Below are positions 1 to 64,000 of a DNA stretch of 64,000 bases, one piece after another. Origin of the DNA: an uncultured Bacilli bacterium (lineage in GTDB: Bacteria > Bacillota_I > Bacilli_A > RF39 > UBA660); the NCBI GenBank assembly GCA_947629025.1, contig CANRCC010000005.1:3288-67287 (forward strand), written 5' to 3'. The notes under the pieces are model-generated. The model ran no database searches, was not told where the DNA came from, and saw only the letters and a program-made list of their open reading frames with translations. The translations under genes were made by a program, and so were the position numbers. The first letter of the stretch is position 1. Every line of letters starts with the position of its first letter.

Positions 1-1210
1 AATTAACTAATTCTTTTTCTTCTTTTACTTCTTTAAGTGAAACTTTTGTACATACTTCATCTAAAATATCTATTGATCTATCTGGTTCATATCTATCGTA
101 TATATATCTATTTGATAATTCAATTATTTTATCTATTATTTCTTCGCTTATTTTAACACCATGATAACTTTCATATATAGGTTTTAAATTCATTAATATA
201 TTTTTTAAATTATCTACTGTTGGTTCTTCAATATATATTTTTTGAAATCTTCTATCTAATGCATTATCTTTTTCTATAAATTTTTTATATTCAGATATAG
301 TAGTAGCACCTATAAGTCTCATTTTACCTCTTGCTAGTGCTGGTTTTAATATATTTGAAGCATCAATAGCACCCTCTGCACCACCTGCGCCTACAAGAGT
401 ATGAATCTCATCTATAAATATTATAATATCATCATTTTCTTCAATTTCATTTACTATTTTTTTAACCCTCTCTTCAAATTCACCTCTATATTTAGTTCCA
501 GCAACTGCACTTGCCATATCTAAAGATAATATTCTTTTATTTAATAAAGTAAATGGTACATTACCACTATTTATTCTTCTTGCAAGTTCTTCTACAATAG
601 CAGTTTTACCAACTCCTGCATCACCTATTAATAATGGATTATTTTTTGTTCTTCTTGATAATATTTCTATTAATCTTTCTACTTCTTCATCTCTTCCAAT
701 AACAGGATCTAACTCTTTATTTTTTGCTTTTTTAGTTAAATCTGTAGTTAATTCATCTATAGTTAATTTTTTATTTTTCATTTTCTTAACTTTTTTCTTT
801 TCACTAAATTCTAAATATAATTTATTTATATCAACACCAAGACCAATTAATATTCTAATTGCAACTCCATCACCCTCATTTAATAATGATAATAACATTG
901 ATGTTACTGTTATTTCTTCACTTGTTTCTTTAGATTCGACAATTGAATTTTCTAAAACTCTTTTTAATAATGGAGTATATAAAAACCAATCTGATTTAAC
1001 TTTCCCAACTCCTACTACTTTTATTAATTCTTCTTTAAATATTTTATAAGTTACCCTATATTTATTTAATTTAGTTGCTATTTCTTTATTTTGTTTTAAT
1101 ATTGCAAGAAATAAATGTTCACTCCCAACATATGGATGCTTAAGTTCACTCATTTCCTTATTTGCCATAACTAGTACTTTTTGTGCTTCTTCACTAAACT
1201 TACCAAACAT
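1..1210 (-). CDS. clpC: ATP-dependent Clp protease ATP-binding subunit ClpC; N-terminal ~400 aa present, C-terminus runs off the window start
   Basis: Reverse-strand translation starts MFGKFSEEAQKVLVMANKEMSELKHPYVGSEHLFLAIL, a Clp_N repeat, followed by a Walker A GDAGVGKTAIVEELARRI; the ATG at 1208-1210 gives the ClpC-like MFG..F..AQ start. Not in the ORF track because it is truncated by the window edge. Confidence 0.85.
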   Translation of the reverse strand, partial: MFGKFSEEAQKVLVMANKEMSELKHPYVGSEHLFLAILKQNKEIATKLNKYRVTYKIFKEELIKVVGVGKVKSDWFLYTPLLKRVLENSIVESKETSEEITVTSMLLSLLNEGDGVAIRILIGLGVDINKLYLEFSEKKKVKKMKNKKLTIDELTTDLTKKAKNKELDPVIGRDEEVERLIEILSRRTKNNPLLIGDAGVGKTAIVEELARRINSGNVPFTLLNKRILSLDMASAVAGTKYRGEFEERVKKIVNEIEENDDIIIFIDEIHTLVGAGGAEGAIDASNILKPALARGKMRLIGATTISEYKKFIEKDNALDRRFQKIYIEEPTVDNLKNILMNLKPIYESYHGVKISEEIIDKIIELSNRYIYDRYEPDRSIDILDEVCTKVSLKEVKEEKELVN

Positions 1211-1323
1211 AAATACCCTCCTTAAATTAATTCTATGATAGTTATGGTTCATTTAATAAAATTTATACAAAATTTTAAAAGAATATTTATTTATTAATTT
1301 CATAAAATTCATTAGGTGATTAT

Positions 1324-1821
1324 ATGAAATATTATGTAGATTTACCATATCCAAAAATACAAGTAGAAAGACCAAATATAAAATATGCAAAAATATTATC
1401 TGATGTATATGCTGGAGAAATTAGTGAAGATACATGTATTCATTTATATATATTTGAACATATTGTTTTAAAAAATACATATAGTGAATATTCAAAAATA
1501 CTTAAAGAAATTGCAATAGTTGAAATGCATCACTTAGATATATTAGGAAGATTAATAAGACTATTAGGATTAGAACCATTATTTGTAAGTTATAAGATAG
1601 ATAAAATAATACCTTGGAATTCAAATTATATAAAATATAATACAAATATAAAAGATATGATTGATATAGATATAAAGTCAGAAGAAAATGCGATTAAGTG
1701 TTATCAAAATATAATAAGTATCATTAATGATAAATATGTAATAGAAATAATAAAAAGAATTATATTAGATGAAGAATTACATATAAAAATATTTAAGGAT
1801 ATAAAAAGTAGATTAAATTAA
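1324..1821 (+). CDS. ferritin-like manganese-catalase family protein, spore coat CotJC-like
   Basis: 165 aa. Several segments align with B. subtilis CotJC: YPKIQVERPNIKYAKIL, EISEDTCIHLYIFEH, VEMHHLDILG and SEENAIKCYQNII...DEELHIKIF, which carry E..H di-metal motifs. Confidence 0.55.
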   Translation: MKYYVDLPYPKIQVERPNIKYAKILSDVYAGEISEDTCIHLYIFEHIVLKNTYSEYSKILKEIAIVEMHHLDILGRLIRLLGLEPLFVSYKIDKIIPWNSNYIKYNTNIKDMIDIDIKSEENAIKCYQNIISIINDKYVIEIIKRIILDEELHIKIFKDIKSRLN

Positions 1822-1834
1822 AAAAAAATACCAT

Positions 1835-3451
1835 TTATTTGGTATTTTTGGTTTTAGTTGTTGCTGTCTTTTTTACTGGTTTATTAGTTGATTGTTTAGT
1901 AGTTGTCTTTTTAGTTGTTGTTTTTGTTGTTGCTTTTGTACTAGTTTGTTTTGGTTTACTAGCATCTTTTACTTCTATTTCTTCTTTCTTTTTAGTTTCA
2001 GTTTTAACTTCTTTTTTTGTATTATTTTTACATACAACAATTAATACAATAGAAGCAATAATTGAAATTACTAATAATACAATTGAAGGAACTGATAAGA
2101 ATTTACTTGATATTATCATAAGAGATATAAATACTATTGTGAATAATACTAAGAAATATTTTCCAATGTATTTAATCCAATCTTTATATGATGTATTTGT
2201 ATATCTTAATCCAAGAAGCATTAATACACTTGTTGGAGATACAAGCAAGAATAATGAGTAAATTGCTTGGAATATAACTGCTAGTAATACTAAGAATTTT
2301 TGATCAGTTATTACTGCAGTAACTGTTGATAAAGTAAATTGTGAAGCATACATATAATCTGAATATGCTAAAGATGCTAATGCAGATGTTAATACACCAC
2401 CAAATAACTTATCTGATAATTCTGAAATACTTACAGCAACTGTGTAGAATATTCCAGATGTATAAATATTTACAAGTACAACATTTACAAATACTACTAT
2501 TAATGCATATGGTAATGCTCTTTTTAATGATGTTGCGATTGTTTGCATTAATTCATCAATTTTAATTCTATTTAAAATAGCACATACAATACTTGCTAAT
2601 AAAGCAACTACTGATAAGTCAAATAAAGTAAAGTTACCAAATGCTGCTAAAGATTGACCTACTATAGCTTTATATGGAGATACTCCAAATATTTTAAAAT
2701 CTAATAATGATTCATTGAATTTAGTAAATCCTTCAAATCCAAAATATGAATTCCATGGAACCATACCTAATATAAATAATACTAATATAATATCAAATAT
2801 TACACTAATATTAGTAGATTTTTCTTTTTCTATTTTTTCTAATTTAACATTAGATGGTTTTTTAAATACTAATATAAATACTATTATTGATATTATTGAT
2901 ATTAAAGATATTATTACTTTAAATAATATATTATCTGTGATTGTTGCTCCTAAAACTTCATTAGGATATACTGTGTATAAAGAACCAACACTACCAAGTA
3001 TTATTGCTCCTACTGTTGATAATACTGATGAAAATTTATCATATCCTAATTTATTTAATATTCCAATAAATGCAGGTACAAATATAAGCATTGTAAATAT
3101 GTTACCTGTAATAACTGTCATTATTCCAAATATTAATGTGCTTATAACAACAAATGCACCTTTTTTATCTTTAAATTTATATGCAGTATTATTTATAACT
3201 GTCTCATATTTTCCAGTTTTAACTAATACTCCATAGAATATTCCAATACATAAAACATATATAAATGTACTTAAAAATACACTCATAGATGTTATTGTAT
3301 TTCCAAATGTGTCTATTAAACTAACAGGATTAATGTTCCCTTTAGTTATATTTCCATAACTATCAAATGATGTTGATGGAATTATAAAACTTAATAATAT
3401 TGTTACTATAACTGATATACTAATTAATTTATAAATACTATATTTTTTCAT
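1835..3451 (-). CDS. polytopic membrane transporter (YfcC/DcuC-like architecture) with a C-terminal Lys/Thr-rich low-complexity tail
   Basis: 538 aa with about 10-12 hydrophobic segments. The last ~70 aa are KTTTKKTTTK-type repeats. Family assignment is from overall architecture only. Confidence 0.4.
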   Translation of the reverse strand: MKKYSIYKLISISVIVTILLSFIIPSTSFDSYGNITKGNINPVSLIDTFGNTITSMSVFLSTFIYVLCIGIFYGVLVKTGKYETVINNTAYKFKDKKGAFVVISTLIFGIMTVITGNIFTMLIFVPAFIGILNKLGYDKFSSVLSTVGAIILGSVGSLYTVYPNEVLGATITDNILFKVIISLISIISIIVFILVFKKPSNVKLEKIEKEKSTNISVIFDIILVLFILGMVPWNSYFGFEGFTKFNESLLDFKIFGVSPYKAIVGQSLAAFGNFTLFDLSVVALLASIVCAILNRIKIDELMQTIATSLKRALPYALIVVFVNVVLVNIYTSGIFYTVAVSISELSDKLFGGVLTSALASLAYSDYMYASQFTLSTVTAVITDQKFLVLLAVIFQAIYSLFLLVSPTSVLMLLGLRYTNTSYKDWIKYIGKYFLVLFTIVFISLMIISSKFLSVPSIVLLVISIIASIVLIVVCKNNTKKEVKTETKKKEEIEVKDASKPKQTSTKATTKTTTKKTTTKQSTNKPVKKTATTKTKNTK

Positions 3452-3471
3452 TTTTTCCTCCCTAATATACT

Positions 3472-4965
3472 TTATTCATTGATTTGTTTTTCATTATCAT
3501 TAATTGGTCTCATAAGTGGATACATAACCACATCTCTTATGTTATCACTATTAGTTAAAAGTTGAATCATTCTATCAATACCCATACCCCAACCAGATAT
3601 TGGTGGCATACCGTATTCCATAGCACCTATATAATCATAATCCATTTCCATAGCTTCTTCATCTCCACCAGCTTTTAATTTTGCTTGTTCAAGTAATCTA
3701 TTTTCTTGTTCAATTGGATCTACAAGTTCTGAATATCCATTTACGATTTCTGCACCATTTATTACTAGCTGGAATCTATCTGATATTTCTTTATTATCAT
3801 CATTTGTTCTAGCAAGTGGTGACAAGCTTGTTGGATGTTCTACTAAATATACTGGTTCAATCATATAAGGTCTTGCTACTTTTTTATATAGATAATCAAC
3901 TAAGTTACCATACCCTAGATTTTCAATTGGTGTTTCACTATCTAGTTCTACTTTATCTTCTTTTATTTTCTTTAATAATTTTTCTTTTGTATTATATTCA
4001 TTAATATCAATATTTGAATATTTCATTATTAAATCTCTAAAAGAAACTTTAGGCCAAGTACCTGATAAATCAACTACTTTATCACCCATTTGAATATTAA
4101 GTGTTCCAAACATATTCATAATTATAGTTTGAAGCATTTCTCTTATAAAATTCATATTATCTTCAAAATTAAAATATGCTTGGTATGCTTCTATCATAGT
4201 GAAATCTTGTAAATGAGTTGCATCCATACCTTCGTTTCTAAAGCATCTTGCTATTTCGTATACTTTTGGTATTCCAGCAATTATTGATCTTTTCATATAA
4301 GTCTCAGGTGCAATTCTTAAGTATACATCCATATCAAGTGCATTATGATGAGATTTAAATGGTTTTGCAACTGCTCCACTAGCTTTGTTATTTAATATAG
4401 GTGTCTCAACTTCATAATAACCTTTATCATCTAGAAATTTTCTAAGTTCTTTTATAAAATTCATTCTAATTAAGAACCTTTTTCTAGTATCTTCATTCAT
4501 TATCATATCAACATATCTATTTCTATAACAAAGTTCTACATCTGTTAGTCCATGAAATTTTTCTGGTAATGGTTTTAATGCTTTTCCTAGAAACTCAAAA
4601 TTTGATGCTCTTAATGTTTTTTCACCTGTATGTGTAGTAAATATTTCTCCAGTTGCTCCTATGAAGTCACCAACATCAAAATATGTTTTAAAGAATGAAT
4701 ATTTTTCTTCTCCAACTAAGTCTATCTTAATTGAAATTTGAAGATCACTTTCAATATCTCTAATTTTTATGAAACTCATCTTCCCCATTTTTCTCATAAA
4801 TACTATTCTACCAGCAACACTAACATTATTAGTTTCATCAGGAAGATTAGATGCTTCTTTTAATGAATGGGTTACTTCATATCTTTCAGGATACGGATTA
4901 CAAATATTTCTAATTTCTTCTACTTTATCTCTTCTTACAATTTCTTGTTCCGTAAGCTCTCTCAA
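3472..4965 (-). CDS. lysS: lysine--tRNA ligase (class II)
   Basis: 497 aa with class II aaRS motifs ELCYRNRYVDMIMNE, FRNEGMDATHLQDFTMIE and GMGIDR. The dusB-lysS adjacency matches Bacillus. Confidence 0.95.
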   Translation of the reverse strand: MRELTEQEIVRRDKVEEIRNICNPYPERYEVTHSLKEASNLPDETNNVSVAGRIVFMRKMGKMSFIKIRDIESDLQISIKIDLVGEEKYSFFKTYFDVGDFIGATGEIFTTHTGEKTLRASNFEFLGKALKPLPEKFHGLTDVELCYRNRYVDMIMNEDTRKRFLIRMNFIKELRKFLDDKGYYEVETPILNNKASGAVAKPFKSHHNALDMDVYLRIAPETYMKRSIIAGIPKVYEIARCFRNEGMDATHLQDFTMIEAYQAYFNFEDNMNFIREMLQTIIMNMFGTLNIQMGDKVVDLSGTWPKVSFRDLIMKYSNIDINEYNTKEKLLKKIKEDKVELDSETPIENLGYGNLVDYLYKKVARPYMIEPVYLVEHPTSLSPLARTNDDNKEISDRFQLVINGAEIVNGYSELVDPIEQENRLLEQAKLKAGGDEEAMEMDYDYIGAMEYGMPPISGWGMGIDRMIQLLTNSDNIRDVVMYPLMRPINDNEKQINE

Positions 4966-5042
4966 TTCTTCACCTCCATTAATATAATTATATCATAAAA
5001 AAAGAGCAATAAATATGTTTTTTGCTATTTTTTCCCAAAAAA

Positions 5043-6014
5043 TCAATAGTTATTTATATACTCAGTTAATATTTTAATTAATTCATTCTTATCTTCACAT
5101 TTAAAAATCTTATTTTTTATTTCACTAGAATTTTTCATACCCTTAATATACCAAGCAATATGAGTTCTCATTTCTAAAACTGCAACTTTTTCATTTTTTA
5201 TCTGAAGTAAATAATCAAAATGTTTTAAACAAGTTTCTAACTTTTCTTTTGGAGTTTGTTCTTTTAGTCTTTTATTAGTAGTTAGATAATAAGTTATTTC
5301 TTTAAATATATATGGGTTACCTAATGCTGCTCTTCCTATCATTATGGCATCACATTTTGTTTCTTCAAACATTCTAATTGCATCATCAACATTTTTAATA
5401 TCACCATTACCTATAACTGGAATATTAACACTTTCTTTTACTTTTTTTATTATATTCCAATCTGCTTGTCCATCATATCCTTGACTTCTTGTTCTTGGAT
5501 GAACTGTTATAGCACTTGCACCTGCTTTTTCACATATTTTAGCTACTTCTACTGCATTAATTGAATTCTTATCCCATCCACTTCTAATTTTTACAGTAAC
5601 AGGGCAAGGAACTGCGTCAACTACTGCATTAACTATTTCTTTTATTTTTTTTGGATTTTTTAAAAGTGCTGCGCCTGCTTGTGATTTTATAGCAACTTTT
5701 GGAACAGGGCATCCCATATTTATATCTATAATATCTGGTTTCATAAGTTCATATACTCTTTTTGCTGCAATTACAAAACTTTCTTTATCACTGCCAAATA
5801 TTTGTTGTGCTATTGGTCTTTCTTCTTCAGTCATATAAAGCATATTTTCAGTTTTTTCACTACCATACATTAAAGCTTTATCACTTACCATTTCAGCAAA
5901 TACAAGACCTGCTCCCATCTGTCTTGCAATTCTTCTAAAAGCACTATTACATATACCTGCCATTGGAGCTAATACAACATTGTTTTCAATAACAATATTT
6001 CCTATTTTAAACAT
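5043..6014 (-). CDS. dusB: tRNA-dihydrouridine synthase
   Basis: 323 aa with VLAPMAGICNSAFRRIARQMGAGL, DINMGCPVPKV and TVHPRTRSQGY, a Dus TIM-barrel signature. Confidence 0.9.
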   Translation of the reverse strand: MFKIGNIVIENNVVLAPMAGICNSAFRRIARQMGAGLVFAEMVSDKALMYGSEKTENMLYMTEEERPIAQQIFGSDKESFVIAAKRVYELMKPDIIDINMGCPVPKVAIKSQAGAALLKNPKKIKEIVNAVVDAVPCPVTVKIRSGWDKNSINAVEVAKICEKAGASAITVHPRTRSQGYDGQADWNIIKKVKESVNIPVIGNGDIKNVDDAIRMFEETKCDAIMIGRAALGNPYIFKEITYYLTTNKRLKEQTPKEKLETCLKHFDYLLQIKNEKVAVLEMRTHIAWYIKGMKNSSEIKNKIFKCEDKNELIKILTEYINNY

Positions 6015-6679
6015 TAATCTTCCTTCTCACAATAATATATTTCATTACCATAATTCATAACTGCCCTATCATCTAATACTGACATACTTAAATTTATATA
6101 ATTATATAAATTAGCTCCACTATTACCATACAAACTATCATTATCAACATTAAGTTTAATATCAAAATATTTCCCATCTTCAGCATTTTTCAAAGTGTAA
6201 GTATAAGTACCTGTAGAACTATATATTCTACTTAAATTTACAAGACTATATGTTCTATCCCTTTTAAATTCTACTGATAAATAACTATTTTTAGAATAAT
6301 TTGAAGTACATTCCCAGTTACCAACAAAATCATTTGTATATTTTAATTTATATGTAAGAACTAATAATGTAGTAATAACCAATATCATAATCATAATAAA
6401 AGAAATTACTAATGAAATAATGCAAACTATAAAATATTTTGGATATTTATCATTTTCTTTTTTATACTTACTATTATATACTAATCCAATTATCGCTAAA
6501 ACTATACCTACTAATGGAAAGAAAATACTTAAAATTATAGATATTATTGAAATAACTTTTATTTTATTTAATAATTTATCATCAGATAAATTTGTAGAAT
6601 TATCTATAAAATTATTTCCACACTTACTACAAAATTTACTTCCTTTATTATTTTTTTGACCACATTTTGAACAATACAT
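6014..6679 (-). CDS. zinc-ribbon domain membrane protein, hypothetical
   Basis: N-terminal CSKCGQ...CSKCG zinc ribbon followed by two TM helices. No recognisable enzymatic motif. Confidence 0.45.
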   Translation of the reverse strand: MYCSKCGQKNNKGSKFCSKCGNNFIDNSTNLSDDKLLNKIKVISIISIILSIFFPLVGIVLAIIGLVYNSKYKKENDKYPKYFIVCIISLVISFIMIMILVITTLLVLTYKLKYTNDFVGNWECTSNYSKNSYLSVEFKRDRTYSLVNLSRIYSSTGTYTYTLKNAEDGKYFDIKLNVDNDSLYGNSGANLYNYINLSMSVLDDRAVMNYGNEIYYCEKED

Positions 6680-6704
6680 AAAAACACTCCTTTAGTAAAT
6701 TATA

Positions 6705-6740
6705 GCATAAAAAAAGAAATTTAATGTTTAAATTTCTTTA
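6705..6740 (-). terminator. rho-independent terminator after the histidine kinase gene
   Basis: Perfect 10-11 bp inverted repeat agaaatttaa/ttaaatttct with a 3-nt loop, immediately after the HK stop codon and followed by a U-run on the minus strand. Confidence 0.55.
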
Positions 6741-8012
6741 TTTTTTACTGATTATAAATTCAACACCATTTTTTCTATTTTTTGCAAATACCTTATATCC
6801 AATTAAATCACAATTTCTTTTTACAATAGCAAGTCCAAGACCATTTTCTCCTTTATTTCCTTTTTTATAAGGTATAAATATATCAGATAAAAGATCTTCT
6901 TTTATATTTTCTCCATCATTAAAGAAAATGATCTTGTTTTCTTTAACAGTTATTATTATCTCACTTTTTGCATATCTTATAAAATTGTTTAATATGTTAT
7001 CAACAATTGATTCCCATATTTCTTCTGTACCATTATACATAATTTGTTGTTTATCACACTTTATTTGATAATTTAATTTATCATTTATTATTTTATATTT
7101 TTCAATCAATTCTTGTATTGTAGTTTGAATTTCTATTTGTTTATCGTTTTTATAGGAGTTTTGTAAATATGTAATTTTATTTAGTTCTAATAGGGTTTTT
7201 ACTTTATTTTCTAATTTTTTTATTTCTTTATTACTAATATCCATTACGGTTTTACTATCTTTTATTCCATCATTGTACGCTTCTATATATGATTTTATAA
7301 CCATAATTGGAGTTTTAAAGTCATGTGATATATTTTGATACATTTCACTTTTATATTTTTCTTGAGATAATATTATTTCTTTCATTTTATCAATAGTATT
7401 ATCTAATAGTTTTAATTCATCATCTAGTTCATATTTATTTTCTGTAACTGAAAAACTTTCATCTGTTATATTATCAATTTTTAGTTTTAATTTTTGAATC
7501 TTATCAACTATAAATTTTGACCACAACAATAATAAAACTAATATAATTGAAAATGTAACTATAACTATTGGTATAACTATTGCAAATAAATTTCTTTTAA
7601 TTGCTTTAATATATGAATCATTAGTAATTGCAATCTTCTTATCGAAGTTTCTTCTACTATTAACAGAATAATAATAGATTTTACCTTTGTATGTAAATTT
7701 TCCACGATTTGAATTAATATATTTTAATATTTTAGTGTAATCTTCAACATTTAATATACTTTTGTAATTACTTGATATATATATTTTTTCATCTAAATAT
7801 TGTATATATACAATATTTTCATAATTAATCTTTGATGACGATTTGCCTTCAAAGATTTGAAGTGGTTGCTCTAAGTAACTATAAACTGTTTCTTCAAAAA
7901 AAGGTTCTAAAGATTTAGGTAATACAATAATTAAAGAAATTATCATTATTATAAGAGACAAGACTGTAATTAAAATAAGTTGCCTTGATAAATTTATTTT
8001 TCTATTTTTCAT
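6738..8012 (-). CDS. sensor histidine kinase with ~115-aa extracytoplasmic domain between two TM helices
   Basis: HisKA H-box MYQNISHDFKTPI and HATPase motifs NGTEEIW...NNFIRYA and GENGLGLAIVK. Overlaps the RR gene by 4 nt. Confidence 0.8.
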   Translation of the reverse strand: MKNRKINLSRQLILITVLSLIIMIISLIIVLPKSLEPFFEETVYSYLEQPLQIFEGKSSSKINYENIVYIQYLDEKIYISSNYKSILNVEDYTKILKYINSNRGKFTYKGKIYYYSVNSRRNFDKKIAITNDSYIKAIKRNLFAIVIPIVIVTFSIILVLLLLWSKFIVDKIQKLKLKIDNITDESFSVTENKYELDDELKLLDNTIDKMKEIILSQEKYKSEMYQNISHDFKTPIMVIKSYIEAYNDGIKDSKTVMDISNKEIKKLENKVKTLLELNKITYLQNSYKNDKQIEIQTTIQELIEKYKIINDKLNYQIKCDKQQIMYNGTEEIWESIVDNILNNFIRYAKSEIIITVKENKIIFFNDGENIKEDLLSDIFIPYKKGNKGENGLGLAIVKRNCDLIGYKVFAKNRKNGVEFIISKK

Positions 8013-8671
8013 ACTAATCTATATCCAAATCCATAAACTGTGCTTATATTTAAATATTTCATTTTTTTTCTTAGTCTCCTAATTGAGTCATCTACAACTC
8101 TATCATTTCCAAAGTAATCATTACCCCAAATATTGTTTAGTATATTCTCTCTATTTAATGATTTACCTTTATTATTTATAAAAAATATTAATAAGTCAAA
8201 TTCTAAAGTTGTTAGATTTATATTATCCCCCTTATAAGAAACAGTTCTCATATCAGTGTCAATATCATAATCATTATAATGTAATTTATTAAAATCTGTA
8301 CTATAGACTCTTTTTATTATATTTTTAACTCTTAATATAAGTTCTCTTGGTGAATAAGGTTTAGCAATATAATCATCACAACCAAGTTCTAAGCCCATAA
8401 TTTTATCTATTGATTCATCTCTTGCTGAACTAAATATAATTGGTACTTTAGAGTCAAATTCTTTTATCTTTTTAATTATATCGTAACCTGTTATATCATC
8501 TTCTAACATTATATCAAGAATCCATAGTTTTACATCATTATTTTGATTTATATAATCGAGTGTATCTTGTCCTTTTGTAAATGTAATAACATCATAATTT
8601 TCTTTTTCTAGATAGCTTTTGATAAGACTATTTAATGATATCTCATCTTCTACTAGACCAATTTTATACAT
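8009..8671 (-). CDS. response regulator, OmpR/PhoB family
   Basis: Receiver domain (LVEDE...D...ILDIMLED...) plus a C-terminal winged helix ending VYGFGYRLV. Confidence 0.85.
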   Translation of the reverse strand: MYKIGLVEDEISLNSLIKSYLEKENYDVITFTKGQDTLDYINQNNDVKLWILDIMLEDDITGYDIIKKIKEFDSKVPIIFSSARDESIDKIMGLELGCDDYIAKPYSPRELILRVKNIIKRVYSTDFNKLHYNDYDIDTDMRTVSYKGDNINLTTLEFDLLIFFINNKGKSLNRENILNNIWGNDYFGNDRVVDDSIRRLRKKMKYLNISTVYGFGYRLV

Positions 8672-8701
8672 AAAACTTCACCACTCTTATTATATCATAT
8701 C

Positions 8702-9376
8702 TTACTTACTTTTTTCTCTTTTAATACCACCTCCTTTAATGCGATAAATAACATCAGCATTTTTTGCAACTTTATTTGAATGAGTAACAACTATAACACA
8801 CTTACCTTGACTTACAAGATTTTTAAATACATCAATTATTTTCTCTTCTGTCTTTTCATCTAAGTTACCTGTAGGTTCATCAGCCATTATAAAATCTATA
8901 TTACCAACAAGACTTCTTGCGATTGCAACTCTCTGTTGTTCTCCTCCAGATAATTTTAAAACAGTTCTTGAAGCAGTATTATTATCTATTCCTAAATTAT
9001 TTAATAATCTTAATGACTCTTCTCTTTTATTTTTAATTTTTAATTTCATTATGTCCATCGCAACTTCTATATTTTCGCATGCTGTCATATATGGAATCAA
9101 ATTATATGATTGAAATATAATATTTACATTATTTAATCTATAATTATTGTAACCTATATCTTTAATACTTTTATCGTCATATAAAATATCTCCTTCTTCT
9201 ATAGTATCAAGACCAGAGAGTAATGATAATAAAGTTGTTTTACCACTACCGCTCTCTCCGAGAATCGCATAAAATTTACCACTTTCAAATTCGCAGGAAA
9301 TATTATTTAATACTCTTTTTTTCTTTATACCATCTTGATATGTATGAGATAAGTTTCTTACTATAATTTTACTCAC
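8702..9376 (-). CDS. ABC transporter ATP-binding protein (MacB/FtsE type)
   Basis: Walker A GESGSGKTTLLSLLSG, signature LSGGEQQRVAIARSL and Walker B IMADEPTGNLD. Confidence 0.9.
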   Translation of the reverse strand: MSKIIVRNLSHTYQDGIKKKRVLNNISCEFESGKFYAILGESGSGKTTLLSLLSGLDTIEEGDILYDDKSIKDIGYNNYRLNNVNIIFQSYNLIPYMTACENIEVAMDIMKLKIKNKREESLRLLNNLGIDNNTASRTVLKLSGGEQQRVAIARSLVGNIDFIMADEPTGNLDEKTEEKIIDVFKNLVSQGKCVIVVTHSNKVAKNADVIYRIKGGGIKREKSK

Positions 9377-9379
9377 TTA

Positions 9380-10858
9380 TTATTCCCTCCTTGATAATAT
9401 ATCTTTTGGATCACTATTAAGTATTTTTATACTTGGTATAATCATAGAAACAACTATTATTCCAAATTCAAGAACAAATAACATTAAAATACTATTTGAA
9501 TTAACATTAACATCAATTTCATCTACTATTTCTACATTATTATCTCCCATATTACCTAAATGTTCTCTATTTGAAAAACCATTTCCTCTTCCATTAAACT
9601 CTTGTGCATTTTCTTTTGAACTAGTTTGTATACTTATAACTTTGTCTGCTAATTTCTGACTAATTAATTTACTTGTTCCTATAGAAATGATAAATGACAA
9701 TATTGAAATTAATACAAGTTCTAATATAAATTGTAATACTATTTTTATTTTCTTCTCACCTAATGATAATAAGACTCCAATTTCATAATTTCTATCTTTT
9801 ACAGAATTTATTATCATAAGACTTATTACAATTATTGAAGATAATATTACTACAACTAAAATTATATTTGAGAAATTTTTCGTTCCTTCAATTGAAGATA
9901 CCATTCTGTCATAAGATTCAGTATCTATATCTAATTTTAAATATCTATCTTCTAAATCAGTTACTACTTTATTTGCTTCTTTTTTAAATTCATCCGTTTT
10001 TTCTGGATCATTTAAGTAAAATACTGCACTTGATATTTTATAGTTTCCATTATTATAAGATTCTTCACTTAAGAATTTTTCACCTGAATTTATATCAGTG
10101 TATATTTTATTATATTTATTATTAAATTCATCGCTATCCTTATTTTGATAAATTCCTATAATTTTTAAAGAATGTTCTTCATCATTACTATCTTTTAACT
10201 TTATTTCATCATTTATATTTAAATCATTATTAGTTGCTAGTTCATATGATATTATTGCAACATCAACATCATCTTCATCAAATGAAGTTCCATCTACTAA
10301 CTCTATTTTTTTATTTTTATAATTATCATCTAAATCAAATGTATTTATAGAAATAACTTGAAGACTATTCATATCTCTTCCTTTTGGCATACGCATATTT
10401 TCTTCATCTTCAGATGATTGAGTTTCATATAATTCAAATGAACTTTCAGTAGCAGTAACATTAAATGTGTATTTTACATCACTAACATACTTAATAGATG
10501 AAATTTTATTTACATCATCTATAGTTGCATTACTCTCTTGCATTTTATTATGCATATCATTCATCTGACTTTTTCTATCTTCATTTGATGGTGGCTGTCC
10601 TTCTTGCATTTTATTTTCACCCATAAAATTTTCTCTTAATTTTGACATATCAGCAGATAAAGTTACCTCACCACCTAATGCTTTTTTTACGAGATTGATT
10701 GATTCATTTGATGCATTCTTTATTGAAATAGAACATAATGCTAATGTTGAAATTACAAATAAGAATAAAAACATTACTATACTTTTAGTTTTTCTTCTTA
10801 CTACACTTAAATATGATCTTTTTAACATATAATCTTCCTTTCTATACAATTTAATCAT
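9380..10858 (-). CDS. ABC transporter permease, FtsX/MacB family (4 TM, large extracytoplasmic domain)
   Basis: N-terminal TM, ~280-aa extracytoplasmic domain, then FtsX-like C-terminal TMs (ILVVVILSSIIVISL.., LQFILELVLISILSFII.., ILMLFVLEFGIIVVSMI..). Confidence 0.75.
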   Translation of the reverse strand: MIKLYRKEDYMLKRSYLSVVRRKTKSIVMFLFLFVISTLALCSISIKNASNESINLVKKALGGEVTLSADMSKLRENFMGENKMQEGQPPSNEDRKSQMNDMHNKMQESNATIDDVNKISSIKYVSDVKYTFNVTATESSFELYETQSSEDEENMRMPKGRDMNSLQVISINTFDLDDNYKNKKIELVDGTSFDEDDVDVAIISYELATNNDLNINDEIKLKDSNDEEHSLKIIGIYQNKDSDEFNNKYNKIYTDINSGEKFLSEESYNNGNYKISSAVFYLNDPEKTDEFKKEANKVVTDLEDRYLKLDIDTESYDRMVSSIEGTKNFSNIILVVVILSSIIVISLMIINSVKDRNYEIGVLLSLGEKKIKIVLQFILELVLISILSFIISIGTSKLISQKLADKVISIQTSSKENAQEFNGRGNGFSNREHLGNMGDNNVEIVDEIDVNVNSNSILMLFVLEFGIIVVSMIIPSIKILNSDPKDILSRRE

Positions 10859-10899
10859 ATAAAAAATTTATGTATAAAAAATCATAAGATTATGGAAAA

Positions 10900-20399: not shown

Positions 20400-21749
20400 T
20401 TATCTATTACAAACTTTTTGAAAATTATTTTTAAGTAGGTTATTTAACTCAACTGCATACTCTAGTGGTAACTCTTCTCTAAATGCTTCTATAAATCCAA
20501 TTATTGATAATTCTATTGCTTTTTCTTCATCTAATCCTCTACTCATAAGATAGAATAAATTTTCTTCATTTAACTTTGACACAGTTGCTTCATGTTCTAT
20601 AGTTGATGAATCATTTTTACATATATTAGTTGGTACTGTATCACTCTTTGAATCTTTATCTAATATTATCGTATCGCATTTTACGGTTGATGTAGAATTT
20701 AATGCACTTTTTTCTATACTAACTATTCCTCTATATGTTGCATTACCACCATTTCTTGCAATTGACTTTGCTATTATAGAACTATGAGTATTTTTACCTA
20801 AATGTATCATTTTTGCACCAGTATCTTGTATTTGGTTATTATCTGCCATAGCAATTGATATACAATTACCTGTAGAATTATCACCTTTTAATATACAAGA
20901 TGGATATTTCATATTTACTTTTGAACCTATATTACCATCAATCCACTCCATAAGACCACCATCTTCAACAAGTGCTCTTTTAGTTACAAGATTGTAAACA
21001 TTAGAAGACCAATTTTGAATAGTAGTATATCTGCATTTAGCATTTTTTGAAACAAAAATTTCAACTACTGCTGCATGAAGTGAATCAGTAGTATATGTAA
21101 GAGCAGTACATCCCTCTATATAATGAAGTTCAGAATATTCATCTACTATTATAAGTGTTCTTTCAAATTGACCCATATCTTTAGTATTTATCCTAAAATA
21201 ACTTTGCAAAGGTCTATCTAGTTTAGTATGAGGCGGAATATATATAAATGTTCCTCCACTCCAAACTGCTCCATTAAGTGCAGTAAATTTATTTTCATCT
21301 GATTTTACAAGTGTACCAAAGTACTTTTTAAATAAATCAGGATATTTTTTTAAAGCAGTATCTGTATCTAGAAAAATAATATTTTTTTCTTCTAATTCTT
21401 TTATCATATTATGATATATTGCTTCACTATCATATTGTACTCCAAGACCATCTAAATATTCTTTTTCTTGATTAATTAACCCTATATCATCAAAAGTATT
21501 TTTTATATTAGAATCTACTTCATCCCAAGAATTTTGAATTTTGCTATCTACCTTTCTATAGTATGTAATATCATCAAAATTTATATTTATTTCAGGTCCA
21601 AATGAAGGAAGACTTTGTTTTTCAAATTCAAGATATGATTTAACTCTTAAATCTCTCATCCAATTATCTTCATTTTTCATTTTGGATATTTCTATAACCT
21701 TGTCCTTATCTAATCCTTTTTCAAATTTAATTTCCTTCATTTTCATCAT
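20400..21749 (-). CDS. sufB: Fe-S cluster assembly protein SufB
   Basis: 449 aa with conserved C-terminal beta-helix region (MEWIDGNIGSKVNMKYPSCILKGDNSTG...). Confidence 0.9.
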   Translation of the reverse strand: MMKMKEIKFEKGLDKDKVIEISKMKNEDNWMRDLRVKSYLEFEKQSLPSFGPEININFDDITYYRKVDSKIQNSWDEVDSNIKNTFDDIGLINQEKEYLDGLGVQYDSEAIYHNMIKELEEKNIIFLDTDTALKKYPDLFKKYFGTLVKSDENKFTALNGAVWSGGTFIYIPPHTKLDRPLQSYFRINTKDMGQFERTLIIVDEYSELHYIEGCTALTYTTDSLHAAVVEIFVSKNAKCRYTTIQNWSSNVYNLVTKRALVEDGGLMEWIDGNIGSKVNMKYPSCILKGDNSTGNCISIAMADNNQIQDTGAKMIHLGKNTHSSIIAKSIARNGGNATYRGIVSIEKSALNSTSTVKCDTIILDKDSKSDTVPTNICKNDSSTIEHEATVSKLNEENLFYLMSRGLDEEKAIELSIIGFIEAFREELPLEYAVELNNLLKNNFQKVCNR

Positions 21750-21751
21750 CC

Positions 21752-22183
21752 TTATTTACTTTTTTCTATTAAATCTTTTATACCTAATATTCCTAAAGTT
21801 GCACATTTTTTTCTAGCAGGTTGCTTATATATATCATCATATGCATTTAAGTCCTCTATTAAATCTTTATCATAAGGTTTTTCTTCAAGCATATTTTGAT
21901 AATTTTCTATTATATTAAGTGCTTCTTCTTTTGTTTTTCCAATTAATATACCTATAGATATAGACATTGAAGAAGTTGCTATTGCGCAAGCTTCTCCATC
22001 AAATCTTATATCTTTTATTTTTCCATCTTCCATTTTTAATTCTATATCAAAATTATCAATACAAGATGAATTATTTTTATTTTCTCTTAAGTAAGTACTA
22101 TCATTTAATAAACCTTTATTAAGTGGTTTTTCATAATTTTCTATAATTAGCGCTCTTTTAAAATTACTATCCATTTTATACAC
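21752..22183 (-). CDS. sufU: Fe-S cluster scaffold SufU
   Basis: GEACAIATSSMSISIG and C-terminal Cys; Zn-type SufU/IscU fold. Confidence 0.85.
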   Translation of the reverse strand: MYKMDSNFKRALIIENYEKPLNKGLLNDSTYLRENKNNSSCIDNFDIELKMEDGKIKDIRFDGEACAIATSSMSISIGILIGKTKEEALNIIENYQNMLEEKPYDKDLIEDLNAYDDIYKQPARKKCATLGILGIKDLIEKSK

Positions 22184-23378
22184 CTAAACTTTCTTCTAAT
22201 ATATTTTCATTTTTTAGTGCATTTATTAACTTATCAGCATCTTCTTTTGTATTATAAAAATATATACTTATTCTACATGTGTTTTTTATTCCTAGTTCAT
22301 CTTCTAATTTCTTTGCACAATGACTACCACTTCTAACACATATATTATATTTATCAAGATATATTGCTGTATCTTGTGCGAATACATCTTTTACATTAAA
22401 TGTTACTATTGAACCTTCTACATTTTCATTATACACTTTAATATGCGGAATGCTCTTTAATCCACTAATAATGTATTCTTTTAATGAATCACACGTTTCT
22501 TCTATATTATTAATACCTACATTATTAATATAATCAATTGCGGCACCTAGTCCAATAACTCCAGCTATATTCTGAGTACCTGCTTCTAATTTATATGGTA
22601 ACTCTTTATATTCAATTTCATCTTTACTAGTAAATGATATATTCATTCCTCCACCATATCTTGTTGGAATGAGTTCATTTAATAAATCATATTTACCATA
22701 AAGTACACCAACTCCAGTTGGACCAAGCATCTTATGTGCTGAAAATGCTAAAAAATCTATATCCATATCTTGCACATCTACTTTTATATGTCCAACACTT
22801 TGAGCACCATCTATGACTACTAAGATATTATTCTTATGTGCATATTCAATTATTTCTTTTATAGGTCTTACATCCCCTATTACATTTGTTACATGCGCAA
22901 TTGAAATAACCTTTGTTTTAGGTGTTATACTTTTAATAACATTATCTAGTGTTACAGTATGATTTTCAGTTAAAGGAATATAATTAATATTTATACCCAT
23001 TTCATTTGAAAGCTCGTACCAAGGTAATATATTTGATGCATGTTCACTTTTTGTTACTAAGACCTCATCATCCTTATTTAATTTATTCTTGAAATATCCA
23101 TATACTATCATATTTAATGAATCTGTTGAACCACTAGTAAAAACTATTTCATTAGAACTTTTTGCATTAATTAATTTTTTAACTTTTTCTCGAACACCTT
23201 CATAAGCATCATTTACTTTTAAACTAATTTTATAGTCTCCTCTATGAGCATTTGATGAATAATTCAAGTAATAATCATCCATTGCTTTTATAACAGATTT
23301 TGGTTTTAGGGTTGTCGCACCATTATCAAAGTACACTATATCCTTATTTAACATTGGAAAATCATCCATATAATTCAT
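22176..23378 (-). CDS. sufS: cysteine desulfurase SufS
   Basis: PLP-lysine region FLAFSAHKMLGPTGVGVLYGK and catalytic Cys near RSGSHCA. Confidence 0.9.
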   Translation of the reverse strand: MNYMDDFPMLNKDIVYFDNGATTLKPKSVIKAMDDYYLNYSSNAHRGDYKISLKVNDAYEGVREKVKKLINAKSSNEIVFTSGSTDSLNMIVYGYFKNKLNKDDEVLVTKSEHASNILPWYELSNEMGININYIPLTENHTVTLDNVIKSITPKTKVISIAHVTNVIGDVRPIKEIIEYAHKNNILVVIDGAQSVGHIKVDVQDMDIDFLAFSAHKMLGPTGVGVLYGKYDLLNELIPTRYGGGMNISFTSKDEIEYKELPYKLEAGTQNIAGVIGLGAAIDYINNVGINNIEETCDSLKEYIISGLKSIPHIKVYNENVEGSIVTFNVKDVFAQDTAIYLDKYNICVRSGSHCAKKLEDELGIKNTCRISIYFYNTKEDADKLINALKNENILEESLGV

Positions 23379-23382
23379 TTTT

Positions 23383-24111
23383 TCACCTCCAATACTTATT
23401 TATAATATCAATTAAATCTTCACTTAAAGATTCATATTTATAAAAATTTCCTAATAAAAATCCCTTTATAAGTAAATTATAACTTTCTTTCTCACTAAGA
23501 CCTCTTGATTCTAAATAGAAAATTGTATCAAAATCAAATTTACCTATATATGCACCATGGCTTGCTTCAATATCATATTCATCAATATATAAATTAGGTT
23601 GTATTTTAGAATTATTTTCATCCATTGTAATAATTTTATTATCCTGAGATAATTTACTCTTTATGCATCCTTTTTTTATATATCCATTATTTGTTACTAA
23701 TATTTTACCATTTTTATTTGTTACACCATGTACTACTGTATTACTTATTGTATTTTTATTGTTATGATATACGTTAATTTCATACTCATTTTCATATTCA
23801 GATATTGACGATATATTTAATGTAACATTACTGTTTTCACCATCAATATATATATTTATTTTACTATTAATTGATCTTGCATAATCAAATATATCAATAC
23901 AAACATTACTATTATTTAATACTTTAAAATCATATTTTATATTTATACTGTCTTTATTTATTTGAACAATATTCGTATTTGAATTATCTAAAATATTAAA
24001 TTTTGCACTTGCATTATCTTTAGGAATTATTATATATTTACTTTCATTACCCAAATTAATTTCATTTAATGAATCTTCTAGTACTATTTTATTCATTTTT
24101 AATTTCATCAC
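23383..24111 (-). CDS. sufD: Fe-S cluster assembly protein SufD (short form)
   Basis: C-terminal SufBD beta-helix motif ASHGAYIGKFDFDTIFYLESRGLSEKES; located between sufC and sufS. Confidence 0.65.
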   Translation of the reverse strand: MMKLKMNKIVLEDSLNEINLGNESKYIIIPKDNASAKFNILDNSNTNIVQINKDSINIKYDFKVLNNSNVCIDIFDYARSINSKINIYIDGENSNVTLNISSISEYENEYEINVYHNNKNTISNTVVHGVTNKNGKILVTNNGYIKKGCIKSKLSQDNKIITMDENNSKIQPNLYIDEYDIEASHGAYIGKFDFDTIFYLESRGLSEKESYNLLIKGFLLGNFYKYESLSEDLIDIINKYWR

Positions 24112-24856
24112 CTACGATACTTGCTGAACTTTTATATGAATCATATCCATCTTTTTCTACTTTAAGTGCTAAATCGTAAGTTCCACTTTCTTTTATATTT
24201 CCATCAACCATAATATGTACATAATCTGGTTTTATATATTCTAATATTCTTGGATAATGTGTAATTATCAATACTGATGAATCTTTATTCTCTTTTATAT
24301 AGTTATTAACATTTTCAGATACAATTCTTAGACTATCAACGTCTAACCCTGAATCTATTTCATCTAAAATAATTAATTTTGGTTCTAATATCTTCATTTG
24401 AAGTATTTCATTTTTCTTTTTTTCTCCACCAGAAAATCCTTTATTTATACTTCTATGGATCATATCTTTATTCATCTTAAGTTCTTCTTGTGCCTTTTCT
24501 ATCTTTTTTATAAATTCATATAAAGATATATTTTTATCTTCTCTATTATTTATAATTGTTCTTAAAAAATCTGCAGTTGTAACACCATCAATTTCACAAG
24601 GTAATTGATTTGCTAGAAAAATCCCTTTATTAGCTATTTCATTAGTGGGTAATTTTCTTATATCAACTCCATCAAAAGTAATATTACCACATACGTCATA
24701 TCTTTTATCATTTAATAGAACTTTAGATAATGTACTTTTTCCTGTTCCATTTGGGCCCATTATTGCATGAACCTCACCTTTTGATATATGTAAATTAAAG
24801 TCTTTTAATATATCCTTATTATTTATTTTTACGGACAAATTACTAATATCTAACAT
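24089..24856 (-). CDS. sufC: Fe-S cluster assembly ATPase SufC
   Basis: Walker A GPNGTGKSTL, ABC signature FSGGEKKKNEILQM and Walker B ILDEIDSGLD. Confidence 0.9.
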   Translation of the reverse strand: MLDISNLSVKINNKDILKDFNLHISKGEVHAIMGPNGTGKSTLSKVLLNDKRYDVCGNITFDGVDIRKLPTNEIANKGIFLANQLPCEIDGVTTADFLRTIINNREDKNISLYEFIKKIEKAQEELKMNKDMIHRSINKGFSGGEKKKNEILQMKILEPKLIILDEIDSGLDVDSLRIVSENVNNYIKENKDSSVLIITHYPRILEYIKPDYVHIMVDGNIKESGTYDLALKVEKDGYDSYKSSASIVGDEIKNE

Positions 24857-24963
24857 AATATCACCCCAAACATTAATATTTTACCATAAAATTATATATT
24901 TTTTTGCAATATTTTGTTAAAATTATATTAGAAAGGTGATAAAATATGGAGGGTGATTAAAAT

Positions 24964-25329
24964 ATGGATTGTATTTTTTGTAAAATTGTAAATGGAGACA
25001 TTCCATCATATACAATATATGAAGATGATATAGTAAAAGTCTTTCTAGATATAGAACCTATGTCTCCAGGTCATACACTTATAATACCCAAAAAACATTA
25101 TAATAATTTAGAAGATATTGATATGGATACATTAAATCATATAAATAAAATTGCAAAAGAAATATATACTCTTTTAAAAGAAAAACTTAATATTGATGGA
25201 ATGAGTATAGTTCAAAATAATGGTTGTGTACAAGACGTATTACATTATCATATGCATATTAAACCTTATTATAATGAAAATAAAGGAATGAGTGTTGAAG
25301 AGGTATTTAATATATTAAAAAATGAATAA
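24964..25329 (+). CDS. HIT-family (histidine triad) nucleotide hydrolase
   Basis: HYHMHIKP histidine triad; CIFCKI N-terminus. Confidence 0.85.
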   Translation: MDCIFCKIVNGDIPSYTIYEDDIVKVFLDIEPMSPGHTLIIPKKHYNNLEDIDMDTLNHINKIAKEIYTLLKEKLNIDGMSIVQNNGCVQDVLHYHMHIKPYYNENKGMSVEEVFNILKNE

Positions 25330-25330
25330 A

Positions 25331-25357
25331 AGTACAGAAATTCTGTACTTTTTTTAT
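25331..25357. terminator. bidirectional rho-independent terminator between convergent hit and the 25354-25779 gene
   Basis: Inverted repeat agtacag/ctgtact with a short loop, flanked by A-run and T-run. Confidence 0.5.
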
Positions 25358-25779
25358 AATGTTCTATAAGTTATATAATTTGATATTGAGTTTTCTTTTG
25401 CTTCTGATTCTGTATATGAACCTAACTCATTTAATACACCTTGTATATCTTTATCATCTTCTATAACAAAATCTTTAATATCTAAAAGTCTTCTCATACT
25501 TTTTAATAAGATTTCTAAATCATATTTTATAGCTTTTTTTCTATAAAAATGACGATTAGATACCTCTCTACTAATATATTCTAAAGTATTAAGTTTTCTT
25601 TTTAATAATTCGTACTTTTTATTAACTGATAAAGCTGTAGAGAAACCTTTTAAATTATTTTTTTCATCTCTTACCTCAATTAGAAGCTCTAAATCTCCAT
25701 TATTTACTTTATCAATAAATTCACTAGATTCCTTTTCATCCATCATTTTTACATTAAATGGTAATTGTAATTTTTCCAC
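25354..25779 (-). CDS. hypothetical protein
   Basis: 141-aa ORF with no recognisable motif. Confidence 0.3.
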   Translation of the reverse strand: MEKLQLPFNVKMMDEKESSEFIDKVNNGDLELLIEVRDEKNNLKGFSTALSVNKKYELLKRKLNTLEYISREVSNRHFYRKKAIKYDLEILLKSMRRLLDIKDFVIEDDKDIQGVLNELGSYTESEAKENSISNYITYRTL

Positions 25780-25865
25780 TTAAATTCCCCCTTTTTACGG
25801 GATAGTATGATACCACATTTTGTATTATTTGTCAAAAAAATGAAAAAAAGTTCTAATTGAACTTT

Positions 25866-25991
25866 TTAACAAACAAATGCACTTAGTATGATAGCTAATA
25901 GTATATAAAGAACTATTATTGTAACATATCCACAACCACGATTACGAGTTGGTGTACAATTTGTTTGAGAACATGAATTTGTACAGCTCAT
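25866..25991 (-). CDS. small Cys-rich membrane peptide with YjcZ-like (sporulation) hydrophobic tail; not in the ORF track
   Basis: Hand translation gives MSCTNSCSQTNCTPTRNRGCGYVTIIVLYILLAIILSAFVC (41 aa). GGAGG RBS 9 nt upstream. The tail resembles the YjcZ family (GGGFALIVVLFILLIIVG). Confidence 0.45.
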   Translation of the reverse strand: MSCTNSCSQTNCTPTRNRGCGYVTIIVLYILLAIILSAFVC

Positions 25992-26029
25992 TAAAGTTTA
26001 CCTCCTTAATTTAATAAATTTAGATGTAT

Positions 26030-26103
26030 GCACCTATTAATATAACTAATAGTATGAATAGTACTAGTATTATACCAGCACCTGTTCCATATGTATTTCC
26101 CAT
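26030..26103 (-). CDS. YjcZ-family small sporulation membrane peptide; not in the ORF track
   Basis: MGNTYGTGAGIILVLFILLVILIGAYI (27 aa). GGAGG RBS 7 nt upstream. Classic YjcZ pattern: Gly-rich N-terminus then LVLFILLVI. Confidence 0.5.
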
Positions 26104-26238
26104 TTTCATTCCTCCTTTTTTTCTATTCACATTATTTTATGGTAAAACTGCTAATAATGTGATTATATTTTTAAAAATATTGTTTTTATTTTATAATTTT
26201 GTTATTATATATATGTACATTATTAAGGAGGATAGAAG

Positions 26239-27225
26239 ATGAAGAAAAAAATAATGTTAATAAGTGCTATTATAGTTACAGTACTATTAATTAGCGGATG
26301 CGGAAATGCAAAATTAAAAAATGGAGAAGAAGTTGTTTTTACTGTCAATGGTAAAAATGTAACTGCAGATTCATTTTATAAGAATTTAAGGGATAAATAT
26401 GGCAAAGCAATCATGATTGATATGATTGATAAAAAGATACTAGATGTAGTTTATAAAGATGATTCTGAAATAGAAACACAAGCAAATAACCAATTAGAAA
26501 GTGTAAAAGCACAATATAAAGATAATTGGGAAGAAACATTAAGTGGTGCTGGATATAGTAATGAAAAAGAATTACTTGAAGAATTTAAACTTACATATCA
26601 AAGAAATAAAGCTATTGAAGATTATATTAAAGAATCTATAAAAGATGATGAAATTAAAAATTATTATAATGAAAATACTGTTGGAGATATAAGTGCAAAA
26701 CATATATTAATATCAGTTAAAACAGATGATAGTGAAGAAGGATTATCTGATGAAGATGCTAAGAAAAAAGCAGAAGAACTTATAAAGAAACTAGATGAGG
26801 GAGCTGATTTTGATACTTTAGCAAAAGAAAATTCAACTGATACTGGATCTGCAGAAAATGGTGGAGATCTAGGATATTTTAATAAAGGTGATATGGTAGA
26901 AGAATTTGAAGATGCTGCTTATAAACTAAAAGTTAATGAATATACAAAAGAACCAGTAAAAACTACATATGGTTATCATATAATATTAAAAACTGGTGAA
27001 AAAGATAAACCTAAATTAGAGGCAGTAAAAGAAAATATTATTGAATCACTTAAAGAAGAAAAATTAAAAGAAAATCCAACATTAGAAGTTAAAGCTCTTG
27101 AAGAATTAAGAAAATCATATAATTTAAAATTCAAAGATGCAAAAGCAAAAAAACTATATAATGAATACTTAGAAGCTGCTAGAAAATCTGCTATTGAAAG
27201 TGCAAATACTAGTAGTTCAAATTAA
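26239..27225 (+). CDS. prsA: foldase PrsA (lipoprotein parvulin-type peptidyl-prolyl isomerase)
   Basis: Lipobox LLISGCGN. PpiC domain ISAKHILI...GGDLGYFNKGDMVEEFEDAAYKL...GYHIILKT. AAGGAGG RBS. Confidence 0.85.
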   Translation: MKKKIMLISAIIVTVLLISGCGNAKLKNGEEVVFTVNGKNVTADSFYKNLRDKYGKAIMIDMIDKKILDVVYKDDSEIETQANNQLESVKAQYKDNWEETLSGAGYSNEKELLEEFKLTYQRNKAIEDYIKESIKDDEIKNYYNENTVGDISAKHILISVKTDDSEEGLSDEDAKKKAEELIKKLDEGADFDTLAKENSTDTGSAENGGDLGYFNKGDMVEEFEDAAYKLKVNEYTKEPVKTTYGYHIILKTGEKDKPKLEAVKENIIESLKEEKLKENPTLEVKALEELRKSYNLKFKDAKAKKLYNEYLEAARKSAIESANTSSSN

Positions 27226-27227
27226 AA

Positions 27228-27259
27228 ACACAGAAATGTGTTTTTTTACATTTCTGTGT
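27228..27259. terminator. bidirectional rho-independent terminator between convergent prsA and recX
   Basis: Perfect 12-bp stem acacagaaatgt/acatttctgtgt with an 8-nt U-rich loop, flanked by A-run and T-run. Confidence 0.7.
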
Positions 27260-27992
27260 AATTAAATCCTTTTTGATAAAGTTTTTGTTTTATTACGCTA
27301 TCTAATTTAGCACCTGTATACTTTTTAGAATATTTATTATATAGTTTTGTATATTCTTCATTAATATCATTATTACTATTAAAATCTTTTTCTTCAATTA
27401 CAGCATTTATATCAGATAATTCATACCCTTTTTCACTAAAATAACTAATAATTTTCTTTTTTAATATTGCTCCACTATAATTACTTTTAATAGATAACTT
27501 TTTATCTATTAATTTTGATAATTTATCTAATATATAATCTTTATCGATTTCATCTAATTGCATATCTATATCTTTTTCATTAAATCCAAGACTTATAAGT
27601 TCTTTTTTTATTTTTATAGGACCTATATTACTTATATTTAACTTATCATTTATGTAAGACTTTATATATAATTTTTGATTTAAATATCCCTCTTTTTTAA
27701 GTCTTTTTATTACATTTTCAATTAATTCACTATTAATTTGTTTCTTCTTTAAAAAATCAATTATTTCACTTTCACATCTCAATTTTATTTTTATATATTT
27801 TAAAGCAATATCATATGCCATATAATTATTATTATCTTCTTTTATCTGATTTAATAAAGTATCATCAACTACTTTATTTGCTAATAAATTATATTTTAAT
27901 ATTATATCTTCATATAATACTATAGATGATGAATCAGAAAAAAATACTTTATATTTTGAACCTGACATCTTTTTAAACTTTATTATTTGCAT
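27246..27992 (-). CDS. recX: RecA regulator RecX
   Basis: 248 aa with repeated three-helix modules; aligns along its length with B. subtilis RecX (YfhG), e.g. IKRLKKEGYLNQKLYIKSYINDKL vs LNRLEQEKFLDDYLFAKMWVENRM. Confidence 0.75.
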   Translation of the reverse strand: MQIIKFKKMSGSKYKVFFSDSSSIVLYEDIILKYNLLANKVVDDTLLNQIKEDNNNYMAYDIALKYIKIKLRCESEIIDFLKKKQINSELIENVIKRLKKEGYLNQKLYIKSYINDKLNISNIGPIKIKKELISLGFNEKDIDMQLDEIDKDYILDKLSKLIDKKLSIKSNYSGAILKKKIISYFSEKGYELSDINAVIEEKDFNSNNDINEEYTKLYNKYSKKYTGAKLDSVIKQKLYQKGFNYTEM

Positions 27993-28056
27993 TTTTATCC
28001 CCTCATTAAAATATTATCATACGAAAATATGTTCGTCAATATAAAAATAAAAAAAC

Positions 28057-28251
28057 TTAATTTTTTTCTTTTACATGAATTAAGTTTTCAGAAATTTCTT
28101 CTAATGCTTTACCTATATCTTTAGACGATTTATATTCATTTAGTTGATAATGTTTTGTTTCTTTCATTTGATGTGCTCTTTTAGCAACTACATAAACAAG
28201 TTCATACTTCGAATTAATGATATTTAATATTTTATCAATAGAGGTATTCAT
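28057..28251 (-). CDS. rpoZ: DNA-directed RNA polymerase subunit omega
   Basis: SIDKILNIINSKYELVYVVAKRAHQM matches the omega consensus (SIDSLL..SKYxLVxxAAxRARQL). Confidence 0.8.
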   Translation of the reverse strand: MNTSIDKILNIINSKYELVYVVAKRAHQMKETKHYQLNEYKSSKDIGKALEEISENLIHVKEKN

Positions 28252-28336
28252 ACTATATCACACTCCCCAATTTAATAATATATTAATATCAAAAATAAAT
28301 CAATAAAATGTCAATTTTTTGACATTATTTTACATT

Positions 28337-29107
28337 TTATGCTATTCTCTTTGAATTTTCGTCAGTCACTTTCTTTTCTTTTAACATAGAAATCACTTCA
28401 TCATATTTTTTTCTATTTTCTATACTATTTTCTTTTGTATATTCATCTATATTTTTCATAAAATCTTTTGCTTTTTCTTCATCATCTAGACAGCTACATA
28501 TTTTTTGATAAAAAGATATACCATCTGCATTTATAAAATAGTTTAATAAATCAATATCTAAAACAAAAGAATTAATATCTATTAACAAACAATCTTCTAA
28601 AGTACAAGGATCATCTGCCTTATCAACATAAAAATCTGATATTTCTTCTTGATCTATTACCTCACCAGTAAGCAAACCTACTAATGTATGTTTTAGCTTA
28701 TCATTTATCTTATATCCATAAGTAGCATTTTTTTCATCAGTATATACTAGTCCATCACTATATCTTGATGTTTCAACATCAAATCTTCTAGAAATTATAC
28801 TTAAAATTGAAAAACAATAATCATATAATCTTCTGTTTTCGTCTTTTACATACTTTTTATTATTAATTATTGTATTACTTTCAGAGTCATAACAATAAGC
28901 AAATTCAGTTAAACCTGAGTCATAATTATTAACTACTTTTAAATCAGATAATAACTGTGAACAATTATCAATTGGAACATCTACACCAAATCTATTAAAT
29001 AAATTAATAAATTGATTTATAACTAATTTTATACTTTCTTTATCATAAATTGATATTCCCTTATTATTATCTATTGTATTGCTAAAGAAATTATTGATAT
29101 TTTCCAT
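28337..29107 (-). CDS. hypothetical protein
   Basis: 256-aa ORF with no recognisable motif. Confidence 0.3.
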   Translation of the reverse strand: MENINNFFSNTIDNNKGISIYDKESIKLVINQFINLFNRFGVDVPIDNCSQLLSDLKVVNNYDSGLTEFAYCYDSESNTIINNKKYVKDENRRLYDYCFSILSIISRRFDVETSRYSDGLVYTDEKNATYGYKINDKLKHTLVGLLTGEVIDQEEISDFYVDKADDPCTLEDCLLIDINSFVLDIDLLNYFINADGISFYQKICSCLDDEEKAKDFMKNIDEYTKENSIENRKKYDEVISMLKEKKVTDENSKRIA

Positions 29108-29175
29108 ACAATCTCTCCTATATTATTCATTAATATTATTATACCATAAAATGAAAAAATTCCATATGGAATTTT

Positions 29176-29454
29176 TTAGAATTTATTGCAACAACTATCA
29201 TCTATATTTGTGCATATATTTTCCTCAGAACAGCTATATTCTGGCATATAAGTATGTTTATATATGTGATTATTAACTATTTTTGTATGAATTGGACAAA
29301 TATGTACTACTTCATGAACAATATCTTTTTGAACACATTTTTCAATTGGAGCTTCATACACTGGATCTGCACAACATTTTTCTTCACTAATTGTTGGACA
29401 ACAAACATTATTATTTTGAGAATACATGTTGTTTCCCATAAAATTGTTAAACAT
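29176..29454 (-). CDS. cotD: spore coat protein CotD-like (Cys/His-rich)
   Basis: CCP...HEVVHICPIHTKIVNNHIYKHTYMPEYS resembles the CotD family pattern (PVHT..VNHH..H.Y.P). Terminal CC motifs. Confidence 0.55.
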   Translation of the reverse strand: MFNNFMGNNMYSQNNNVCCPTISEEKCCADPVYEAPIEKCVQKDIVHEVVHICPIHTKIVNNHIYKHTYMPEYSCSEENICTNIDDSCCNKF

Positions 29455-29528
29455 TATTAAAATCCCCCTTATCTACTATTAGAATATGAGAATTTTATAA
29501 TTTGGAATATGCTTTTGACACATATATA

Positions 29529-30836
29529 TTAAAATGGCATTTTGAATGAACCATTACTAAACATTTTCATCATTTTTTTACTTTGTTCAAATTGGGTAAG
29601 TAATCTATTTACTTCTTGTACAGTAGTTCCTGATCCTTTAGCAATTCTTGTCTTTCTACTTGCTTTTATTATTTCTGGATTTCTTCTTTCTTTTATAGTC
29701 ATTGATAAAATTATAGCTTCCACTTTAGAAATTTCTTTTGGATCTATATTAATATTATTAAGACCCATCTTTTTAGCACCTGGTATTAATTTTAATAAAC
29801 TTTCAATAGAACCCATCTTCTTTATTTGTTTAAATTGAGTCAAGAAATCTTCTAAATCAAATTTACCCTTTTTCATTTTCTTATAAGTTTTTTCTGCTTC
29901 TTCTTCATCAATTACAGATTCTACTTTTTCAACTAAAGATAAAATATCTCCCATTCCAAGAATTCTATCTACCATTCTTTTTGGATCAAATTCTTCTAAT
30001 CCATCTAATTTTTCACTAACACCTATAAATTTAATTGGAACGTTTGTTAAATGTCTAGCAGATAATGCTACACCACCTCTTGTATCACCATCTAATTTAG
30101 TTAATATTGTTCCTGTAAGTGGCAATTTTTCATTAAACCCTTGTATAACATTTATAGCATCTTGACCTATCATACTATCTAAAACTAAAAGTATTTCATC
30201 AGGATTAAATTCATCTTTTAGATTTTCTAATTCTGTCATTAACTCTTCATCTATATGAAGTCTACCAGCAGTATCAATTAATATATAATCTAAATTATTA
30301 TCTTTTGCATAATCAATTGCATTACGAACTATATCATTAGGTTTTTTATTTTCTTCAGCATATACAGGTATATTTAAACTTTTACCTATTGTCTTAAGTT
30401 GTTCAATAGCAGCAGGTCTATAAATATCACAAGCAACAAAAAGTGGTTTTTTATTATATTTTTTTCTAAGTAAATTACCAAGTTTACCAATTGTTGTTGT
30501 TTTACCTGATCCTTGAAGTCCAACTAGCATTAAAATTGTAGGTGTTTTTTTTGTTTCTATTTCAACTTTATCAGTACCAAGTAATTCTAATAGTTCATCT
30601 TTTAATATCTTTAAAAATACTTCACTAGGTTTTAAACTTTTTCTAACTTCTTCTCCAAGAGCCTTTTCTTTTACTTTATTAGTAAATTCTTTAACAACTT
30701 GATAATTTACATCTGCTTCTAATAAAGCAAGTCTAACATCTCTTAATACATCGCTTATATTATCTTCAGTTATTGTACCATAACCTTTTATCTTATGCAT
30801 TGCGGCATCTAGTCTATCACCCAAATTTTCAAACAT
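29529..30836 (-). CDS. ffh: signal recognition particle protein Ffh
   Basis: N, G and M domains: GLQGSGKTTTIGKL, DTAGRL and the Met-rich M domain KGKFDLEDFLTQ...MMKMF. Confidence 0.95.
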   Translation of the reverse strand: MFENLGDRLDAAMHKIKGYGTITEDNISDVLRDVRLALLEADVNYQVVKEFTNKVKEKALGEEVRKSLKPSEVFLKILKDELLELLGTDKVEIETKKTPTILMLVGLQGSGKTTTIGKLGNLLRKKYNKKPLFVACDIYRPAAIEQLKTIGKSLNIPVYAEENKKPNDIVRNAIDYAKDNNLDYILIDTAGRLHIDEELMTELENLKDEFNPDEILLVLDSMIGQDAINVIQGFNEKLPLTGTILTKLDGDTRGGVALSARHLTNVPIKFIGVSEKLDGLEEFDPKRMVDRILGMGDILSLVEKVESVIDEEEAEKTYKKMKKGKFDLEDFLTQFKQIKKMGSIESLLKLIPGAKKMGLNNINIDPKEISKVEAIILSMTIKERRNPEIIKASRKTRIAKGSGTTVQEVNRLLTQFEQSKKMMKMFSNGSFKMPF

Positions 30837-30847
30837 ATAATCATCTC

Positions 30848-31147
30848 CTAGTTTTCTATAATTTCTTCTATTTGTTTTTTTAGTTTTTCATCATCTATAT
30901 TATTTATTATATTTTTTAGTTTTTCATTTTTAGCAAGTAAATTTAGTTTTGATTCAAAATCATATAATTTTTCACAAGCAACTTTTAATTGTTTATGAAC
31001 AGCATTTCTACTTACATTTAAGTTATCAGATATTTCACTTAAACTTAAATTATTAAAATAATAGTCTTCAAAATAAGATTTTTGTGAATCAGATAATAAT
31101 TCACCATAAAAATCATATAACAATACTAATTTATTAATTTCATTCAT
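30848..31147 (-). CDS. ylxM: YlxM/p13-like putative DNA-binding protein (UPF0122), upstream of ffh
   Basis: LLYDFYGELLSDSQKSYFEDYYFNNLSLSEISDNLNVSRNAVHKQLK sigma-70 region-4-like HTH. Start placed at the Met with an AAGGAAA RBS, abutting the ftsY stop. Confidence 0.8.
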   Translation of the reverse strand: MNEINKLVLLYDFYGELLSDSQKSYFEDYYFNNLSLSEISDNLNVSRNAVHKQLKVACEKLYDFESKLNLLAKNEKLKNIINNIDDEKLKKQIEEIIEN

Positions 31148-31148
31148 A

Positions 31149-32126
31149 TTACACCATTTCCTTAAATAGTCCATAAATATATTTTTCTATATCAAATATT
31201 TCTAAATCATCAAGTTGTTCACCAAGACCAATATACTTAACAGGTATATTTAATTCCTCTTTTATTGCAAGAACAATTCCACCTTTTGCAGTGCCATCTA
31301 ATTTTGTTAAAATTATCCCTGTTATATTAGTTATTTCTTTAAAACTTTTTGCTTGACTTATACCATTTTGACCTGTTGTAGCATCCATAACAAGAAGTGT
31401 TTCAGATGGTGCATTTGGAACTAAATTTCCTATTACTCTATTTATTTTTTCAAGTTCTTTCATTAAATTAACTTTATTTTGAAGTCTTCCTGCAGTATCT
31501 ATTAATACAACATCATAATTATCTTTATTTGCTTCTTCTAATGCAGTATATATCACACTTGATGGATCTGCATTTTCTTTTCCTGATACTGTTTTAACTC
31601 CTACTCTTTCTCCCCATAAACATAATTGTTCAACTGCACCTGCTCTAAATGTATCTGCTGCGACTAACATAACTTTTTTTCCTAAATCTTTTTCTTTTTT
31701 TGCTATTTTAGCTATTGATGTAGTTTTACCAACTCCATTTACACCAACAAATAATATTACTGTTGGCCCATTTTCATTATAATTTATTTTGTTTACTAAT
31801 ATCTCTTCATTAACATATATTATAAATAATTCATCTACTATTAATTCTTTTAATATTTCAGGATCATCTATTTTTTCCTTTTTAGCTCTATCAACTATTT
31901 TCTCCATAAAGGACATAACTGTATTAACACCAATATCAGCCATAATTAATATTTCTTCTAATTCTTCAAAATACTCTGCATTTATCTTTTTATATTTTTT
32001 ATTTAATGCATTTAATTTATTTGAAAACTCTTTTCTTGTTTTTTCAAGTGCTTTTTCATATTTAATTTTTTCTTCATCATCATCATTTTTATTAACTAAT
32101 TTCTTTAATTTATCAAAAAATCCCAT
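31149..32126 (-). CDS. ftsY: signal recognition particle receptor FtsY
   Basis: GVNGVGKTTSIAKIA, DTAGRLQNK and LTKLDGTAKGG SRP-GTPase motifs. Confidence 0.95.
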   Translation of the reverse strand: MGFFDKLKKLVNKNDDDEEKIKYEKALEKTRKEFSNKLNALNKKYKKINAEYFEELEEILIMADIGVNTVMSFMEKIVDRAKKEKIDDPEILKELIVDELFIIYVNEEILVNKINYNENGPTVILFVGVNGVGKTTSIAKIAKKEKDLGKKVMLVAADTFRAGAVEQLCLWGERVGVKTVSGKENADPSSVIYTALEEANKDNYDVVLIDTAGRLQNKVNLMKELEKINRVIGNLVPNAPSETLLVMDATTGQNGISQAKSFKEITNITGIILTKLDGTAKGGIVLAIKEELNIPVKYIGLGEQLDDLEIFDIEKYIYGLFKEMV

Positions 32127-32189
32127 TATATCACCCTTAATTAATTATAACATTTATACAAAGAAAAAAAAAGAAAACTTTTCTTTTTA

Positions 32190-32570
32190 TTATGATTTTA
32201 CATACCCATATATTATTAATACAAACATAAGAACAACAAATATTAGAATAAGTGCATCTATCCAAACACTAAACATAGCTTCATTGTTTAATTTTGCAGT
32301 TTCTTGTTTTACTTTTTCGTCATTCTTTTTAATTTGTGCTTTATTTTTTTCTTCTTTTACTGTATTAGCACTTTCTACCTTTTTAGTTGTTTGTTCCTTT
32401 ACAGGCTGTTTTTTTGCACTACTAGATGTTTTTTTAGAAGCTGTTTTAGTAGGTGTTACTTTCTTAGTTGTAGTCTTTTTAGGTGCTTGTTTAGTACTAG
32501 TAGTTTTTTTAGTTGTTGTCTTTTTTGCTTGTGTTGTTTTAGCAGACTCTTTTTTCTTTGTTTCTGCCAT
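32190..32570 (-). CDS. Lys/Thr-rich low-complexity protein with C-terminal TM anchor, hypothetical
   Basis: 126 aa with KKTTTKKTTSTKQAPKKTTTKK repeats followed by WIDALILIFVVLMFVLIIYGY. Same repeat flavour as the tail of the 1835-3451 transporter. Confidence 0.4.
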   Translation of the reverse strand: MAETKKKESAKTTQAKKTTTKKTTSTKQAPKKTTTKKVTPTKTASKKTSSSAKKQPVKEQTTKKVESANTVKEEKNKAQIKKNDEKVKQETAKLNNEAMFSVWIDALILIFVVLMFVLIIYGYVKS

Positions 32571-32678
32571 ATTTTCACACTCCTTTATTCATATTCAATA
32601 CTATTATATATTATTTTTTTTAAATAATCTATATTTTCAAAAAAAAAGACATATTTTTGTCAAATACGCCTTTTTACA

Positions 32679-34142
32679 TTACATACTTAATTTTTTTTCT
32701 AATGCAGTTGCTGCTACTTTATAGTTTTCAACAATTACAGGACTTGTTTCTGAATTACATCTATTTTTCATATTAGTTAATTCATTTCTTAAGATTATTA
32801 ATTCACTTTGACTTAATTTATCTTTATTTAATAATTCAATAAACTTATCCATATTTATACTATTTAATGCAACATAATTTAAAGTAACTGTATTACCATT
32901 TGAAATATTTAATTTATCTTGTATTGCATTCATAACTGTTTTATAATTTTCAACAATTACTGGGCTTGTTTCTGAACTATATCTATTTTTTATAGTCATT
33001 AATTCACTTTTTAAACTTACTAAATCAGATTCACTAAGTTCTTGTTTATTTAACATATCAGTTAATGTAGCCATACTAATTCCGCATAATGCAACATATG
33101 GTAAATCTATCTTTTTACTTGCATCAACATATACAATCTTTTCTTGTTCTACTTTTTCTTCTTTTTTAGCAACTTCATTTTCTTTTTTAGCTCCGTTATC
33201 ATCTTTTACATTATTATTAATATTATTTATTTTTTTATGATATTCTTCTAATTTTTTACCAAATTCTTCATTAGACATAAGACCATTTTGATATGCTTCT
33301 GCATATTTATCTAATGAATCTACATTAAATTCATCAGTATTATCATCAATAATAACTTCTTTTGCTTTTTTAGGTTCTGATACAGTTGTATTATTTTTGT
33401 TTTTAAATTCATCAAAATTAACAACTTTATTAGCTTCTTCAGATTCTGATGCATTTTTCTTACTTAAATCATCAAAATCAATAACTTCTACAACATCATC
33501 ATTATCTATTTTAGCAGTATATTCATATTCTGGCTCACCGTTATTATTAACCCCTGTTATTTCTTCTTCTATTTCTACTTTATCTCTCATTGCCTTTTTT
33601 CCATCAAGTTTATCAATAAGATCTTCTACTGAAGTTTTTAATACTATATATCTTGTTTCTTCAGGAAGATTTTTAATTGCATCTATTTCTGATATTAATT
33701 CTTCAGCATTTTCAGGATAATTATCTAATATATATCTTATATGATCATATATTTTTTGTTTTTCTTCATCTGTTGATGAAAATAAATATTTATCTAATTG
33801 ACTATATATTTCATCAGATTTTAAACTATTCTTTTTAGCGATTTTATCAATTTCATCAATATATCTATCATCTACTATTTTGTCACTGCGACCAAATAAT
33901 TTTGAGAAAAACCCCTTATTTTTTTGTTTTCTAGTATTATTACTATAATATGTATCATAATCCCTTTCAATAGTTTCAGTATCTTCATTTACATCAGAAA
34001 CTATACTTGATAATTCATTAAAACTTTCATCATCAACTATTTTATCCTTGTTTTGACGTCCAATTTTAATATATTCTGATATATGCGTAATAACATATTT
34101 CATTTTTCCTAAAAATCTAAATGTTCCTTTAACAAATTTCAT
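32679..34142 (-). CDS. hypothetical protein with tandemly duplicated ~75-aa C-terminal module
   Basis: 487 aa. C-terminus contains two copies of L..L.NEL..MKNR..SETSPVIVENYK (repeat visible at nucleotide level near 32700-32890 and 32930-33120). Confidence 0.4.
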   Translation of the reverse strand: MKFVKGTFRFLGKMKYVITHISEYIKIGRQNKDKIVDDESFNELSSIVSDVNEDTETIERDYDTYYSNNTRKQKNKGFFSKLFGRSDKIVDDRYIDEIDKIAKKNSLKSDEIYSQLDKYLFSSTDEEKQKIYDHIRYILDNYPENAEELISEIDAIKNLPEETRYIVLKTSVEDLIDKLDGKKAMRDKVEIEEEITGVNNNGEPEYEYTAKIDNDDVVEVIDFDDLSKKNASESEEANKVVNFDEFKNKNNTTVSEPKKAKEVIIDDNTDEFNVDSLDKYAEAYQNGLMSNEEFGKKLEEYHKKINNINNNVKDDNGAKKENEVAKKEEKVEQEKIVYVDASKKIDLPYVALCGISMATLTDMLNKQELSESDLVSLKSELMTIKNRYSSETSPVIVENYKTVMNAIQDKLNISNGNTVTLNYVALNSINMDKFIELLNKDKLSQSELIILRNELTNMKNRCNSETSPVIVENYKVAATALEKKLSM

Positions 34143-34287
34143 AAAAAATTCCCCCTTTTTTTGTTAACGGCACATATCTTACCACAAGTTCTTTTTTTTG
34201 TCAAATTATTGCAATATATCCAAAAAAATAGTATAATTGATATCGTTAATCTATATTTAACTTTATTCTTAAGAAAGGAGATATTAA

Positions 34288-35972
34288 TGAAAATTTTTGA
34301 AAATACTAATGATACTAAGATTTTTGCATTAGGTGGTCTTGGGGAAGTTGGAAAAAATATGTACTGCATTATGCAGGGTAATGAAATAATAATTATTGAT
34401 AGCGGTGTTTTATTCCCTGAAGAATCTTTACTTGGTATTGATTATGTTATTCCTGATTTTAGTTTTTTAAAGAAAAATGAAAGCAAAATCAAGGGTCTTT
34501 TTATAACACATGGTCATGAAGATCATATTGGTAGTATTAATTTTTTACTTCAATCAGTTAATATACCTACTATATATGCACCTAATCAAGCAGCAAATCT
34601 TATTAAAAAGAAATTAGCAGATAGAAGCATTAGATATGATAATATTGTTGTATACGATGAAAATAGCAAATTTAAATTTAAAAATTTTGAAATTGAATTT
34701 ATATTAACTACACATTCTATACCTGATAGTTATAGTATAGTTGTTAATACAATAAATGGTACAATTGTACATACAGGAGATTTTAAATTTGACTTAACAC
34801 CTATTGGTCCTATGGCAAATCTACAAAAAATGGCAAGAATAGGAGAAAAAGGAGTAACACTTCTACTTAGTGAAAGTACAAATGCATTAAATCCTGGTAT
34901 GTCTCTTAGTGAATCTAGAGTTGATGCAACTCTTAGTGATTTATTTCAAAGGCAAAAAATTGGTAGAATTATCGTTGCAACTTTTGCATCTAATGTATAT
35001 AGACTAAAACATATTATTGAAACATGTAAAAGAAACAATAGAAAAGTAGCATTATTTGGTAGAAGTATGGAAACTCAAATCGAAATTGCTATAGAATCAG
35101 GTTATATTACTGATAAAGATGTATTTGTAACTCCTGAAGAAGCAAATAAATTAAAACCAGAAGAAGTATGTTTATTGTGTACAGGTTCACAAGGAGAACC
35201 ACTTGCAGCTTTATCTAGAATTGCTAATGGAACTGATAGAAAAATCAAATTACTTCCTAATGATATAGTAATATTCTCATCATCACCTATTCCAGGAAAT
35301 GCTGGCGCGGTTGCTGATACGCTTAATAAATTAGCATTAAAAGGAGTTAAAACATATACAAATACTTCATTAAATGAAATTCACTCATCAGGGCATGCAA
35401 ATCAAGAAGAATTAAAGTTAATGTTAAGATTAATAAAACCAAAATATTTAATGCCTATTCATGGTGAATACAGAATGTTAAAATCACATGAGAATTTAGG
35501 AGTTTCATGCGATATACCAAAGAAAAATATATTTGTAATGCAAAATGGTGAAGTATTATCAATGTCAAAAGGTATAGTAAAAAAAGATAAGGGATTCCCT
35601 TGTTATGATATATATGTTGATGGAAATAGAATTGGTGATATTGGTAATGTTGTTATAAAAGATAGAAAAATTATGGCAAATGATGGTATTTTAGTAGTTA
35701 TTTGTAATATAAATCAAGTAAAAAAACAATTACTTGGTAAAGTTAATATAACAACTAGAGGATTTGTACTTGTAAATGAAAATGAAGAATTACTTAAAGA
35801 AATTGAAAATAAAGCATTTAGTGTAATAATTAAAGAACTTAGAAATAAGAAATTCAATTATGCAGATTTAAAAAATCAAATAATTAGTGAAATTGGACCA
35901 TTTATTTTAGAGAAAACTGGTAGAAAACCTATTGTTCTTCCAGTAATTATGGATATTAAAAATAACGATTAG
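34288..35972 (+). CDS. rnj: ribonuclease J (metallo-beta-lactamase/beta-CASP)
   Basis: MKIFENTNDTKIFALGGLGEVGKNMY..., HGHEDHIG motif and beta-CASP region. AAGGAG RBS before the ATG at 34288 (the ORF-track start at 34161 is an in-frame extension). Confidence 0.9.
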
Positions 35973-35980
35973 ATTAATCG

Positions 35981-38263
35981 TTATTTTTTCTTAAATATAT
36001 CTATTATTTTTCTTTTTGTTGATTTAGATTCCTTATTTTCTTCTTTATTTTGATTATTTTCTTCTTTAATCTCAGTTTTTTCTTCTGTAACTTTGTTATT
36101 TTCTTCTTTTATCTTTTCTGGTTTTGGCTTTGGAAGAGTATCTTTTCTAGATAAATTTAATTTTCCTTTTTTATCATATCCTGTTGCCTTAACAGTTATT
36201 TCATCTCCAACCTTAACTATATCTGATGGTTTATTTACTCTTTCATGAGCAAGTTGAGAAACATGTACAAGTCCCTCACAACCATCCCATAATTTAACGA
36301 AGCATCCAAAGTCTAATACATCTGTTACTGTACCTTTATAAACTTTTCCAATTTCTACTTCTCTAACGATATCTTGTATCATTTTTTTAGTTTTCTCTAT
36401 TACTTCTTTATCATTATGGTATATTACTACTCTTCCATCATCTTCTAAGTCAACCTTAACAGCATTTATATCATTAACAGTTTTTGCTCCACTAGTTTCA
36501 AGAATAATTTTTGTAATCATCTCTCCACCTCTACCAATAACATCCTTTATTTTATTTGGATTAATCATAAATGACTCTGTTTTAGGAGCATATTTACTAA
36601 CTTCTTCCCTTGGTTTTGGAATTGTATTTTCTATTAAATCTAAAACTTGCATTCTTGCTTCTTTTGCTTGACTTAAAGCTTCTTTTAATATTTGTTTTGT
36701 TATTCCTTTGATTTTGATATCCATCTGAAGTGCACAAATACCATTTCTAGTACCTGCAACTTTAAAATCCATATCTCCTAAGTGATCTTCCATGCCTTGA
36801 ATATCTGTAAGTATTGTATAGTCATCACCATCAGTTATAAGACCCATCGCAATACCTGCTACTGGAGCTTTTATTGGAACACCTGCAGCCATTAAACTCA
36901 TACAACCAGCACATATTGATGCTTGAGAAGATGAACCATTTGATTCTAAAGTTTCTGATACTACTCTTATTGTATAAGGAAATTCTTCTTCACTAGGTAT
37001 TACTTGAGCAAGAGCTCTTTCTCCTAAAGCACCATGACCTATTTCACGTCTACCTGGTGCACCATATCTACCTGTTTCACCTACACAAAATTGTGGAAAG
37101 TTATAATGAAGCATAAATCTTTTTGATTCTTCAAGTTCAAGACCATCTAATATTTGATGTTCTCCAATTGCACCTAATGTGGTAACACTAAGAGATTGTG
37201 TTTCTCCTCTTGTAAATAGTGCTGATCCATGTGTTCTTGGAAGTAAATCAATACTAGCAGATAATGGTCTAATTTCAGTCATACTTCTACCATCAGAACG
37301 AATTTTCTCTTTAACAACTATCTTTCTAAATACATCGTATTCTACTTTTTCTAATGCTAATTTAACTGCAGTAATTAATTTTGTAAATTCTTCTTCATCC
37401 ATATTTGCTTCATTTTCCAAAGTATATTTTTCTACTACTTCTTCTTTTACTTTATCTATAGCAGCATACTTTTCAAGTTTGCCTTTTATTCTCATTGCAG
37501 AATCTAGCTTATCTCTTGATAGTTTATCTACATTATCTAATAACTCATCAGTTATTTCTAGAACATCATATTCCATCTTTTCTTGACCAATATCATTTAT
37601 TATTTCTTCTTCAAATGAGACTAATTCTTTAATAGCATCATGTCCAAACATAAGAGCGTCAAGCATATCTTCTTCACTTACCTCTTTTGCTCCTGATTCA
37701 ACCATATTAATTGCCTCTTTAGTTCCTGCTACTGTAAGTTCTATATCAGTATTTTCACTTTGTTGTGTAGTTGGGTTAATTACTAATTCTCCATTAACTC
37801 TTCCTACTTTTACTCCTGCAATTGGTCCATCAAAAGGTATTTTACTAATTGATGTTGCAAGAGAAGATCCAAACATAGCAGCCATTTCTGGTGAATTATC
37901 TTGATCTACAGATAATATAGTATTAACTATTTGTACTTCATTTCTAAAGTCTTCTGGAAACAAAGGTCTCATAGGTCTATCTATCATTCTTGCTGCTAAT
38001 GTAGCATTCTCACTTGGTCTTGCTTCTCTTTTAATAAAACCTCCTGGTATTTTTCCAACAGAATATAATTTTTCTTGATATAATACCATTAAAGGAAAGA
38101 AATCAGATAGTACATTTGCATTATCAGATACAACAACTGTTGATAAAACAACTGTATCTCCATATCTTACTAAAACTGAACCATCAGCTTGTTTTGCAAG
38201 TTCTCCTATTTCAACAACTAATTTTCTTCCTCTAAAATCTAATTCATAAACTTTCTTACTCAT
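35981..38263 (-). CDS. pnp: polynucleotide phosphorylase with Lys/Glu-rich C-terminal extension
   Basis: Two RNase PH domains, KH and S1 ([20 protein letters not shown]). GGGAGA RBS before the [10 protein letters not shown] start at 38263. Confidence 0.95.
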
Positions 38264-38310
38264 ACTTATCTCCCTTTTAATATAATTGTAACACAAATAT
38301 TCAGATTTTT

Positions 38311-38340
38311 AAATGAAAAAAGCACAATACTATGTGCTTA
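38311..38340 (-). terminator. rpsO terminator / rpsO-pnp intergenic hairpin
   Basis: Stem aagcaca/tgtgctt immediately after the rpsO stop, followed by a U-run on the minus strand. Located between rpsO and pnp as in other bacteria. Confidence 0.5.
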
Positions 38341-38607
38341 TTTTCTTAAACCTAATCTTTGGATTAAAGTTCTATATCTGTTTATATCAGTTTTTTTCAA
38401 ATATTCAAGAAGATTACGACGTTTACCAACTTTCATAAGTAAACCCTTCTTTGAATGGAAATCATGTATATTAACTTTTAAATGATCTGTTAATATTTGA
38501 ATTTCTTTAGTAAGAATAGCAATTTGTACCTCTGGAGAACCTGTATCATTCTCATGAGTAGCATATTCTTTTATAATTTGTTCTTTTTCTGATTTCTTTA
38601 ATGCCAT
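38338..38607 (-). CDS. rpsO: 30S ribosomal protein S15
   Basis: 89 aa, [21 protein letters not shown]-terminus and conserved H..HDFHS motif. Confidence 0.95.
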
Positions 38608-38728
38608 CTTTTTTACCTCCTACTATTATATTTGCCTAATACCTAGCATATGGTTCGGAGATTCCATATACCACGTAAAAGGTAGTGCATTAATAATATA
38701 CATTATTTTTATTTTAAAATCAATATAT

Positions 38729-39661
38729 TTAGCAAATTTTAATCATATTTTTAGATAAATTAGTTTTTGGTTTATTAGTTAATATATTTTTTATAATATG
38801 ATCTTGTTTATCATTATCTATATTAGATTCTGTAAAACTTGGATTTTCACTATCAGTACAATCTATATCTATTTTTAATTGTTCTAATAACAAATTTATC
38901 GTATTATAACTTAAATTTGATGAATAACTTTCTACAATTTTTTGAAAATCAGAATATGGTATATCTTTTGGTATAAAATTTAATGCTTTTTTAAATCTCA
39001 TCAATTCTGACATATTAGTAATACTAATTGCAACATCAATAATTGAATTAAATTTTTCTTCATTTAATTTAATTAACTTACTATCTGATGCAATTTTAGT
39101 TACTATTTTTATTCTATTAAATATATTTTCTTCTAATGTTTCTTTAAATTTTACTTCGGTATTTATTAAATTTTCTAGAAGTAAACGATATTTCTCAGAT
39201 AAATTATCAAAATTATGACTATGAATATTATTACGATCATTAACATCTCTATCAAACATACTAAAATAAGATTTAATTATTTCAAGTATATAATATTCAC
39301 ATTGTTCAGGTTCAACGCACAATATCATATTAATAGGATATGAAATTAATTCACTTATAAAATCTAATATATCGCAAAAACTTTCAGATGATGATATATA
39401 ATCTTTACTTATAAACTCGTTTAACATATCACAAAATTCAATTTTGTTATCTAAAAACTCAAATACACTAAGTTCTTCAAAAATCTTTACTAATTTAGAA
39501 AAATTATTATCATTAATCGTATTTTTATTATTTATACAAATTTTAAATAATAAATTTGCTTCATCATTACCTAAATCAAATAAATTATATAATTGACTAG
39601 AAAGTGCACCTTTTGTTAAATTTGGTAATTTATATAGTTCATATAGCTCAATTTTTTTCAT
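38729..39661 (-). CDS. hypothetical protein (alpha-helical)
   Basis: 310-aa ORF with no recognisable motif. Confidence 0.3.
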   Translation of the reverse strand: MKKIELYELYKLPNLTKGALSSQLYNLFDLGNDEANLLFKICINNKNTINDNNFSKLVKIFEELSVFEFLDNKIEFCDMLNEFISKDYISSSESFCDILDFISELISYPINMILCVEPEQCEYYILEIIKSYFSMFDRDVNDRNNIHSHNFDNLSEKYRLLLENLINTEVKFKETLEENIFNRIKIVTKIASDSKLIKLNEEKFNSIIDVAISITNMSELMRFKKALNFIPKDIPYSDFQKIVESYSSNLSYNTINLLLEQLKIDIDCTDSENPSFTESNIDNDKQDHIIKNILTNKPKTNLSKNMIKIC

Positions 39662-39725
39662 TTTATTACCCCCTAAAAATAATTAACTATATTATATATT
39701 TAAAAATAAATATGTCAATTCATAT

Positions 39726-40403
39726 TTATTTTTTCAAATTTCTTATATAATTTTTTTCTTTATCTGAAACTTTATTAGACTCAATTATCTTTTGTATTGA
39801 TTTATTATGTGTAAATTTATCCAAATTACAAGACTTTAAAAAATTAATAGTCCTATCACTATATTTAGTATATAAAGTAGATATAAGCCAAGCAAGTGCC
39901 ATTTTATCATAATAATTTTTGCAGTTTACACTACTAATAATATTAAATACATCATCAACATAATTATCATTTATAAAATAATATAACAACATTACAAGGC
40001 CAAATCTTATATAATATTCTTTATCAGAATATAAATAATCCTGTATAAAATTAAATATATCGTCTAAATATTCATTTGTTATATGAAAAGAACTACAAAA
40101 TATATCACATACACACCAATTATCAATTAAATCTACATACTCTTTAGTATATTTTAAAATATCATTAATATCTAATTTTAAATCACAAATAATAAGACCC
40201 ATCAGTATTTTCTCTTCTAAATATTCTTTTTTGCTTATATCTAAAAAATACATTTTCTCTTCATAACTCAACTTTTTAGAAAATTTTCTTATTTTTGGAA
40301 TTTGAACTCCAATAATATCAGGAATATTAGGAACAATTTTTTTCTGAAAATCTCTATATTTATCAGAAGATAACTTAAATAATTCACATCTAAAATCTAT
40401 CAC
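39726..40403 (-). CDS. DNA alkylation repair protein (AlkD/AlkC-like HEAT-repeat glycosylase family)
   Basis: IIGVQIPKIRKFSK and NWCVCD resemble the PF08713 family FLGVRxPxLRKIAK / NWDxVD motifs. All-alpha repeat architecture. Confidence 0.5.
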   Translation of the reverse strand: MIDFRCELFKLSSDKYRDFQKKIVPNIPDIIGVQIPKIRKFSKKLSYEEKMYFLDISKKEYLEEKILMGLIICDLKLDINDILKYTKEYVDLIDNWCVCDIFCSSFHITNEYLDDIFNFIQDYLYSDKEYYIRFGLVMLLYYFINDNYVDDVFNIISSVNCKNYYDKMALAWLISTLYTKYSDRTINFLKSCNLDKFTHNKSIQKIIESNKVSDKEKNYIRNLKK

Positions 40404-41107
40404 TTTGCATTACCAAATCTTCTATCTCTATTATTAAAACTTTCTATTGCTTTATCAAATTCATCTTCATTAAAATCTGGAAAAAGTACATTTGTAAAAT
40501 AAAATTCTGCATATGAAATTTGATATGGCATAAAGTTACTAATTCTATATTCACCACTTGTTCTAATTAATAAGTCTACAGGCGGAAGATTTTGATATAA
40601 ATATTTATTAAAAGACTGTTTATCAATACTATCCATACTGATTTTTTTATTAACTATATCTTCTGCAAATTTTTTTGCAGCATCTACTATTTCTTCTTGT
40701 CCACCATAATTTAAACATATATTAAGAATACCATTGGTATTATTTTTAGTCTTTTCTGTAATTTCATTCATAGCAGATAAAACATCTTCTCTAAGTGGAT
40801 GTTGTCTTCCTGAAAATACAACTTTAATATTTTCTTTTATTATTTTTTTCATCTTATTCTTAAATTGAATAATAAATAGATCCATTAAATAATCTACCTC
40901 TTCTTTACTTCTTTTAAAATTATCAGTTGAAAAAGCATACACACTTAATACTTTGACACCTTTTTTTATCGAATGAAGGGCAAGTTTTTCAAGAGTTTTA
41001 CTTCCTTCTAAATGACCCGCACTTCTTTTTTTTCCTCTACTTGTTGCCCATCTACCATTACCATCCATTATAATAGCAACGTGATTTGGTATCTTTAATT
41101 CTTGCAT
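40400..41107 (-). CDS. uppS: isoprenyl transferase (undecaprenyl diphosphate synthase)
   Basis: HVAIIMDGNGRWA, FSTDNFKRSKEEV and RTSGEYRISNF cis-prenyltransferase motifs. Confidence 0.9.
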   Translation of the reverse strand: MQELKIPNHVAIIMDGNGRWATSRGKKRSAGHLEGSKTLEKLALHSIKKGVKVLSVYAFSTDNFKRSKEEVDYLMDLFIIQFKNKMKKIIKENIKVVFSGRQHPLREDVLSAMNEITEKTKNNTNGILNICLNYGGQEEIVDAAKKFAEDIVNKKISMDSIDKQSFNKYLYQNLPPVDLLIRTSGEYRISNFMPYQISYAEFYFTNVLFPDFNEDEFDKAIESFNNRDRRFGNAK

Positions 41108-41127
41108 AAATTCACTCCTTTTTATAA

Positions 41128-42849
41128 TTATATCAGTTCATTTAAAATTTGTATATTTTTTCTTGAATTATTTATAATTTCTTTTATAAAAATAGACTCA
41201 TTATTTTTTTTAGTAAATAAATAAACATTATTTTTTGTTCTTGTTAGTGCTACATAAAATAATCTTCTTTCTTCTTCATAAGGATAAATATCACTATCTT
41301 TTATTACAAAATTAAATATGTTATCATTTATTACCTTATTTGGAAAACCAAGATAATCATCCACCATATTTAGAATAATTGTATTACTTGCTTCTAAACC
41401 TTTAGATCTATGTACAGTTAAAAATTTTATATTCTTACTCTTATCTTTACTATATATAATATTATTTTCATTAATAGTAAAATTCTGTGATTTTAATATA
41501 GGAGTAATATCCTTATTATTTCTACCTAACACAAAAATATCAGTATCAATATTATTTATAATATTTTCAAATGCAATAATTAAATCATTATAATAAACTA
41601 TTTTTATTGGTTTATTTAATGTAATATTTGATTTTAAATTCTTTTTCATCTGGTATTTATTTTTCATAATAAATTTGCCAGCAACACTTATTAACTCTTT
41701 AGAATTTCTATATGTATTTTCAATTTTTAATATTTTACTTTTTCCAAAATATTTCTCAAAATTCAAAAACATTGATAAATTGCATCCTGTAAATCTATAA
41801 ATTGACTGAAAATCATCCCCTACTGCGATAATTTTAGCTCCACTAATATCTTTTATTTTTTTAATAAGCATATATCTAGTTAAAGATGTATCTTGATACT
41901 CATCTATTATTATATATTTGTATTTTATTTTATCTTTTATCTTCTTTAACGATAGATTTATCATATCATTAAAATCAATCATATTTTGACTTTTTAGTTC
42001 TTCCATATAAACGCTATATATTTCTTTAATTAACCTAAGTAATATAAAATTTTTCCATCTTACATTTTTATCTTTTTCTTTATAATTTGTTATAAAAAAT
42101 TCATCAAATTTACTAACATCATAATTATTTGACTTAAATAAATTAATAAAAGTACTTATTAATATCTTAAACCTCATATAAAACTTTGTATTTGAGTCTA
42201 ATAAAATAATATTATCATTAAAATTACTTCTAATATATTCATCTACAACGTAGTTTAATAGGTAATCATTTGCTATTGTAAATTTATTTTCATTACTCTC
42301 ATTTAATATATTAAGAGCTAATTTATGAAATGTATATACGTCTATATCATAATTATAATTTTCTGACAAAGCATTTTTTATGTCATTAACAGAATCATTA
42401 GTAAATGATATACATAATATTTCATCTTGATTTATTTTCATATTTTCAATTAAATATCTTATTTTAGCAATTATTGTTAATGTTTTACCAGATCCTGCGC
42501 CCGCAATTACAAGAGTATTATCTTCACTAGATAAAACTGCTAATCTTTGATTATAATCAAGTGAATGTCCATTTATATTATCAAGTAATTTCTTTGTATT
42601 CTTTAATTTATAATTAATAAATTTTTCATTTTGATATTTTTTTAAGGTTTCAATATGTTTATAATCATATATAAACCTAATATATTTTACTGAAGATAAA
42701 AAACTATTTACTATCATTTTATATAAACTAGAATATTTTTCTTTTATATTTTTAATATCACTATAGGATAAATATTTTTCTAAACTATTAAATTCCATAT
42801 AAAAGCATAATATATGATTTAAAATGTATTTTTCATTCAAAATTACCAC
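41128..42849 (-). CDS. UvrD/Rep-family DNA helicase, HelD-like (start codon uncertain)
   Basis: Walker A AGAGSGKT, IIIDEYQDTS (motif II) and LTVHRSKGLEA (motif VI). N-terminal HelD-like domain. ORF-track start is a GTG. Confidence 0.7.
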   Translation of the reverse strand: MVILNEKYILNHILCFYMEFNSLEKYLSYSDIKNIKEKYSSLYKMIVNSFLSSVKYIRFIYDYKHIETLKKYQNEKFINYKLKNTKKLLDNINGHSLDYNQRLAVLSSEDNTLVIAGAGSGKTLTIIAKIRYLIENMKINQDEILCISFTNDSVNDIKNALSENYNYDIDVYTFHKLALNILNESNENKFTIANDYLLNYVVDEYIRSNFNDNIILLDSNTKFYMRFKILISTFINLFKSNNYDVSKFDEFFITNYKEKDKNVRWKNFILLRLIKEIYSVYMEELKSQNMIDFNDMINLSLKKIKDKIKYKYIIIDEYQDTSLTRYMLIKKIKDISGAKIIAVGDDFQSIYRFTGCNLSMFLNFEKYFGKSKILKIENTYRNSKELISVAGKFIMKNKYQMKKNLKSNITLNKPIKIVYYNDLIIAFENIINNIDTDIFVLGRNNKDITPILKSQNFTINENNIIYSKDKSKNIKFLTVHRSKGLEASNTIILNMVDDYLGFPNKVINDNIFNFVIKDSDIYPYEEERRLFYVALTRTKNNVYLFTKKNNESIFIKEIINNSRKNIQILNELI

Positions 42850-42870
42850 CTATAATATATATTCTCTTAA

Positions 42871-42899
42871 CAAATAAAAAAACCACTATAATGTGGTTA
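42871..42899 (-). terminator. recA rho-independent terminator
   Basis: Stem aaccac/gtggtt with a 6-nt loop, followed by a U-run on the minus strand 10 nt after the recA stop. Confidence 0.55.
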
Positions 42900-42909
42900 A
42901 TTTCAAATG

Positions 42910-43932
42910 TTATTTTTTATTTTTATTTGATATATTATGAAATTCTCTAACTTTTTCTTCAAGTTCATCTCTAAGTTTTGTATTTTCTTTTAGCATAGCT
43001 TTTACTGTTTCTTTACCTTGTCCTAATTTTTCACCATTATAGGCATACCAAGAACCACTTTTTTCAAGTATATTAGCTTCTGTTGCTAAATCTATTATCT
43101 CAGCTTCCTTACTTACACCCTCACCATACATAATTTCTAAAGTAGCTGTTCTAAATGGTGGAGCAACTTTATTTTTTACTACTTTAACAGTTGTTCTATT
43201 TCCTATGACTTTATCACCTTGTTTTATTTGTTCACTACGTCTAACATCCATTCTAATTGTTGAGTAAAATTTTAATGCTCTTCCTCCTGGAGTAGTTTCT
43301 GGATTTCCAAATAATACTCCTACTTTTTCTCTTAATTGATTTATAAATATAGCAATTGTATTTGTTTTATTAATTGTACCAGATAATTTTCTAAGTGCTT
43401 GGCTCATAAGTCTTGCTTGTAATCCAACATGAGAATCACCCATTTCACCCTCAATCTCTGCTTGTGGTACTAAAGCAGCAACTGAATCTATTACAACAAT
43501 ATTAATAGCTTCACTTCTAACAAGCGCCTCACAAATTTCAAGTGCTTGTTCACCAGTATCAGGTTGAGATAATAATAATTCATTAATATTAACTCCTAAA
43601 TTTTTAGCATAAACTGGATCAAGCGCATGTTCAGCATCTATAAAAGCAGCTCTACCACCAGCTTTTTGTATTTCTGCAATTGCATGAAGAGCAAATGTTG
43701 TTTTACCACTTGATTCAGGACCATATATTTCAATTATTCTTCCTTTTGGATAACCTCCAACACCTAATGCTATATCAAGTGATAATGAACCACTTGGTGA
43801 AACTGCTATCTCACTATGTGTTTCATCACCTAATTTCATTATTGCACCCTTACCAAATTGTTTTTCTATATCTTGTAGTACTTGTGATAATATTTTATCT
43901 TTATCATTAGTTTTTTCAGTATTTTTTGTCAT
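42910..43932 (-). CDS. recA: recombinase RecA
   Basis: GPESSGKTT Walker A, L1/L2 loops, [18 protein letters not shown]-terminus. Confidence 0.95.
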
Positions 43933-43992
43933 TATATTTTATCCTCCTTACTGAATACAATAATATTATACATTATTATCAAAATTATTGCA

Positions 43993-44005
43993 AGAGTTTT
44001 TTCGA
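43993..44005 (-). promoter_or_regulatory. LexA (Cheo/SOS) box upstream of recA
   Basis: CGAACAATTGTTC matches the Gram-positive Cheo consensus CGAAC-N4-GTTCG. It lies ~60 nt upstream of the recA ATG. Confidence 0.6.
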
Positions 44006-44096
44006 ACAATTGTTCTTATTTTGCAAATTAAACTTTTCTAATATTAAATTTTTGCATAAAAAAAATAATTTTTTAATGTTATTATTCATCAAAAAA

Positions 44097-44708
44097 TTAA
44101 TTTTTAACTAAATATTTTTTAAACATATTATAATATTCAACACCAGATACTACTGATAATAATGTAGCAGTTATAATAAAGAAATCATCTGCAGCTATAT
44201 TTATTAATCCAAATGGTAAATTACCAAATAATTTAAGTGTCAAACCAATCATAAGAAAGGCTGTTTTAAATTTACCTGTTTTAATTGCACCTACTGCACT
44301 TTCATTATTTCCTGCAATCATCTTTAATGTATTTACAATTGTATCTCTAAGTATTATAACAACTGGTATTACTGGGTGCAAATATCCATCAGAAGCTAAA
44401 ATAATAAGTAAACCATTTATTAATATTTTATCCGCAATCGCATCCATAACTTTTCCAAAATCACTTACTAAGTTATATTTTCTAGCAATATATCCATCTA
44501 AAAAGTCTGTAATTGATGCTATTACAAATAAAACTCCAACTATTATCATTTTTGTATCTATTATTATTGTATTATTTACTAAAAATCTTTTAAAACTTAT
44601 ATTTACCATATTCCAAGGAAAAAGCATTATTACTAAAGTAATTACAGATATTACTATTCTAAGTAATGTCAATTTATTTGGAAAATTTTTATCTTTCACT
44701 TCTATCAC
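44097..44708 (-). CDS. pgsA: CDP-diacylglycerol--glycerol-3-phosphate 3-phosphatidyltransferase
   Basis: CDP-alcohol phosphatidyltransferase motif DFLDGYIARKYNLVSDFGKVMDAIADK. Synteny rodZ-pgsA-recA. Confidence 0.85.
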   Translation of the reverse strand: MIEVKDKNFPNKLTLLRIVISVITLVIMLFPWNMVNISFKRFLVNNTIIIDTKMIIVGVLFVIASITDFLDGYIARKYNLVSDFGKVMDAIADKILINGLLIILASDGYLHPVIPVVIILRDTIVNTLKMIAGNNESAVGAIKTGKFKTAFLMIGLTLKLFGNLPFGLINIAADDFFIITATLLSVVSGVEYYNMFKKYLVKN

Positions 44709-44711
44709 CTA

Positions 44712-45176
44712 CTAAGATTCATAACTTATTTTTATATTTTCACTTGTTCCACTATCGTTATTTTTATTATGAAAAAACACAATAACAAAAGTAATTATTA
44801 ATATTAAAAGTATTATACCTAAAATAATTGGTAGTTTACTTTTTTCCTTTTCTTTTTTTGTATAAGGAGAAACTATCTTATCCTCATCTTCTTTTGCTTT
44901 ACTTGCTTTTTCTATATCATCTATTGGTATTTTTGATGTTGATTCAAATACATATTCATTAAATTCATCTATTATTTCTTCTGCATTTAATCCTAGGTAT
45001 TTTGAATAATCCGTTACCATACATTTTAGTAAAAATATATCTTTAAATATTTTAAAATCACCATTTTCTATTGCTTCAAGTTGAGAAACTTTGTAATTAA
45101 GATCTTCCGAAGCTTCTTCTATCGACACACCTGCTTCTTCTCTTGCATCCTTTAACATTTCTCCAATTTCTTTCAT
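44712..45176 (-). CDS. rodZ: RodZ-like HTH (XRE) membrane protein
   Basis: N-terminal HTH IGEMLKDAREEAGVSIEEASEDL...LEAIENGDF and single TM. Positioned upstream of pgsA as B. subtilis ymfM/rodZ. AAAGGAG RBS. Confidence 0.6.
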   Translation of the reverse strand: MKEIGEMLKDAREEAGVSIEEASEDLNYKVSQLEAIENGDFKIFKDIFLLKCMVTDYSKYLGLNAEEIIDEFNEYVFESTSKIPIDDIEKASKAKEDEDKIVSPYTKKEKEKSKLPIILGIILLILIITFVIVFFHNKNNDSGTSENIKISYES

Positions 45177-45197
45177 TTGTACACTCCTTTATAAAAT

Positions 45198-45560
45198 AAA
45201 AATAATAATTTTTAATAAGCCATGTTCTGTACCTATTACTAGGTGGTAAACATTTATCTATGACTATGTCATCCCCTACTTGATTCTTAATTTTCTTGTA
45301 AGGGTTCCCCTACCATATTTTGGGTTTCTCGCTTGCGGAGTTTACCATCGTTTCACTTTTTTCTTTCGAAAAAAAATCGTCACTGTGGCACTTTATGATT
45401 ACTATATCCATAGAAAATCCTTAGGATAATTCATCGTCGTTAGTATAAATACTACTATAGGTTATTTTTTCCCTATACACAAACACTACTGTCATCACAG
45501 AACAGTGCGAGCATGGACTTTCCTCTACACTAAGTGCAGCGTTTACCTAAAAAATTATTA
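45198..45560 (-). ncRNA. rnpB: RNase P RNA, type B (Firmicutes)
   Basis: The reverse complement contains GUAGAGGAAAGUCCAUGCUCGCAC (P4 5' strand), AAGUGCCACAGUGACGA, GUGAAACGAUGGUAAACUCCGCAAGCGAGAAACCCAAAUAUGGUAGGGGAACC and ACAGAACAUGGCUUA, near-identical to B. subtilis rnpB blocks. P1 pairs 45548-45560 with ~45203-45215. GC-enriched island in AT-rich DNA. Adjacent to gpsB as in Bacillus. Confidence 0.88.
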
Positions 45561-45893
45561 CTCATCATCAGTTACGTCTTTACCATATATTATTTTTTCT
45601 AATTGTGATATTCTTCTAAGTAGATCAACATTTGTTACTTCACGATTACTATTTTTTACAATATCCATATTAGCTTTTGCATTTCTAAGTTTATGCTTAA
45701 GATCTAATATTTCTCTAGTCATACTTTCAATTTGTTCATCTTTTTCTCTAATACGACTTGCATATGTTTGATAATCGCTTATGACCATGTCTAAAACTTT
45801 ATCTACTTCTTGAGGTCTATATCCCCTAGTATCCATTTTAAAATCCCAATTATATAACATATCAGGAGTTAATAAAATTTCATCTGGTTTCAT
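45558..45893 (-). CDS. gpsB: cell-cycle protein GpsB (DivIVA-domain)
   Basis: DFKMDTRGYRPQEVDKVLDMVISDYQTY DivIVA N-domain, coiled coil, 111 aa. Confidence 0.8.
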   Translation of the reverse strand: MKPDEILLTPDMLYNWDFKMDTRGYRPQEVDKVLDMVISDYQTYASRIREKDEQIESMTREILDLKHKLRNAKANMDIVKNSNREVTNVDLLRRISQLEKIIYGKDVTDDE

Positions 45894-46219
45894 TCAAATC
45901 ACCTCTAGTAAAAACTATTATCACAAAATTTTACTATTTTGTCAATTTACAACTATTTACTCTTATTTACAGTAAGTTTAAAAAGTAAATTTATATTACT
46001 ATCTGCTACATCTTCAATCATATTATTTAATACATATATCAAATATAAATTATTCATAGCTATTCTCCTTTATCATATATTATCATCCTTTAAAATATAT
46101 TTCATTATGTTCGACAAACAAAGATAATAAAAATAAAAATAATACAAAATAAGAAAATTTTTTTAAAATAAAATCTATTAAATTTTTAAAATATATAGTA
46201 TAATGATAAAGGTGATAAT

Positions 46220-46792
46220 ATGAATTATCCAAATAAGAAAAAAACATTTGCAAAAAATGAAATAGATTATTCAAATAGAGGTATGAATCTAGAAAGTGAC
46301 ATAAATAATTCAAATAAATATTATCTTGAAAATGATATTGCTATTATATATAAAAAACCAACGCCAGTTAAAGTGGTAAAAGTTGATTATAATAAAAGAA
46401 TTAATACAAAAATAACTGAGGCATATTATGAAATTCCATCAACTACTGATTATAATGGCATATACAAAGGAAAATATATTGATTTTGAAGCTAAAGAAAC
46501 AAAATGTAAAACATCATTTTCTTTGAATAATATTCATAAGCATCAAATAAAACATTTAATAGATGTAGAAAGACATGGAGGAATATCATTTTTAATTATA
46601 AGATTTGTTAATCTAAATGAGACATTTTTATTACAAACAAGATTTTTAAAACAATTTCTTGATACAAGTAATAGAAAATCAATACCATATGAATATATAA
46701 AATCAAATGGATTTATAATTGAAGAGGGATATTATCCAAGACTTAACTATATTAAAAATTTAGATTCATTATATTTTGAGGTGATAAAATGA
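46220..46792 (+). CDS. recU: Holliday junction resolvase RecU
   Basis: YKKPTPVKVVKVDY...AYYEIPSTTDYNGIYKGKYIDFEAKETK aligns almost residue-for-residue with B. subtilis RecU. recU-ponA operon arrangement. Confidence 0.9.
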   Translation: MNYPNKKKTFAKNEIDYSNRGMNLESDINNSNKYYLENDIAIIYKKPTPVKVVKVDYNKRINTKITEAYYEIPSTTDYNGIYKGKYIDFEAKETKCKTSFSLNNIHKHQIKHLIDVERHGGISFLIIRFVNLNETFLLQTRFLKQFLDTSNRKSIPYEYIKSNGFIIEEGYYPRLNYIKNLDSLYFEVIK

Positions 46793-49746
46793 AAGAAAAT
46801 ATAAACAAATTAAATAAAAAAGTAAAAAAATTTATTGATGAAAACAAAGCATATTCTAGTATAGTATTAATACTACTTATAATTGTATTAATAGCAATGA
46901 TCTTAAATACAATATTTGGCTTAATGCTTTTTGTAGCATTCCTTATTATTAATATAATTTTTATTAAAGTTGGAGGTCTTGAAAAGATGAAAAAGAAAAC
47001 AAATTCAAAGAAGAAAAAGAATAATAAAAAGATTAAAAAAGTTATTGTAAATACATTCTTATTTCTACTACTTATTGGACTAATTGGTGGAATAGTATTT
47101 GCTATATATATAGTTATAAATGCACCAGAATTTGATCCAGATAATTTGTTTAGAGCAGAAGCATCTATTGTATATGATAAAGATAATAATCAAGTTACTA
47201 AACTTGGTATAGAAAAAAGAAAGAAAGTAACGTATAATGATTTACCACAAGTTTTAGTTGATGCAATTATTGCAACTGAAGATTCTAGATATATGCAACA
47301 TAATGGTTTTGATTTACCAAGATTTTTAAAAGCATCTTTTGGACAGGTTATAAATAAAATTACTGGTCATGGAAATGCTGGTGGTGGATCTACTTTAACA
47401 ATGCAAGTTTCAAAAAACAATTATACATCTGTTGAATCTTCAGGATTTGAGGGTATAGTAAGAAAATTTACAGATATATATATGTCAATATTTAAACTTG
47501 AAAAAAGTTATTCAAAAGAAGAAATCTTAGAATTTTATGTTAATACACCATTCTTAGGTAATAGTTCATATGGTGTTGAGCAAGCATGTCAAAGTTATTT
47601 TGGGAAATCTGTATCTGATATAAATTTAAGTGAAGCAGCAATAATAGCAGGATTATTCCAAGCACCTAGTTCATATGACCCATATAGATATCCAGAAGCA
47701 ACAAAAGAAAGACGTGAAACTGTTTTATACTTAATGAAAAAACATGGATATATTACTGAAGAAGAACAAAAAATTGCAAATAGTATTCCAATTGAATCAT
47801 TATTAAGAAAATCTAATCCTGAAGGAGATTCTAATCCTTATCAATCATATATAGATATAGTAATAGATGAGGTTGAAGAAAAAACAGGATATAGTCCATA
47901 TACAACTGGTATGAAAATATATACTAATCTAGATACTGGAAAACAGGAAATGATGAATGATATTATGGCTGGAAAAACATGGACTTGGAAAGATGATAAA
48001 GTTCAAGCTGGTGTTGCAATTGTAGATGTTAACACTGGAGCACTTGTTGCAGTTGGTGGTGGAAGAAATAGAACTGGTGAAAGACAACTTAACTTTGCAA
48101 CTGATATAAAAAGACAAATAGGATCTTGTGCAAAACCACTATTTGATTATGGACCTGCATATGAATATAATAATGCTTCAGAAGCAAGTCAAGTTCTAGA
48201 TGCTCCTTACTCATATGGTGATGGTAAAGCTATTAAAAATGCTGATGGTGGCTATGGAGGAATTATGACATATAAGTATGCAATGGCAGCATCAAGAAAT
48301 ATTCCTGCTGTTAAAGTATTCCAATCAGTTGATAATGCAAATATTGTTAAATTTGTTACAAGTCTTGGTATATCACCTGAAATTGATTCAACTGGATATA
48401 TTCATCAAGCACATGCATTAGGAGCATTTACAGGTTCAAACCCTATGGAAATGGCTGGTGCATATGCAGCATTTGGTAATGGTGGTTACTATACTAAACC
48501 ATATTCAATAAGTAAAGTAGAATATATTGATTCTGGAAAAACAGTAAGTTTAAAAAATAAAAAAACAAAAGTAATGTCTGATTCAACAGCTTACATGATA
48601 ACAGATGCATTGTTGTATGCAGTTGAAGGATATGGAAATATAAATGGAAGTGTTAGAGGAGTTAGACTTGCAGCAAAAACTGGTACTTCAAATTTCAGTA
48701 CAGAAGCAAGAAAAGAATATGGTTATCCATCTTCAGCAAATATGGATATGTGGGTAACTGGATATACTCCTGAATACGCTGTATCACTATGGTATGGATA
48801 TGAAAATGCTGAAAGAGGTTATTATTTAGCAAGTGATGGATATACTACTAGAGGTAAGTTATTTAGACAAATCATAGCTAATATATCAGATACAAGTGGT
48901 TCTAAAGGATTTACTGTACCAAGTAGTCTAGTTAAAGTTACAGTTGAAAAAGAAACAGATCCATTAGCATTACCAAGTGCTAATACACCTGATAATATGA
49001 AAGTTACTGAATATTTCAAAAAAGGAACTGAACCAACAGAAGCATCTCCAAGATATAATACTCTTCCTGATCCTACTGGATTAACTGCTAAAACTAATGG
49101 AAATAATATTGAATTATCTTGGAAAGCAGTAAATAAACCTAACTACTTAACAGACGATTACTTTAGAAGTTACTATAAAAAATTATATAGTAATCAATTA
49201 GAAGCACAACTTCAAGCAAGAAATGCATCTCTTGGTGAATATGGATATGAAATATTTATGAAAAATAATTCAAATGGAAGTATATCTTCTTTAGGATTTA
49301 CTACAAATACAACATTTAAAACTACTAAACAAACCAATGATGTTACGTATATAGTAAAAACATCATTTAGTGCATTAAAATTAACACAAAGCCCTGGAGC
49401 ATCTGTTGTAGTAAAAGGACAAAAAGAAGTTGATGATAAAAATAATAATAGCAATACTAATCCTCAAACAATAATCGATATAGATGAAATAGTAGAAAAC
49501 GATTCTTTAGTACTAACTGATAATAGTGTTACGTATAAAGACCCTGGAATAATAGTATTAGAAAACAAAAAAGATATTACAAAGGATGTAACTATTACTG
49601 TGTCTTGTTCTAATGGTGAAAAAGATAAACCTTATAAATCAACATTTACCTTTACAGAAGCAAAAACATATATCATTACATATACTTTTACGTATAAAGG
49701 AAAAACATATACACACACTAGAACTGTTACAGTTAAGAGTCAATAA
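46789..49746 (+). CDS. ponA: class A penicillin-binding protein 1A (transglycosylase/transpeptidase) with long C-terminal extension
   Basis: GT51 motifs EDSRYMQHNGFD and GGSTLTMQ; TP motifs SCAKP, SRN and KTGT. ~300-aa Thr/Asn-rich C-terminal extension. Confidence 0.9.
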   Translation: MKENINKLNKKVKKFIDENKAYSSIVLILLIIVLIAMILNTIFGLMLFVAFLIINIIFIKVGGLEKMKKKTNSKKKKNNKKIKKVIVNTFLFLLLIGLIGGIVFAIYIVINAPEFDPDNLFRAEASIVYDKDNNQVTKLGIEKRKKVTYNDLPQVLVDAIIATEDSRYMQHNGFDLPRFLKASFGQVINKITGHGNAGGGSTLTMQVSKNNYTSVESSGFEGIVRKFTDIYMSIFKLEKSYSKEEILEFYVNTPFLGNSSYGVEQACQSYFGKSVSDINLSEAAIIAGLFQAPSSYDPYRYPEATKERRETVLYLMKKHGYITEEEQKIANSIPIESLLRKSNPEGDSNPYQSYIDIVIDEVEEKTGYSPYTTGMKIYTNLDTGKQEMMNDIMAGKTWTWKDDKVQAGVAIVDVNTGALVAVGGGRNRTGERQLNFATDIKRQIGSCAKPLFDYGPAYEYNNASEASQVLDAPYSYGDGKAIKNADGGYGGIMTYKYAMAASRNIPAVKVFQSVDNANIVKFVTSLGISPEIDSTGYIHQAHALGAFTGSNPMEMAGAYAAFGNGGYYTKPYSISKVEYIDSGKTVSLKNKKTKVMSDSTAYMITDALLYAVEGYGNINGSVRGVRLAAKTGTSNFSTEARKEYGYPSSANMDMWVTGYTPEYAVSLWYGYENAERGYYLASDGYTTRGKLFRQIIANISDTSGSKGFTVPSSLVKVTVEKETDPLALPSANTPDNMKVTEYFKKGTEPTEASPRYNTLPDPTGLTAKTNGNNIELSWKAVNKPNYLTDDYFRSYYKKLYSNQLEAQLQARNASLGEYGYEIFMKNNSNGSISSLGFTTNTTFKTTKQTNDVTYIVKTSFSALKLTQSPGASVVVKGQKEVDDKNNNSNTNPQTIIDIDEIVENDSLVLTDNSVTYKDPGIIVLENKKDITKDVTITVSCSNGEKDKPYKSTFTFTEAKTYIITYTFTYKGKTYTHTRTVTVKSQ

Positions 49747-49772
49747 AAAGAGATTTTATAAAAATCTCTTTT
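49747..49772. terminator. bidirectional terminator between convergent ponA and dnaD-like gene
   Basis: Stem aaagagatttt/aaaatctcttt with loop ata, A/T runs either side. Confidence 0.55.
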
Positions 49773-50415
49773 AATTATTTAACCAGTCATAATCATATAA
49801 TTCTTCGATATAATCATCATCTTTGCTTTCTTTTCTGACAATGTCACTTGGGTTCTTATACCCTTTTTTATTCCATTCAAATAATATTTTATCAATATAT
49901 CTTAAACTATTAACTCCATTTAATACTGCTTCTTTAAGTGCTGCTTTAATAAGATCAATTGATATATTACATTCAATCCAATTTGTTATTGTTTCATATT
50001 CAGTTGGTGATAATGTTCTACCAAATTCCTGTTCAAATATGCTATAAATATCACTAAAATCATTATTTTGCTTGTTATCAACCAAATATACTTTTATCTT
50101 TTCATAAAACAATTCTAATGATACAAATTCTTCCATTATTCCATTATTTTTCTTTACCTCAATTGATATTATATTTTTTTCAAGAAGACTGCTTATAATC
50201 TCTAATACCTTTGCTGCATCCATATGTAATTCTTCTGATATTTTATTAATATCAAAAGATAAGTTTGATTTATTATTTAAAAAGTATACTAGTAATATTA
50301 GTTCATCTATATTAATATCAAAATCACTATAATATTTTACTAAATAATCAGGTATTATATAATTACTATTAACTTTTATTAAATCATCTATTATATTTTT
50401 ATTGATAACAATCAC
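49771..50415 (-). CDS. dnaD: DnaD-domain replication initiation/membrane attachment protein
   Basis: C-terminal DDBH2 region FEQEFGRTLSPTEYETITNWIE...LIKAALKEAVLNGVNSLRYIDKILFEWNKKG. Confidence 0.65.
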   Translation of the reverse strand: MIVINKNIIDDLIKVNSNYIIPDYLVKYYSDFDINIDELILLVYFLNNKSNLSFDINKISEELHMDAAKVLEIISSLLEKNIISIEVKKNNGIMEEFVSLELFYEKIKVYLVDNKQNNDFSDIYSIFEQEFGRTLSPTEYETITNWIECNISIDLIKAALKEAVLNGVNSLRYIDKILFEWNKKGYKNPSDIVRKESKDDDYIEELYDYDWLNN

Positions 50416-51500
50416 CTCTTTTCATACTTATCTTTTATATAATTTATTATACTTTCTTTTGTGTTGTTTAAATTATTATACAATATTTCTTTTTCTAAAT
50501 CTATATATATATTATTAATTTCATCATTAGTAATATTAATTACTGATATTATATCATCATATTTTATATTTATATCTGCTCTTTTTAATATTGGCATACT
50601 ATTATACATATTATCAATTAAAGTATAGTCTATTTCTAATATTTCAGCTGATATATATATTGATTCTTTATTATACTTATAAATCTCTAATACAGTTATT
50701 TCTTTTTTATTTATTATATCTCTTACTTGTTTAATTATATTTTTTTCTTTATTTGAAAAATTATATTTACTACTATAATCTAATTGAGCCCATACACCTA
50801 ATACATTATTAGTTATTATAACAGTATTTTTAGGCTCAATTTCTAGACTTTTATATAAATCTAAGCCTTTTATTATTTCTAATCCATTAATTAAATTAGC
50901 ACTATTAAATATCTTATTTAGTTCATATTTTTTTCTATCATATGATATATGTGATAAAAGATTTGAATTATTCTTTACCTCTTTTAATAAACATTCATCC
51001 ATATTAAATCCTAATTTACTAACAAATCTAATTGCTCTTAATATTCTAACAGGATCTTCTTTTAATACTATTTTAGGATTTAAAATGCATTTAACAACTT
51101 TATTATTAATATCACTCATACCACCTAATAAATCTAATATTTCACCATTTTTATCAATGCATAACGTATTAATAGTAAAATCTCTTCTTAATAAATCTTC
51201 ATATAATGTATCTACATATTCTATTTTATTAGGTCTTCTAAAGTCTTCATAATTATAATCTTTTCTATATGTTGTTATCTCATATATATGATTATTATAT
51301 AACAATTTTGATACACCATATTTTGATATAGATATATTATCAAATATATTTAATAAATCATCTGGTTTTGCATTTGTAGTAATATCTATATCCTTTGAAT
51401 CTATATTCAAAATCTTATCTCTTACATAACCACCTACAATATATGCTTCAAAACCATTATCATGAATTATATTTAATATTTCAAGTGCATCATTAAACAT
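50412..51500 (-). CDS. cca: CCA tRNA nucleotidyltransferase (polyA-polymerase family head domain)
   Basis: GFEAYIVGGYVRDKILN...DIDITT nucleotidyltransferase motif and RRDFTINTL. Confidence 0.85.
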   Translation of the reverse strand: MFNDALEILNIIHDNGFEAYIVGGYVRDKILNIDSKDIDITTNAKPDDLLNIFDNISISKYGVSKLLYNNHIYEITTYRKDYNYEDFRRPNKIEYVDTLYEDLLRRDFTINTLCIDKNGEILDLLGGMSDINNKVVKCILNPKIVLKEDPVRILRAIRFVSKLGFNMDECLLKEVKNNSNLLSHISYDRKKYELNKIFNSANLINGLEIIKGLDLYKSLEIEPKNTVIITNNVLGVWAQLDYSSKYNFSNKEKNIIKQVRDIINKKEITVLEIYKYNKESIYISAEILEIDYTLIDNMYNSMPILKRADINIKYDDIISVINITNDEINNIYIDLEKEILYNNLNNTKESIINYIKDKYEKR

Positions 51501-51557
51501 ACTATCACCTTTTTTAAATTATAACATAAATAAAAAAACCATAAAATGGTTTTTTTA

Positions 51558-51830
51558 TTAGTTAACTCTTTCTTTTAATTTGCTTCCTGCTTTGAATGAA
51601 ACACTGTTTCTAGCAGCAATCTTAACTGGTAGACCAGTTTTTGGATTTCTACCTTCTCTAGCTGCTCTTTTGCTAATACCAAAAGAACCAAATCCAGTTA
51701 AAGTAATTTTATCTCCTTTTTTTAATGTTTCACCAACTACATCTTGGAATGCTTCTAAAGCACGAGATGAATCAGCTTTTGTAAGTCCTGATTTAGCAGC
51801 AATTGCTTCTACTAATTCTAATTTTGTCAT
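51558..51830 (-). CDS. hup: DNA-binding protein HU
   Basis: MTKLELVEAIA...GFGSFGISKRAAREGRNPKTG, 90 aa. Confidence 0.9.
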   Translation of the reverse strand: MTKLELVEAIAAKSGLTKADSSRALEAFQDVVGETLKKGDKITLTGFGSFGISKRAAREGRNPKTGLPVKIAARNSVSFKAGSKLKERVN

Positions 51831-51974
51831 AATTTACCTCCGTGACTTTTTTGTATTTAAGCATACTATGCTTATGTATCTAAAATACCATTTTTTTCAA
51901 ACTTTTGCAATACTTTTTTAAAAAAAATATTAGTTTTTTCCCTAAAAATAAAAGAAAATTACCATAATTTTCTT

Positions 51975-53474
51975 TTATGCAGCTAAAGAATTACCTGAAA
52001 ATATATTTTCAATCTGTCCTAAATCATTATTATAACTTTGTTGTGCTTCTTCTATCTTTTGTTTTTTCAATTCTTCTAATTTATCTCTACTCTCTTTATA
52101 TTCATTTATAATATCTCCTTGTTTATTAGTATAATCATTATTTAATTCTTGTATTGCTTCTCTTTTTGCATTTTTTAATTCTTTATTAGTTGATATTGAT
52201 GCAATACTCTTACCTATATTAGAAACTAACTTTTTACTATTTTCAAATAGATATGACAAACTAGCTAATTTTGCTCCCTCTTTAAATAAATTTAACATAT
52301 TAGCTAATTTATTAACATTTGATTTAGCTATTTTATTACTTTTATCATTTGCTAAATGATCAGATTTATAATATGGCTCTACACTATTTACCTCTTCATT
52401 ATCATTATCTATAGATATATTACCAAATATATTACTAATATTTTCTTCAACATTAGTATCTTGAGGGGAATTATTTTCTACTACATTAACAACATCATCT
52501 AAACTAACCTCTGGTTTTTCTTGTTCTTTTACTTCTTCTTTTTCTTCAGCATTATCTACAGAAATCTCATTAGTTTCTTCTTCAACAACATTATCAACAG
52601 GAATTTCATCTACTTTTTCTTTTTTAGCTTGAACTTCATCTTGATTATCAATTTCTACTTGTGGTTTTTCTTCATTAGTAGCAGTAGAATCAGCAAACTG
52701 TAAATTTTCTGCTTCTTCTTCAGCTTTCTTTGTTTCTTCTTTTATTTTTTTATAATTATTTATTATATTTTGAACTCTTTCTTCTTCCTCAGCATATCCA
52801 TTTTTCATTTCTTGTGCTAACTCAGAAGCTATACCGCCTATATTTTGAATAAAAGTTGTAACTTTGCTTGATAAATTTTCTTTTAAAGAACATGAAAAAT
52901 TTTTTACTTTTTTAAAGTTATTCTTTATTACATTAATAACTGTATTATTTGTTTTTGTAATTGTATTTTTAGTAGTATCTACTGTGTAATCTTCTGTAGA
53001 TATTTTAGAAAAATCAGAATTGTTAACAACAACACTATTTACTATATTACCTTTTTTATCTAAAACAACTACATCATCGCTATTTGAAAATATACTTCCT
53101 TTTTTATTACTAGATATTTCATTAATATTTTCTCTTATAAGTTCTTCTTCTTTTCTAACATTAAAAAATTCATTAGATAAATTAGCAATTTGATTTTTTA
53201 TATCACTTTTTTCATCAGATATTTCTTTTAACCTTCCCATAATATCAACCAATCTTGTTGTTTGATCTGAAGTAAAAGCTTCTTTGCTAATAGAAAATAT
53301 ATTATCATATTCAATATTAATTTTCTCTTCCTCATCTTCTAGTTCAGATAATTTATCACAAAGTGGTGTCATTTTAGCATCTAATAGTTCTTTTTGCTTA
53401 ATTATACTATCAAGTTCTGAAATTCTTTTTGATAAATTACTAATTTCACTAGATGATAAATTTGAAATTGCCAT
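51975..53474 (-). CDS. hypothetical coiled-coil protein with long acidic central region
   Basis: 499 aa. N-terminal heptad-like repeats, E/D-rich middle (EEEERVQN...EEETNEISVDNAEEKEEVKEQEKPE), no TM. GGGGTGA RBS. Confidence 0.3.
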   Translation of the reverse strand: MAISNLSSSEISNLSKRISELDSIIKQKELLDAKMTPLCDKLSELEDEEEKINIEYDNIFSISKEAFTSDQTTRLVDIMGRLKEISDEKSDIKNQIANLSNEFFNVRKEEELIRENINEISSNKKGSIFSNSDDVVVLDKKGNIVNSVVVNNSDFSKISTEDYTVDTTKNTITKTNNTVINVIKNNFKKVKNFSCSLKENLSSKVTTFIQNIGGIASELAQEMKNGYAEEEERVQNIINNYKKIKEETKKAEEEAENLQFADSTATNEEKPQVEIDNQDEVQAKKEKVDEIPVDNVVEEETNEISVDNAEEKEEVKEQEKPEVSLDDVVNVVENNSPQDTNVEENISNIFGNISIDNDNEEVNSVEPYYKSDHLANDKSNKIAKSNVNKLANMLNLFKEGAKLASLSYLFENSKKLVSNIGKSIASISTNKELKNAKREAIQELNNDYTNKQGDIINEYKESRDKLEELKKQKIEEAQQSYNNDLGQIENIFSGNSLAA

Positions 53475-53494
53475 AATTTCACCCCAATTCTACT

Positions 53495-53773
53495 TTAAGC
53501 TACGTTTTTCTTTAGTTCCTCTTTTATCTTTTTGTATGTTTCTGAAAATAATTCATATGCTATTTGTCTTTCTTCTTCATCTTTTAAGTCCACAAGTACT
53601 TCTTTATTATCTTTTATTTCGATTTTTGACGCTAATATTGCAACATCGCTCTTTCCCTCATCAATAGAATAATATAAATATTCAACGTCAGTTCCCTCTA
53701 GTTTTAGTCTTGTTATTGGAGTTGCTTGTACTCTTCTACCATCTTGTAATATTACAAAAAATTTCTCGTCCAT
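53495..53773 (-). CDS. small acidic protein, possibly DUF1292/UPF0473-like
   Basis: 92 aa with pattern FVILQDG...EYLYY...DVAIL..KIE....EVLVDL.DEEE...YELF reminiscent of YrzB-type proteins. Weak. Confidence 0.3.
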   Translation of the reverse strand: MDEKFFVILQDGRRVQATPITRLKLEGTDVEYLYYSIDEGKSDVAILASKIEIKDNKEVLVDLKDEEERQIAYELFSETYKKIKEELKKNVA

Positions 53774-53859
53774 TTTTATTCTCCTCTACTATATATAATA
53801 TAATACCATTTCTTTTGATTTTAGTCCATAGTTAAAAGAAAAAAATCACAAAAAAATAG

Positions 53860-54987
53860 CTATAAAACTATAGCTATCATATTATTAGAACCCTTATTTA
53901 CAACTTTTCCAAGAGTATTTTGTAATTTATATCTTAAATTATCTGGCATAAGTGATAATTTTGCTTGTATTCCCTCTTGAACTATTTCATCTAAGCTTCT
54001 ACCAAATATTTCACTTTTCCATATATTATCTGCGCTTTCTTCTTGATTTTTAGTTAAGTAATTAATCAATTCTTTAGATTGAAGTTCTGATCCTATAATT
54101 GGTTCAAATGTACTTTCTACATCTACTCTTATCATATGAATTGATGGCGCGACTGCCTTTAATTTAACACCATATCTACCACCTTGTTTAACTACTTCTG
54201 GGGTATCTAGTTTCATATCTTTTAATGTTGGAATTGCTATACCATATCCTGTTGATTTAACCATTTTTAACGCATTTTTATATTGTTCAAACTCTTCTTT
54301 AGTATCATTATATTCTTGGAATATCGATAAAAGAGCAGCTCTACTATTTATACTAGTACCAATAACCTCTTTTAATATATCATCATATAAATTATTTGGA
54401 GCTGTTAATGTAATAGTTACTTCTCCTTTTGATGGATCTACTTCAGATAAATAAGATTTTTCTATTTGTTCACATGTTCTAAAATGATTATTAATTGTTT
54501 GTATATCTCTTAATTTATCAACCTCAACAACACATTCTTTTATTTGATCTATATATACTTTTTTAAGAGGATGTGTTGATTTTAAACAAGCAATCCAATC
54601 TGGAATATTAACTTTAACATTTAAAACAGGAAATTCATAAAGTGCTTCTCTAAGTATATTATAAACATCTTTTTCATTCATTGTTTCTACACTTATTGGT
54701 ATAACAGGAACATTATGTTCATTTTTTAATTTTTCTGCAAGTTTTTCAGTTTCTGGAAGCGTCGGATGTGATGAATTTAGAAGTACTATAAATGGCTTTC
54801 CTATTTCTTTAAGTTCATTTATTACTTCATTTTCAGCTTCTAAATAATTGTTTCTAGTTATATCTCCTATACTACCATCTGTTGTAACTACTATACCAAT
54901 AGTAGAATGATCTCTTATAACTTTTTCAGTTCCAATTTCAGCTGCTTCTACAAATGGTATATCTTCGTCATACCACCGTGAATACAA
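53860..54987 (-). CDS. spoIVA: stage IV sporulation protein A, 3' segment only (the region homologous to SpoIVA from residue ~118 to the C-terminus); the 5' segment with the Walker A ATPase head is absent from this locus
   Basis: RWYDEDIPFVEAAEIGTEKVIRDHSTIGIVVTTDGSIGDI...SLMPDNLRYKLQNTLGKVVNKGSNNMIAIVL aligns collinearly with B. subtilis SpoIVA from PWYEEPIPFHEAAEIG to the C-terminus. There is no ATG; the upstream in-frame codons are unrelated (PKYVWYIFYYFRYHFLYS) and reach the recombinase stop codon within 14 codons. hup-spoIVA synteny as in Bacillus. Confidence 0.8.
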   Translation of the reverse strand: MYSRWYDEDIPFVEAAEIGTEKVIRDHSTIGIVVTTDGSIGDITRNNYLEAENEVINELKEIGKPFIVLLNSSHPTLPETEKLAEKLKNEHNVPVIPISVETMNEKDVYNILREALYEFPVLNVKVNIPDWIACLKSTHPLKKVYIDQIKECVVEVDKLRDIQTINNHFRTCEQIEKSYLSEVDPSKGEVTITLTAPNNLYDDILKEVIGTSINSRAALLSIFQEYNDTKEEFEQYKNALKMVKSTGYGIAIPTLKDMKLDTPEVVKQGGRYGVKLKAVAPSIHMIRVDVESTFEPIIGSELQSKELINYLTKNQEESADNIWKSEIFGRSLDEIVQEGIQAKLSLMPDNLRYKLQNTLGKVVNKGSNNMIAIVL

Positions 54988-55032
54988 AAAGTGATACCTA
55001 AAATAATAAAATATATACCAAACATATTTTGG

Positions 55033-56589
55033 CTAATTTTTGATTCTATAATAAATTTCTATTTTTTTATCTTTAGTAATATATACTTTTTCAATTAATT
55101 TATTAAGCATTTCTTTAGTTGGATTTTTCATCTTCAAAAAATCATCAACTATCAATAAATAATTATCGTTATTATTATTTGATAAATTACTCATTTCTTT
55201 TTTGTATTTACTTATTTTATTAAATGATTGTTTTATCTCACCTTCTGCTTTATTATATAGTCTTTGATATGTTTCTGTTGTTATAATTCCACTAAACTTA
55301 TCATCATAGAGTGAATCTTGTTTTGTTTTTAACTTTTCTATATTTTTAATTAATAAATTAATTTTATTTTTATAATCTAAGTTAAAATCAATATGATCTT
55401 GTTTAATTAATTTTTCAAATTCATCTTTATAATCCATAAGTTTAATAGACATATTACAGAGTTTATCAAGGACTATTTTTTCTAGTTTTTCATAATTCAT
55501 ATAGTGAGAAAAACATATATGATATTTACTAAATTTTCTATAATTATTACAATTAATTGTTACTCTATCTCTTTTTTTATCATAACTAATACTCATTTTC
55601 GCACCACAATCTTTACAATAAATGAAATCTGATAAAATATATTCTATATGTCTTCTATCTTCACTATAATTATTAGATTTATCTTTTATAGTTTGTGCTA
55701 GATCAAATATATCTTTTTTTATTAATGGTTCATGAGCATTTTCTTTTATACACCAATCATTTTTTGGTACTTTTTTTCTTTTTTTTACTTTATAGTTTAT
55801 ATTTTGAGTAGTATGTTGAACAAGAGTACCTATATACACTGGATTTTTTATAATATTTGTAATTGATGTATGTTTCCATATTTCAGGATGATTACATTTA
55901 TTTAATGATTTATTTTTAAGCATTATAGGTGTTGGAATATTTTCTTTTGTTAAAATATCTGCTATAGCGCTACTACCATAACCACTTACATATAATTCAA
56001 ATATTCTTTTTACTACTGGTGAGGTATCTGGATCTGGAACTAATATATGCTTATCATTTTTATCTCTCATATAACCATAAGCTGGTGTACTACCACAAAA
56101 TTTTCCATCTTTCTTCATTGATAGTAAATTTGAACGTACTTTCTTTGAAATATCTTTTGCATACATATCATTCATGCTTAACTTAAAAGGCATCATATCA
56201 CTACCACTAGTTTCATAAAAAGTATCAATATCATCATTTACTGCTATATATCTAATTGATTTTTCTGGAAAATAGTTTTCAACATAATAACCTGTTTTAA
56301 TATGATCTCTTCCTAATCTAGATAAATCTTTAGTAATTACCATATTTATAATACCTTGATTTATATCATTAATTAATCTTTGAAATCCAGGTCTATTAAA
56401 GTTTCCACCAGAATATCCATCATCAACATATTCATTTATAGGATTTAGTCCATTTGCTTTTAGAAAGCCTGTTAAAAGACTTCTTTGATTTGTTACAGAT
56501 TCACTCTCTAAATCATCACCATCTTCACGAGATAATCTTATATACATACCAACTTTATAATTACTATTAAAATTATATTTTCTATTCAT
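55033..56589 (-). CDS. large serine recombinase (SpoIVCA/phage-integrase type: resolvase catalytic domain + recombinase domain + zinc ribbon + coiled coil)
   Basis: Catalytic YIRLSREDGDD (Ser nucleophile), VDDGYSGGNFNRPGFQRLINDI, KDLSRLGRD, zinc-ribbon CKDCGAKMS...CNNY and C-terminal coiled coil. 518 aa. Confidence 0.85.
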   Translation of the reverse strand: MNRKYNFNSNYKVGMYIRLSREDGDDLESESVTNQRSLLTGFLKANGLNPINEYVDDGYSGGNFNRPGFQRLINDINQGIINMVITKDLSRLGRDHIKTGYYVENYFPEKSIRYIAVNDDIDTFYETSGSDMMPFKLSMNDMYAKDISKKVRSNLLSMKKDGKFCGSTPAYGYMRDKNDKHILVPDPDTSPVVKRIFELYVSGYGSSAIADILTKENIPTPIMLKNKSLNKCNHPEIWKHTSITNIIKNPVYIGTLVQHTTQNINYKVKKRKKVPKNDWCIKENAHEPLIKKDIFDLAQTIKDKSNNYSEDRRHIEYILSDFIYCKDCGAKMSISYDKKRDRVTINCNNYRKFSKYHICFSHYMNYEKLEKIVLDKLCNMSIKLMDYKDEFEKLIKQDHIDFNLDYKNKINLLIKNIEKLKTKQDSLYDDKFSGIITTETYQRLYNKAEGEIKQSFNKISKYKKEMSNLSNNNNDNYLLIVDDFLKMKNPTKEMLNKLIEKVYITKDKKIEIYYRIKN

Positions 56590-56743
56590 TATTTATTTTA
56601 CTATCTAATATATCAATTTGATTATCGTTAAATATATGGTGATATTTATTTTTATTTTTTATGTAATAGTTATAAATACAACTTTTTAATACATCTTTTA
56701 TATCATATCCATCTTCTTTATAAAATTCATCTATTTCATACAT
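56582..56743 (-). CDS. small 53-aa ORF overlapping the recombinase start codon; not in the ORF track
   Basis: MYEIDEFYKEDGYDIKDVLKSCIYNYYIKNKNKYHHIFNDNQIDILDSKINNE with a GGAGG RBS 7 nt upstream. Its stop overlaps the recombinase ATG by 8 nt (ATGAATAG), suggesting translational coupling. Confidence 0.3.
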   Translation of the reverse strand: MYEIDEFYKEDGYDIKDVLKSCIYNYYIKNKNKYHHIFNDNQIDILDSKINNE

Positions 56744-56826
56744 AACTTGTCCTCCATTTTAGTAAATTGTATGATTTTAAAAATGAAAAAGAACTAAAAT
56801 TATAATATTAGACATTAATTTTAGCA

Positions 56827-56852
56827 ATAAAAAAAGAGAATAATCTCTTTTT
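56827..56852 (-). terminator. rho-independent terminator after the giant protease gene
   Basis: Stem aaagaga/tctcttt with a 4-nt loop directly after the stop at 56853, then a U-run on the minus strand. Confidence 0.5.
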
Positions 56853-59800
56853 TTACTCATCTTCTAATACTTCTTTTTTCTTTTCTATAATTGCTTCATC
56901 TAATGTTTTATTTTTATCATCATTATCTTGTGATTCATCTTCATTTGTTTCGGTTGCTTCTGTTATTAAATTAATATTATTAGATAATGATGGTATTATA
57001 AATTTTTGACTAGTATTAATATGCATTAGGTTATTATTTGGATCATTACCCTTAAGTTTTGGTAATCCACCACTTTCTACTCTAGATAAATCCCAAATAT
57101 TTTCTGACCATCCAAGTGTATTCGTATAAAATCCTTTATTTTTTAAATCTTCTAATTTTATAATTGTTATTGCACTTTTTGGTACATCTTTTGATAATGC
57201 AGTTTTACCAGCATATTCTTCTACTTCATAATTATTAAAGTAACCATCCATAAATACATTAGCATCTGTTCTTCCATCAAATTTATATCCATTACTATTT
57301 ATAGAAAATGAAATATTATTCTTTATATTTGCTTTAGTTACTATCTTTCCAACAAATCCTCCTGTATTATTATTAGCATTAACTTGAACTTTAGCAAAAT
57401 TATTTATTATTGATGAATTATCTGCCCATCCAACTAAGCCTCCTACATCTGTTGCACCTTTTATAAAGCCTATAGAATATGTATTAGTTATAGTATCATT
57501 ATTAGCTTCTCCAGCAAGTCCACCTACTGCATTTGAAGATCCAATTACATTTGCATTAGCACTTGATGAGGTAATATTATTTCCTCCTTGGCCAAATCCT
57601 ATAAGTCCTCCAATTCTAGTACTTCCAGATATATTAGCATCAGTTACATGAACATTATTTACACGTGTATTTTGAATATATCCAGTTAAACTACCAACCT
57701 CTTTATTATTATTTGAATCTATAGTAATATTTTTAAGATTAACCCCTTTTATTTCTGAATTATATATATTTTTAGATAATGCACCTAATCTTTCTTGTGC
57801 TTGATTTATATTTACATTTTCTATTTTTAAATCATATATTTTAGCACCATTTAAAGTATTAAATAATGGAACATTTATATTATAAATCTTATGATTTTCA
57901 CCCTTAATTATACCTGAGAATAAATCTATAATAGAACTATCTTTAGCAGAATAATTAGAAAAATCAATATCATTATCTAGCACAATAGTACGATATAAAT
58001 TAGAATTAATAGCGTTAATAAATGATTCATAATCTTTTACATGAACATCCATACTTGTTGTATCTGCATAAATATCAGTAGTAAAATCATCAGTAATTCT
58101 TTTAATGTAGTAATAATTATTTCTTTTTACATTAGTACTTTGTTTTACATTTCTATCGTTATTTAATGCATCAGTTTTTAGTGCATTTTTATAATCTTCT
58201 ATAACTTGCTTGGAATCAATATATTTCATTTTAGTCATATTTTGTTTCATCATATTATAACGTTCTAACTTATACTTTTTAAATGTCATATTTTGATCAT
58301 TAGTTATTGCTCTAAGTGCACCTAAATCTCCATCTTTTCCATGAATATCACTATAATATTCTATATAACCTTTATCATATCCTTTATAACCTAACATTTC
58401 AAATGCGAATTCTTTAAAGCTATAAGAATCAGGTCTTCCATTATCATCATGTGGTTGATACCAACGTCTTGTATATAAACTATATCCACCATATCTATTA
58501 ATTCCAACTGTTTCATAAGATGTTACACCTGGTTTTATTATAATTCTATTATCCCATAAATCTTCTACATCTCTTAAATTCATTTCCATAAAATCTTGTT
58601 GTGTTAAAACTGTATATCTTGTTGTATTACTTGCATCTACTGTATTTCCATTTTCATCAAGATATGATACTTGTACAGCAACTTTTGATTGTTCTTCTGG
58701 AGTTAATTGTAAGAATGCTTGTGCTTCTAAATAATCTAAGAAATCAGAAACTTCAAACATTTTTTGATAGAAATCTTGTATTTTTTCAGAAGTATTAACA
58801 CGTTGTGGAGTTAAATTTGATGTAACATTTGCATTTACTGGATAATTTACTGAAATATTCATATTAATTGTACCATCACCAAATGATTGTGTAAGATTAC
58901 CATCTGCATAATCTTCACCACCAGCACCTGTTCTTCTTCCATTATTTTTAAGGAATAGTCTTGCATCCATATTATGTGCTGTTTCATGTGACCAAGTATG
59001 ATATGTATATTCTGATCCTTTACTTAAATCACCATCCATAAGACCTTCTACTCTCCAAATAATTGATGTTCCATTTGCTGTTGCTGCATTATAGTCATTA
59101 TATGCCCATACTCCAACTACTTCATTGAAATTTTTATGAAAAGGTTCTTCTGTAGTATATGGATTTTGGAATATTAACTCTCCATTTGAATCATATGTAT
59201 ATCTTTTATCAATTTGAATTGTATTTATGTCATTGAAATATTTAGCATCAACTAATAATTTAGATGCATTTGTATAATATTCTTTCATTCTATCTGAATA
59301 CATTTGAATTCTATTTATTAACATTTCTTTAGATTCAGTATTGTTTGGATCTGCAATATAAGTTCTTTGTGCACCAATTATAAATTGTGTTGGTGTAGAA
59401 ATAATATATGCAGCATTTTCTGGAAGAGTTATTATAGGTAATGCATAATTATACCAATTAGCATATGTTCCATTAGGTTTTACATCTTTAGATTTTATAT
59501 GATCCCATAATGTATATTTTATATCATCTCTATTATCTACTTTAACCTCAGATAAATATCCTTTAAATTTACTAGTATACCAATTACTAACATCAAGATC
59601 ACTTAATGATTTAACAATATATTCAAGAAATTCAGGTATTGTTTCAATGTTAGTATACTCATAAAATACTCTATTATATGTATCATTTGTAGTATTTAAT
59701 TTTATATTATTATCATTAGATATAAATTTTAATGCTATCTGATAAGGAGTAATATTTTTATTAAATCCTTGCATGTTAAATAGTAATAAATCATTTAACA

Positions 59801-62800
59801 TAATACCATCTACATCAAATCCATAAAATCTTTTTAGATAATTATATACGTATAATACTTTTTCTATTTTTTGATCTTTCTTAACTTCTTTTTCTATGTA
59901 ATAATCTATTGCTTCATCATTAGTTGGATTTACATAATTACTATTAGATATATATTTTAATACAAATTCTTTAAGTTCATTTTTAGTAACATCATTATAG
60001 AAATCTTTATATAATCTGCTGTCAGATGTTTTAGTTAAACTATCTAAATTATCTTCATATGTTAAACTAGATAAATAATTTGTTAATTTATTAATAATTT
60101 GTGAATCACTATTAATTACATAATGATTATATGTATAATCTATTTTTAAATCATCAATTCTATAACTAGCAACCATATCATATAGTTTATCAAATCTAAC
60201 AGAATATACTCTTTTTTCATTATTCTTAAATACAACTTTAATTTTTTTAATTTTCTTTTGATCGTTGTATGTTAAATATGTTACTAAATTACCATTTTCA
60301 TCAATTGGTACTATATGCATAATTTCTTGATTAGATAATATATCATCTTTAGAAATATTTTTTGAACTATTAACTATCTTTTCATTACTATAAAAAGGCA
60401 TTAATAATGATAAATTATTATATAATATTTCTTTTGTTGCATCATAGTTTTCTTCATCTTTGTATTTACTAATATTCTCTGTTAATAAAGTTGGTAAATT
60501 ATCAGATGATATATTATTTATATTCCATATATTAGTATCAAACTTAGCATTTACTTTAAATAAAGAATCATTTACACTATTTTCATCTATATTTGTTATA
60601 CCATTTGCGTTATTATCTGCACCTAACATATAATTATTCTCTGATTTAATAGATTTATTTGATAAACCACTCTTAAATCCAGAACTTAGTGTAACATTAT
60701 TTTCTATAATTAAATTTCCAGTATATGAACAAGCTAAATCACAAGATACACCTGAACTACCACTCATAGAAACTTTTGTATAACTATTTGTAATAGTAGA
60801 AGTTCCCTTTATATCACCAACTAAGCCTCCTATAAAGTTCCAGTTACCTGACATTTTACCATCTGCATAACAATTTTTAACTGTTGAATTTTCTAATACA
60901 CCTATTAAGCCACCAACTTGTTGATTATTCCATCCAACATTCAAATTAAGTCCTTTAACTCGGCTATTTTCAATCTTAGAATTATTACTTGCAGTTCCAA
61001 CTAATGAACCTGTTTGTGCTTCACTACCATCTTTAGTAAATGAACTTATTAAGATATTTTTAATTGTTGAACTACTTACTTTATTTGCTAAAGCACCTTT
61101 AGCATTACTTGATGGTAAATTAATATTTTCTAATTTTAAATTTTCTACTACTCCGCTTTCAATAGTATTAAATAAAGGTTTAGTTAAGTTTCTAATTGTA
61201 TAACCATTACCATTTAATTTACCTTTAAAATTAATATCTATTATAGCGCTTGTACTTACATTTATCATAGATGCATCTAAATCATGTGTTAATGTAAATG
61301 TTCCTTTTGGATTATCATTAATTTTAGAAATTAATTCTTCAAATGAGATAGGGCTTACGTCATTACTAGCAATACCTGATTTAATCTCTCCAAAATTAAT
61401 TCTTAAATCACTTGTTTTACCATCATCAGTAACATATTTATAATCAAGAACTAATATTAATCTTTTGTTTTCTTCTAATACTTTACTAATTTTAGAATAT
61501 ATTGTAGGCATATTAGTCATAGAAATTTTAACAAAATATGAATCTTTATTTTCTTTTAAATCATTTACATTTACATTTGTAATTTCAGTTGTATTACCAT
61601 CTTCTTTTTTATATAAAGTAATATCAGTAATATCTTTTAATAATATATAATTTTCATCTATAGATATAGTTTCATCTAATATAAGTTCTTCTGTGTAGTT
61701 ATTTTTACCATTATTTATATTAACATCACAATCATAATTAGCATAAACTCTAATATAATATCTTTGTATATCATCAATCATTTTTAATGTTATTTTATTG
61801 TTATATGGTAATTCTTCTATTAAATTATTATCTTCATTATATATTCTAATCTTTATTTGATCTTGTAATTCACCAAATACTGACTTATCAATATCTTTTA
61901 CCTTAAACTCTATATTTATATTTTTATCTTCTATTTGATATTTAAAATCTTGTATAGTAACAGAATCTTTTAATACTTCTACACTTAATTTAACAGGATC
62001 TTTTAAAATTACCTTTTTACCATTACTTAATATAATTTCTTTTATTTCAATATTTTTTATACCAGAATTACTATAACCATTTGTTACTATGTAATATTTA
62101 TCTTCTATTTTTTCTACTTTATATTCAGTATCTTTAATAACTATTTTATCAACTGAAAGATTTAATTCAGAATCTAAACCATCAATATTAAATTCTAATT
62201 TTATATCTTCATTTTTATTAAAGTATTCTGAATTATCACTGCTAATGGCTTTAATATTACTTATTTTTATACTTTCATACTTAGAATTACTATAAAGTCC
62301 ATAAGGAATTGTATAAATAAGTTCATTTTTATAACTATTTTGATTATTATCTTTATCTAATAAATTTGTATCTAATTCATAATCTGCATAAAAGTTTAAA
62401 TTAAACAATTCATTATTTAAAACATTATTAAATGTTACTTTATTTTCCCCTATTTTTATATCTTTTTCATCACCATTTAACTCTATTTTCCCACCATTAA
62501 ATCCACCTTTATCATCTTCAACATTAAACTTAAATGTAACACTTTTGTCATCATAATCTTCATCTACAATTTCAAGATTCTTAACACTTGGTTTATCTTT
62601 TAAAACATCTATTTTTACTGTATAAGGTTTTACTGAGAAAAACTCATGAACATTATTATTATAATCTTCATATCTTAATTGTACCCTTGTAGCTTCTAGA
62701 TTTAATATACCTGACTCACTTGGTACTGTAAAACTTATAGAAGATGTATATGGATTACCAGTCTTATTTGCATCATAATTTAGACCATTAACTGTAACTG

Positions 62801-64000: not shown

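Follow-up and report, generated by a model that had tools for sequence, protein, structure and literature searches.

A tandem pair of YjcZ-family micro-proteins behind a putative sigma-K-type promoter in uncultured RF39-like Bacilli

A ~300-nt interval on the minus strand of the 64-kb stretch of DNA analyzed here (the window) appears to form a self-contained transcription unit, in which a promoter and short leader precede a 27-aa gene (P1), a ribosome-binding site, a 41-aa gene (P2) and a terminator, and which would encode two paralogous micro-proteins of the YjcZ family. We put the probability of this reading at roughly 0.6. New here are the fixed bicistronic P1-P2 layout, the conservation of a sigma-K-type promoter in an uncultured lineage, and the size of the subfamily with Cys-rich heads to which P2 belongs; the YjcZ family itself, which is functionally uncharacterized, was already known, and P1 and P2 extend its membership.

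P1 occupies 26020..26103 (minus strand), with an ATG at 26103 and a TAA stop, and its product, MGNTYGTGAGIILVLFILLVILIGAYI, consists of a Gly/Ser-rich head followed by an 18-residue hydrophobic tail ending in GAYI. P2 lies at 25866..25991 (minus strand), with an ATG at 25991 and again a TAA stop, and its product, MSCTNSCSQTNCTPTRNRGCGYVTIIVLYILLAIILSAFVC, has a Cys/Asn/Thr/Ser-rich head (residues 1–21), a transmembrane (TM) helix and a C-terminal Cys. Two tandem minus-strand micro-ORFs with these sequences had been proposed in a first-pass annotation of this DNA, and both are present as described there, each with the GGAGG ribosome-binding site attributed to it. The P1 Shine-Dalgarno (SD) element, at 26111..26115 (minus strand), is 7 nt 5′ of the ATG; that of P2, at 26001..26005 (minus strand), is 9 nt 5′ of its ATG, inside the 28-nt spacer between the genes. 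Position 26103 is the likely start of P1, because the other in-frame candidates, a GTG at 26130 and an ATG at 26109, are either upstream of the SD or crowd it. The earlier description of P2 as containing CxxxC and CxxxxxxC elements is right for the former and slightly off for the latter, as the actual layout is C3-x3-C7-x4-C12-x7-C20 (spacings of x3, x4 and x7), plus Cys41 at the C-terminus. The window holds three intergenic ORFs of 15–60 aa with an SD and an ATG, of which P1 and P2 are two, and a scan of these ORFs found no further YjcZ-like copy in the 64 kb.

A 72-aa ORF runs antisense to P1 and its promoter (26024..26242, plus strand). This ORF exists but is unconserved and was correctly set aside as spurious in the first-pass annotation, because an antisense ATG-initiated ORF of at least 60 aa spans P1 in just 9 of 80 related species. 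The description of the pair as unannotated needs to be divided. It holds for P1, which is almost never gene-called because it is shorter than 30 aa, although a few orthologs have been named by NCBI; it does not hold for P2, since gene finders call the 41-aa product, and an unnamed, 100% identical protein (P0001) is already present on 16 contigs in public assemblies. Among 5.8 billion proteins, only 14 P1-type candidates emerged from a protein-level search whose query was a 47-aa in-frame extension from a single locus (L032). Annotation pipelines routinely overlook micro-proteins of <50 aa, and the 27-aa P1 is missing from nearly all public gene calls.

The pair is strongly conserved. A P2 search over the same 5.8 billion proteins yielded 49 clusters of 35–43 aa, all of which combine the same invariant hydrophobic segment with a variable Cys-rich head. 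Scanning with the P2 peptide pattern IIVLYILLA, with each GTDB species represented by one genome, turned up 164 relatives, and 80 loci (L007–L086) were kept. Invariance of IIVLYILLA in P2 across these loci is partly circular, because this 9-mer is the scan pattern, but conservation of P1 provides independent evidence, because the loci were ascertained via P2 and not via P1. All 80 species-level genomes contain a P1 of 25–28 aa, a spacer of 10–35 nt and a P2 of 35–49 aa. In every one of the 80 species the spacer holds an SD-like motif of the GGAGG type, with GGAGG itself in nearly all, and the P1 SD-to-ATG spacing, as measured by the script's own convention, is 8–11 nt in all 87 orthologous copies. 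The order recX, prsA (divergent), P1-P2 is kept in 84 of 86 loci, and the identity of PrsA to the window protein drops to 32–46% across loci.

The pattern of substitution shows what is being conserved. The 43 distinct P1 orthologs (25–28 aa) share 11 invariant columns, and no amino-acid change is seen at 9 of 12 core positions, whereas codon tables reveal plentiful synonymous variation at every core position. Because synonymous change is abundant and the amino acids at 9 of these 12 positions are fixed, selection acts on the protein. Both proteins are strongly constrained by purifying selection, and P1 and P2 are real genes, not chance ORFs. Although nearly all public gene calls lack it, P1 ranks with the best-conserved sequences of its own locus.

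Conservation of the arrangement extends to more distant relatives. A divergent P2-like protein (P0164, locus L087) is found in the same context, with an upstream P1 and the same promoter motif, and an exhaustive HMM search of 1.84 billion representatives places the size of the P2 subfamily at no fewer than 207 clusters (50% identity, E ≤1e-3). Among the 150 clusters listed of these 207, all have a Cys/Asn/Thr/Ser-rich head followed by ..VLYILLAIILG... P2 defines a large, unnamed Cys-rich-head subfamily within the YjcZ family.

The first-pass annotation had placed both peptides in the YjcZ family, and this assignment is supported. P1 and P2 each match a single NCBIfam family, TIGR01732 (YjcZ family sporulation protein), the orthologs score higher than the window copies, and the NCBI name YjcZ has been given to four P1 orthologs (P0053, P0055, P0058 and P0060) and one P2 ortholog (P0011). 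When the family HMM check proposed earlier was run, both TIGR01732 and PF09680 (YjcZ_2) matched, but the window copies fall marginally under the curated cut-offs: against TIGR01732, P1 scores 20.0 bits (E 4e-4) and P2 scores 16.4 bits (E 6e-3) for a cut-off of 21.35, and against PF09680, P1 scores 17.8 bits for a cut-off of 21. Among orthologs compared with TIGR01732, 6 of 43 P1 sequences reach E ≤1.6e-4 (best 1.3e-6) and 44 of 53 P2 sequences reach E ≤0.01 (best 2.4e-6). Both peptides also display the YjcZ-type architecture of fewer than ~50 aa with a variable polar/Gly-rich head and one conserved helix (P1, GAGIILVLFILLVILIGAYI; P2, GYVTIIVLYILLAIILSAFVC); window P2 has a Ser at the site of the helix-end Gly found in most orthologs. 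P1 and P2 are paralogs, because their profiles align across the hydrophobic segment (hhalign probability 97%, E 8.8e-11), and the same alignment bears out the earlier remark that they have the same tail with a different head.

To our knowledge, the TIGR01732 family occurs only in spore-formers. Genomes often carry several YjcZ-family copies, some of them in tandem. The literature that we searched gave no function for any member of the family and, beyond the regulon listing of yjcZ given below, contained only co-expression with coat genes and member lists. An assignment of P2 to DUF4714 (Pfam E 0.068, 13.7 bits, cut-off 27) was dismissed as noise. A tblastn search of PLSDB plasmids with a P1 ortholog returned no match, for which low-complexity filtering is the likely reason.

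Several features suggest that the pair is transcribed from a sigma-K promoter. Every locus has an upstream block of the form (t/g)(C/A)AC-N16/17-cCATAnnATA..TGTGA(A/G), ~16–19 nt before the SD, and in all aligned loci an invariant C-C-A-T-A-n-n-A-T-A lies at this fixed distance (~16–19 nt) from GGAGG. In the window, the putative promoter motif AC-N17-CATAAAATA spans 26160..26133 on the minus strand, with a −35-like AC (within tCACa) at 26159..26160, 17 nt 5′ of the −10-like CATAAAATA (CATAnnnTA) at 26133..26141, where the assignment draws on cross-species conservation. The motif is also found at the divergent locus L087. The −35 element recognized by sigma-K is AC and that recognized by sigma-E is ATA, whereas promoters of both factors have a common −10 element in Clostridioides difficile and Bacillus subtilis (PMC3789822). 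The mother-cell promoter search proposed in the first-pass annotation accordingly returns a conserved sigma-K-type motif: among 80 distinct upstream regions of orthologous loci, 79 contain AC-N16/17-CATAnnnTA, whereas only 8 have ATA at a sigma-E-like spacing. The sigma-K regulon of B. subtilis includes yjcZ (PMC517825), in line with the earlier statement that family members are expressed in the mother cell of that species. By sequence, then, AC-N16/17-CATAnnnTA would be a sigma-K promoter and the pair would be made late in the mother cell.

This case rests on cross-species conservation, because the bare pattern AC-N16/17-CATAnnnTA is not enriched in the 24% GC window (9 found versus 10.3 ± 3.5 expected). 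A claim for the promoter from the window sequence alone was dropped for this reason and replaced by the cross-species test. The conserved −10 block also contains a TAnnAT hexamer, and the window has a weak sigma-A match here, ATCACA-18-TAAAAT (9/12), so that by sequence a weak sigma-A promoter would be a possible alternative. Transcription probably starts in the region of TGTGAA, at 26126..26131 (minus strand), which belongs to the consensus ‘..ATA.tgTGAatAa’ with its G at 2.5 bits. At the other end of the unit, an intrinsic-terminator-like hairpin, AAAAAGTTC-AATTA-GAACTTTTT, with T-runs was read at 25834..25867 (minus strand), beginning within the P2 stop codon, and was folded as the identical sequence of L001. 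Folding places a hairpin and a following T-run directly behind the P2 stop codon in almost every one of the 80 loci; a consensus terminator scan missed the one in the window because its stem has only two G-C pairs. Rfam gave no match in 25300..26400.

P1-P2 is flanked by prsA, recX, HIT and suf genes and by a 141-aa ORF. The prsA promoter region, at 26165..26238 between the P1 promoter and prsA, is also conserved in many species; the prsA promoter itself (plus strand) reads TTGTTT-17-TGtTATTAT, with a sigma-A-type extended −10, and the P1 and prsA promoters are back to back and divergent within ~80 nt. The 141-aa ORF directly 3′ of P2 (25354..25779, minus strand) is without a family match; it is preceded, at 25835..25807, by a separate sigma-A promoter of near-consensus sequence, TTGACA-17-TGnTATCAT. 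Unlike P1 and P2, it is poorly conserved, because homologs are found in only ~6 of 86 loci. In some near-identical strains (L001, at 3163..4200, L002 and L006), P2 and the 141-aa ORF are separated by an additional gene, of 345 aa, encoded on the other strand. This gene, which is absent from the window and has no Pfam or NCBIfam family, is a strain-specific insertion.

Structural modeling and composition provide a picture of the two parts of P2. In an AlphaFold2 model built with the family alignment, a helix spans residues 20–40 (pLDDT 88–96) and the head has a pLDDT of ~50 or below, predicting a disordered head. P1 and P2 alike consist of a short polar head joined directly to a single hydrophobic helix, which runs to the C-terminus or close to it. 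In 236 P2-type sequences, heads contain an average of 1.29 K/R residues per sequence and tails contain 0.15. At least one Cys is present in 232 of these 236 heads and at least two in 186; a Cys falls within residues 2–5 in 191 sequences, and 129 tails contain a Cys. Cys (14%), Thr (13%), Ser (12%) and Asn (15%) are prominent in P2 heads, in which Cys3 is the only fixed Cys position.

These properties suggest a possible mode of action. If the sigma-K-type promoter functions as such, then the pair would be made late in the mother cell, as for B. subtilis yjcZ. By the positive-inside rule, P1 and P2 would insert in a tail-anchor-like fashion, N-terminus in, leaving their heads in the mother-cell cytoplasm, and in the outer forespore membrane these heads would face the assembling coat. 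Specific packing between P1 and P2 is suggested because their helices are distinct and yet near-invariant, and the helices would probably pack together as a hetero-oligomer. The Cys-rich P2 head could then serve as a membrane-tethered site for inner-coat proteins, either by disulfide cross-linking or by metal binding. Because the Cys positions of the P2 head are unfixed save for Cys3, a defined metal site is disfavored and cross-linking, as put forward in the first-pass annotation, is conjecture; with the B. subtilis coat peptide SscA as a precedent, the P2 head could plausibly become cross-linked into the coat. Taken to its full extent, this model would make P1-P2 an obligatory hetero-oligomeric membrane module of RF39-like, reduced-genome Bacilli, in which the Cys-rich head of P2 tethers the coat to the outer forespore membrane, and thus a lineage-specific morphogenetic anchor instead of passive YjcZ-like filler. 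We regard this full version as speculative and unlikely. Joint function of P1 and P2 is compatible with helices that stay near-invariant while PrsA drifts to 32% identity, and also with two proteins from public metagenomes, P0051 (74 aa) and P0068 (70 aa), that are in-frame P1-linker-P2 fusions in which a sense codon replaces the P1 stop. These fusions may instead be sequencing or assembly errors on short contigs.

Comparison with known systems places the pair closest to YjcZ. Like P1 and P2, B. subtilis YjcZ and its family (TIGR01732, ‘tiny_TM_bacill’, and PF09680), compared here by family HMMs, are <50 aa, come from spore-forming Firmicutes, and have a variable polar/Gly-rich head and then a conserved hydrophobic stretch (..LVLFILL..G). 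A further likeness is that a sigma-K-type motif is conserved upstream of P1 and that yjcZ belongs to the sigma-K regulon (PMC517825). P2 differs from the family in having Tyr for Phe in its core (VLYILLAIIL) and a longer, Cys/Asn/Thr/Ser-rich head, and P1-P2 differs in being a fixed bicistronic pair beside prsA across an uncultured lineage. A micro-peptide precedent in coat assembly is B. subtilis SscA, a hydrophobic sporulation peptide of 28 aa (~3 kDa) that is a SafA-dependent component of the inner coat and whose loss lowers CotB, CotG and CotH (PMC13417171). SscA resembles P1 and P2 in size and hydrophobicity, but is encoded by a single gene as opposed to a pair.

SpoVM and CmpA of B. subtilis are also mother-cell peptides, of 26–37 aa, that act at the forespore surface in coat assembly; SpoVM, which is made early under sigma-E, is an amphipathic surface helix that tethers SpoIVA. 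P1 and P2 are likewise micro-proteins with a predicted mother-cell origin, and the window lineage retains SpoIVA. In contrast with SpoVM, however, their helices would be hydrophobic throughout and span the membrane, the genes lie behind a sigma-K-type motif, and there is no sequence similarity. Cys-rich spore surface proteins, including CdeC and CdeM of C. difficile and CotD-like proteins, contain low-complexity segments thought to cross-link outer layers through disulfides. They share Cys richness with P2, but are soluble proteins of 90–400 aa without a TM anchor and are not homologous to it.

Other roles are conceivable for small hydrophobic peptides that have one helix each and a late-type promoter. 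For example, P1 and P2 might be holin-like peptides, made under sigma-K, that build up in the mother-cell membrane and aid lysis for spore release, a role in which near-invariant helices would suggest oligomerization. Holins, however, typically have a charged C-terminal tail and two to three TM segments, which P1 and P2 lack; no lysin gene is adjacent in the 80 loci, where the neighbors are prsA, recX, HIT and suf; and the conserved Cys-rich cytoplasmic head would be left unexplained. We therefore consider this role improbable. The invariant, divergent adjacency of prsA raises a different prospect, namely that the peptides are sigma-A-dependent housekeeping membrane proteins unrelated to sporulation, such as accessory subunits for the neighboring PrsA foldase. 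The TAnnAT within the −10 block and the weak sigma-70-like site in the window (9/12) point in this direction, but the best-conserved promoter bases (CC/CA before TA and AC at −35) fit sigma-K rather than TTGACA/TATAAT. Moreover, the sole family match is to an annotated sporulation-protein family and the lineage retains spoIVA, so a housekeeping role also seems improbable.

Two further proposals start from the peptides themselves, and we judge each to be very improbable. In size and hydrophobicity, P1 and P2 resemble toxins of the Fst, TxpA and BsrG type, in which case they would be type I toxins whose translation is curbed by an antisense RNA. Against this idea, the locus is a single-copy core locus with synteny kept in 80 species, the SDs are strong and unsequestered after a ~20-nt leader, neither an antisense promoter nor an antisense ORF is conserved, Rfam gives no match, and tandem paralogs under one promoter are not a toxin-antitoxin layout. 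The composition of the P2 head, by comparison, resembles the cores of lanthipeptides, sactipeptides and glycocins, as if this Cys/Ser/Thr-rich head were the modified core of a RiPP precursor. No modification enzyme, protease or exporter is found nearby in any locus, however, and a variable N-terminal ‘core’ joined to a conserved C-terminal TM helix is the reverse of leader-core logic. The reading of P1-P2 as YjcZ-family sporulation peptides fits the conserved synteny of this core-genome locus, its open SDs, its conserved promoter and the lack of partner genes better than any of the four alternatives.

More broadly, the sporulation reading has to be viewed in the context of the host. The pair is carried by uncultured, low-GC, RF39-like gut Bacilli of at least 80 species, which include bacteria named as uncultured ‘Bacilli’, ‘Tenericutes’ and ‘Mollicutes’ as well as Clostridium sp. 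CAG:433 and CAG:710. In GTDB, CAG-433 has the rank of a family within the order RF39 (PMC8035907), and spore formation in RF39 has been predicted from gene content (PMC10868615). SpoIVA in the window scores 488.9 bits against TIGR02836 (cut-off 459.9), and full-length SpoIVA with 73–95% identity is widespread in the lineage. From its gene content, the host is predicted to be a spore-former. The combination of a sigma-K-type promoter with two YjcZ-type peptides offers a compact marker for uncultured RF39-like gut Bacilli, whose sporulation is genome-predicted. Should P1 and P2 prove to be parts of the spore, spore proteomics could usefully target them, and they could provide small display anchors, as SscA does in B. 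subtilis.

The window contains two other genes of interest with respect to sporulation. spoIVA is split: a 375-aa ORF (53860..54987, minus strand) covers only positions 121–492 of TIGR02836, and the N-terminal part is absent from the window. Immediately 5′ of this ORF is a 518-aa, XisF/CcrB-like large serine recombinase (55033..56589, minus strand), and a 2331-aa protein is encoded further 5′ (56853..63848, minus strand). Relatives at 90–95% identity have an intact 492-aa SpoIVA, and truncated versions of 343–392 aa recur on long contigs in more distant species (P0214, P0234, P0263, P0296, P0297, P0300 and P0323). The split has the appearance of a skin-like intervening element that entered a mother-cell gene at a single site; the literature on intervening elements that we examined makes no mention of spoIVA. 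Finally, 3 kb from P1-P2, a 92-aa Cys-rich CotD-like protein is encoded at 29176..29454 (minus strand), with a match to PF11122 (E 7.6e-4) that is below the cut-off. Its gene is preceded by CATATTCTA (CATAnnnTA) and by a CATATT further upstream, which together have the look of a mother-cell-type promoter at ~29480–29500, and the protein could partner a Cys-rich membrane anchor.
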